DNA of 63,328 nucleotides, the filler included, from Perkinsus chesapeaki ATCC PRA-425 (lineage: Eukaryota; Protista; Perkinsozoa): assembly GCA_013115145.1 (NCBI GenBank). It is 4 parts of 4 records of this genome, joined end to end, with 100 filler letters (N's around TTAATTAATTAA, not from the genome) between each part and the next. Parts side by side here need not be neighbours in the genome. Positions count along the whole stretch, not along the records: positions 1 to 17,745 come from JAAPAO010000680.1; 3 more parts are not named here. The stretch is one strand, 5' to 3'. This document shows positions 1 to 63,328 of the stretch, one piece after another (within the stretch, counting starts at the first letter, position 1; the number at the start of each line of letters is the position of its first letter). The translations under genes were made by a program, and so were the position numbers. The notes below the pieces were generated by a model, which saw nothing but the letters and a program-made list of their open reading frames with translations, had not been told where the DNA came from and ran no database searches.

Positions 1-371
1 ACACTCGTGGAAGCTCTTGTGGACGCTTCGCAGGGAGGTCTCTCCCACCGACAATTGGTCTTCTTTCGTATAGAAAGTTTTGCTCTGAGCGTGATACTGG
101 ACTACCATATTTCGAGATTGGACTTACCGAGTCGTATATGACTCTACAAGTCTTTACTGATGAATACTTTACTCGTTGGGATGATCCCATCTTACCTGCT
201 AAATACTCGATTAGTTATTCTGATATCAGACTCATTGAGCTTGATAATGGTTTTGAAACTCTAACGGATTTTGCTCAAGGCAATTTTAGATTAGTTTATT
301 ATGATACGTGGTTGAAGTTGATTTTTGAAAATGGGGAAAACGCTCCTCATATCAAACTTAACGGCTGTTGA
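1..371 (+). CDS. 3' end of a paralog of the secreted protein at 5224-6600 (5' part lies outside the window)
   Basis: 1-371 aligns at constant offset 6229 with 6230-6600 and differs only by a few substitutions (C-termini HIKLNGC vs HIKLNSC). Confidence 0.85.
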   Translation, partial: TRGSSCGRFAGRSLPPTIGLLSYRKFCSERDTGLPYFEIGLTESYMTLQVFTDEYFTRWDDPILPAKYSISYSDIRLIELDNGFETLTDFAQGNFRLVYYDTWLKLIFENGENAPHIKLNGC

Positions 372-846
372 TGAAATAAACTTGCTTATACGGTAGTCTA
401 TTTTGTATTTCTATGAACTTTATTTTCGCTGGCTCAATCGCTAGACATTGCCTACTAGGTAGGCCTATATGTTATTCCCATCTTACTGCTGTTGAGTTCA
501 GATCGAGTGTAGAATCTTAACTGTAGATACATTTTCGCGGGGTCTTGACCCAGGGAAAGCCCAAGGCTTGTGTTTCGGCACGCAACTGAGTATTCGATTA
601 GTATGGCGTGCGCGACTAGTCGGCGCAAAATGTTTTGCGATCGTCTCGAATTTAAGTTCTGCTGGGTAGTCTACGTTGTTTTACTCTTACGCTCATTGCT
701 GTCTTCTGTATCTCGGTGGGCTAATTTCACATTCAAGTCGTAAAATTATTGTATCTAGAGAAGCTTAACTTTTTATAAATAAACTTTATTTAATGATACA
801 TTATAATTTTTAATCTATAATACTTTTATACCACCGCTATATTATG

Positions 847-1211
847 CAGGGTGACCCCCAGAAAATGTGTTTTTTTGAAAAACTTCATCAGGAGGCCGAA
901 TACTTCGACGACACGTGCGGCTTTCGAAAGCTCTCGAGGGTGACTTCCTATTAGAAAGTTTCTAACGGTGTAACTTACACCGTGTAAGACCCATGATAAT
1001 ACTCGATGGGGTCGGTGGGAACTCAAATTTTAAAATTCCAAAAATGGGTTTCAATGGAAGAGGTCAGATAATCTGACTCAGATTTGGCCTTGTAAACTTG
1101 TTTCTTAGCCTGGGAGGAAGAAAGCTGTTAGAAAGTCACCCTCGGGGGCTTTCGAAAGTCGCACATGTCGAAATATTCGTGTAAAAAAGCATCTTGGAGG
1201 GGAACACCTTG
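847..1211. mobile_element. Tc1/mariner-type MITE with long imperfect terminal inverted repeats
   Basis: Starts CAGGGTG (847), ends CACCTTG (1211) followed by TA; left flank is TG. Inner arms ~897-950 and ~1128-1178 are reverse complements (cgacacgtgcggctttcgaaagctctcgagggtgactt vs 4 mismatches in 38 bp). Confidence 0.6.
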
Positions 1212-1402
1212 TATATTATATTTGTAATATACGGTATATAATACTGTATTTCCGCGGCAAGAGTTTGAGGACCAAACTCTTGCCACAGAAGTGCAGTATT
1301 ATAAGCCCAAACATTGGGCTCCAGCAGGCCCTTTCAAGAGAGAGTCTCTTTGAAAGACCATCCTCGAACCAGTTATTATTGGAAAGAGTTTTCCCATCTA
1401 GC

Positions 1403-2683
1403 ATGGCTCCGAATCACGACCCTTATTCGCAATTGCCGATTGACCTGCAAGAAATGTAAGTGGTGTCTGTTCTTTGAAGAATCGTTCCTAGGTTGTATTT
1501 CAGGTTAGCTTTTCTAGCAGAGATGGCGTGGCCCTCTGACGAGGAACCCGTAGCCTTGCCCACAGTCGCACCAGCGACTCCCGGCTCGACGACATTCACA
1601 TTGGCAACTACTGCGGTAAGATGCTCTAAGAAACGCTTCGATCAGCATGCTTCCTTTCAGGTTCCAACGTCAACGCTTCCGGACCCGACAACGAAGGCTA
1701 CCAGCAGCACCGGCGGATGGTAAGTTCATTGAGGGGCTGTAGGGAAATACTCTAAGAGCGTTTCAGGGTATCGACTGTGAATAGTGAATTGCCATTGGTG
1801 GGCTATGTTGACACAACGAAGGCGGACATTAGGACCGCTTCAATGATGACCACTACTGCAGTGAGTGTTCTTTGGAAAAACAACTGATTAGGTCAGTCAG
1901 ATTGTTGTTCTCGTTTCAGGGTCCTACCTTGGATAATTCGGATTTGTGGTCGGAACTTCAGGAAATGTAAGTTTTGCTCCGAACAACCGAGCTGCGACAC
2001 ATCGCTCTCAGCGATTCGCCGAGTTGTCATAGCCCGCCTGTTTACTAAGAGTTGTTGGAAGAGTAGCATTCAATATACTTTATTTCAGGCTGGATAGCCA
2101 AGACGAACTGTGGGGTTTCGACGTGGAACCTTCGACCTTGCCGCCAACCCACACGCCAACACTACCGGCAACCCTATCGCCAACTCCAACGGTTATCGGC
2201 TATCAAGGATGGGCGACTACATTCAGCCCCGAAGAAGTGGAGATGATCCAAGCCATCGACCAGGTTAACGAAAAATGGAGTGCTGGATGGTAAGCAATGC
2301 TCAGTAAGGATTCTAGAAAGCTTAGTTTTCGGTCAATTCTCGTGAGATGGAAAATTTCCATTGGAAAAAAAATCGCTCTCCTGATGGAAATTTCCTCTTG
2401 CCAAGCAATCTGAACTATACACCTTCCAAGAAATACCCATAGCTCATCGAACTCTCATGATGTTTTTCTCGAAATTTATGTTCTGTTTAGGATAGTTGGC
2501 ACCATTGTTGGCTTATCGGTAATCCTGAGCGTCACAGTGTACTGCCTTTGCTGTTACCGGAGAATCCGCCAAATGATAACTACCAAGATCGCGAGATCAG
2601 AGCCCGCAGAAGAGAAGGAAAGTAAATCCGAGACGGAGCGTCCCGAAGGGGAGCCGGAAGTCTCCCACGTCGAGGAGCCATGA
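1403..2683 (+). CDS. Multi-exon Thr/Pro-rich (mucin-like) single-pass membrane protein
   Basis: Exons bounded by GTAAG/GTGAG donors and CAG/TAG acceptors encode T/P-rich segments. The last exon gives WIVGTIVGLSVILSVTVYCLCCYRR (TM plus basic stop-transfer) and an acidic tail ending at TGA 2681-2683. Start codon is tentative. Confidence 0.6.
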
Positions 2684-3784
2684 TGCGTTCAGCCTATAAG
2701 GTTATTTTGCTCCACCAGATAGACGATACTACATGGCCGTCGATGCCGTGTACGGGGCGGTTAGGATCTCAATGAGATGATACCACGGTGTATTTACTCG
2801 TTATATGGTTGGAGTTTGAGTCGAAACAATTCCCTATAATATGGTCCCTGGAATCCACTTGCTCTCAGAGCATTGCTCTGGCTTGAACTTGGCTGACTGG
2901 AACCGTGAGACCTTGGGCATGTCCTTTGAGGGTGACTTGAATCATTGATGTATTGAGGACTACCTCTCGAACAGGTTCTATCGAATATGATGCGAATCGC
3001 ATCATGCGATGTGCTTCCCGCATATAGTGTGAGCTCAACTCAGTCATTGCAATTCACTGAATTGAATTCAGATTGTGCGTTGGAAACTTATATTATGAAA
3101 GGAACGAGCAATACTTATCGACTAAAGCAACGAAACCAAGCTCGCGTAAGTTGATTCCTCAGGTAGTTCTTAAATACCTTCCTGTGATTTCTACTCAGTG
3201 AACCGATAAATGCAGTGTTGCTACGGCGACTGGCTGACTGGTAATGAGACTCATTTTTGTCAACTGCGATGTACTGTACTTGCACTGTACTGTAATCTCA
3301 TGTGCTGTAATGTACTCAACTGCAACACTCAGTGCACTGAGTACACTGTACTCTAACGCTTCCACTCTTTGCCAAGGTTTCTGCAATAATATTGCAGCAA
3401 TATGCAGCCTGTCTATACGATCTGGCGCTTGGATCGGTGACACCGACTCGGTGTGCGCCGCACACTGAGCGTCAAAATGGTCGGCAGCACTAGATGTTAG
3501 CGAGCATTGTTCACGCAAAATTGGAAATGTTTACAAATCTTATGGTTAGAGAAATACATGAATATTTTGCAGTCGGAAAGCTCGGATGCCCGAACGGTTC
3601 CAACCCTCCTCTCACCCTCTATCAAGCGACTTGCTTCACGACCAGTGTGACCACAGACGTTCTCAAGAGCTCCGGCGGTTAGAAGAGGATATTCGCATGC
3701 TAAGCGGTAACATCAAATATACTGCCCCGAGACTTATTCAATTAACTGCCTCGGGCGTCTCGGTCGGAAATCCGTAAATGCTCG

Positions 3785-4213
3785 CCAGTCATTGACTGGA
3801 GACCTTTTTCTGGAAAAGTTTTTCCAGTTTCCCGCCATTATGTACCCCGCAACACATGCATTCAAGTAGTATGACTATGAGTATAATACAATAGTAGTCT
3901 ACTATAGTAATTTGGTCGTCATGTTGGCAGGTTAGATATTCACAGTATCTCTGCGAGAAAAAGTGTATCAATCTAGTGTGATACGAGAAATGATCAGATT
4001 CCACAGTTAAAGTCGCAGTTGCCTGGTGTTCTTCGTGGTGTCTTATTTGTGCAGCACGAATCGTGCTGTCATCAACGATATCTTATCGTGGTTCTAGAAC
4101 TTCTATCGGCTTTGCAGTAGTACTGCAAAGTACTAGGGGGGGCAGATAAAGACTTTATCTGTTCATACATAGTTCGTACTGCAGCAGTACGAACTCAGCT
4201 GTTGCAGCAACAG
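3785..4213. repeat. Cluster of perfect palindromes with a 1-nt centre
   Basis: Arms of 7 bp (3785-3799), 7 (3891-3905), 8 (4052-4068), 10 (4110-4130), 9 (4143-4161), 12 (4171-4195) and 7 (4199-4213), each checked by reverse complement. Confidence 0.9.
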
Positions 4214-5223
4214 TGTTGCAAACGGGCTCCGAGCCATAGCCTTTGACGCCAGACGCAGAATGTGTCACACAATGAACTTGAAGATGGTTTCAACTGATCC
4301 CTCGCATTAAGACGACCACTTACTGACAACAGGTTTTCGTACACCCCAGGCCTCGAAACTCGGTTGATAAAAAGGATAATGGACAAGAAAGTCGCTTGTG
4401 CAGTTCCCGTGGATTAACCCACGATACAGAGCGTTAGTAGCGGTCAACCCTTGTAGACTGCGGGAGTTGCCCGCTGCAGTCTACAGTGTCATGGTGCACA
4501 TCAAAGTACGCAAGCGAATGAGCTAATTAAGTGAACTAGCGTACAAGTCACATGTAACGGATACTTCAGTGTAACTGATAAATGATACTGTGACTGATAC
4601 TTGACCCCTAGTAAAACTAGGCTAGGACCAAGTCCGAGCCGCGCTCTACCTAGCCGGATATACGGACCATATAATATGGATAGGGAAGTTTTCACACGCT
4701 TGAGAGGATTTAGCCAACACAAACCCTGAGCGCTTGAGAGGGAAAATATAATGATTTCGCATTGCGGTCTTGCGCGCGCCAGGAACTTGATAGTGGCTGT
4801 ACAGTGAAACGCCTGATCGATATAGCGAAGCATGCTGTTTTCGTAAAACAATCGTTCGCTATGCAGTATTCAACTCTCAGTGAGTCATAGAATACGTACG
4901 AGTTTGTTACGCGGCTACTTTTCTCGTCATGCACTTGCACGTATCAGCACTGGTAAGTGCTGCAATGGTGCAGAATTGAAAGGATTGTTAGCCGAGACTT
5001 CAAGTCTCAGACTTGTGCTAGACTCTGAAAATTCAGTGCCTCAATTCCTCGAAAAATACTCTGACAGCCACGCAGAACCTGCGTCGCAGATGCTTCGCTT
5101 ATAATACCTATTTTGGGACTATTGAATTCCGCTCAGCTACAGTCGCTCAGCGCAAAGGTCCATCATCGGGCCCTCGATCGATGATGAACCGATATTTCAA
5201 TCAGTTATTTACCCTAATAAGTA

Positions 5224-6600
5224 ATGTCAATACTGCTATTCCTAATACCGCTCCCCATAGTTGGCTCGACCACAGTGGACCGCTGCGCTACAACATGCTC
5301 TATCACACCTAATTGTGTATCTTCGCATTGTATGGATTTTAAACTCCCAGCTGTATGCCATGGTATTGTTGTCCGACCTGATGGTTCCCTTTGTTCGGCT
5401 GATGATGGTCCTGCTAGCTGTAGTGGTCAACCTGCACCATGTGATAAGCTTTTCCCTTCCGAGCCTTATACTACAACACCAACGGTAACAACTAATTCTG
5501 TAACAACTGAAGTTAGTACGTATAGTACAACGACCTCTACAACTTATTCTTCTGATATTTTCGATTATCTCATCGGCACTTGGTGTAACACTCGTAGTTA
5601 TTCGGAAGGAATTATGTCTGTCGTGACATTCCTCGATGAGGATGATGTTTTGATACTTTATGAAGGTGTAACCTACGCTATGAAGTACACCATTATACCA
5701 TTGAACAAGGTTATTATCTCAACTGCAACACCTCCACTCGATCTGAGTATTGAGAAGTACCTGACGACAGCCACTTTCTTTGTTTTCTTTGATGCATCGT
5801 CATCGGCTCTAATAAGCCATCTGAAAGGCGAGGCTAATGGCAACTTCTTCAAGTCTGATGCAAGTAGGACATGTGGGCCGCTAACCACCCCCGATTACAT
5901 CACAACTTCACTGGTTACTACTCCGGCGACTCCTACTGGGCCCACGTTCGAGCCCACTGGATTATCCGGTGTATGGTGCGGCCGAGCTGGCGATAAGTTC
6001 GAGGCTATTCGGTTCACTGGTAACACATTTGCTGTAACGTACTTTTTCGAGAACTACTACATGCAATACTACTGGGCGGGTAATCAGATGTACGTCTATG
6101 ATGCTGACCCAGCTGATGAGGAGTATTTATCTGGACTTGAAGGATACGAGGTGGATTTCAGCCTTATTAGAATGGAATATTATGTAGATAAGATATATCT
6201 CTATTATGACGGCAAGTTTGCTGGTATTTACACTCGTGGAAGCTCTTGTGGACGCTTCGCAGGGAGGTCTCTCCCACCGACAATTGGTCTTCTTTCGTAT
6301 AGAAAGTTTTGTTCTGAGCGTGATACCGGACTACCATATTTCGAGGTTAGATTTACCCAGTCGTATATGACTCTACAAGTCTTTACTGATGAATACTTTA
6401 CTCGTTGGGATGATCCCATCTTACCTGCTAAATACTCGATTAGTTATTCTGATATCAGACTCATTGAACTTGATAATGGTTTTGAAACTCTAACGGATTT
6501 TGCTCAAGGCAATTTTAGATTAGTTTATTATGATACGTGGTTGAAGTTGATTTTTGAAAATGGGGAAAACGCTCCTCATATCAAACTCAATAGCTGTTGA
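5224..6600 (+). CDS. Intronless secreted/surface protein, 458 aa: Cys-rich N-domain plus three beta-rich modules separated by Thr-rich linkers
   Basis: Hydrophobic N-terminus MSILLFLIPLPIVGS, an 8-Cys segment, Thr-rich linkers, and a duplicated copy at the window start. Confidence 0.85.
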   Translation: MSILLFLIPLPIVGSTTVDRCATTCSITPNCVSSHCMDFKLPAVCHGIVVRPDGSLCSADDGPASCSGQPAPCDKLFPSEPYTTTPTVTTNSVTTEVSTYSTTTSTTYSSDIFDYLIGTWCNTRSYSEGIMSVVTFLDEDDVLILYEGVTYAMKYTIIPLNKVIISTATPPLDLSIEKYLTTATFFVFFDASSSALISHLKGEANGNFFKSDASRTCGPLTTPDYITTSLVTTPATPTGPTFEPTGLSGVWCGRAGDKFEAIRFTGNTFAVTYFFENYYMQYYWAGNQMYVYDADPADEEYLSGLEGYEVDFSLIRMEYYVDKIYLYYDGKFAGIYTRGSSCGRFAGRSLPPTIGLLSYRKFCSERDTGLPYFEVRFTQSYMTLQVFTDEYFTRWDDPILPAKYSISYSDIRLIELDNGFETLTDFAQGNFRLVYYDTWLKLIFENGENAPHIKLNSC

Positions 6601-7007
6601 TTCTATTGAATACTACAGTTTATTTTCACTGGCTCATTTGCTAGGAGACATATATGCCGACTCTTTCTTTTCAAGAGAATATTGTTGTGTTTGTAAAGTA
6701 CGTAAAGTTAACACCCCAACCAGTTTGTCGGGTAGCTGCAGTAACACACTTCAAGTATCGGTACGTGAGAGGTGACATCAGTTAAGGTCCACAATTGCAA
6801 GGTCGGTTGGTCACATCGCTCTTCTATGCAAGTCTTGCATCATGCCACTGGTATCATGCCAGGCGTGTTGTTTTCAAGACAGCAGCTATGGCGCAGTAGG
6901 CAAATACTGGCAGACAATGATATTGATAATTTCGCCCGCGCGCATGTGAGCGGGACAGTTTAACTTTTCTTCGATAAGAAGCGCGATTGAAAATTATGAT
7001 TTTCCAA

Positions 7008-7080
7008 TAGCACACACGAGATTTGAACCCGGGTTGCATGATGTGTAGTCATGTATACTAACTCGTTGAGCTAAACCGCT
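7008..7080 (-). pseudogene. Degenerate tRNA-like sequence (apparent anticodon ACA)
   Basis: 73-nt cloverleaf layout: TAGCTCAA A-box, perfect CATGA/TCATG anticodon stem, GGTTCAAATC B-box. Acceptor pairs 5/7 and the D stem is broken. Confidence 0.5.
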
Positions 7081-8079
7081 CCAAAAAACTAGCATTGGGA
7101 ACCCCGGTCAGCCTCGAGCGTGATTGGCGTTCGCCCGAATAGCTATGAGGAGCATCGATTTTCACCTGTGGAACACATCGTTTTGTGATGTGTTAATGAA
7201 AGCTGTGATGATGATGAAACCAAACATCAGCTACTAGAGCTGAATCTTCATGTTGATTCTACAACATTTTTCTGAAAACAGCAAATATCTTACGTTGAAC
7301 CGTGCAAGATACAAGACAGATTCGTCTTTGAGCGATCTTTATGGAATTGAACTATGTATGCTGTTGATGATGATGAACTTTATAATCAGCTACTAGAGCT
7401 GAAGTCTCATGTTGATAGTACATTCCTCTGATAACAGCGCCATTTCACGCACTACTCGACAGGACAAGGCAAGCTCCATAGCAATTTTTTTCGTTGATCG
7501 ACGGTCCATGATCGTTTCACCAAGTGGTGTTGACTTGCCAGTACCGGTACATTGAAGCGACCAAACCACGGTTCTGTATTACGGTTATTATATCCCCCTT
7601 CAACTGTAAAAGGAAAGCGCTGCTAAAGTCCGATTTATCGGCGTAACTCTTTAATGGACGCCAAAATCACACTGCTCACTTCGCTGACATACCATTACGG
7701 TTTTGTTATAGTGAATCTAGATGCAGTACTTTGCTATAGTTTCAATGGTCACACAGCCGTACTTGCTAGTACAGCAACAGCGATGGCATCATCAGAGACA
7801 TGAACCAAGGTTTATTAAGCGTGCTAAAGATAAAATGGTATTTTCTCGTGGGGCTAGGCAACTGCTGGCGCTTTCGTTGATAGTTGAGTGTCAATATGAG
7901 GGAATAGCCAAGGATTGTTATCTCTCAAGCTTGTGAAAGTTCATGCAGGGAAAAGTGTTCATGGCACGGGGATTTAGGGAAGTTTCGATGAGAAATGTTC
8001 CCCTTTGAGTGAAGACAGAAAATGGGATAATCGCCGATTAGTAGCGATAAGGCGAGATGATCTTAGTTATTGTTTGAAT

Positions 8080-11000
8080 ATGAAAGACTCTGATAAAGAC
8101 GACGAGAAAAGGAGGATACGATTCGGCGGGTAATGCTGGTTGACATCTAGTGCCAATTAACTATATTTCAATTCGCTTCGCTGTATTAGGGAGTACGTTA
8201 CATGGTTCTGCTTTGTATTAGGTAGTATCAAGTCACTGGAATCATTTTGGTCTCGTTGAATAGTATTTCATATTGATGTTAGATTCGGTCTTAGACTAGT
8301 CGTTTAGGTAGTATTAGTCTGGATAGATTACTTCGTATACTGTATGTCAAGTTGGTGCAATTCTTTTACGGGGGTATCTTATAGGGCGGCTTGCTTACGC
8401 TTGCATTTGGCGAGTGTATCTTGATAGTGATATGTCTATGTAGTACTAACAGAGTCCTATATAGTATATTACATTATTATATTTACTATGCCTTATATGG
8501 TATATTATATTATTATATTTACTATGCCTTATATAGTATATTATATTATTATATTTACTATGCCTTATATAGTATATTATATTATTATATCTAATTTCGA
8601 ATACGTAACTTCGCTCCCAAAATCAAGCATATCTTGCTATTATTCAGGGATGATAGTCCCCAGCAAGATCACATCCGTCTTGGTCAGCCTTCTAGACCAG
8701 CATTAGTAACAAGTCCCGATCACGCTAGAAATGTAGGAAGGAAGATAAGGTTCGATGAAGCAGCTATTGCGGAACATGACCTGGAGAGGTACTGATAAAT
8801 GCTATTAAATTGACAATTTTACTCCTCAAAAACGTACGGTTTCTAGTGTAGTCTCGCTGGTGCTGAAATGTTTCAAATAGCTCTCTGGTCGTTTCGCGCT
8901 GGGGACTGTTTCTACGTTTAACCGTATATTGTACGATGAGCTCTACAGAAATGTTTGACGTGAACTATACGAGACAAGGATCTATCCAGCCTAACAGAAA
9001 TGTGCACCTCGAGTTTCTGCTCCTATCGCGGATATAATGGAAGTTGTGATAGGACTATCAAAATGTATTCCTTTTTGGATCATTTGGTGTTTTTCTGCGA
9101 CTCCCTAATCCGAAGCGCTTACCGATTGCCTTCATTCTGGCTTTCCGCTGAAAGGGTATTTTCTCAGTGAACGCAATCTGATAGATAAGCTCATATTGAT
9201 ATTAGGGAGACGTAGAAGAGTGTACAATATTATCAGAAGGGTTTTCATTTCATTGGGGAATTTCTTTCCATTGTACTTTCTGTTATATCACTTCATGATT
9301 TTTGAGGAACGTATTTCGTGATTGCACTCTATGCACAATGTGGGAATCGAACCGGGGACCTTTCGATTGCCTCAGGGGCACTCGCATGACTATTGATGAA
9401 CCCGACACACCATTTGTCCGAACGCCTATGAGTAGCGGAGAATCGAGCGAAGACTCTTCATCGACTTACGGTGGTCGAGGGGAGCATGTTCGCCTTGGTG
9501 AAGTGTCGAGGGAAGCTAGACTGCAGAATTTAACAAATGGGGTAATATGGGAGAGGGAGAGTTAAGTGCTGGACACTGGTGTACGGAGGATTTCGATATT
9601 ATTGGATTTTCTTGGGCAGCACTTCTCCTCTCACCTGGCAGCAGACAGAAGTCAGTATAGGAGTATAGCTGGAGGCTCAGCCTCTTACGAGTGACTATCT
9701 ATATTATCGAACTTAATTATTGTCTTCTGAGTAGCGAGTAGCGTTCATATATATACGGAGGTTAGGTATTATAAGTAATAATAAATCTATTAGACCTGAA
9801 TATATAATTTATTATATATGAAGATAAATCTATTATAATATAATGACCAGTGATAATATAATATGAATATTAACAAAGGTTATATCGTTGTTTGTCACGA
9901 TGAAGTGATGAGGTACAATGCGGCCAACAAATGTTGTTCATGTCACACTAATGAAGTAATTCAAGAAATGGAACCAAGGGTTAGACTCTGCCAGTGTTAG
10001 AGGAGTGTAGGTCTTATTGCTTGCTAATTGATAATGCTGTAGTATTATTATTATTCTAGTAGTAATACTTATCAGAACAGTGAATAGAAACGTGCTTAAC
10101 AATTAGAATTAATAATGTAAGTTCATTTTAAATATTAAATTATATAAATAATTACTGTCTATCTCAAGATGTTGTGCGTGTACTAGTTGAGAATAACGAG
10201 CGACTTGTATACTGGGACTGTACGAGTGGTTGTATTTTGTAACTCAGTGAAGACAGAACGGCCCGGTCTGTTTGGAGATGGTGGATAGTTTAATTACACA
10301 ATTGTAGAGTTATCTGAGAAACGTATATTCAGGTTGTTGATCACACTGCTGCTGCTGCCGAGGAGCAGGAGGGCGCCTCTTCCTCGTTGGGCTTCCGTAA
10401 TGGTTTGAGAATAGACTTCTCATCGACTGAGGCTGAGGAAGCCGAGGAGCTGGAGAGGGAAAGGAAGGCGAGGGAATTCCACGAGAAAAGAAGAAAACAT
10501 TATAATGAAATGCAGGTAGTACGGGGATGGACAAATCGATCACCTGATCGATATCTAGAGTAATCGTATCTGTGAAGCTTTATGAAGCTAGTGTGTCTTT
10601 GAAACTAGCAATAATACTGCATGAGTTCAGACCTATCGGTTTCCTTCCTAGTAGATCCGTGAGCCGGGCGTCGGTATATATTCGATGAACTCATCCAGTT
10701 TTCTGTTCACTCCTCAGCTGCATATATTTGCGGGTATGTTTTGGAGGGGCTGAAGTGAGGAAAAGTCTCAATTAATCACACTGTCTGATCGGAAGAACTT
10801 TAGGGATTTTGAAAATGTGCAAGGACGTCTCGCACTGAATAGTTTCGACCTCTCTAGATCGCTCGCACTATATGTCACATTGTTTCAGCTCTCACTTCAG
10901 CTCCACCAGATCATACCCGTAGATCGTTACTCTGTTGGCAATTTTCGTTTCCTTGCATTTATTTGAAGGTCGGTTTGTTGTTCATGAACAGAAAGATACT

Positions 11001-11382
11001 GGCCAATAGAGCTGTCTTTTTGACGATTTTAGTCCGGTCTTACACTTATCCTTCGATGAGGCTTTTTTGACAATCCGCTCACTGATTTCAATGTGAAGAA
11101 TGCCATTAGATTCTGCTGCTCTCCAAAAATGCACACCGATCAGCGTCTACGATATTATTCTTATTTTCCCATTAGTTTCTTGCTTCAATTTTGCGCGTTG
11201 GGCGCTTACGAACTTCACTGAGTATGATTTAATTGTTCCCCGATGTTGTTTAGATGGTTCGTGCATTGAGGGCGCAAGGACGGCTAGATACATCCGAGGA
11301 AGAGGATGACGCGGAAAGACAGCAGCAGCAAGCAGTTGGCGAGCCACCTGAGAACTGTCGGCATGTTAGCAATCCTTACTGA
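8080..11382 (+). CDS. PPP1R2: Protein phosphatase 1 inhibitor-2 (I-2/PPP1R2 family), at least 5 exons
   Basis: Phase-consistent exons 8080-8129, 8648-8788, 9376-9541, 10333-10515 and 11254-11382 give RKIRFDEAAIAEHDLERGTRMTIDEPDTPF and EFHEKRRKHYNEMQ, the I-2 RVxF-like, IDEPxTP and HYNE motifs. Confidence 0.85.
8458..8590. repeat. AT-rich 36-bp minisatellite, ~3.7 copies, in I-2 intron 1
   Basis: Unit tatatagtatattatattattatatttactatgcct starts at 8458, 8494, 8530 and 8566. Confidence 0.95.
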
Positions 11383-11607
11383 AGTTGTACTTGGCAGTTC
11401 TGTTGATTAGTTACTATTAGGTAATAGTTTCAGTGTGAGCTGTGGGGAGTAGTGTTGTTTGGCCTGGGGAGTCACAGGGGGGGGCATCTAGAGTCCGCGG
11501 GAGGAATGAAATTGAGGTTTCCTTGTGGGTTGGTAAAATTTGACCTCCGCATTAGGAACACTGATGGTCCCATGGGAGGGTTGATGACCTAACTGTATGG
11601 CATAATG

Positions 11608-11694
11608 GTTAGGTTAAGTAGTTATCTTACAGTAGGTTAGGCTACAGTTAGGCTAAGTAGTTATCTTACAGTGGGTTAGGCTACAGTTAGGTTA
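11608..11694. repeat. 39-bp tandem repeat, ~2.2 copies
   Basis: gttaggctaagtagttatcttacagtaggttaggctaca at 11608 and 11647. Confidence 0.9.
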
Positions 11695-11786
11695 TCAAAA
11701 TATATTAATAAATGCTAATACGAATACGTATAACTAAGAACCATTATGACATAAAGTCTGTATTAGCATTTATTAATATATTTTGA
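11695..11786. repeat. Perfect 27-bp inverted repeat with 38-bp spacer (foldback or tiny MITE-like)
   Basis: tcaaaatatattaataaatgctaatac (11695-11721) is the exact reverse complement of 11760-11786. No clear TSD. Confidence 0.9.
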
Positions 11787-12301
11787 AGCTCTCAGTTAAA
11801 TTGTTGTCAGCAATTTCGTATCGGATATGCCGAAATAATCGTTAGCTCTTAAGTGTAGACTTGAAGTCCGAGAGTTTCGTACGTAGACGAGGGAACCAAG
11901 ATGGAATTTGTCACCGATTATGTTCGCTGAAGGAACCTTAACCAGGCGAACCAGCCCGGTGTACTAGTCGGACAAACTTTGCAGTGGTGCCGTCGAGGAC
12001 TATTTCGCATTGAGGCGCATTAGAACGTTTCTTATCGGAATGCAAAACTCGAGCCGCAACTGAGAATACTCATCATTGGGAAACATTGATAGGCGAGTAT
12101 CCACGAGTCCGCTCGGATGGGGTTAGGTCTTCCTTGCATGTCGTGTTTGCACTGACTTTGCTGACTCCGATTGAGCTTGCAAAAACTGCGCCATCGCGGA
12201 AACGCCTACTCCATAGTGCGGCTACCATGTGTGGCACGAAGTAGGGATTATGCTTAATATTGCGAAACAGTTAACTAATGCCTATTAATTAGTTTTGTCT
12301 A

Positions 12302-13009
12302 ATGTCTGTACCAACACATATATATGCAGCCAGTAGTTCACCAATAACAATGCCGACGAGAGCAAGTCAGTCCGTGGGTGTCAGCAATGGGACAACAGGA
12401 GCAACAACACCGATGGACGCGAAGAGGATGGCGGAAGAGGTAGCAGCCAATATTATTCAAAGTTGCTGTAGTGCGGAAGCAGCATCGGTACTTAAAATTT
12501 GGGAATTGCAGAGGTTGTTTAATAAACCGATTTTGAAATTCAAAATCGATTTCAGAACTGCTTTTTACACCTTGAAGGTGAAGCTGGAATCGATTATGAA
12601 TCCCAGAATTGATTTAATGCATATGGGAACAACTTTCGAGACGCAAGGTTTTGACCTGCCAGTTTTGGTCCTGCATCCACCGGATCATTCGATTAATACC
12701 GTGGGGTTGTTGATGATGGTTCAACTGCTCAGGCGATGCTGTCGTCCTCTCCTGAGATCGGTCCCACTGGAAGCACGACTGGCAGTGCAGGAGGAGGCAA
12801 GGAGACCTCTTTGGGGCTATCGCTTTTTAGGAAACAAGGGTGAGAGGGGAAGCGGATACTCTGTGCAAAAGGGAGGGGAATATCGGACATTGGTCGGCAG
12901 GCATGTGGAGTTCTGCTGTGGTAGAGTGATAATATCGAGTATTATGTTCCCCAGTGGGTCCGTGCCATCTCGTGTCGAGCGCAATTTGCTGGTTGGGAAG
13001 AGCCTTTGA
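12302..13009 (+). CDS. Intronless 235-aa ORF of unknown function, possibly a retroelement relic
   Basis: Only ORF length and a plausible low-complexity N-terminus support it; no motif recognised. Confidence 0.3.
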   Translation: MSVPTHIYAASSSPITMPTRASQSVGVSNGTTGATTPMDAKRMAEEVAANIIQSCCSAEAASVLKIWELQRLFNKPILKFKIDFRTAFYTLKVKLESIMNPRIDLMHMGTTFETQGFDLPVLVLHPPDHSINTVGLLMMVQLLRRCCRPLLRSVPLEARLAVQEEARRPLWGYRFLGNKGERGSGYSVQKGGEYRTLVGRHVEFCCGRVIISSIMFPSGSVPSRVERNLLVGKSL

Positions 13010-15334
13010 TTTTCGCGCATTTGCGTATCTCACATTGGCACTATATATAGGAAATGAATCCGTTCAAATGGAATGTATTCCCAGTAGGCCATCCATTACC
13101 ACACAGGTGACAGTCTCGCGTTCATAATGGCATTGTGGGCGCGATGTCGTACCGAGCGCGACTCGTTGGTTAGGAAAGATCTTCGTTTCTCGTGCATTTG
13201 CATATCTACAAACTGGCACCCACTTCATAGTGGAGTCGTGCCAAATGGCGTATGTTAAGCGATGATCCAAATGACTCCCGCGATGTTGCACGTACCAAAT
13301 GATTTTCATCGTAGGTACCTCCTGAAGCAGAGTAGCGCGTACTTCACGCAGTGGTTGGAGAGGTAATAGGCATGTAACGGTGTGGTCATTAGTTGGTAAC
13401 GGGCCTTACAGCCTGCTGCCATGTACGGAGGATCTAAAGGAGTTTATCGCGTACAGTGATGAGTTTGTTAGTAGCAGTCGACCCGAAAATTTGAACTGCT
13501 GTACTACCACTACTGATGTTCCTATAGACAACTCAACGCCAAATGGAACGAAGTGAAGAAGTCTTAAACAAGTTCAAATGAATAATAGTGATACTGATAC
13601 TATATCTATTCTCATTCACTTAACTCGTTCTACAGCATGCATATCTCTTCAAAGTATCGCTCGCCCAAAGATATTGCACAATTTATGCGCAATGCGACAG
13701 TGCGACGCATCGGACTCACCCCCGCCGGAGCGCTATAACTATTTTCCGTTTTGTGTATTTTTTCTACTGTTAGGAGCTCTAGCTAGTCAGAACTAACGAC
13801 ACTTGTTCTCTAGACGCAAAAATGACGTTTTAGCGCATAATATAACGGAACCATGACACAGCAATACTTTTATCTGGTCTGGGGCTCTTGCTGTCTGTAT
13901 TGCAATGATTTAGATATGTGACGTTAGAAGGCCCGATGTTGAAGGTATTCACAACTGCAGCCCATCATCAGCCACGACAGAGTGTGTTCCTGGGGCGAGT
14001 AGCAGTAGAAGGGATGTGGTCAGCAAAGGAGAACGAGGACGTAGGCGGCGTGGTGGTGGTGGTGGTGGCGTTGTTGTTTGGTGGGGTTTGCGTAATAGTT
14101 TGAATAGAGAGATACTTGTTGTGCCACCATTAGGCATATTGCTAGTCCAGAAGAAATAGTGACTGCATACCTGTCGTGATACCAGAAATGCGAGAAAGGT
14201 GTAATGATATAGTTCGGTGGTTCACCGAACTGTATCATTGCCAAGCTTCATCGGTGGGGTAATGTTAACTCTGGAATATACGTATCTCTCTAGCCTCGTA
14301 GAAATGTAATCCTCGGGGATCGAAAGGTGCTCCTAATGCGGAAGATATATAACGGAGGCCTTACTGCGAAATATCATGTTTCTAGACAAAGGAATCTTTT
14401 CTGGGAACATTTGTTGGAATTCCTTTGTGACTCATTGATGGAGATCGCTGCAGGTTGAAAAGAGCTTTCTTGGGAAAGATGTAGATTGATTCTGGTCTAT
14501 AGAATGAGCTGCCGAGAGAATCTCGTAGTTGCTCCTATTCAATAGGACCAGCCAGGAACAATTACATTTAAAAAAGTACTTCTTGTCAGAACGCACGGTG
14601 CAGTTTTGTTGAATATTGGCTAATAGGAAGTATTCGAGCTTCACTCGCTTTTGGTTTAGTGGTATCAGAAGACTTCATTATGTTATTGTATTTAGGATGG
14701 TTACGGTGAAGTTTGGTCTTTCGTTATTCGGTGGCCACCACCAGTGAAGAGCCATGAGGAAGGTAAACCTACGAATAGCAACAGTTCTCCCGCTCCCTCT
14801 GCTTTGCTAAGTGACACTTGAGAAATTGGGATCCTATACAGCCAGTGAAATAAGGGGGATTGATCTCCGGTGGCCATATATTTCTCTCCGTCGAACTGTT
14901 ACAACAACAAACACGTGAAACTCGTGGTGATTCCAGAGCCTAAGTTCGGTCTGCCCTCAGCCTCGAGAAGGCCTTGGCCAGCCATCTTAGGAGTGGGGAA
15001 GACTTCACCGGGAAGTGGTGATATTCCTGACATGGAATGCTCCCAACTCCTGTGCGACCTCCGTCGTGAATCATGACCTGTGGTGAACAGTTTGACTATG
15101 TGGGCACTCTTTATTGAGGGTCCTAAAGACTCAGTCTTTTAATGCTGCAGTAATTTAAAGGTTGAGTATAAGCATATGTTGCAGAACAAAGCCTGATTGT
15201 GCCTGGTGGAGGATACCGTATCGGCGATACGGTCTCGCGTATCGCCCCGCACAACGTGAGGACACGAGTCTAGTGCGCCAGTACATAGTATTTTGTGAGG
15301 TTCTCGTTGATAGGAATGAGATGTTTCATTCCCA

Positions 15335-15794
15335 TTGAGTAAGGTGAGGAACATGTGTACGAGGTGTTTGTGCCATGAACGAAAAAGATCTATGAATTCC
15401 ACAGTCAAAATACTGACAGAAATATGCGAAGCACTGAGCACAGACCCATTCCCCATAGCCGTGATATCGCTGGAGCTGGTCGCGGCAGTGCTGAAGAAGG
15501 CGGGCTACAGGACAGTTGGCAGCCATCTGAATACAGCTTGCTCTGCTCGTACTGTTGAGAGATCCACTATACGATCGGGCCGTTAGGAAGCATCAAAAGA
15601 GCACTATGATGAGAGTGTGTGCCAAAACACTGAGAAAGCGGCCGAATAGCTTTCACTATGAGGTTGACGACTTCGTCAATCAGCTCGTATTGCTGCTTGA
15701 CTTCGACCTGCACGAAGGGCTGAGGGGTCCTGAGTCAGGACTCATCATTATGGCTTTTCCACTGGACAGTGTCCAGCATACGGCGTACCTTTGA
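15335..15794 (+). mobile_element. Frameshifted tyrosine-recombinase (DIRS/Ngaro-like) N-terminal relic
   Basis: DPFPIAVISLELVAAVLKKAGYRTVGSHL followed in another frame by DPLYDRAVRKHQKS resembles the integrase N-terminal region of YR retroelements (recognised from memory, not searched). Confidence 0.5.
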
Positions 15795-17745
15795 TCGATA
15801 CTAAGGGTTATGAATGGTCATATTCTAGGTGACCGTTGTTGTGGGTACTACAACACCCATAACTGTCCTACCGATACCGCTAGTAGCAATTGCATCACGT
15901 CTTACTAGTAGTTCATTATAAACTACTACTATAAGCTATTCATTATTATTAATGCAGTGATGGGCGAAGCTGATTTAGTAACCCTCAGGAGGTTTTGAGT
16001 TCATTTCTGCTAACAATAGTTGGAACGACTCCTGATAGACTCACGGTTATCTACCATTCAACTATCGCGCGTTTATCTGCGAGCGTAAAAGTCCCATTTG
16101 AGAAGCCTCATTTGAGGACACTTATACCGCTGAAGAATAAGCTCCATTCAATGAGGTCATTTATTCTACTAAGCTGAACTAACCTTTCTTTCTGCACTCG
16201 TCGGAATGAGCTTTGTCGAAATTTTCAGCGATTACAAGCACGCACCGAGTATCATTCTTGCAGGTGCCGTAGATCCACTCTCTTGGCCGCCTCCGTCCGA
16301 ACTCGAGTTTTTACACATTGGAAGTTATGATCAGCAAGAGTGCGAGGAATGGTTTAGAGCGGTTAAGCAGGCCATCATATCTATTGATAGAACGTAAGCT
16401 TCTCGTTGGTCATCGTTTATGGCCAAGTGAGCGCGATAATGAGCTGCCGAGTTCAACTTCAAGATTACAGCTACCAGCAGTAGCGCACTGCCTGGCCGGC
16501 GGGCCTCCCTGGCTTGCCCAGCCCTGGTACTGGTCGGTTGACTACTCTGGCCAAGAACACAATAAAAGAGTGGCTTGGATTTTATCTCGGGTTTTATCTC
16601 TTGCAATTGTGACTTGCTGTCATTCATCGATAGCTATACGCTGACACTTCTCCAAAGTGTGTTATCCATTTATTATCAAATAGAGCACAAGGCGCAGTAT
16701 GGCTAAGACTTAGCCGCTAAGTAGCTGTATCGATGTTAGCTCTTGGACAGAAGAATCACTCGAGCTCCGAAATTCTCACCCACAGGAGTCCGGCTCCTTA
16801 TCGATCCCCCGTCCATTTGGAAATTGGACCGGAGCTAGCTCGTGACTTGTATCCTGCTTCCCACCGCCAGGCGTAAAACATCAACGCATCTCTCAGCAAA
16901 ATCTCTTTGTCGAGACCAATATCTTTCATGGTTGCTGCAACTCTACTAGCGAATCGCTAGGGTAGGCGTAGGAGAGGAGTCTCCCCAGGAATGCGGTCGA
17001 ATCGAACTGAGTGGTAGCGGTGAACTCGAGACTCGTAATGCGTCGGGCCGCCGAGACATCTTCATTTTTCGAAGCGCTCCTAAGCCTAGGTCGAGTCCCT
17101 GGGATCTTCGTTCTGCAGTTACCGCATTCAAAGTCAATATCGGCAAAGAAGGCTGTCAAGTGACAATAAGATCACCAGCGCAGAAGCATCTAGCGAGAGC
17201 CAGACGGAGAAGGTGGCAGCTCATAGGTTAATCTTGACCTACTTTGTATCTTTCGATAGGTTCGCGCGCATCTTCCAGACCGATTAAAAAGCAAGTATCC
17301 AGCTGCTTTGGAAGATGCCCACAGACTTGATCAATGGGAACCTGTCTTCGCCGGCCATGGGAGTCAAATCTCGGTGAGTTACGACGAATGTGAATAGTAG
17401 ATATGCTATCATTATCCCAAATGATAAGTTGCATTCCTCCAAGGGGTGGTCGACAGCCATTCCTTTCGGTTCAGGACTAATGAGCGAAGCGCGAGTGAAA
17501 CTGACGGTTCACATCCCGAATCTTGCGTGTAGAAATCTTCTGAGGGCGAAACTTCCTCGCTTAATATCAGTGGTATCTAATTATATGCCATTGCTCCCCC
17601 TACGTATGTTGGCAGGTGTTGCTGTACTTGGCTCTCGTTGAACTTGAAGTTAATGAATTGATAACGCATCGACATAGAGCTCGTGGAATAAGAATATATA
17701 CAGCAAAGTTTATGAGTCTACTACTAGACAATCAATCTACACTAA

Positions 17746-17845
17746 NNNNNNNNNNNNNNNNNNNNNNNNNNNNNNNNNNNNNNNNNNNNTTAATTAATTA
17801 ANNNNNNNNNNNNNNNNNNNNNNNNNNNNNNNNNNNNNNNNNNNN
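17746..17845. other. Assembly gap with synthetic TTAATTAATTAA linker
   Basis: 44 N, 12-nt six-frame stop linker, 44 N. Confidence 0.98.
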
Positions 17846-18075
17846 TTGTTATCGTGCATAAGCAATTCCGGATACTGTCCATAGCATACTTTCCACTCGT
17901 CGAGTGCCTTACAGACACGTTTCGTAGTAGGGTGTGCCGTTGGAAATACTCTGAAGAAGCGGGTATACATACCTGAAATGGTAACTGCATATGATAACTC
18001 AGTATCAGGCTGATACTTTACTGGTACTGACTCTACTGGATCCTATGCTGATACTATCAGCATAGGGTCCAGTAA

Positions 18076-18853
18076 ATTACGTACACATGAAACTCGTACA
18101 CGGAATTTTGGACCTTTGACTGGTACACCAAATTCCCGTACACTCACATCTCTGTCGACAAAATGTGATACACCAAAAATAGGTTCAGGGCCAAGTAGTG
18201 CACAAAAATTCCGTTCATATGAGTGTCGTGCACTAAGATTTGGTTCAGTTTGATTTTGTACTCCTCGAACTCGTACACCCGATGGCTCGTACACTTATGC
18301 GAATTTTTTTTAGTTCAGTAGGGAGATCACTAATTTGGTAATCCAAAGGTTGAGCGTTCAATCCCCAGAGGCGACATAACCGGCAAACTTTGTCTGTCCG
18401 GCGGAGCAATTAGCACTTCTGGGGAGATCAATATTGAGTCAATGCGACATTGAATTGTGTAGTCAGATTGCTCTAGTGGTATAAGGGCTATCTGACATGG
18501 GCAAGGTTCTAGGTTCGAATCTAACCCGGGGTATTTTCAGTTCATGGGAGTGTGAGGAGCTCAAAGCCTTGGGGTGAACAAGCTGGGAGTTGAAGGCGGG
18601 GCCGGCGCGGAAAATTCTAAAAGGCAGTTGATGCGGCCGCATCAACTGCCTTGTAACTTTTAGTGTACTGAATGCAAGTGTACCGAGCTTATGGATACGA
18701 GATAATAGTGAACGTACTTTTGGTGGTCGAACTGCCGATGATCTGAATAGGAGCGAACGAGCTGACTGTGTACGTGTTTCAAGCAATCGAGTTGAGTATG
18801 AACGTGATTTATGGAGATTGAACATTAAGTGTACGTGTTTTATGTGTACTAAT
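18076..18853. mobile_element. Non-autonomous TIR element with oriented CGTACAC subterminal motifs
   Basis: attacgtacacatgaaactcgtacac (18076-18101) nearly matches the reverse complement of 18829-18853. CGTACAC-like motifs repeat on the left and GTGTAC on the right. Exact ends and TSD unresolved. Confidence 0.55.
18462..18533 (+). pseudogene. tRNA-derived relic (Val-like) inside the TIR element
   Basis: CTCT/AGGG D stem, TAGTGGTA A-box, AAGGT variable loop, GGTTCGAATC B-box, followed by TTTT. Acceptor and anticodon stems are broken. Confidence 0.45.
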
Positions 18854-19857
18854 CGTTAACATCCCGTCTGAAGGTGCCGAAGCTCCGGTGCAACTCGGCG
18901 TCAGACAATTATCTTTCGGCCACTATGTTAGCGCAGAACCCAATATGCCTAGTATTTCGAAGTTCCGAAGTCCGAGACATGTCACGGGCCTCCTCGAATT
19001 GAGAATCTCGGCACCACTTCGAATTCAAGTTTATATGGATTTGGGAACACACTTGATAGGCAACTCTGATGAGCCGATGCAACCGGTTGTATACTGACCA
19101 CACTTAAATGCCGCGATACATCTTTACAGATACTATGACTATAGAGGTACGGGATACCCTGTTTGCTTGCTACCTTGAAGGTAGCAAGCAAACAGAAGGG
19201 AATTGAAGGGGAAGTTCCCCCAGTCTCCTGTGAAGTACAACGATTTTTAATGCGAGGCATCTTCTGGTTTATGTGTAGCGAAGACGACTCGATAGGTACA
19301 TTATACTCTAACTAATATCGCCCAATGACCTCAAGCAATCAATATTAGTTTAGACTTGTTGCGTGGCTAGCTCAGAGATGATAGCATCATAGCACTTGAT
19401 GCCATCAAGTTGATGGGATACTTAGATCATAGCAGACGGCGAAAATAGCCTAGTACACCAAGAATTCTTCTTGCTAGTCGACCAATGGTAAATAGTAGTT
19501 GTCAACTACCGCAACTGCGGGATATATCAACTAGCCATCTGTAGTATACACTAGCTACCGGCTTGCTTACGTCAGCATTGATGTCTCGTAGTCCGTACGC
19601 TGGGTACCATATCTCATTCGCAGACTCGAACAATCGTGCAGCATATTCCGCGAACCCTACAATAGTCTTGTAAACTTTATGCATCACAACAAAAGCAAAC
19701 TCGAGGAAGGGCTACTAACAACACAAAATGTATTGAAATAGATGCTTCAAGGAAACACGAGAATCAACATAAGAAAAGTAAACCAGAATTCCATTAACAT
19801 AATAAGTATGGCATATTTTCATAGACTAAGTTGTTGAGAAGTATCACTTCAAGTGAT

Positions 19858-21819
19858 TCACTTGCCGCTGGTATGTTTGGGTTTAAGACAGAGAGTGACT
19901 TCGGGTGGCTGAAGAACAACAGGGCTAACGAACTTGGGACCCAGAGACGTCATATCATCTTTGATCTTAATGTCATCAAGCCTTCTGAAAATATTGGCGA
20001 TCAACATAACAATAACTCTCGTAGCAAAATATTGTCCAGGGCATTGGCGTGGGCCATATCCAAATCCAACAAACTCCCGCACCTTCTTCCTGTCTACAGA
20101 TTTACCATCCTCATTCAACCAACGTTCGGGCCTGGCAATAGCAATGTCCGTCACAACAGAAAGTGTCCGAGGTTGACTAGCTTACTCGAATAAGGATCCA
20201 TTCTCGTAGTCATCTATCAATACTTTTTGAAAGCACCCGATAATTCTGGTACCAGCTCGTAGATGCTGACCGCACAGCTCGCAGTCTCTCAAGGCAAATA
20301 TGGGGAGTACGGGACCGGGAGCTCGTAACTGCAGAACTTTGACTAGAGACACCTCCAGGTGATAATGCTTACTCTAAGACTCTCAAGCATACACGCCTCT
20401 ATATAAGGGAGGTTTAGAATATCTTCATAAGTTTCTGGCTCTTTCCCAAGATCAGCTACTTCCGCCTTGATTCTCTCCTTTATCTGTGGCTTAGAACATA
20501 TATTTTCCAGTGTCTTCGTTGCCGTTATTGATATAGTATCACCTCCGGCGGCCAAGTACCTGGCAATTGGGTGAATCAGCAGGAGTATCGAGTCCTCACC
20601 AACTCCTACATGTGCATGACGCCCAAAAGTTCATCCTTTGTCAAGTTCGGGGCAGTTCCTAATACCCCAGTAGTAGCAGATGGGTTCTTTTCTAAATATC
20701 TAAGTCGCCTCTGGAGAGTTTCTTCCATAAGTGAGCGTAGCTCATTCCATTGACGGTGGAACTACCGAAGAGAAAGAACAATACAGGGCGATAGCAGCAA
20801 GACGTTCGAGAGAACTTGACGCTTATGAAGTGCCTACTCGTCGAGTCTCCGGGAAGAGCACTTTCCAGATAAGCCTGTCTTCATACATAAAGTTGAATCG
20901 ACTCGTTTGCTTATGAAATGTATCCCTCACGAATCTCACAATCGTTTCTTGTAATTCAGGATTGAAGAAAGGATCTGAGACGAGAAAACAAATCAAGAGA
21001 TGATGGTTGGTGGCGTTACATTACCATCAGTGAAGGTATCCTTGTCACCACCAAGAGTAATAATAGATGCCATCTTGAAAGTTAAAAATGGGAGTTCAGA
21101 TGTGATATTCCACTCGACATAGCCATCAAGTAGTTGGCGCCTCTCGATGTCTCCAATCTACAAGCGATAGACTCGCATCGCATTCTATATGGAGGAGCTT
21201 GAGGGTCCCTTACCATATCATTAATAGCCTTTGAGATCAAGGGAAGAAAGGCGTTAACATGACGTTCACTGAGGGGCCATGCAGTTAGCCTTTTTAATCT
21301 CGAGAATTCCGATCCTTCTGCCAGACCATAGTTGGGTAGATCAAGAAGAGGAGGGAAGTCAGTCCGGCTGTATGTATTGATGCGGTTCTTGAGTATATTG
21401 CGATATACCTTAGGATTTGATACAACGATAATCTTCCCTGTTAGAGTTCTGAAATATAGAAACTCGCTCATACAGTAGTTGGGGATACATTCTCACCGAA
21501 GGCAGAATACATCGCCGTACTTCTCCGCACAATCGAGAATGAAAGCTACTTTGTCCTCTGCACTCTTGAAAAGCAAAGGAAGGAGGGACAGCATCTATAG
21601 TGAATCCGAAGTAACCACAAAACTCATAGACTGATTTCTTACACTTGGTCCAGGTAATGTTGTCGACTTTGCTTGAAGTTTGTTGATAACCAGCTTAGTC
21701 ATAGTTACTCCAGCCACCACAGCCCCAGCCGCAATAACGAGAAGCGGGCCTTTACCACGTATGCCATCATTCTTCATCACATCCTTTAGTTTAGCGACGA
21801 TGCCCAATAGATATGCCAT
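19858..21819 (-). CDS. Cytochrome P450, multi-exon
   Basis: N-terminal hydrophobic anchor, I-helix AAGGDT, ExxR (ESLR), PERW and heme motif FGYGPRQCPG. Confidence 0.93.
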
Positions 21820-21897
21820 TTCTCAGATACGTTGAGATCCCACGCAATCCTAAGGAAACAGTCCTGACGTGACTCGGTCACCGTGGCAGGATGATGT

Positions 21898-22127
21898 GGC
21901 CTACAGTATGACGTGTCCAATTTTGCTGACGTGTCCTGGCCTACAGTATGACGTGTTCAATTTTGCTGACGTGTCATGGCCTACAGTATGACGTGTTCAA
22001 TTTCGCTGACGTGTCCTGGCCTACAGTATGACGTGTCCAATTTTGCTGACGTGTCCTGGTCTAGAGTATGACGTGTCCAATTTTGCTGACGTGTCCTGGC
22101 CTACAGTATGACACGTTCAATTTCGCT
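21898..22127. repeat. 40-bp minisatellite, ~5.75 copies, upstream of the P450
   Basis: Unit ggcctacagtatgacgtgtccaattttgctgacgtgtcct starts at 21898, 21938, 21978, 22018, 22058 and 22098. Confidence 0.97.
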
Positions 22128-22501
22128 CTTTGGCCTGGTTTCCTCTGCATTCGCCCTGTCACCGAACGTGACGCAGACGTGTTGGGCGGGCACGGGGTAA
22201 CGAGAAGAGCCTGGGTGGTAATTTCACTGATGCATCACCCATCGCTTGGTTTTGTTCTTTGTGACTCTGCGCCGCCAGCTATGTCACACTGCGGTTCAGC
22301 AGTTCCCGTGCTTGAGACAGGGTTTGGTGGTGCATTTTGTCTTGCAGGGTCTCATCATTTGAATTCGCATGGCTGCTTTTTCTATTTGTTACGGTTGAGT
22401 TATTGCCAATCAATCACAAGATAGTCAGTAATCAACATATTAGCGTGTCATATATATGTGAGTTCCAAGTAGCAATGGGTTCCATAACAAATACTCTTAC
22501 C

Positions 22502-22520
22502 AGAGAGAGAGAGAGAGAGA
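22502..22520. repeat. (AG)n microsatellite
   Basis: About 9 AG units. Confidence 0.9.
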
Positions 22521-24356
22521 GTTAACTAAGCGATCTCGACGTACTACGAGTGATACTACGTCGCCATCGTTTCGTTACTCGTTCAAGAAGCTCCAGTGGT
22601 TCGAAAAGGAGGGTTTCTCCTTTACTATTACTGCTCATGGATGAACATCGGATAATGGCTCGCCGTTGATGCATACATTACTGAACGCGCCGGAACTACT
22701 AGGCGTCTGGTCTGTGAGCGGCACCGAAACATGGTGTGTCTTTCAGAAGGCAGGATAACACCTAACCACGAACTGCCAGTGACCCGAACAAATATGAAGC
22801 ACTTCCATTGATTCAAGACCTGTACCAAGTGTTTTACGAATACTTGAATCCTGATGTGCCACACACCTGGCCGTCGGTGACTTGAGCGCAAAAGAAGCGG
22901 TGAAACCTTCGCTTTGAAGCGTCATTGCTATCCAGTTTCGCATAGCTTCCTGTGTAGGCTGTACAGCTACGCTTCGGCACAGGTCAGAGCCAAGATAAAT
23001 AATGTCGCTCTGAGTTTGGTAGTACCAAAACACAAAGGCTTTCAAGGTGCGACACCACAAGCTTTATCCCTAGGGCTCGAAGAGTTCACCCTTACCATAG
23101 TAAGTTACCCGTAGCTACACCCAGCTTAACCGGACCAGGTATAAAATGAGAAGAGCTCAATAGAGCTATCGGATCCTCTCAGCCGCCATTCCAAACTCCG
23201 ATTACCTTGAATATAGTTTCTCACGAAAGATGGCGATCAGCGTGGCAACTTCACAATGTGGAGTCCATTTTTGTTTTTCCCCTCGAGATACAGCGCCCGG
23301 GTGCCACCAGAACTCCTTAGGAACTTCAGTGAGTCTTTTTCTTTCATGCAAGCGGTGTGATCTTCAGCGTCACACGCTTCATTAAGCGATGTCCTTGTGT
23401 GCCCCGGGGGCCACGGACGGCCTCAAAAAGTGAGAAAGATTGAGAACATGCCTAAATCTTCGAGGCTTTCTTCTCAACTCATGACTCCAAGAAGATTAGG
23501 GGCACTACCTTAAGCGCTGGCGATGCAATGATTATATCGCATTTCGGGCCCCTCAGCGATACTCAACACGAAAGGTCAGTGTAATTTTATCATTTCAGTG
23601 AACATTTGCGGGCCCACTCTCTACCGCACACAGCTCTGTGAACAAATCGCTGGCTTAACAAGGGGGACTTCGTCACTTTCACTTTGACTGAGTGACTTAC
23701 AGTACCTATAGTTAAGCTGCAAGACTATTATCAGCTTCTACGAGATAGCCATGGGTATGTCGCTGGACCGAGAGTTCGCTGAACCTCGGCCTCCAACACA
23801 GCGCAACGGTGAGATGCAGTCAGACGGTGGACAGACTGCTTAACATTCGGGCGACTGTCTTGCCACATTCGACCTCGCAGAGTTTAACCCTATCCTGACA
23901 CCTTCGGAGTTGCAGATTTAGGTCTTGGACAGTCACTGTCTGTCTCCCACGCGACATGATATACACGTATATCATGTATAGAGGTTCTATAACAGAACTA
24001 AATGTTATGTTACTCTGTATGGGACGAATCCAGAGGAGCATTTGCTCTTATGGCTACTATAGCTACGGAAATGTTGCCCTACTCTATAGAAAATGGAGCA
24101 TCCGCCGTGCGTTGCAAGTATGCCGATCTTTACACCTCGGTGGAGGAAGATTTGATACGGTCCTGTGAGATCAAATTGGCCGCAGGCCGGGTAACTTACT
24201 GTCCTTGAGATGGCAGTCATCCGGTCAGTGACGCAGAACATTGCGACTGTCTACCTTATGTGTCACATAATATGTGAGGAGTCACCGAGGCTCGGTGACA
24301 CGGATATGAACAGTCCGCTACTCACGGTGCTGTGGGCGCAGAGCTGCGCGTTTGAC

Positions 24357-24709
24357 CAGGGCTCGTATGCGGATCCTGATTCCCGACTCACCCGAGTTGA
24401 GTTAGCTCAACCTGTGAGTTAGACTCATGAGCTTACTCAACGTGTGATTCACTGAATCTGAGTAAGATTCCTCATTGGGGAATCGCCAAATCCGTTAGTG
24501 ATTCGCCGAATCTGATTGGGTGATTTATGAGTTGAGTAACTCATTCGAACTGACTCGGCGATTCTGTGGTGATTCGTTAGATCTGAGTTGATGCGGGAGA
24601 ATCTGAGTAGAGAATCAGTGAAATCGGAGGATCAGCTCACTGTGTGAGTTGATTGCCTGACCATTTACTCAAACTCAGTCCCCGAATCAGGATCCGCATA
24701 CGAGCCCAG
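24357..24709. mobile_element. 353-bp MITE with 24-bp perfect inverted repeats
   Basis: gggctcgtatgcggatcctgattc (24359-24382) is the exact reverse complement of 24684-24707. Ends CAGGG.../...CCCAG; interior rich in GAGT/GATTC/GAATC motifs; GAC on both flanks. Confidence 0.8.
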
Positions 24710-24792
24710 GACGCTTCGTGGGAAAGTTCCCTCGAAAGTTAGTTAGGTGCACGAGTCTTTTTATTGTAGATTCTGGTTCCTAATTAGCAGCC

Positions 24793-25657
24793 ATGGTTCT
24801 TCATTTCATCCTTACCGCTTTCGCTGGCACCCGCCTTCTACTGGCAAACATGAATATTCCTGCGGGTTCCTACTTCGGTACGGTTAATGGACTTAACTCC
24901 TCAATTACGGTTTCTGATGACGGGTACCTCACGGGTGACTTAAAAGGCGATAGATTCTCGGTTGAATTCAAGCGTATATGCTATAGTATACCCGACTACA
25001 CAGGCCGGATCACCCTCAATTCCAGCGACTTCCCGAATGATCCCCAAAGGTTTCCCTTTAACTATCACTTATGGAGACTGAAATATTTATCGTATACGGA
25101 TGAACTCAGCCTTGTCATGTCATTCCATCGTGTACCTTTTCGGTTGGCTCATAGGTCTCTAAGCAGGGGGTTTAGGAAAGGAACCAAGACTGTCCTGACC
25201 ACGCCTGCCCCTACGACACTGGAATTGACGCAACATCTACCACTCTATCGGAAACTCTGCCTCGTCGAGGAACAGCCTAATCCGCACCATTGGCCATCCT
25301 ACTTCGTCTTCTCTAGAGACTCTCTCCAAGCTGGGCTGCGGTCCGGCCGCCAGCCCGCCGGACTCCGGCGTTTCCGTGATAATATCACTTAACGTCGAGT
25401 ATTCTCTAAGGAACGTCAGCGGACCTCTAGAAGTTATACTGGGCTTGGATGGTCCCTCTGAGTATCCATATACACTTTTCAACTTCAGGTTAGAATATGA
25501 TATTGAAGCTAATGCATTGATGATGGTCAGCAAAGATACCCAGATTCTCCCGTTAACCTTGCCATGGCTCGAACAGCGCATGGCTTTCACAGTCGAAGCA
25601 TGCTCTACGTATAACAACGGCTCCAAAGCGCTCACTAATCTCGCTGGGTCTCATTGA
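24793..25657 (+). pseudogene. Secreted two-module protein split by an apparent frameshift near 25330-25390
   Basis: Signal-like MVLHFILTAFAG; ORF 24793-25392 continues in a second frame (25376-25657); no plausible intron at the junction. Confidence 0.55.
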
Positions 25658-26939
25658 GTTTTGTTATGATTTCTCGTTATCACACAAGTTTTTACTCGGT
25701 TCATCTCGAACCAACGGTTGCTAAAGACTCGTCATAGGGTAACTGTATTTAGACTATCTGTCATCGTAAAAGATCGGTTCATGGCGCTGGCCACTTTTCC
25801 TATGCAGTTAAAGCATTAGTCAGGCTTCCGGTTCTCCGTCATCTCAGTGTTATATTAAGTTAATAATCCTGCATTGAAACAAGAGATTGAATGCCACCCG
25901 GAAGATTCCTTGCACGAAGGTAACCCAAGTTCGCCTTGCGGCACTACCAATGAACGAAATGAGAAGCGCTAACCAACATATTTCTTGTATCCTCCTTGTT
26001 AGAGGCATGCTTGGTCATGGCCACTCTTGACGAGTAACTGTATCACAATGCATCGAACGAAGTTCGAACAATCTGATCTGTGACACGAATATCCGGTTCG
26101 GGTACTAAGCACATGACCTCCTGTACTCCTAGTCACGGCACTCGACTTACGTCGAGGACTACAAACGAAAAGCGGCATTGTGACATAATAGTGCTGGTCA
26201 CTGGGGCCGATCAAACAGCTCTGTTAAGAAACACGAGCTATAACTCGTCTCAGGACCTCCACTAAGGACGAAGATTCTTCACCTCATTCCTAAAGGGATG
26301 CGACATTCCTGATCAAGCTGGTGACGGGTGATCACTAAAGCGTTCAAATGATCTAATCCAGTTATATCGACCGAGTGAATAGGAAGTTTTATTCCAACTT
26401 GCGTACGAGTTTCGAGCTATTAGTTAACTGCGGGATTACTCAGCTCGCCGCGGTGGCCTTTCAATTCAGCCTGCGTCTGAGCGGCCACAAGAATAGCTCC
26501 CTGGACAGCTGAGTAAACGGCGAGCACTATTCCGCTACCGGTGCAGGCCTCTCATGCACAGATAGCGTATTATTTCGTCGAGGACTTGTAACTGGCAAGA
26601 AACTGTCATAGAGAAAACTACAGTATACATGTACAGTTATGCAGTGGCGGGCCGTCCATTCTCTGGTCGCCTCGAAGACATTCAGCCTGAATTATTGATG
26701 CTTTGTCAAGGACCATTCTGCAATGCGTGCCCTCAGCCATTGATCCACTTTTAAGCCAAAAATTATTTGATTCCGAAAAACCGATAGATCATGTGAAGGC
26801 CGCAGAGGGCTGCATATGGAATACAGTACTCTCCGACGGAGTGTCTCCGTACCCAGAACGACAGGGACGGCCCGGCCAAACGAAAACTGTACTCGATTAA
26901 CAAAAGTCTAGTTTTATTCAGAGGTTGGATGGCTCCTCA

Positions 26940-27314
26940 TCACCAGCATTCATTCACTGCTTTGGTGGGAGCAGGCAGGGGCTTCATTAAACCAGTGCAC
27001 TGTAGAAGGTCGGCATTGCAGTTGTCTTCGCAGCATGCCTTGCATTCTATTTTGGAGTCCTTCATACAGTGACCAAGGCAGTTTTTGATGATACACTTAG
27101 CAAAGGTGCTGAAACATCCAGCGCATGGATAACTAAGCTCACAGCCTTTCTCTAGCATCCTTCGAAGCCTGGCAGTATCCAAGCCAGCTTTTTTACCGCT
27201 GTGGAGAAAAAAACCGGGGAAATTTCCACCGTTTATAGTATCCCTCTCACTGGAGTTGCATGCGTTCTGAGCACCAGCGAATACCACAACAAGCACTTTG
27301 ATGATGAGAACCAT
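26940..27314 (-). CDS. Small secreted cysteine-rich protein, 124 aa
   Basis: Signal-like MVLIIKVLVVVFAGA, about 13 Cys (CxxC, CxxxC, CxxCCxxxC patterns), intronless. Confidence 0.8.
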   Translation of the reverse strand: MVLIIKVLVVVFAGAQNACNSSERDTINGGNFPGFFLHSGKKAGLDTARLRRMLEKGCELSYPCAGCFSTFAKCIIKNCLGHCMKDSKIECKACCEDNCNADLLQCTGLMKPLPAPTKAVNECW

Positions 27315-28325
27315 TTAACGGCAAGTTCTAGAACGAGTGTGAAGTTGAGGGGTCAATATTACTGCGCGCCGATGAACATTTCGCACGCGTGCGTTGAAAG
27401 TTCGGATGTCACCCGTTGACTCAACACTGTTGACATGTTTACGGACTGTTTACGCTCTGTAGAGCGTTCATCGTGAAGCCTAGGCGGAGCCTTCGCTTCC
27501 CACTGTTGAGGCTTTAAGTAAGTAAACCCTCCTACATGTATTCAGGTTTCGAGGGCCTTTCCCAATAAGCCTTATTGAATAAGGCCGCTGTGCGGCACCG
27601 CCTGTGCGGGTAAGTCCTTTTTGACAAGGACCTTGTACTTTCGCCAGCGCACCGTTTTCGCGCGCTGGGCCAGCGAATAGACCTTCACAGTGTCGGGCTT
27701 CGGGTTCGCAGGACTCCCGTTAGCCGCCAATTCAGATTTGGCTAACCTCTTTACCACAGGTGCTTTCGACGGAACCGCAGCTACGGCTCCTACATCGTTG
27801 GGCTCACACTCGAGTCCACACCGCTTCATCACTCCGTAGATTTCCTACGGGGTCTGCAGCAGCCCTATCCAGCATTAACAAGAACGGCATTGCTACACTT
27901 AAAGTCAAGAATCGCCCCAATGATCACAAACTTGACGGATGACGAGCGACTTCGGGGTCATATACAGTATACGGTATACTGCACGATACGGAACACGACA
28001 TATTGCCACACAGAAAATAATGTGTTAAAGAGCAATCACTTCTATGAAGTATCAGAAAGGTTTATCATTTCGCTTCAGGCTTGGTTTTAGTGTTGTATGC
28101 ATGTAAGTTATAAGCGAGATGCTCCACGCGCTCTGCCACTGCCAGGAGTCTGAGTGGACTCAGTGCGGTAGGTGGAAGAGCGAAAGTGAGACCTCCATTC
28201 GAGCCTCCCAGCATCCTCAACAACTCGCGCGTGCATCTTCAAGCCGTGGCCAGCAAGCTGATCCAGTTGTGTGGAGACAATCTAAGTGAAACTGAATCGT
28301 CAGCGCATATCCGAAACGCTTCATA

Positions 28326-28739
28326 TCACACCAGGCGTTTTGCTGAATCGCCACTGGGCGGCGACCTGTCCTGAATATTTTGGTCACGTTCTCGCCGCAA
28401 GAAAGCATATCTCCGATAGTAACGGCAGAAGCTTAATACCCTAACAAGAGCATCTGAATGACCAGTGTGAAGCGAAGTCAGGCGGCTGCACTTGTTGTTT
28501 ATAGGCCGACCAATGAAGTCCCAGGTAAGAAAATCAATTGACGAAGCCCGATTGCTCAAGTTGCTCGGCTCAAACACAACGGTGTACTGGTTCCCCCAGT
28601 ATTCTGACAGCAGGAACTGGAAGCTACATTCATCCAAGCTGAGTATACCTCCTCCCCCTATAGTGGCGTATTCGTTACTGTGTATCGTTGATTCGCAAAT
28701 CTCGTACAGATAAGCATCTGCTGGCAGCCGCTGCGTCAT
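28326..28739 (-). CDS. Hypothetical coding segment (separate gene or C-terminus of the channel gene)
   Basis: 137-aa ORF with globular-like composition; splice linkage to the upstream gene not resolved. Confidence 0.35.
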   Translation of the reverse strand: MTQRLPADAYLYEICESTIHSNEYATIGGGGILSLDECSFQFLLSEYWGNQYTVVFEPSNLSNRASSIDFLTWDFIGRPINNKCSRLTSLHTGHSDALVRVLSFCRYYRRYAFLRRERDQNIQDRSPPSGDSAKRLV

Positions 28740-28756
28740 CCCATCTTCCGTATCTG

Positions 28757-31700
28757 TTAAATTTCATCACCTTCAATGAACGTCACCCTCATCAGGTCAC
28801 CAGAATTGAACAGTCCTGTGTTCTCCAGGTCGTCCATGTCGACATACTTCTTAGCAAATAGCGGTGCTAGGGCTTTCACCAGCTCCATCCTATGAGGGTA
28901 TCCTCGCCAGCGGAATAGAAACCTTGACGTCATCACCTGTGACAGGAAAATTCCTGACCTCAACCGATAGCTCTCTCACCGCCATGTAGTCACGAATAAA
29001 CGTTTGGGTGTATTCGGCTTTAAGCACTGTTCGACGGACTGTCAAATAGGCCTCAACGACTATCGCAACGAAGAAGTTGAGCAGCGCTATGAAAATGACA
29101 ACAACAAATAATAGGAGGTATCTGCCGTCAGGCTAGGCCTTTTGGGAGGTGTATTCACAATGAATATGCCCTACAAGCTCAGAGATGGGTAGGTTGTCCA
29201 ATGGGGGATGTCCCATTCTCCGGACCAGAGGATCTCAAACTGTATGATAAGTGTAGACCATACCTAACTTGAGCACGACTTCGCTGATGCATCTAATCTA
29301 AGCTCCTACTGTGCGAAAATGCTCGAAGTGTTCGCCGCCTGCGAGGTTGCCGATGAGAGACATGAAGACGAAAATCGTTGTGAATGTTATTCCTGAATCA
29401 CCAAGTCACAGGGCTGAACGAAACTTAACCGTAGCTGTTGTGAACCTCAAGAACGACATACCGAAGTGGAATATCTCGTCCCGTGCGGTATACCAGGTGC
29501 CAGAGAGTGCCGCTACCATTGGATGACCCCCGAGGCACTTGATAATCCTCCAAATCATGATATACCTGCAAGCTTGCTATCCAAGTGTGTTTGGAATACC
29601 TACATGAGAAGCATTCCGAAGTTGGCCGAATAAGCTTCCTTTCGAAGGGCCCATTCCAATTCAAGCACACCGGCGCGAACCTGAGTCAGATAAATCCCTT
29701 ATCGGGTGACGATCCGACAGCAGGTCTCTGTTTTTTTTGAAAAACTTCAAATTGGACATACCTCTTACTTCTGAGGCAGAGGATTGATCATTGAATGCGG
29801 CTATGCGAGTTGCCAGATTAAAATGAGGATCGGAATTGGATGACCATCTGAAAGACGAAGCAGCAGCTCCGCTTCGCTGTTATGCTTGCTCACATGATAG
29901 CTCTCCATACGGCGAAGATGAGCGTAAGGCAGTTGATTATGAGACTTCCTGCGAACCTGTCGACACCATTCGAATTGCCATAACTTTGATACTCGCCAAG
30001 ATATCTTTCTTCTGAGGGCTCCTTTGATCTCTCGATGCAGAAGGATGCGGCTCTCATGCACCGAGTAAGGGCCTGGAATAAACCCACAATCAGCAGAGCT
30101 ATTGGACGGGACATGCATACCCTTCAGAGCACCATCCTCTTCCGTGGCGAATTCGGCATCATGCCCACGGACGAGAACGACCGCCCGAATAATCTTGAAC
30201 CTAATCAACCACAGGTGTGTTCTGAGTTGGCAAGAGTAACATACGTGTCCCTGAGTATGCCGATCATCGCAATGGCCAGTATCAAGGTGTTCACTGATAT
30301 CCATGCTGCGTGTCCAGCTGGTGATAGCGAACACCTGTGGAAACACCTCAAGCGACACCGCCGATTTCACAGGCTGTGATATGAAAACAAATGGTGCGTC
30401 AACGCATTGCTGCGCCTCATCCCTGTGAGAGGTTCAAACATGATTCGTCATGCAAATAAAGCCGGCTTCTTGGCTGCTGGGGGAGAGTTTACACGATCGC
30501 CAACTTACCCTTGCGCTAAGTGTAGTTCTCCGACAATCGTCGCATCCGTTAGGCCTGTGCATGGATACAACCTTCATACTAACTACAGTTCACTACTACT
30601 TGCTCGCTGCCATGCCAAACGCAAAACCGATATGCTACTCGAGTCTATACCGTACGTCTCAGTATAGAAAGCAAAAAGTGCCTACTAAGAATGGTCGAAT
30701 ACACGGAGCCGAGGGCCGAAAGAGCTTACTTCCAAACCATCAACCTGATCTGCAGCAAGGCGGCTCTGAAAGTCTTGATCACTGATTGCTCTAGTTAGCT
30801 TGTGCACCATCGTGGATCCCACTGGCTTAACTGGAAGAAAAGGGGGTAATATAAAAACGGAGATGTACATGTTGTATCGCTTTAAACCTAACCTAGGATT
30901 AATGAGCGGAGGTTGTTCGAGCCTTTGATGGAGGACGAGAACACATGGGGACATGAGACGAGGAGAAGTGTAACCTACTTGTATTTTCGTAACTACATCC
31001 TTTGGAGGTCCTGCACAGATTGATGATAGGCTACTCGGATTTACCCGGGCTTCACCTATTCCGTGATGGCAAGCCAGCATCTTTGAGAAGGCTTCTGTAC
31101 ACTCTTTCCATCTCTATAGAGCAACTCTTATGCCTAAGCCGGCAGTATGGATCTGCTGCTATTGGTGTGCTACAATGGTTTTGGCGTCTCAGTGAGCACG
31201 GGAACAGTGAGCATGAAGGTTGCGTACTCAAATATAGTGTTGCTGCCATTTAAATCGTGAATACCAGCGAGCTCGTTGACCTGGAAGGGCACCGCTAAGA
31301 ATGGAGGGACGATTGTGCTACAGCTCCCAGTGCCGAGACGATCGGCAACCAGCTTGTTGAAGGCTCGAATTCGTCGAGCAGCGAGTCCATACCGGTGGGC
31401 TCAAACAAGGGTTCAATGACTTGCTGAGTAATAAAAGTCGAAATTATTCATTTTTGAGAGTATCGTTGTTGCATGCATACTCTTGCAGCGCCTTGGTTAG
31501 TGAAACGGATGTTCAAGAATACCAATATTAACAGGCACAGAAGCAGCACAAGTCGGGTTCCGAGAACCTGGCAGGGATTCCGATAAGGAGGGCCGGCAGA
31601 GCTGAACTATCCCGGGGCACGCCAGGAGAATAAGCAGAGTCAAGTTACAAGGCTCGCCACCAGAGGGTGTCTCAGTGCTTACATGGAGGCTTATCTCGAG

Positions 31701-32017
31701 ATCAAGCCGGCTGATGAAGTTACGTCGATCAAATCTAACTGGAACAGTGGTTACGTTTCATAAGGGCCTGCGTAATACTTATAAAGTTTTCTGCGCCACA
31801 TACGTTGGACTTTAACTGCGGCCGCTGTTCGCTCTAGCATTAGTCTCGTGATTTGAGGGGCCTTCTGGCTAGATAGTAGGTGCCGTATCGCTGACGCTGC
31901 GCGCGCTATTGACGATCGTGATCGTGCCATGATACGAAGGTGACAAGGAGGATCTACGCGCTCACCAGAGAGGCGGAATGGCAGAAACGAAGTCGGAACA
32001 TGCCTCCTTCTAGCCAT
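28757..32017 (-). CDS. Polycystin/TRPP-like cation channel, multi-exon, with N-terminal IQ-like motif (span approximate)
   Basis: Exon ~28980-29120 encodes YLLLFVVVIFIALLNFFVAIVVEAY (PKD-channel S6-like). Exon ~29330-29400 encodes GITFTTIFVFMSLIGNLAGGEHFEHF (S5/pore-like). 5' ORF has AAVKVQRMWRRK. Linkage of the 5' part is inferred. Confidence 0.6.
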
Positions 32018-32347
32018 CAGAGGTCTACTTCACATGGAGCCTAGCCCAGTTAGGCCTTTCGATGCATGTCTACCCGTTAAATGATCAGTGTTGAAGTATC
32101 GCATAAATGCCTGGCCTTGCCTTGGTAGTCGGCGAAGAGTCTTTTGCTAAGCTGAACAGGCCCTCACTACAGTCGAGGATGCATGACAGCCGTTCAGTTG
32201 TGGGTCGAATGTGTACTGAACTCAAAGCATTCTACAATTACATCGAACACACTTGACATGATGTTACTAAAGACAAGTATATTTCCTATTAATGCATTAT
32301 GTTTGTGGCCTTTGGAGATTTAATAATGAACAGCAGTAGGAATTCCA

Positions 32348-35300
32348 TCAGAGTTGAGACGACAAGTGCGCGCCTGCGGATTCGGGTCTCACTATTCGCC
32401 GGCTCAAGGGGCTCTGTGACGGAGGATCTGCTCGTTGCGGATAATCGGTCGGCATACTCGACGCCGGAGGTGATACTGTCGAATGTAAACCATGCACCTG
32501 ATAACGTGAGCGCCGAGAACCACAGCGTCGGCTGGCGTGACGCTCACCTGACTCTCGCGAATTCTCCCTAACTGGTTTTCAATTTGTTGCTGGCTTATCT
32601 GCAGTAGTTTCAATACTGAGCTGTCAGCTTTCCGCGCCAAAAGATCAAGGACGTTCCTGAATCTTCCGCAAGTTCGCTGCTTCCAGGCCTTCTCAATTCT
32701 GGAACAACAGTCATTGTGGCCGCCTTAATATGCGGTGTCGCTCACCGTAAAGTGAGAGTTTCAGCCAAATCCTCCCATTTGGATAAATCGTTGGGCTCGA
32801 TCTGTACTAAACCCAACTCGGCCTCCTGCAAAAGTTCCTCGAACCTGATTGGCAACTCTTTTCCTCTTCCACCACGGATGTCCCGCTCACCTTGGTGCCG
32901 GGAAAACGCCGACAATCTGAGCGAATCTCACGACCGCTCGGGTCAGCGCGGAAATAGTGAGCCGTAAGTCCTGTATCTGCTTCTTCGTCGGGGACCCTCC
33001 GTCTTCTCGCTGGCAGACAGCAGCGAAATCCCTGCAAGTCATGGAAGCCCAGATAACTCACCCCGTGCGGGTTGTCCTGCGAGTCTTGCGATCGGAAGAG
33101 TGGCTGAGCAGAATGTACTGGGGAATAAGCAAGGCTAAGCCCTACTGGCAGAAAGCGCTGCCTGGAAGCCTCATCATGGCCGCTCTTCGCCATGGCCTCC
33201 CGGTATTCTGTGAGGCTTCGCTGGAAGCCTGCCAATCGCGTGTCAATAGTGCCTGATGAAAAGTATCATCCGTTCGTGGCGATAATCTGGTCCGACTTAT
33301 TCTGATTTCCAAATCCTCTTTTAAAGACTTTTCCAACTCCGCATTGTCCCGCTGGTTTTGCTCTAGCTTCACTGTCAGCCGACTCGTTGCTCTTTTGCTC
33401 TCACAAACCTGCACGCAAACACATTTCAACGAGCCAAGCAGCAACGGAGTTTGTCTTACCTCTCTATGACAGGCGTTGATATCGTCCGATATTCTGGACA
33501 CTTCGTCTCTTAAATCTATCACATTCCTCTCAGTCACTTGCAGACCAGCCTTCAGTTGATGCTGCTGCTGTTGCGTACCGTGGACGTCGGCTCCCTCCAG
33601 CCGTGTGGCGATGTGCGACACATCTCCCTGTAGGGAAAGCAAGTCGAGCTTCAATTGCCCGATAGATCTGTCGACGTCCTGGCTCCAGTCGACCTGTGAC
33701 TGACTGGCAGCTGCTGTTTGGTCGTTAATCTGCACTGCTGGTCTTTCAACCATTGCGCGAGTTTCTATGATACTGCGATGAAGGTCCTTCAATTCTCGGT
33801 TCATTGTCTCCTGACTCAAACCATCAAGTACCCGAAAGAGTGACTGTGGAGCTACATCGGCGCGTTGGTTGCTGGCGAAGAGTGCCTGCATGGCATCGGT
33901 CCTATTTCGCAGGTCGTTTAGATCCTCGCTGAGGCCATCTATGGCCCCAGCAAATTCGTCCATATTCTCCAAGCAGGCTGCGATGGCTTGTCGGCAATAG
34001 CCATCATCCGCCAATCCACCAGCTTCGGTCTACGAATGAAAGCGGTGAAGATAGCCTCGACTCCAGGCTTCTCTCTTACCCGGGTAGCCTCCTGTACCAC
34101 GTCTCCTGCATCCCTCCATTCTTCTGGTGCAAGGTGTCTGCTTTCGTTCTTCCCCTTAATGCTTTCTATGAGCTTTTTCAACTCCCCCTGGTTACTCTCC
34201 ATCTGATGAAGTTTCATCTCTAAGCGATCAATCCTGGCTCGGTCCTCGACAGCGGACTCCAGCTTCGCCTCGAGTATGACCAAGTGTCGTTGAATGGACT
34301 TCTGGTCCATCATCTCTTCCGGTGCTTGCATGCTCTGTTGCGTCAGCGAACGTCTTGTGACCTTGTGGAAGTTGGTGACTCTTGAACTAAGCGTCTCTAG
34401 TTTATTCTCAATGTCAACTATGCTGCTTTGGATCTGTCCTATCTTCCCATCCTGACTTGTTCCAGCTGAGCTTCCATCGATTTCGTCTTTATTCCGCAGT
34501 TCCGTTTCCTGGATCTCCACCTTATGCTCGAAAGCCTGTATCCGGCTCAGCAACGTGTTCAAGATGTCCCCATTGATCCCGCTAGTTTGCTGGTCAATTT
34601 GCATCAAATGCTTCTCGACCTTTTCCGCAATGCCAGAGGCTCCCACCGACCTTCGAGTAACAGCACACAGAAGGCCCAAGCACAGCTTCACCTTCTGCAA
34701 GTCATCTGCCCCTTCCGCCGACAGTGTTGCCTTACGAACGAATGACTTCCTAGCCTTGGTGAAAACCCTTTCGCCCTCTCCCGTGGCTGGCAGCGAAGTG
34801 CTCTCGATAATCTCGTCGATGCGATCAAGCCGTGCCGAGATGTTGTTCAAGTAGTCCCCGTTTATGCTGCTTGTCTGAGAGTCAATCTGCCCTATAAAAT
34901 TTTCCAGCTTTGGCAGGATTCCGGCTGAACTGGCGATTCTCCTAAGAGTTCCGCATATCAAACCTAAGCACAACTTGACCTTCTGAAGATCTTCTAGGTC
35001 GCCTCTCCTAAATGAGCCTGGTTCTGTCTCGTGCTCCCCAGCATCTCTAAGCTTGAGCTTCACAAGCAGTTTTCTTTCCTCCGCTAGTGCACGGTTGTTC
35101 AATACACTCAGGACGTCCCCATTAACACCATTTGTCTGCTTGTCTATCTGACCAATGTGCTTCTCTAGTTTGCCCAAAGTGCCTTGGGCAGAAGCCAGTC
35201 GCCTTAGAGTACCGCAGATCAGGCCCAGGCAGAGCTTCACCTTCTGCATTTCCTCGTGCTCATCGCAATGTACTTCACTCGCCACTAGTTTCGTTGCATC

Positions 35301-35504
35301 CGTGTTGTCAATTGCGTCTTCTATTATGTCGATTTTCCGCGTCAGAGTGTTCAGAAAGTCTCCGTTTATGCTACTTGTCTGTGTGTCGATTTGGTTCAAA
35401 TGTTTCTCGAGCTTATCAGCAACGTCAGCTGCCTGCGCAGTTCGTCTAAGCGCTCCGCAAATAAGTCCGAGGCACACTTTAACCTTCTGAAGGTCCTCCG
35501 ACAT
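32348..35504 (-). CDS. Large coiled-coil protein with four N-terminal ~60-aa repeats, multi-exon
   Basis: ATG 35504; intron 34030-34079 joins the 527-aa and 290-aa ORFs in phase; further short GT-AG introns lead to a probable stop at ~32348. Confidence 0.75.
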
Positions 35505-35703
35505 TAAAACAAGCCAAGCCACTCAGAGCTAATCATCTTGTGACAACACGAACACTGCCAATTTGCAAAGATCAAAGCCTTACGCGTAAAATGGTATAAC
35601 AATGAAATAAGTTTGCCACTGCGGCAAGGCTCAATAAGAGCATAACACTTGGGCGCATAACAAAAATGCCATTGGAGGTATTATCTATGTACAACGTATA
35701 TCT

Positions 35704-38035
35704 TCATACGTCAGGAATGTCTCTAGTAGACTTATCAGAGATGTTACAATCCACGGCGCCATCGGCAGGCGCATCACAATCGTTCAAGGCGAGGAAGAGG
35801 TCCTTCCTGGATACAATTCCAACAACCTTATCAGAATCTTCTCGCGCGGTGACTAACAGGTGTCTGAGGCCTAGCTGTCTGAAGAGGCTATAGCCTTTGT
35901 CCAGGGGGAAGAATTCTGGTACAGTTAGGGGACCGCGGTTAGCCAGGCCGATCACGTCCAGTGTCTCATCTGGTGACACTGGACCGTGGCGCCAAAGATA
36001 ATCAACTATTGCGCTGCGGGATACCAGACCACGCAGCTTTCCGTGCTCCTCAACGACGAAGGCACAGTGCATGTAGTTGGCCAGAACGTCATGAACTCTT
36101 CCATACGTTTCAACTGGGCTGAAGCCTACAAGGGGTGCATGGGACATTCTGAATGCAATAGACTTTCCTCTCATACAGTACTCATGGGAAGCATCAAGCT
36201 CCTCCAAATAAGGCACTTGACGAACCTCCAATACTAAATCATATGCGCCCTTAATAAACAAATCAGCTACTTGCTTTGAAATAATAACAGTTATCATTAT
36301 ATAAGGCAGCTGCCAAAGATCTCCTGTGATCTCTAGCACTATTGCAGTGAGGCTTATCGTCATCCTTGAGAACCCGGCGAGCATACCAGCAGCACCAATC
36401 ACAGCATAGGACCCGACAGACCCACCAGTGGCGTACATCCAGATGCCCACCACTCTGCCAAGGCAAGCACCAATCATTATGTTAGGTATGAACAAGCCCA
36501 TGGGAATAGCTAAGCCATAGGTAAGGAGCGTGAGGATAAATATAACAACCGCTGCAAGTATAAGTACACCGGCGGAGAATTCGCTGTCTCCCATATAAGG
36601 CGAGAACAGGAACCGTATGGCGTCATCTCTGGATGACATCAATAATGCAGCCAAGGAGTTGACCTTGCCGCCGCCTTCACCCTCGTAACACATTGCACCT
36701 GCAATCCCATCATCGCCGATGACGGCATTGGGAACTGCAGGGTTGCAGCGATGGAAAAAGGCCCATGAGAGGCCGAAAGAAAGGAGTATTGTCATCATAA
36801 TGACGATAATAACCTCAACGACTCTCCAGGCCCGTCGACGGTCCTTGCCCATAGAGAAAAGGTGGAACCAGGCGCGACGGTGGGACTGGACTAGTTTAAC
36901 ACCACCACAAAACAGAGCACCAAGAAGTCCAAAGAACACCCCTACAAGAGCGCATACAAATAGCTCCCAAACCCGGAAGGACCGAGCAGTGTCAGTGGCT
37001 TCTAAATAGGTTCCCGGAGCTTCGCAACCGACGCTCGGGTCCGGGCAGTCGACTATGGCCGAGAGATGCTTAGCAGTAAAGCTGGCGATAATGCAACCGA
37101 AGAACGCCCTCCAGGTAGTCTCAGCGCGCCAGTAGGTCGAGGCTTCTTCCAAAGAGAATAAGATACCACCGAGAGGAGCTTGGAAGGCCGCAGCCACGCC
37201 CATGGCGGTACCAATGGAGATGAACTCATACTTTATTCTGTGACTGGAGAAGGGCAGCATAGCTCGAAGCTGGAAGAAGTTCCTCATGTGCATCTGGGCC
37301 ACCGCTGCACCAACGATAGCTCCGAGGTGGGCCATTGGGCCTTCGCTACCTGAAATATAAGAAATGGATTGATGAAAAACACTGAGCTCGAGCCTTACCG
37401 GCAAAGAAGCCAACTCCGACAACGACGATCTGGCCGACGACCCTCAGGACGCAAGCCCTGAACTTGAGCAGCCTCGGCAAGATGATGCCATTCAAATAGG
37501 TCTTCACATCTGGTATACCACTCCCTCCAGCGAGGGGTTCAACATAAGCCACTAAAGCACCTATAATGGCTGACAGACTAACACCTATACCAAGCCACAC
37601 AAAGAGGCCCGAGGTGAGACCAGCGGCTGTGGCATCAATCACACTGGCCATGAGCAGAAGGCGGCCATGGTATAGCCAATAGGACCCCATAAGGATGACA
37701 GCTCTAAGAACACCAACCAGTAGGCCTGCCAGGATAACTAGGAACCAACCGACCAGCACTGTAGTGCGCGGACGATAGTGAGCCGGATCGGACTTGTCTA
37801 GGCTCCAGGCGGGCCCTACCAGAACGGTATTGCGATGCTTCGAAGGCTGGTCAACAAAGTAATCGAAGCTCTCAAACGGCGGCGGCTTGAGACAACAAAA
37901 GTCCGACGCAGTGAGCCTCAAAGCGGCGGGCTGGTCCCCCTGCTCCTCGTTCTCTGACGCTACGGCTGCTGCTGTTTCGGTTTCAGGGGGAGAGCCAGAG
38001 GTAACAGAAGGAGTAGTTGGTATAGAAGGCCGCAT
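35704..38035 (-). CDS. CLC: ClC-6/7-type chloride/proton antiporter with two CBS domains
   Basis: GSGIP, GSEGP, LFSLEEAS, GLFIP and C-terminal CBS pair; 49-bp intron at 37350-37398 restores the frame (FFAG|SEGP). Confidence 0.95.
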
Positions 38036-38719
38036 GGAAAAAAGAGTTGAAAAACTGAACCGACGTCGTCGAGTGTATAATATACAACAAGCATTGATAA
38101 CTAAAGAACGGATAGACTAGGGAAAGTAAGTATTATATATGGACTCAGCAGCCGCGCAGTGACGCGTCAGAAGAGGGAGGGCTGAGATGGATGCACTCAA
38201 GGGGAGCGACTTCGAAACCGTCATCGCTGAGCGCATTCTCCCACACAGAGTACCAGCAGCATAATCAGGTACAAGAAAGTGGCGGTCCAAAGTGGGCAGC
38301 ACCAACCTGGGACCAAATTCCAGTCGTCAGAGGTGGTGCGTGGCAGTAGACAGAGAGAAGAACAACGGAAAGAAGAATAGTAAGAGTCACTAAAGGTAAA
38401 TGATATGCAAGCTGCCGCTGCTACTGATATCTCTGAACGCCCTCCTTCTTGTTGAAGCCAAAGCGGCTAGAATAAACGTGTTCGTTGGTCGGAATGGAGA
38501 TAGCCAACGATAGGAGAAGTGAAGATCAATGTGTATCACCATCACACATTATCTTCAATTGTGCTAGGACTTGAGGACAGACTGGAGGACGAGTGGCACC
38601 AAGCTTTGTCCGTTCTACCCTTCGAGTGCTTGTATTCGTCAGCGGAATCCTCAAGAGCTTGGATAAGATCCTTACGAGTTATCATACCAACAACATGATT
38701 AGCATTATCTTTATCAACA

Positions 38720-38819
38720 NNNNNNNNNNNNNNNNNNNNNNNNNNNNNNNNNNNNNNNNNNNNTTAATTAATTAANNNNNNNNNNNNNNNNNNNNNNNNN
38801 NNNNNNNNNNNNNNNNNNN
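38720..38819. other. Assembly gap with synthetic linker
   Basis: N44, TTAATTAATTAA, N44. Confidence 0.98.
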
Positions 38820-38848
38820 TGGACAACTACAACGGAACTGTCTTCGCC

Positions 38849-39328
38849 ATGGGGCAGCTCCTAGCAACTTGCGCATCCCTCTCGATCGCAGTCCCGATCG
38901 TTCTACGATTCACGTCTGACCATCAGCATTTTACAGTTGGCCTCGTTGGTTGGCTTTGCACCGCTGCCCTTGGGCTCATGGCTTGGTGGTCCTACCTGTC
39001 ACCCATGTGCACGGGCTTTGTACTCTATTATGGTTTCTATCATTTCATCAACGCCTTCGTATCAGCAGAGACAGGCCGTGTTGTGAACGGCAACATAACT
39101 AACTGTGGCGATTCTGGGGATCCTGGCAGGGACTGCTACGCTATGGTGGTGCTCTGCAATAATGTTGTGGCACTTTGGCTCTCAGTGCTACTGCATTTGA
39201 TCTTTTTCTCCTGGTACGCATTGGACCTGATCCTGGTGTATAGGATCTTATGGTCCTACCAAGCAGCTTTCACATGCGTTTTCACTATTGCTGCTATAAC
39301 CCTATATGGTTGGAGTCGCTTCAAATGA
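38849..39328 (+). CDS. C-terminal part of a multi-pass transporter (possibly reduced-folate-carrier/SLC19-like); 5' end probably in or before the gap
   Basis: 4-5 hydrophobic helices; YAMVVLCNNVVALWLSVLL resembles the RFC penultimate helix from memory. Confidence 0.5.
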   Translation: MGQLLATCASLSIAVPIVLRFTSDHQHFTVGLVGWLCTAALGLMAWWSYLSPMCTGFVLYYGFYHFINAFVSAETGRVVNGNITNCGDSGDPGRDCYAMVVLCNNVVALWLSVLLHLIFFSWYALDLILVYRILWSYQAAFTCVFTIAAITLYGWSRFK

Positions 39329-39520
39329 CGAGCAACCCAGCAAAATGTTAAGGTCGCTTGAAGTTGTTTGGATTAAGCTGCTTGTCGAGTTTAATAATGG
39401 AGAAACGTGAGGGCAGCGAGCACGAATCCACAGCCTATAGTAACAAATAAAAAGACCTGAAATATTTGGGAGGTAACAACGGTGGGAGTTAGCCATTGTT
39501 CCTGTTGTATCAATCACTAC

Positions 39521-39951
39521 ATGTCTCGACCAATCCTGGTCACTCTATACCGATCTTCGCAGTGCTGCCTGTGCAAAACGGCACGGTTCATGGTAGATCG
39601 AATAGTGGCTGCTGGGAGGTATCCCCCGGGTGCTATAAAGATAGAGGAGGTGAACATCGATGACGACCCAGGCCTGAAAGGTGAGTGAGCGGGGCCGGTG
39701 GAGAAGTCAGGGCTTTCCGGGACTTTAAAACTCCAAGTGCTCCTTTCCCATGCCAGATGAATACGAGTTCGAAATCCCCGTAGTCGCTGTCGACGGAAAC
39801 GCTGTGTCTCGACAGAAAATCCAATCTAAGGCCATACGAGAAGGTGGGTTCGTAAGTAGACTCCAATCGCGTGAATGTCACAGAACGAGGGACGTTTTGG
39901 TTCTGCGCAGCAGCAAGTATCATGCAAGATAAGTCGAGTTCCTGTTTTTAG
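39521..39951 (+). CDS. Glutaredoxin-like protein (DUF836 type)
   Basis: VTLYRSSQCCLCK CxxC motif, EEVNIDDDP, intron 39681-39756, then YEFEIPVVAVDG. The last exon is tentative. Confidence 0.85.
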
Positions 39952-40293
39952 CGATATCTGCTTCTTATGCGGGCGACTCTCATGCATGACTGCTGCTCCT
40001 GATGAGCAGCTTGGCAGTGATTAAGCCAAGGAGAAATGTTTCCAGGTATACACTGTTAGAGTTAGTCTCCCGATTTGTGGTGCCATGAAATATGACTGTC
40101 CTTACGCCAAGAAAAAGGGGCATGCTTGCAGAGAGGAAGCTCACGGGTCGTTCTCAGAAGGCCTCCATTGAACGGCATCCGTTTTAACTCTTCCGAGTCA
40201 AATGGTGACCAGAAACATAATGTAAAAAGGCTGCTCCGTAAGCCATGGCCACTGTAATCTGGAACCAAGCTCGACTCATGAGCAAGCCGCATA

Positions 40294-40366
40294 TACCAGG
40301 AGCGGGGATCGAACCCGCGACCTTCTGCGTGTAAGGCAGACGTCATAACCGCTAGACTATCCCGGC
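40294..40366 (-). tRNA. trnV-TAC: tRNA-Val (anticodon TAC)
   Basis: GCCGGGA/TCCTGGT acceptor, TCTGC-CTTACAC-GCAGA anticodon arm, GGTTCGATCC T-loop, 73 nt. Confidence 0.95.
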
Positions 40367-41449
40367 AATGGGATGGTTGCAGTTCAATTCGTTCCATCGC
40401 ATTGGTTGCCTATATTCCCAATTCGCTGGTCAAGGTACGTACTGGTATTGGGAACATTCTGATTATAACAATTATCCACGAGCATCTGTTAGTCACTATC
40501 CATAACATATTGACAGACTATCAAAAAACACAAAGCCTTTTGAATATGAAAAGCTTTCATCTACATTGCAAATAGGATAAGTCCCACCACTGTGATCATG
40601 CCGTATGTGAAGTTACACCTGCAAGATAATAAAATATAAATTGTTAGACGTTTCTATAGTAGGCATGAGTTATGTCACATAACGTATGTGCTACTAACAT
40701 ATCCAATCCCGTTGTCAGGCGACTTATAAAGCATTCCTTCCCGAAGAAGCGTGATGTGATGGTATGTGGGATGATGTGGGCTTTGATGCCCGGCGCGTAT
40801 CGCTGCAGTATTGTAGTCATTCTTCCCTATTGGCAAACTGCCAATGCCAATCGATTCGATTGAATCCACTCCCTCCGTACATTCCCTTTGCGAGGGCCTC
40901 GCAACCAACCCGCTCTCGGGATATCTAGTTCTGGTCGCTCGGCTTAACCAGTGCTTGACAACCACCGCCATTAACTCTAACTTTTCCTGTTACACTTGGT
41001 GCTCAATGTTATGGGTATGGCTACGGCGCACGGTCTACTGCATATTCAATCTGAGTTGTCTGGCGAATAAGGTGGGGACGGCGGCCGCGCTGCCACTTAT
41101 ACTGATTTACCACACGGTATGCTCCAACTTGCTGCGGAAGATTCTGTCCCAACTCACCGACTCCGCATTATCAAAAAGGATGGCAAAGACATACAAGGAG
41201 TTTGAAACGGCCTTTTGTACCTCCTGTTACGAAGGCAGGCTCTATTTCATGCACCGCCTCATAGTAAAGATACTGTACGATAAATCGAGAAACTGTTAAC
41301 CCAAGACACGCCTTTTTGAGTACGACAAGCTCACATCGACATCAGCAATCGAACAAGTAACACATCTGTGATCATGCGGATGGAGTTATTCATTTATTAT
41401 TCACATCGAGTTCCACCTAGAAAGGAACACAGGATATGGTGTGCGACCA

Positions 41450-44400
41450 ACAGACAGTCGTGAGGCATCGGCTATCTACATAAACCAACAGACTGGCGAC
41501 TTACCAAGACTTCCTCGTCGAAGGAGTAAGACCTGATACCCGGTGCATTGCGAACCTAATCAGCGCGGAAAGCAGTTGAGATACCCCTGCCGTAGCAAGA
41601 GTCCCACGTTGCTTTCTGAACTGTGCAGCTCTTGCGCCATTGTGATGGGCATCGAGAATCCCCTAACGTGATTCATGTATTCATACAACTACTAGCGGTA
41701 ACCTACGGGATATTCGGACAGATAGAGGGGGACTTCCGGTAGGCACGCTGGTTCTGAAGTAGCAGTAATGTGCCATACTGAGGAAGCGCTAGCATTACTG
41801 CTGGTTGAGCAATCGTCATTGCGGGGAGCTCCTCTACGTCCCGATTGCGCATCTCCCCGACACGGTTCATGAATGCTTCCTCCGGGTCCAGGCCTGCTGA
41901 GACAATCATTTTAACCCAGACCAGCAGCTAGCTTCCAACCTCTCAGTGGAGGTTCCTGCACGGTCCTGCCATCCATAGTGGTACCAGATGCAGCGGGAGA
42001 ATGTGAGAAAGGCTGAAAAATAATCAGGAACTGCTGCAAGGTGCTTGCGAAGCCGACAGGTACATTCTCGACGTGAATCTGTCGATGTGCTTCAAAGGAT
42101 ATCGGCTCCCGCAGTGGCTGCGGTGGTATGGACTGAGGAGGGACAGATGAAGTGATGAGATAGAAGCAAACGGTCGTCCACCAAGTGACCGCGAATCGTA
42201 TACTATCGCGATGTATCAACATTGCGACGCTGAAATAAGAGGGTCATCGAGTGTTGCAGTACTTACGTCTCTTCCTCTTGCCGGGGTTCGTCTACCCAGA
42301 GCGCTCTTCAAGGCGGCGACTGAGAAACGTACAACGTAACAACGCGAACACCACTTCATTTTACTTTGATATGCACTAGTTAGCACGGCCGCAGTATGAT
42401 GAGCAGGTTCGGTTACCTAGTAGGGCATTCGAGATATGAAGTATCTGGTACCCCCCAGAGGGTTTACCTTCTCTTCTTTCTCCTCCAGCTCGTGATAGTG
42501 GTAAGTGGTTGGTGGACTTGAGCCCGATGAGCTCGCCTGGCGGTACTCGTCCACCCTGATCTCCTTATGCTCTTTGTGTTGCACACCTGACACTCAGTGC
42601 CCCCAAATAACACCATCAACATGGCTCACCTCTCTCTATCTCTCCCGCCGCTAAAACAGCCAGTGCCTGCCCTCTAAGCTGTGGTGGTGGATATGCGAGG
42701 GCCTGATGGGAGAATCATATGGAAGCCACAGGGCTCCAGCAACTTACCATAGCGTGGGTCGCAGCTGGCCGCTCTGTATGGTACCTCTCTACCAGGAGGT
42801 TCTCTGTGTGCCCATATCTTCCCGCCGCATCTGAAATCATGATCCAGAACTCCATCGAACTGAGTCCGACTTTACCCGTGACCGGTCCTCTACATCCTTC
42901 ATATTCCGCCTGAATCACAAAACTTTGAGATTTCATTCGAACGCATCGGATGCGGAACTACTGTAGTACAAGTCTAGTAGTTGAACGAGGAGAACTTCGG
43001 CTCAGGTAACGTTTCGCTCGAGGCGAAACGTACACGGCTGCCACGGGCTCCCGGCGACAGTCTGCGGCTCGGGTGCTCAAAGTTATCTAGCTCTGCGTCG
43101 AGTAATCGCTGGACGAGCTGCCCAGCATCTCAGGAAATCTAGCTATCATCGCGGTGGTCAGCCAACACTAGTGCACTATCTAGCAGGCAGTACTGATCGG
43201 TGGACTACTACTACCCTGGCCGGACAGCCAGAATCCGGGTATCAGCACGAAGAATAGAGGGAGCGGCGGCCTCCAATGCAACAACTGACCTTAGGAGCCT
43301 CCATCACAATGTCATAATCCTGTCTCCTGAATTGTGTGCCGCCGCTTGCTGTGGCCACCTTAGAGTCTCATCGACAAGGAATCCAGCAAAGCCAGCAGCT
43401 CACCATCGTTTCCTCCACTTCATGCTTCTCATAGTATCCTTCCCCCGGCGGAGGGTTCTGAGAAAAGAATGCCTACCAAGCACCAATGTCACTTACCACA
43501 CTTACCCTCCTCATCACAGACGTGGTGTCGCTGTGAGACCTCGCCCGTGCCGGCTAAGATGGCACCAATTCCACAAGACTGCTGCCTTCTCAGCTTACCT
43601 TCTTAACCACGTCTCGATGCACATGGTGCTTCACATAGCCCACACTAGACTCCCCTATACTCAAGAAGGACCACTTTCTTCGAGGAGGTCGCCGAGCTAC
43701 TATCGGCGGCCTCCTCTCCACCACAGGCTCCGGAGTGGTAGCCCTCATGGATGGGCGGGAACTCGGTCTATACACGGCCCTTGGGACTGGCTCCGGTAGT
43801 GGTATATATTCCTCTAGTGGTGCCTCAGCCGGTTCGAATCTTTCCGACTCGTGGTGGTATTCTTCCAGAACCCCATTTGCGTCGGAGTCAATAATGACAT
43901 CATCCTCAGTTCTCTCGAAGATCATGCCACCATCCTGCCCCGCAGCAACAGCCTCCCGATCTTCTCCGTACCCGACCGTCTGCTCCTCGGCTCGGATGTG
44001 GCGCTCCAGACTGTCGTCCAGCCTCGGTGTGCCTCCACAACCGACCTCCATAGTGCGGCCTCGAGACAGTGGGCCATGCTGTAGCGGGGATGCTATATTG
44101 TAGACATCTCCCGGGCGAAAAACTGAGGCACACTTACCAGAGGAGCGAACCGTATCGATGGACTCACCTCGAGTCTCCTCCCCACCCTCCCAATCGACCT
44201 TCCCCAGCGCGGTGAGTGAGCCATTCTTGGGGTCCACAACCACCAGGGCTGTGATGGGCCTGGGTACGAATCTCTGAGAACAGCAGGTCATTACTAAGGT
44301 CAGAAGCACTGAGCACCTCAGGTCGGCACTCCTCGCAAACATCGCGGTTCCCAGCTTCCACGACTTGCACCAAATTTGTCTGCTCTCGCATGCCTCCCTC

Positions 44401-46470
44401 ATGTGGCCAGTGGTGGTGCTCTGGATTAACCCAATTACAGTCGTGATGGCATTTCCTCTTTATCTCTCCTTGGGTAGACCATCCAGCCGAGAGCCAGTCC
44501 CATTTCTTCCCACTAGCCCCTCGTGCTCGCCTGCCCCCAGTCCAATATGGCACTGGCGGAGGTCGACCAAACCCTCGAGACGGCTTGCAAGTATCTTGCC
44601 TTCTCGTGTGCAGCAATCTTAATGCCCTCGGATCATTCGCTACAAACTCCCGAAGCCTTTCCAAGCGTCCAGGCATACACTCCCCCTCCTGAAACAATAG
44701 GCGATGCTGGAGCTCAGTTTACCGCGGTACTTGACATCTCACAAACAATCAAGGATTTTCCTTTACGAATCGCCGCAAAGAACTGATAAACAGAAACCCA
44801 CCTCATCATCGCTGCCGACTCCAACCGACTTCCGCGCTGGTGAGTTTACTCTGGCACCCCTGACGACCTGTGTGGTGAGTACCCTAGCCGGGCTCGCAGA
44901 TCTCCCCCTTGTTGCCTCCGTTGCTGCTGGAGCTCTCTTAACAACTGCCACGGACTTCTTTGCCACAACCTTTTCTTCAACTGGACCACCGCTGGCATTC
45001 CAGTCATCAGTGTCATCATTTTCCTCTTGGGTAGCGCCGCCAAATGACGGAGTAGCCGACGAATCCCTCCAAGAGTCGCTCAATCTCGAGCCCCGTCCGC
45101 TACTTGCTTTCGCCACCGATGGTGCTTCCACTTTGGAGCTTGAAGCACCCCAGGAACCCCCGCCAGGTTTACCACTGCTAGAGTTCTTCGACTTGTGTGC
45201 CGCAAGTGTGGACTTTGATTTATCCCAGGAGTCACCCCAGCCACTTCCCGATTCGTTTGAACTAGACTTGAGCCCAGACTTCGACTTCTCCCAGGAATCG
45301 CCCCAGCCGCTCCCCGAATCCTTTCCTCCAGAGTTCCAAGACTGGCCCCAAGAACTCTTCTCCGATTTGCTAGCCGCGCCTCCTGCCGACTTCCACGAGT
45401 CTCCCCCGTTTGATTTTTTGCTGCTAGAAGCAGCGCTCCAGTTCCAAGATCCTCCTCCTCCGGAGCTCTTTGACCCGAGACGAAAGCCAGAACCGTCGTC
45501 TTCGCCCTCCGAGGAGGAGGAAGAGGAATCCATCCACCCATCGCTACTTTTCATGGACTTTTTCTGGGATAAAATATCGACCGCTGCGAACCTAGCTTTT
45601 GAACCTCACCTTCTCAGCTTCCTTATTTTTGGACGATATTGTCGCCGAACCTGAGCGAGCCGGTTATCGGAGAATAACTCCCAGTCGGAGAACCCACGGA
45701 AGCTTACTGAAAGTGACGGAGCTCCTGCTCTTCCCTGACGGCACGATGGAAGCCTGAAAGGGAGTTACAACGGACGTAAGTGCCCCTTGGGGAGGAAATG
45801 GAATTCACACAGGGCCGCGTGGTGGCGCTGCGTGGTGCTCTCTACCACAACCCAGGCCACTGGATGCCGAGGAAGTGACGATGGCGGCATTAAGGTTATG
45901 TGAGGGATGGAAGATGGAGAATAGTTCATGCGACGGTAGGATACGTTTAAGTCACGCGCCCCAGTTACCAAGCTTATTACCTTAGCGGTGCCACTATCCC
46001 CACCACCGGTACCTGAGGACGCTGGCTCATAGGGCAGTATTGCTATGACAGAGCGCCTACTGTTCCATGATGAGCCAAATGATGACCACCCTGCCCCACC
46101 GCTAGAGGCCTTCGTTGAGGCTCGAGAAGGCGACGATGAAGTGTTGGATGCTGCCATGGGTCCCTGAAAGGCACGTGCTCGTCCCGAAGCAGACACTATC
46201 TAACACTAACTTTAGCCTGTGATTTAACCGCTGGCTTGGCACTCGGAGCATCGGCTGAGGGGAGATAGCTTACAGGCAGCTCCGGGCAGAGCCTTCCTAC
46301 ATTGCGTCTCATCAGTGTCTTCGTCATCGTCAGTCATTGCCCAAGAGTCGCCATCGCCACCCTTATCTCCATTTTTGCCAGCCTGAGCTCGGATACTGCG
46401 AATCCTGCAAAGATATTTGCAAGCTCACCTTCATCTCCTTCAGTAAATCAGCTGCGTTCATCTTCTTCAC
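41450..46470 (-). CDS. Multi-exon hypothetical gene(s) including a Ser/Gly/Trp low-complexity exon (44763-45554); may be more than one gene
   Basis: Long minus-strand ORFs (43590-44402, 44763-45554, 45765-46196, 41911-42222) end at GTAAG/GTGAG donors; limits approximate. Confidence 0.55.
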
Positions 46471-47782
46471 CGCGGGACCCGTGCCGGCCTAGCAACCAGA
46501 ACCCATCACTCCCACGGAGCTCCACCATTTGTTATTAATGTGCCCCTAGGGCGCATCTACCTTGTTCCTGGCACGGCCTAGACTCTTTGACCAATTAGCT
46601 GCTTGGGTAGCTGGCATTCAAGCGAACAACAATAGCATTCTAAAGATTCGTCCCTTATTCGTGCCACAGCTATTTGATCTATTTCCTGCCATATAGGGGA
46701 GACTATTACTTCCCACGGTGCACGGGCGTCTCCATTAGGGGCGGGCGCGATACAAACTGCGCTCTTTGAGTTGCTCCTGACGAAAATGCCGAATTCAGGC
46801 TTTCTTCATATATTCAATTGTTAGTGCCGCGCTGATTGCTTCCCCAATTGGTAATTCCGTTTGCCACTGGAGTAGGGTTCTGTGTAAAATCGTTCCAGCT
46901 GAACAAACAATCTGTGAAGCTTGTAATCAGTCCCGGAATCGTCTTCGTCGGAAAAATCTGATTCCGCCTCTGTTCTGAGTTATATTACTGTTGGTTACTC
47001 AGGCCGAAAATTGAAATCGCCCACTCGTCTGACACCAACTGTTATTTTGCATTGTCGTTCACAGAAATCATCATTCACCGATGCTAACGGCTTCCATGGG
47101 CCACGGATAACTGAATCACCCAAGTACCTCAGCGCGGCCTCTTCTTCAGCTTCACTGATCCCACCGCACTTGGTGGGAGTGAGGCAGTCAAGCTGAATAA
47201 ACTTGCACCGATTCATGTAGACTTCTCCCTCTGAAAAAGAGGTTCTGGAGTTCACAGTACCGTACCAGTAGGCCCCCCGACGGGGGGCCCCCGTCATACT
47301 GATGTGATGAGAAGTTCATCGCCATCAGTTGGCGAAAACTGCTTGAGATAAGGCTCGCGGTGTACTGAGTATATTACGAGGCCTGAGCCTACTAGATTAA
47401 CACTCAAGGGTTGGGCTCAGTTGAGGAGGATCTTCAGATGAGCGTCTTTCCCGATGACGGACTTATTCGATGTCACATCCTGGCATTGACAATGTCAATT
47501 TGACATTAACTGAATCTTCACCGAATTAGCAGAATAGGTCGCCTACTATTTCGGGAAGACCTCAACTCCAGAGGTAGCACGTCGATACTACGACGGTCGA
47601 GTCACATGTTTAATTTAACATAACTTCGCGGATAACTCGACTATCATGCTGTTCTGAGCATGCGGCGCTCAACTGAGCTTCCTGTGACACTCTTGACGTT
47701 ATCGACTCTCTTCATTCATTGCCACAGTGTATGCAGTGTTTCAGTGAAAGTTAATCCTCGATTATAAAGGCAACTGAGACCA

Positions 47783-50700
47783 ATGGTCTTGCGCGAGCTA
47801 TTCAGCTTAAGGGAGGAGTGCTTCGGTTCTGGCCTGGTCGATTTCCACTGGGACCCCTCTGGCACTCGCCTAGCCGCAATAGCGGCATCCCGCCCAGCCA
47901 GTATCTGCATTTTCGACTCCAGTGGTGACATCAAACGCGTAAGCACTTCAACCTGTCACGTACAGTCTCGCATCCGTTAAGGACGTCTCGCTAGAGAACA
48001 GGAGAGCGCCGGTGTTAAGCTTCCAGTGGGATAACACCGGCAATCTACTGGCTCTAATTCAGAAAGTAAGTTACAGTTGGCGTAGTTCTCTCGACTGCCT
48101 TCATCTCTACGAATCCCGCATATGGCTAAAATAACGTAGACGGTATGATAAGCCTGTCTTAGGGCCTCTCTGTGGTATCGGTATATCACTATGAAGAGGG
48201 CAAGCTCGACACCTTAGACTGCTCCTCGAACGAACCAACCTTCATCGCTTGGAACAGGATAGGGTCACAGCTCGCAATTGGTATGGCTAAAGGGAACCTG
48301 ATGATGTACGATAGGAGCTCCTGACCGAGCTACGATGGACGAGCAGATATAATTCTCGAAACAAGAAGCTACAGTTAATCGCCGGCAAGCACGGTCGAAA
48401 GATAACTTGCGGGGCTTGGACAACGCAGGGGCTGCTGGTCATTGGCAGCGATGACAGAATCATATCCCTCAGTGAGTACCACTCATTCACAACCTCTGCG
48501 AATTGCGACCTCATCACGACGCTCTCTTCGGTTACAAACAAGAACGGGCACGGTCCAACCTTTGCCTTCGTAGATTGTTGGGCGTTTGTGTAACACAAGG
48601 AGTCTCGTTTGGCACTATACATGCTTTCTCTCTCTGTCAACAACCATGGCTCTCAGGCAACGCCGAAGGAGAGACTCTTCGACAGGTCGTAGTGAAATCC
48701 TCGCCTGTGACAGTCAGGGTCGGTGATGAAGTTATGACAGACCACAAGGGTCGGAGAGGCGTTTATGCTACTATAGCCCCCTATTTGCACTTCACTATAC
48801 CCCCAGATAGGTTCTCTCGAAAGAGGTATCCTGTCGACAAAAGCCTGTGTCGGCACAGGAAAAGATACTCTTACATTCATCGAGCTCGAAGATATGAGCG
48901 TCCTCAAAGCGATTAAGTTTGAGCACAGGTGAATCCACACATTCTGCTCGCGAACATCACTGTAACGGTGACAGCAGATACGGCGCAATTGTCGAGTATG
49001 GTTGGTTCGGTGACGAGCACCTTTGCACTGCATTTACGAGTAAGAGCTCGACCAAATACCATTCGAAAGATTACTGTAACGCAGCAGTACAGTAGCCTCT
49101 GGGTTGTAGCGATGAAGAGAGCTCCATAACATTTCTCATCTAACTCGTAACTGGCGTTACGTAGAATGACCGATGGGAAGTCTCGTGGACGGCCGGAACA
49201 CGGCGATGTCCTCGATTTCGGGTAGTCTTCCCAAATAATTCATCGTGTACCTTTTTTGGAAAGACTCTCAAAGCGTTTGTTATATAAACGTCTTCGGTTA
49301 TACGTATAGGCGTGCTTATCGCCACCATCACATTTGCTATAGAGGGAGGGACTACTGCTGGTAGCCGCTCTTGACAGAAGAGATTTCCTTCGCATCAATC
49401 AGGTGGACAAATCATTGTGACAGCCGGAAGTGGCGAGACCATCGGCCAAGAAATCTTCAGGTGCCAGCCGTTTTCCAGCGTCGATGCTCTTGCCCTCAGT
49501 GCGAATAAGAGGACTCTTGCGCGTTTTCCTCTTCATCTCTAACGGCAGGCTCGGTACCGGCGAAGGCTGGTGGATACTCAAGCCTAAGGGCCGCTGTGGC
49601 TGCTGAAGGGATGGTGAAGATGATCGATCTCCGAGAATTCAGAGAGATGACAGAGGAGTGTGTTAGATTTGATAATGCGGACGCCTCTGGCATTGTCTCC
49701 CATATCATATTTGGGAGGCAGGGACAGACTCTCACATTCAGTAAGCATTATTCAATGTACTTCACCACATGCACGACATGTGGTGGAAGTTTTACATCCA
49801 CATGGAACCATTTTGTGGAACCAGCTAATATTTCGCAGTATGCACCTCTTGCGAGTCTCTTCGGAGCTTAAGGCTTAAATCTGTCCTATCTCCAGTCCTC
49901 CTAAGCGACGCTCTTCCTTTCCTATAGCGGACCATCAGTGGGAGTTTTCGCACATGATAGCTCTGTTGCCACAGGAACAGCTTCTCTTTCAGATATCTCT
50001 ACTGGGTGTATACGGTGCTACGTTGCACGACTACCTCTAATGTTCCAAAGCCGATGCGGCAAATTGGCTTGGCTGAGTAGCTTAAGAGAAGCTACGATAG
50101 TTGAAATTGGTGCGGTGGAGAGCACCGCGCGGAACGAAAGTGAGCTTTCTATCGCCTAATATTATTCCTAATCCAACCTGAGTAAGCGGTTCCCTACTCT
50201 ACTAAAATACCGAGGCCATAATCGAAGGCGGTACCATTAGGGCATGTGCTTTTTGGTGCAGGGATATCTCTACGGTATGTAGTGAAGAAAAAACTGAAAA
50301 CGCGCCGTACTCAATGGAGAAATAAATTGTCCTAGAAGATGCCTAATGAGCACAAATCCAAGCCTTCAGGGTTGAACTTCCGACTTGAACACCGGTCCAG
50401 CCTATAGTTCCGACTTGTCATGGCTCAGATAGCTCGGATGGGACAAGAATTAACCTCCAAGTCGAACCAACGATCCTCGGTGTGGGCCCTGAATGCCTAG
50501 CTGCCGGTGAGAACTCTCGAGAATATGAGTAAACCTCAGCTTTCCGTTGTAATCAGGCAACGGCAAAGAAGTCTTCTTCTATACGCGCTCGAACAAGCTT
50601 TTAGGGAAGCAGGAATATCCTGCCAAGGTTGACGGCATAGAGCTATCTACTTCCTACTCGGCAGTGCTGGCCGGGGGCAAACTGTGAACTCTGATGATGG

Positions 50701-53700
50701 AGTCACGCTCTAACCTTCGGGTGATCAGGTACGTTCATAGTCTCAAAAACTCGGGTTTGATAGCGATCCTCCCAACCGAGACTAATCCGCAAGAAACTAA
50801 AGTGCAAATTTTATCGATGAAACTCACGTCACAGGACATACTTGTGTAGGGTAGATAATAGCTTATCAGACAGGGTCATCGGCATCGTTATCGTAGGTAC
50901 TCTACAAGCGAGAAAGAGCTCATCCATTATAGTGTAAAGACTGCATTCCCACTATCTTGAACGCCTGGGAAAGAAACGTGTTAGGTGTCGGATCGATGCA
51001 GCATAAATGAATACCGGCACTCCGAGGCTATTGTTGACGTTTATCCGAATGGGTTCGGAGGAACGTATACCGCTTTTGTTGACACTAAAGGCGAGCTTTA
51101 TCTTTATAACGCCGTCACTGAGGTAACGCAACTCCCATCTCTCTCAAAACATACGGCGTGTAAAGTCAAGCTCGCGATGAAGGGGACGGTTTGTTGTGAG
51201 CCGTCATTTTACTTATCCGCACATCTGCATTATTCATACGAGACTCGCCATCGGTTATACAAACTACGCCTACCAGACTGTCAGTCGTGTGCCTTGCTAC
51301 GATGTGCTACAGGTCTCCCTAAAACCAGTGGAGGGCTGCAGGGTCGGTAAACTCAAAGGTGTTCTATGGGACCTTGCGGATCCGAACATTTTTGTGGTCA
51401 TTGCCGATGCCCGAGGAGCAGAGCAACTTGACCTTCATACATTCGTTATATATAATGTGAGGTCTCCAGTTATGCAAAACTTGATGGACTTCGGTCTTCA
51501 GTACTCCCTCTCGGGTGAAAGGGTAATCCCGATTGGTGGCACAGTGCGAAGGAGCAAAGTATCAAATGAGCTCATCGACCTTCAATATGGGACACAGGAG
51601 CCTACGGCTCTCTCTCATGGCGAGATACCCATCGCAATTGAAAACGGGTTAGTATCATAACCCGCTCGCTTTGGCTCCATTCTCGCCGATCCCGCCGCTT
51701 TGGCAGCTTCATGATCGCACAAAAACTCTGTTGAATTCATACCGTTCAGCTTCTCAGCCTGCAAACCGCAGTCTAGCATTTAGTCTCGTCCAGCCGGGCT
51801 TAATTCAAATCGCTTACCTCAGGAGAGTCGTTTTGCAGAGTCGAGTACCAGGTGAGCTCAGATCTCTTGAACTAGCCTCTCACTCGGGCATTAAGTCGGG
51901 AATTCGCCGCCTAAACGGTAGGCGCGAGTTTTGGAGGAGCGTACATAATATATGCATGATTACTACAATCCTAGGACTGAAAGATTCTGAAATCGATGTC
52001 GATGAGATGGGCAACCTCCTGATGAGATTCGCAGCCCTCGGGAAACTAGGTGGGTTACTCGCCCTCACTTTGTAGTTTATCGTCCTCCTTGCACCGCCGC
52101 CAAAGTTCGGCGTCCCACTGCGGCGGCCCTCTCACTGTCACGGTCTATTATGCAGCGATTGAGCTGACTCGCTCTCAAGTATTCACTGTGTAGCGGGAAA
52201 GTCGAAATTGAGATTGCCTCCGATACACGCAGTGAGACAGCGAGGCGTTACTGACAAGTTCCTTTGCAGTCTCGTTGAAGCCGCACAGAGTTTGCTAGAA
52301 TTTCAAGTCTCAGATTCGGCCTATCGAATATGCCTCACAATTCCGGAGAAGCCCAGTGATGATAATGACGAGAGTATGCAGCATGGGAGGGACAGCTTCA
52401 TGCGTCTCATCGCCAGACATGCAGTTGAGCTCCTGGAGACCGAGTAAGAAGCGCTTGGTGACGCTTTTGCACCATGAGGCTCTTACTTGCCAGTATGGCA
52501 ATCATGGCGTATAGAGAATGCGGCGACGCAGACATGGTTACTTTTCTGGAAAGATTTGTCAAAGTTGAAGACGTCGCCATGCTCCAGGCGTACATGAGGC
52601 TGCTCCTAGGCCACAAACAGGTGACGCTGCCCTATAACCGTAGATTGACGCCAATGGTCGGCGTTTGCTTCGGCTAGTCTTCACTCATCGTTGGCTTTGG
52701 TACATACGCCATCTAGCTTTTGGGTGTATAGGAGCATACAGCAGGCAGAACTGCTAGGCGGAACAGGCTCAGTTTGAGCCACAAACTTGGGGGTTTAAAT
52801 ACTGTATTTATACTGGTCGTTGTGGATCTGCTTTTGGTTGGGATTAACCGGTAAGACGTTATGTAGTTTCGTCCGAAATTTCAGGCGGCCATTGAGAGCT
52901 TTGTGAAGGCTGGTGCTCCAAAGGAGGCACTCGAGGTCATGTGCGACTCACAGATGTGGGATGCAGCCAAGGGACTAGCACCAACAGTCGATCCTCAACG
53001 CCTTCCGTCAATACACCGGCAGCTCGCCATGGTGAGGTTCAGATCGTAGCAACTTAGTTGTTGCACGCAATAGATAGTAAGACCGATGTCTTTCAGACCC
53101 TTGAAGATCGAGGATCCTTTAAAGAAGCCTTACTGTACTATAAGGAGGCTCTGGGAGGAAGACAGTATCGAGATGAAGACACAGACTTGGATGAGACGGA
53201 AGAAGAACATATCCAAGCATGCAATGCTGGACTAGCACGGTAAGCCACTGGCGCGGCCCCAAGCTGCGGTGAGGCGAACGTGTGAGATGGTCAGTATTTG
53301 TGACCATCTGAGATGGTCTACGAGATGGCCATGGTCCATCTCATATGGAACTGACTCAGTCCCCTATGGGGGATAGCCTACACAGACTGCTCCAGCTAGT
53401 TCTCGTTGAGTAAGGTTCGGCGCTGCCTTCCCGGGGGCATCCCTCTACTTGTTGCTTAACCTCGCATCTACAATACCGAGATTATTTGCTTTGCCGAGAT
53501 GGACTTTGGCTTATCGAACTTATGGGAAATCTCAAACTCTCAGATGCTTGTGCGAGTGTGGAAAGTTCGAGGCCGCTACGGACTTGTGTTTGGAGCTCTC
53601 CGAGGAGGATGTTATTCTCGAGTGCGCCACCAGCATGGAACGGATGAAACAGTACTCTCTCGCGGGAAGGTATCAGTGAGGCGTAGATGAGACCTATCCC

Positions 53701-55800
53701 AACTGGATGTTATCAGGTTACACCAGCATCTTGGTAATCTCGAGAGAGCTTGCAGCCTATTCATCAAAGACATGGACTTTGAGGCGGCCAGGCCACTGAT
53801 GGAGGAGGTAAGATATGCTGACGAGACTTTGAAGCTTCATCATTATTATACAGATCTCAACGCCTAAGTTGCACCTTTCGTACGGGAAAGGAAAAGAAGC
53901 TCGAGGATTCTACAAAGACGCCGTAGCGAGCTACGAGAAGGCCGGTGACTTTGAAGCTATAGTGCGACTGCTTGTAACTGAGCACCAGTTGAATGATCCT
54001 AGAAGAGCGATGGAGATGGTCAGGAACGGTAGGCTGCTGAGGGGTAGCTCGAAATAGCTCCGCGCAATAATAACGGGGCACTAAGTGTACGTAGTTGCTA
54101 GGATTTGCCATGAATGGTTGTGTGAAGAATTTATAACGGTGAAGTACGTGTGAGTACAACAGAGGATAGGAGGAGCGGTCTACGATGCACGGCTGTATTG
54201 TTTGGCAGGCACCGCGACATCTACCAAGGCCGCAGAGATAGTCGCTGACTACTGCCAAAGGGATTCGGACATCCCTGGATCTATAGAGTTCCTAACAAGA
54301 GCTCATCTTGACGATATGGCCTTTGAGATTGCTGTGAGGCATGATAGAATGGATGTATACGAGGGCACACTCAAGCAGGTAGGCTCCAAGCTCACTTAAC
54401 GATCTGCGTTGTATCCTTTGTAAGTTCTCTTCCTTGGTGACGTCCAGTGGCGTAGCTGGGTACTTGACAGTGGGGGGGGCAAGGTGGGGGCAGACCTACA
54501 CCGCTAAGGGTCAATTACTGTCCCCAAAACCCATACCACACAGCACCCATACCTGCCAGCAGGGGGGGGGGCAGCGTGGGGGCAAGCACCGCTGCAGGGG
54601 GGCTACCGCCCCCCCCAACGCCAGTGGTGACGTCATGCAATTTCTTGTATTTGACTCGACCGGGGAAATATCGCTATCTCTACCATCTCCACTAATCTTC
54701 ACTAGATCCACTATCTGCGTGTGCATGCGCAAAGAACAATTCCGCAAAAAGTATGTCCAATTCCGAAACGCTACTTTGGAGCAATATAATCGCTCCTGAC
54801 ACGAGCGTCTATGGTGGCGCAGTTATTTTTGTGAAAGCATCGAACAGCTTCGTGTGCTCATTTATCCGGTCTCCATTATGTCAGAGTGAGGAATCTGAAG
54901 AACTAGCCAAGGACCAGTTCAGATGTGTGGCGGGATACTACAAGGAGAGAAATATGCCATTGGAGGCTGCTCGCAATTATGTTCATTGTGGAGAGTGAGC
55001 CACGCGGGGGAATACGAATTACACACTCAGAAATGACGGGAAAACGTGAGGATGTTTTAGATCAAAGTGGAACGAATAGCCTTCGAATAAACGACGTCTT
55101 CTTATATAACCGGGACTCAGGTCGAATGTGATCAGAAAGTATTATAACATAGTCCCTTTAGGTATGAAATAGCGCTGGAGTTATGCCTGTCGCTGGAGAA
55201 GACAGGATCTAATAGCGAGGGTGCCGCTTTGTCTGACAATGGAGCCTTGGGAAGTCTACCAGCTCATATGGATCTGGCTATCGACATTGCTGGGTGAGAG
55301 TGACGACTGTAGAGTGATTCGAGGCCTTGCTCCTTATTAGACGATCGCAAGATGAGGGAATCATAAACCGACTGGTGGACTTCCTGCTCAATTTCAATAC
55401 AGGTCTGGGCGAAGACGAGTTGGATTACCAACAAGTAATGGTATAACGCGTAAGAATATTTCTCCCAGAGAGAAGTTCTTTACCATTGCGGAGGTTTCGT
55501 GGATGCCGCAGGCCGCATCCAATAACTTCATTGTTCTGTCCATAAGACAGAACATGTGCATGCTTACCGCAGCTATTCTCCGTCTTCCCACATAGAAGCA
55601 CTGCTGTCCCTAACTTAATCTTGAATAGGAGTTGTTCATGTCAGTGAGACCTTCGAGAGAACCTTGTTAGTACCTTGCCACAATAAGGCTACAAGCAAGC
55701 ATGCTCACGCTTTTGAAGATACATGTGCATCTTCTAACCGTTTCATCTTGCGGATGAGGGTCTGTAGTGCTGTTCCGTAGAACTGTAACCAACTCAAACG
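47783..55800 (+). CDS. WDR19: Intraflagellar transport protein IFT144/WDR19, many exons; 3' end approximate, near the gap
   Basis: WD40 exons such as AWNRIGSQLAIGMAKGNLMMYD, GKHGRKITCGAW and NAEGETLRQ match the WDR19 N-terminus. Downstream TPR-like exons follow (EAAKLYE/SYEKAGDFEAIVRL, AYEIA-like). Confidence 0.85.
54445..54626. mobile_element. 182-bp hAT-family MITE in an IFT144 intron
   Basis: TIR CAGTGGCGT / ACGCCAGTG (1 mismatch) and a perfect 8-bp target-site duplication GTGACGTC at 54437-54444 and 54627-54634; G-run-rich interior. Confidence 0.9.
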
Positions 55801-55837
55801 CGCAAAGCAATAAACCAGATACTTGTCCTTTGAGGCC

Positions 55838-55937
55838 NNNNNNNNNNNNNNNNNNNNNNNNNNNNNNNNNNNNNNNNNNNNTTAATTAATTAANNNNNNN
55901 NNNNNNNNNNNNNNNNNNNNNNNNNNNNNNNNNNNNN
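55838..55937. other. Assembly gap with synthetic linker
   Basis: N44, TTAATTAATTAA, N44. Confidence 0.98.
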
Positions 55938-56042
55938 AAGTGGCCGATACTAAACCACCACTACCACCTCCCAGGGTATATTGAAGTGGCCGATACTAAA
56001 CCACTACCACCTCCCAGGGTATATTAAAGTGGCCGATACTAA
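55938..56042. repeat. 43-46-bp tandem repeat abutting the gap (2.3 visible copies)
   Basis: aagtggccgatactaaaccac(cac)taccacctcccagggtatatt starts at 55938, 55984 and 56027. Confidence 0.9.
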
Positions 56043-56469
56043 GCGAGAATCTTAACGTAAATTTCGTTCGCTCGTCGAAATTGAAGTTACTGCTGTCAAA
56101 ATAGGCGTTGAAAAGGTGTAGAAGGCATCTCAACGTCCACAAGCATCTCTATACTGAACACTGTTAGTAGTATGAATTTATAATGAAAGGTGAGATCTAA
56201 AAGCAATTCATATGAATACAGAAGGTAGATACAAGAAATTACGAATTGCGAAACCGCCCTTGGAAAGTGAAGTCTAGTCGCACTCGACTAAACCCCCGCC
56301 ACACATTCACCATATTGACAACAGCAACAACAAGTGTATCTTTCTCAGTATTTTCAAGCGAGTATTTAAAAGGAAGCATTCCACTTCCGTTAAGTAAATT
56401 CACTAGTAGTTGATTAAATCAGAAGACTACTGAAATATCAAACCTCGCTATCATCATCACGACCTCAGC

Positions 56470-58431
56470 TTAGTCCACCTCCTCAACGGTGGGACCGGAG
56501 CTGCTGCCAGTGGGAGCAGCGCCAGCGCCAGGAGCACCGGGAGCGGCACCGGGGGCGGCACCAGCGGCATCACCACCAGCGGCCTGATAGACCTTCATCA
56601 TGATGGGGTTCACAATGGCCTCAACATCCTTCTGCTTGGCCTCGAACTCCTCCTTCTCGGCGAGCTGGTTCCTGTCCAACCACTCGAGGGCCTCATCAAC
56701 AGCCTTCTGGATGGCGGCCTTATCCTCATCGGAGATCTTATCCTTCAGCTTTTCATCTTGAAGAGTGTTCTTCAAAGTGAAGCAGTAGTTCTCAAGACCG
56801 TTCTTAGCCTCAATCTTCTCCTTGTTGGCCTCGTCCTCAGCCTTGTACTTCTCAGCCTCATTAACCATACGGTCGATATCAGACTGAGAGAGACGGCCCT
56901 TCTCGTTGGTGATGGTGATCTTGTTGCTCTTGCCAGTGGACTTATCCTGAGCGCTGACGTTAAGGATACCATTGGCATCGATATCGAAGGTGACCTCAAT
57001 CTGAGGAACACCACGAGGAGCCGGCGGGATGCCCTCGAGCTGGAACTTGCCAAGAAGGTTGTTATCCTTGGTCATGGCACGCTCACCCTCGAAGACCTGG
57101 ATCAACACACCAGGCTGGTTATCAGCATAGGTGGTGAAGGTTTGAGTCTTCTTGGTGGGAATAGTAGTGTTACGCTCGATGAGCTTGGTCATAACACCAC
57201 CGGCAGTCTCGAGACCGAGAGAAAGTGGGGTGACATCCAAAAGCAAGAGATCCTGGACCTGGCTGGAACCCTCACCAGTGAGAATAGCAGCCTGGACGGC
57301 GGCACCGTAAGCGACGGCCTCATCAGGATTGATGGACTTGGCGGGTTCCTTGCCGTTGAAGAAATCCTTGATCATAGATTGGACCTTGGGGATACGAGTA
57401 GAACCACCAACAAGGACAATCTCGTCAACACCTCTCTTGTCGATACCGGAATCACGGAGAACCTTCTCAACAGGGCCCATAGTGTTGCGGAAGAGATCCA
57501 TACAGAGTTCCTCGAAACGAGCACGGGAGAGAGTGCAGTTGTAATCGATACCCTCGTACAAGGAATCGATCTCAATAGTGGCCTGGGTAGAGGAAGAAAG
57601 AGTCCTCTTAGCACGCTCACACTGGGTACGCAGACGACGCATGGCCCTCTGGTTGCCCTCGATGGTCTTACCGCGATTCTTACGCTTGAAGTCCTGCATG
57701 CAGAAATCAAGAACACGGTTATCGAAATCTTCACCACCAAGATGAGTATCACCAGCAGTGGCCTTAACCTCAAAGATACCATCTTCAATGGTCAAGAGGG
57801 AGACATCGAAGGTTCCGCCACCAAGATCGTAGATGAGAACGTTCTTCTCACCCTCACCCTTCTTATCGAGACCATAGGCAATAGCAGCAGCAGTTGGCTC
57901 GTTAATAATACGAAGGACATTAAGACCGGCAATTGAACCAGCATCCTTAGTAGCCTGCCTCTGGGAATCATTGAAGTAGGCTGGGACGGTAACGACAGCG
58001 TCCTTAACCTTGCCACCGAGGAAAGCCTCGGCGGTCTCCTTCATGTAGGTAAGAACCATAGAGGAGATTTCCTCAGCATGGAACTGCTTGAGCTCACCCT
58101 TGTAGTGGACCTCAATAATCGGCTTACCATCAGAGCCACTCACGACCTTGAAAGGCCACATCTTCATATCGTGCTGGACGACGGGATCATCAAACTTACG
58201 GCCAATCAAACGCTTGGCGTCAAAGACAGTGTTCTCAGGGTTTCTGGCGACCTGGTTCTTGGCGGCATCACCGACCAACCTTTCGGTATCAGTGAAAGCG
58301 ACGTAAGAAGGGGTAGTACGGTTACCCTGGTCGTTGGCGATGATCTCAACGGCGTCGTTCTTCCATACACCAACACAGGAGTAGGTGGTACCAAGATCGA
58401 TACCGATAGCGGGAGTTTTTTTATCAGACAT
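56470..58431 (-). CDS. HSP70: Cytosolic HSP70, copy 1 (653 aa from ATG 58431), intronless
   Basis: IDLGTTYS and [11 protein letters not shown] signatures; C-terminal GPTVEEVD. Confidence 0.98.
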
Positions 58432-58947
58432 GGTAAACAATTACGGTATGTATATGAAATATTCTGGCTGGGGCCAGTATAGAAGGAGACAACGCTTAGC
58501 TAAGTTGCACAAAGCTTCGCCGCCGCGCGCGATTCTCTTTGCGTTCTCGAGTGCCCCCGTCGCGAGAGACAATCTGATGTATCGTAGAGCGTGTTGTTTG
58601 ATCGTATATAATCTGATGCGAGTGGACTATTGTGCCGTACCACTGCTCGTCGTGGCGCGCGTACTTGCGTGCGGGCGAAAACTTCCCTAGACCGCGTGAC
58701 CCGGCCGGTTGCTCATTTGGCCTTCGTGAGTTATTGTTCGCATGTCATCGGATATAATTGAAGATGCTAGCGTTTAGAGTATCCAGTGATGGTTTTAACT
58801 AGTAGGACACAACAAGGAGATAATAGTGAGAGTGTTTAGTCGTAAGGCTTTAACGGCTATAATAACGACGTGATGCCATTCAAATAACATCAAAGGTATT
58901 TTCATAAGTCATTTTAATCGTGTCCAAAGACATCCTTGAAACACCAC

Positions 58948-60897
58948 TTAATCCACCTCCTCGACAGTTGGACCAGAAGGAGCACCTCCAGGAGCAGGTC
59001 CCTCACCGCCGCCGGCTCCAGGCATAGGGCCGGCATCACCGCCTGATGCTTGATATACCTTCATCATAATGGGGTTCACAACTTGTTCAACTTCCTTCTG
59101 TTTGTGCTCAAATTCCTCCTTTTCGGCGAGCTGGTTCTTATCCAACCATTCGAGGGCCTCGTCAACAGCCTTCTGGATGGCGGCCTTATCCTCATCGGAG
59201 ATCTTATCCTTCAGCTTCTCATCTTGAAGAGTGTTCTTCAAAGTGAAGCAATAGTTCTCAAGACCGTTTTTAGCCTCAATCTTCTCCTTGTTGGCCTCAT
59301 CCTCAGCCTTGTACTTCTCAGCCTCATTAACCATACGGTCGATATCGGCCTGAGAGAGACGGCCCTTCTCGTTGGTGATGGTGATCTTGTTGCTCTTGCC
59401 GGTGGACTTATCCTGAGCGCTGACGTTAAGGATACCATTGGCGTCGATATCGAAGGTGACCTCAATCTGAGGAACACCACGAGGAGCCGGCGGGATGCCA
59501 TCCAGATGGAACTTGCCAAGAAGGTTGTTATCCTTGGTCATAGCACGCTCACCCTCGAAGACCTGGATCAACACACCAGGCTGGTTATCAGCATACGTGG
59601 TGAAGGTTTGATTCTTCTTGGTGGGAATGGTAGTGTTACGCTCGATGAGCTTGGTCATGACACCACCGGCAGTCTCAAGACCGAGAGAAAGTGGAGTGAC
59701 ATCCAAAAGCAAGAGATCCTGGACCTGGCTGGAACCTTCACCAGTGAGAATGGCAGCCTGAACAGCAGCACCGAATGCAACAGCCTCGTCGGGATTGATT
59801 GATTTGCATGGTTCCTTGCCGTTGAAGAACTCCTGAATCATAGATTGGACCTTGGGAATACGAGTAGAACCACCAACAAGGACGACCTCGTGAACGTTAC
59901 GCTTATCAATACCAGAATCACGGAGGCACTTCTCAACAGGGCCCATAGTGTTACGGAAATAGTCCATACAAAGCTCCTCAAAACGAGCACGAGAGAGAGT
60001 GCAGTTGTAATCGATACCCTCGAACAAAGAGTCGATCTCAATGCTGGCCTGGGTAGAGGAAGAAAGAGTCCTCTTGGCACGCTCACACTGGGTACGCAGA
60101 CGACGCATGGCCCTCTGGTTACCCTCGATGGTCTTACCGCGATTCTTACGCTTGAAGTCTTGCATGCAGAAATCGAGGATACGGTTATCGAAATCTTCAC
60201 CACCAAGATGAGTATCACCAGCAGTGGCCTTAACCTCAAAGATACCATCTTCAATAGTCAAGAGGGAGACATCGAAGGTTCCGCCACCAAGATCGTAGAT
60301 GAGAACGTTCTTCTCACCCTCACCCTTCTTATCGAGACCATAGGCAATAGCAGCAGCAGTTGGTTCGTTAATAATACGAAGGACATTAAGACCAGCAATT
60401 GAACCAGCATCCTTAGTAGCCTGCCTCTGGGAATCATTGAAGTAGGCGGGGACGGTAACAACAGCGTCATTCACTTTGGTACCAAGGAAGGCCTCAGCAG
60501 TCTCCCTCATTTTAGTGAGGACCATGGAGGAGATCTCTTCAGCGTGGAACTTCTTCGTCTCACCCTTGAAGTGTACCTCGATCATTGGTCTGCCGTCAGA
60601 CCCATCCAGAACCTCGAATGGCCACAGTTTCATATCATGTTGAACGACGGGGTCGCTGAATTTGCGGCCAATCAAACGCTTGGCGTCGAAGACAGTGTTC
60701 TCGGGGTTTCTGGCGACCTGGTTCTTAGCGGCATCGCCGATCAACCTTTCGGTATCAGTGAAGGCGACGTAAGAAGGGGTAGTACGGTTACCCTGGTCGT
60801 TGGCGATGATCTCAACGTTATCGTTCTTCCATACACCGACACAGGAGTAGGTGGTACCAAGATCGATACCGATAGCGGGCGACTTCTTGTCAGACAT
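58948..60897 (-). CDS. HSP70: Cytosolic HSP70, copy 2 (649 aa), intronless
   Basis: Same signatures; ends EEVD. Confidence 0.98.
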
Positions 60898-61181
60898 TAT
60901 AGACTTCCAAGAACCAACAATAGAAAGTGTATGATTAATGCGCGCAGCAATCGATCATTAGCTATCTGCGGCCTTGCACATGCGTGCAGATCCAGGCAAT
61001 CGAAAATTTGCATAAATCAATGATAATACCATTCCCTCTGCTAAACTAGTAACGCAACAGCAATTCAGTCAAGGGTATTTGCAAGGTGTCTTGTGGCGCG
61101 TCTTATGGTCACAGATTAGTGAGTACCAGTAGTCAGAAAAAACGTGATATACAAGCGCACATGTATACGCATCAAAAAAAG

Positions 61182-63113
61182 TTAGTCCACCTCTTCCACA
61201 GTTGGTCCAGATCCACCATCAGCGGGAGCACTGCCGCCTGGCATACCACCGCCTTCATCACCGGCGGACTGATAGACCTTCATCATGATAGGATTGACAA
61301 TGGCCTCGATCTCCTTCTGCTTGTGCTCGAACTCTTCCTTTTCAGCCAACTGATTCTTATCGAGCCATTCAAGAGCCTCAGTAACCGCCTTCTCGATAGC
61401 CTCCTTGTCATCAGCACTGAACTTATCCTTCAGCTTTTCTTCCTGAAGGGTGTTCTTCAAGGTGAAGCAGTAGTTCTCTAGACCATTCTTGGCTTCGATC
61501 TTTTGCTTGTTGGCCTCATCCTCAGCCTTGTACTTCTCAGCCTCATTAACCATACGATCGATATCGGCCTGGGAGAGACGACCCTTCTCGTTGGTAATAG
61601 TAATCTGGTTGCTCTTGCCGGTGGACTTATCCTGAGCGCTGACGTTAAGGATACCATTGGCGTCGATATCGAAGGTGACCTCAATCTGAGGAACACCACG
61701 AGGAGCCGGCGGGATGCCATCCAGATGGAACTTGCCAAGAAGGTTGTTATCCTTGGTCATAGCACGCTCACCCTCGAAGACCTGGATCAACACACCAGGC
61801 TGGTTATCAGCATAGGTGGTGAAGGTTTGATTCTTCTTGGTGGGAATGGTAGTGTTACGCTCGATGAGCTTGGTCATGACACCACCGGCAGTCTCAAGAC
61901 CGAGAGAAAGTGGAGTGACATCCAAAAGCAAGAGATCCTGGACCTGGCTGGAACCCTCCCCAGTGAGAATGGCAGCCTGAACAGCAGCACCGAATGCAAC
62001 AGCCTCGTCGGGATTGATTGATTTGCATGGTTCCTTGCCGTTGAAGAACTCCTGAATCATAGATTGGACCTTGGGAATACGAGTAGAACCACCAACAAGG
62101 ACGACCTCGTGAACGTTACGCTTATCAATACCAGAATCACGGAGGCACTTCTCAACAGGGGCCATAGTGTTACGGAAATAGTCCATACAAAGCTCCTCAA
62201 AACGAGCACGAGAGAGAGTGCAGTTGTAATCGATACCCTCGAACAAAGAGTCGATCTCAATGCTGGCCTGGGTAGAGGAAGAAAGAGTCCTCTTGGCACG
62301 CTCACACTGGGTACGCAGACGACGCATGGCCCTCTGGTTACCCTCGATGGTCTTACCGCGATTCTTACGCTTGAAGTCTTGCATGCAGAAGTCGAGGATA
62401 CGGTTATCGAAATCTTCACCACCAAGATGAGTATCACCAGCAGTGGCCTTAACCTCAAAGATACCATCTTCAATAGTCAAGAGGGAGACATCGAAGGTTC
62501 CGCCACCAAGATCGTAGATGAGAACGTTCTTCTCACCCTCACCCTTCTTATCAAGGCCATAGGCAATAGCAGCAGCAGTTGGCTCGTTAATAATACGAAG
62601 GACATTAAGACCAGCAATTGAACCAGCATCCTTAGTAGCCTGCCTCTGGGAATCATTGAAGTAGGCGGGGACGGTAACAACAGCGTCATTCACTTTGGTA
62701 CCGAGGTAAGCCTCAGCAGTCTCCCTCATTTTAGTGAGGACCATGGAGGAGATCTCTTCAGCGTGGAACTTCTTTGTCTCACCTTGATAGTGCACTTCGA
62801 TCATAGGCTTGCCATCAGAGCCGGCAGACACCTTGAAGGGCCACAGTTTCATATCATGCTGAACGACGGGGTCGCTGAATTTGCGGCCAATCAAACGCTT
62901 GGCGTCGAAGACAGTGTTCTCGGGGTTTCTGGCGACCTGGTTCTTAGCGGCATCGCCGATCAACCTTTCGGTATCAGTGAAGGCGACGTAAGAAGGGGTA
63001 GTACGGTTACCCTGGTCGTTGGCGATGATCTCAACGGTGTCATTCTTCCATACACCGACACAGGAGTAGGTGGTACCAAGATCGATACCGATAGCGGGAG
63101 ACTTCTTAGCCAT
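61182..63113 (-). CDS. HSP70: Cytosolic HSP70, copy 3 (643 aa), intronless
   Basis: Same signatures; ends EEVD. Confidence 0.98.
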
Positions 63114-63328
63114 TGTTAAAGTGGTGGAAAAAGAACGAATTCACTGAAAATAGATGTAACAGAGACAATAAACAATGACCTTCGAGAGTTGCGCGACGGC
63201 GGGCGAGCGAGCTTTCCGCACGCGTGCGCATTTTATGCTGCGAAGGATTTGTCCTTGTGTGGCGACGAACCAAGGTGTCCGTCGGAAAGAGCTGGTGGCG
63301 GATCCATAATGAACACAATGCAGATGAC

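Follow-up and report, generated by a model that had tools for sequence, protein, structure and literature searches.

Odd palindromes throughout the Perkinsus chesapeaki genome are probably excision scars of cut-and-paste transposons, most likely hAT elements

The non-coding DNA of Perkinsus chesapeaki, an alveolate that parasitizes molluscs, carries many small perfect palindromes with a single unpaired base at the center, and we propose that these are the excision scars of cut-and-paste transposons that make an 8-bp target-site duplication, most likely hAT elements. We consider this explanation probable. The window that we analyzed is a stretch of 63,328 nucleotides, filler included, joined from four records of the genome; its first 17.7 kb are a single contig (C3149) of a 41.7-Mb assembly that comprises 3544 contigs. 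A field of such palindromes at 3785-4213 drew attention to this contig, but small scars of this kind are strewn across the whole genome, and the field is one patch among them rather than a local element.

An Excess of Odd Palindromes

A sequence-only reading of this DNA had listed seven perfect odd palindromes in the field, with arms of 7, 7, 8, 10, 9, 12, and 7 nt, and all seven are present. The even palindrome gttctagaac at 4091-4100 is also where that reading had placed it, at a frequency that is at the chance level. The same reading had proposed a comparison with shuffled controls. We counted perfect palindromes with one central base (spacer 1) and arms of at least 7 nt, and we used dinucleotide shuffles as the controls. 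The 17.7-kb contig has 36 such palindromes, which is far above chance (1.20 ± 0.91 in the shuffles). In contrast, palindromes of the same arm length without a central base (spacer 0) are not enriched (1 on this contig vs. 1.33 in shuffles). Most of the odd palindromes (26 of 36) are within the first 5 kb, and nine are beyond 14.5 kb. The 1.4-kb coding ORF at 5224-6600 has none with arms of 7 nt or more.

We also scanned twenty stretches, 91.7 kb in total, that belong to other contigs of this assembly. These contain 99 spacer-1 palindromes with arms of at least 7 nt, as compared to about 5.6 expected, and only 8 spacer-0 palindromes. The density is uneven across these stretches, from 0.3 to 3.6 per kb. 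When all of the sequence is pooled (113,334 bp), there are 142 spacer-1 palindromes with arms of at least 7 nt vs. about 7 expected, and the enrichment is seen only at spacer 1: spacers 0 and 2-12 are near expectation. So, the dense field that had been described is real, but it is not peculiar to 3785-4213, as the excess extends throughout the contig and to unrelated contigs. The suggestion that symmetry rather than a motif is conserved was borne out: the sequences of the scars are unrelated to each other.

Anatomy of the 22-nt Unit

Three regularities of the palindromes had been overlooked, namely a sharp mode of arm length at 7 nt, pairs of palindromes whose centers are exactly 7 nt apart, and the membership of two palindromes of the field in such pairs. 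In the pooled 113,334 bp, the counts for arms of 5 to 10 nt are 133, 53, 93, 25, 14, and 3, so that arms of 7 nt occur 93 times vs. 5.2 expected. Beyond 7 nt, the counts drop to about a quarter per step, which is expected of a fixed 7-nt arm that is extended by chance. The same sequence has 45 pairs with centers exactly 7 nt apart, and no other distance recurs. Within the field, the palindromes at 4052-4068 and 4199-4213 are each a member of such a pair.

Grouped into chains, the palindromes of the pooled sequence form 107 singles, 41 doubles, and 2 triples. As there are only 2 triples for 41 doubles, the double is a defined unit and not one stage of an open-ended iteration. We rejected iterative fold-back at a DNA end, with 7 nt added per round, because about 11 triples would be expected from the number of doubles. 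Both triples are at G000:C3500 (L022 5426-5675), in a tandem duplication of about 210 bp with a triple palindrome chain (arms of 7, 14, and 6 nt). These are the only triples that we saw, and they probably arose by duplication of a scar.

The double is built on an 8-mer, W, and reads W[1-7] + revcomp(W) + W[2-8], for a total of 22 nt. (Written out, this is p K q K' p° K q°, where K is 6 nt, ° marks the complement, and W = pKq°.) The perfect 22-nt template has 33 copies in the pooled 113,334 bp, as compared to about 0.002 expected. On the 17.7-kb contig, perfect doubles are found at 967-988, 1063-1084, 2989-3010, 3050-3071, 3382-3403, 4994-5015, and 16701-16722. We also scored imperfect copies over the template's 14 pair constraints and found 25, 30, 35, and 120 copies with 1, 2, 3, and 4 mismatches, respectively, vs. 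0, 0.6, 4.8, and 39 in shuffles. These counts are a long decay series of scars. Overall, the density is about 0.3 perfect doubles per kb, or about 3 per kb if decayed copies are included. Among the singles with arms of at least 7 nt, 24 of 66 have 5-6 of the 7 matches that a second palindrome centered 7 nt to either side would have (vs. 3.5% of random centers), and those 24 are decayed doubles.

The field itself contains two doubles with one mismatch each: one at 4046-4067, which covers most of the palindrome at 4052-4068, and one at 4199-4220, with the target CTGTTGCT. Singles with 7-nt arms lie at 3785-3799, where a second half is not recognized, and at 3891-3905. A palindrome with 8-nt arms and a 2-nt spacer, at 3810-3827, resembles an odd palindrome with one extra T in a run of Ts.

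Another class of event is the split footprint, of which we found five. In each of these, two separate palindromes share one 8-mer, their centers are complements, and their arms extend into the flanks. Four of the five are on other contigs, and we roughly estimate that chance would give fewer than 0.02. Without exception, the offset is 7, which implies an 8-bp target; targets of 9-11 bp were never seen. The classical short footprints that are known from plants and yeasts occur here at the chance level.

Events That Distinguish Two Paralogous Copies

The genome contains a single further copy of the region 3130-4714 of the window, with about 90% identity, on contig C3249. The two copies differ by four insertion events in about 1.1 kb at roughly 9% divergence. 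First, the window has AGTCAGCC and GCCAGTCG as intact, single 8-mers at a site where C3249 has a 28-nt insert that consists of two adjacent doubles. (These 8-mers overlap in an empty site at approximately 3225-3241, on the minus strand.) Another double, a 14-nt insert, is present in C3249 opposite an empty site near 4357 of the window. Finally, the window has 64 extra nt (4120-4183) where C3249 has a single intact 8-mer, reading CTT-TGCAGTAC-GAACT.

This last event is a split footprint. Its left half (4110-4130, 10-nt arms) consists of flank plus W[1-7], then a central g (the complement of W8), and then the inverted copy, which continues 3 nt into the left flank. Its right half (4171-4195, 12-nt arms) consists of inverted W[2-8] with 5 nt of right flank, then a central a (the complement of W1), and then W[2-8] plus flank. 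Both halves give TGCAGTAC as W, so the palindromes with 10- and 12-nt arms are two halves of one event. The 40 nt of filler between them (4131-4170) contains the odd palindrome with 9-nt arms (4143-4161), along with a short stretch of nearby sequence (4118-4135) in inverted form. Snap-back of the kind attributed to polymerase theta may account for this filler; we rejected the idea that it is the main process, since neither a 1-nt loop nor a constant unit of 8 nt is consistent with it.

In all four of the polarized cases, the centers are the complements of W8 and W1 and the other copy has a single intact 8-mer, with the polarity being based on a single two-copy paralogue and no outgroup. The scars at 4046-4067 and 4199-4220 are common to both copies and are therefore older than the duplication. 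The 10-nt-arm hairpin at 4452-4485, which had been described correctly, is also common to C3249, but with its 14-nt spacer it falls outside the spacer-1 class.

These comparisons bear on whether the palindromes exist at all in the genome. The assembly is fragmented (3544 contigs), and an error of sequencing or assembly might be suspected. We consider an artefact highly improbable, however, because two scars are common to copies that differ by about 10%, because other scars are private to one copy and face clean empty sites in the other, and because neither a decay series nor a transposase-like target bias would be expected of an artefact. De Bruijn, k-mer, or library artefacts were set aside on the same grounds.

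The comparison also bears on function. The sequence-only reading had suggested, among other origins, a cruciform-forming origin or boundary element or a structured ncRNA. More generally, the palindromes could be hairpins or cruciforms that are under selection (as an ncRNA, a terminator, or an origin or boundary element) 5' of the gene for a secreted protein. The field does lie within 5 kb upstream of that gene, and the 4100-4225 strand folds far better than its shuffles (z = −7.6). But this would be a local role, and the feature is found genome-wide in unrelated sequences whose presence or absence differs between paralogues. Also, when we looked in C3249 for a compensatory change at 4052-4068, we found that an inner arm base differs and that pairing is not restored. 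The scars decay in a continuous series, their fixed geometry depends on the adjacent target rather than on a motif, and the palindrome region has no match to an Rfam family. So, we give selected hairpins very little credence, and the scars themselves account for the strong fold at 4100-4225.

A larger difference between the copies is a stretch of 591 bp (3312-3902) that is missing from C3249. The first three palindromes of the field fall within this stretch, with the one at 3891-3905 at its edge. It is bounded by a direct repeat of GTAAT and has no terminal inverted repeats, and it is probably either a microhomology-mediated deletion in C3249 or a non-transposon insertion in the window. A second paralogous segment, G000:C574:452-2155, is 84% identical to the palindrome-rich stretch at 1353-3135 of the window and should yield further polarized events.

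Excision of hAT Elements as the Probable Origin

Hairpin-mediated break repair or transposon excision had been among the origins proposed from the sequence, and the paralogue, the geometry, and the target bias all support it. Several lines of evidence point to hAT elements in particular. Footprints of Ac/Ds are palindromic insertions centered on the complement of the base that adjoins the element, with arms of up to 20 nt in yeast and with frequent use of microhomology (PMC5873905). Hermes makes 8-bp duplications at nTnnnnAn (PMC10368747), and flanks are closed into hairpins by MULE, hAT, Transib, and RAG (PMC5499845). In our reconstructed targets (n = 43), T at position 2 and A at position 7 are found in 41%, vs. 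a background of 26-27%, which is a modest bias toward nTnnnnAn (about 3 standard deviations). Also, the hAT dimerization domain (PF05699) scores above its cut-off at 11 genomic loci, and the open frames that contain it are as long as 532 amino acids. Thus, the feature combines a retained 8-bp duplication, complement centers, and the nTnnnnAn lean with the presence of a hAT transposase in the genome.

We infer an element that was once present at each site, a hairpin intermediate, and an annealing step, as follows. The element would insert and duplicate the 8-mer W. At excision, the transposase would nick one base inside each flank and close each flank into a hairpin. The left hairpin would then run through the flank and W[1-7], the complement of W8, and back along the other strand, with the right hairpin as its mirror image. 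The host would open or unfold the hairpins well away from the tip. If both were unfolded by at least 8 nt, one 3' tail would expose revcomp(W) and the other would expose W. These tails could anneal over 8 nt, and after trimming of flaps and filling of gaps, the product would be W[1-7] + revcomp(W) + W[2-8]. This product consists of two odd palindromes of 15 nt each that overlap, with centers 7 nt apart, and it leaves the site 14 bp longer. If the ends were instead joined without annealing, the result would be two separate and longer palindromes plus filler, as at 4110-4195. The annealing step would account for the constant 8-nt length of the inverted segment, for the absence of triples, and for the chance-level frequency of short classical footprints. 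Given the latter, however, host repair would need to be unusually uniform. A profile search of the genome for the Ku domain gave one weak match only.

The density of the scars is very high for excision scars, and this counts against hAT excision. Furthermore, we found no site that is occupied by an element with a matching 8-bp duplication in the 113 kb that we sampled, and two scans of this sequence for elements with terminal inverted repeats and 8-bp duplications gave only chance-level matches or large palindromes.

Could a different kind of transposon be responsible? MULEs have target duplications of 9-11 bp, and for Merlin, we know of no hairpin chemistry. Nevertheless, another superfamily that forms flank hairpins (such as MULEs) or another family that duplicates 8 bp (such as Merlin) could give the same geometry. 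The MULE domain PF10551 is found at 25 places in the genome, with long open frames, and is more numerous than the hAT domain (11 places). In addition, the MULE Muta1 forms flank hairpins and makes 8-9-bp duplications (PMC5499845), and remnants of Merlin have been reported in P. marinus (PMC8101967). Yet the offset in our data always indicates an 8-bp target, and both the nTnnnnAn lean and centers that complement the adjacent base are documented for hAT (PMC5873905, PMC10368747). Also, over 90% of Muta1 excisions in yeast are precise; we did not find the position of its nick relative to the flank in the same report (PMC5499845). Overall, we consider these families unlikely sources of the scars.

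A further possibility is that the scars do not derive from transposons, and that some process converts an 8-mer to an inverted triplication de novo. A double U-turn template switch might do this while DNA is replicated or a break is repaired; alternatively, a host or domesticated hAT-like nuclease might act on bare DNA. The lack of an occupied site or of a resident 8-bp-duplicating element in 113 kb would fit such a process, as would the very high rate (about 4 events in 1.1 kb between copies that diverge by roughly 9%) and the near uniformity of the product. On the other hand, a split footprint needs two ends that each have a full copy of W, which implies that the target had already been duplicated; triples are nearly absent; and the target motif fits the preference of a transposase. 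We therefore view a transposon-independent origin as quite improbable. Template switching, which the sequence-only reading had also suggested, has the additional difficulty that it is not expected to give a fixed 8-nt unit whose switch points lack microhomology. In the four-point model of Loytynoja and Goldman, short template switches reportedly make perfect short inverted repeats out of neighboring sequence in a single event. Unlike the scars, mutations of this type have switch points and lengths that vary, with no constant 8-bp unit or complement centers, and the model does not predict two-half footprints that share one 8-mer. More broadly, an undescribed process might act on bare 8-bp sites, without excision, to make the 22-nt inverted triplications. 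Its agent would be a host or domesticated hAT-like nuclease, or else abortive hit-and-run transposition. We doubt that this is the case.

Comparison With Known Systems

RAG hairpins form directly opposite the nick, so that even palindromes are expected, and the additions are usually of 1-4 nt. The P nucleotides of V(D)J recombination (RAG hairpins that are opened by Artemis) are like the scars in that palindromic additions derive from a closed flank hairpin that is opened off-center, but the palindromes that we describe are odd, with 7-nt arms, and spacer-0 palindromes are not in excess.

The closest likeness is to hAT elements (Ac/Ds, Hermes, and Tam3, under Coen's hairpin model), where the 8-bp duplication is retained and the palindromic additions are centered on a complement (PMC5873905). 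Long arms are possible in those systems, microhomology is used in joining, and there is a lean toward nTnnnnAn. What differs is that one product dominates here, with a full inverted copy of the 8-nt target (22 nt in all), while the 1-3-nt additions that are typical of plants and Candida are at the chance level. Also, hAT footprints have been studied as events in assays, whereas the scars of P. chesapeaki are a fixed, genome-wide population that is known from sequence alone.

Repair after excision of the MITE mPing is similar in that it is guided, at the donor site, by homology that comes from the duplicated target (PMC4561436). With mPing, however, annealing of direct copies restores the site precisely (PMC4561436). 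In P. chesapeaki, unfolded hairpins would expose the duplication in inverted form, and annealing would leave an inverted triplication. Finally, we considered the introner hairpins of Amoebophrya and rejected them, as their architecture is different: the inverted repeats are at the intron ends and are accompanied by direct repeats (PMC7789003).

Other Features of the Contig

The gene downstream of the field (5224-6600, plus strand) encodes an orphan secreted protein of 458 amino acids with a signal peptide. The protein is 76% identical to the P. chesapeaki hypothetical protein FOL47_006689 and 41% identical to a hypothetical protein of P. olseni. Paralogues with about 80% DNA identity are found at G000:C2814:22151-23563 and G000:C2072:109490-109830, so the secreted protein belongs to a small Perkinsus-specific gene family. 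Neither of the contig's two long ORFs contains a Pfam family.

A MITE-like repeat of about 110 bp at 12517-12627 aligns with itself in both orientations, at 71-73% for the reverse complement, and has over 30 copies in the genome at 84-88% identity. We rejected it as an 8-bp-duplicating element, as its ends look TTAA/TAA-like. An odd palindrome with 10-nt arms (12528-12548) lies inside this MITE, so the surrounding ORF of 235 amino acids (12302-13009) is probably spurious. That palindrome is the only one of the spacer-1 class with arms of at least 7 nt in the 7.7 kb from 6841 to 14532. The GC skew of this region is strongly positive (+0.13 to +0.19), and its ORFs, other than the doubtful one, do not exceed 87 amino acids. 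The region might be either a minus-strand gene with many introns or a young insertion. Short repeats within it, at 12043-12158 and 13514-13698, have copies elsewhere.

The contig ends within a repeat of about 130 bp (17617-17745). At least 8 other contigs have copies of it with 97-99% identity, so the break in the assembly at this point is probably due to a young dispersed repeat. We also considered this repeat, which from about 17617 seemed to start with CAGG, as a hAT terminus, and rejected it because the first bases vary between copies. The bases immediately upstream of it differ from copy to copy as well. At 921-1158, there is a long inverted repeat of about 220 bp, centered between palindromic CTTTCGAAAG ends, of a class that is distinct from the 15-nt scars.

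Implications

Footprints of the hAT type are already known as a kind, but the uniform scar and its density look new: in the literature that we searched, we did not find the 22-nt scar or its genome-wide density in Perkinsus. Thousands of strong hairpins are a hazard for annotation, as they could be mistaken for regulatory or RNA elements, and the scars are a notable source of insertions between paralogues. If a process on bare sites were responsible, then each event would create about 14 bp of new palindromic DNA, and such DNA would make up several per cent of the intergenic sequence of Perkinsus.

If the scars do arise by excision, then very many past cut-and-paste transposition events can be read from the Perkinsus genome, as from a fossil record. 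By a rough extrapolation from the 113-kb sample, there would be about 10,000 perfect doubles, and several times more with the decayed copies. Each scar would reveal its exact 8-bp target, so that the traffic and local hopping of transposons could be mapped, and bursts could be dated from the decay of the scars, without experiment. The scars would also show the preferred route of repair in an alveolate parasite, which would be long unfolding of hairpins followed by annealing instead of short end-joining.
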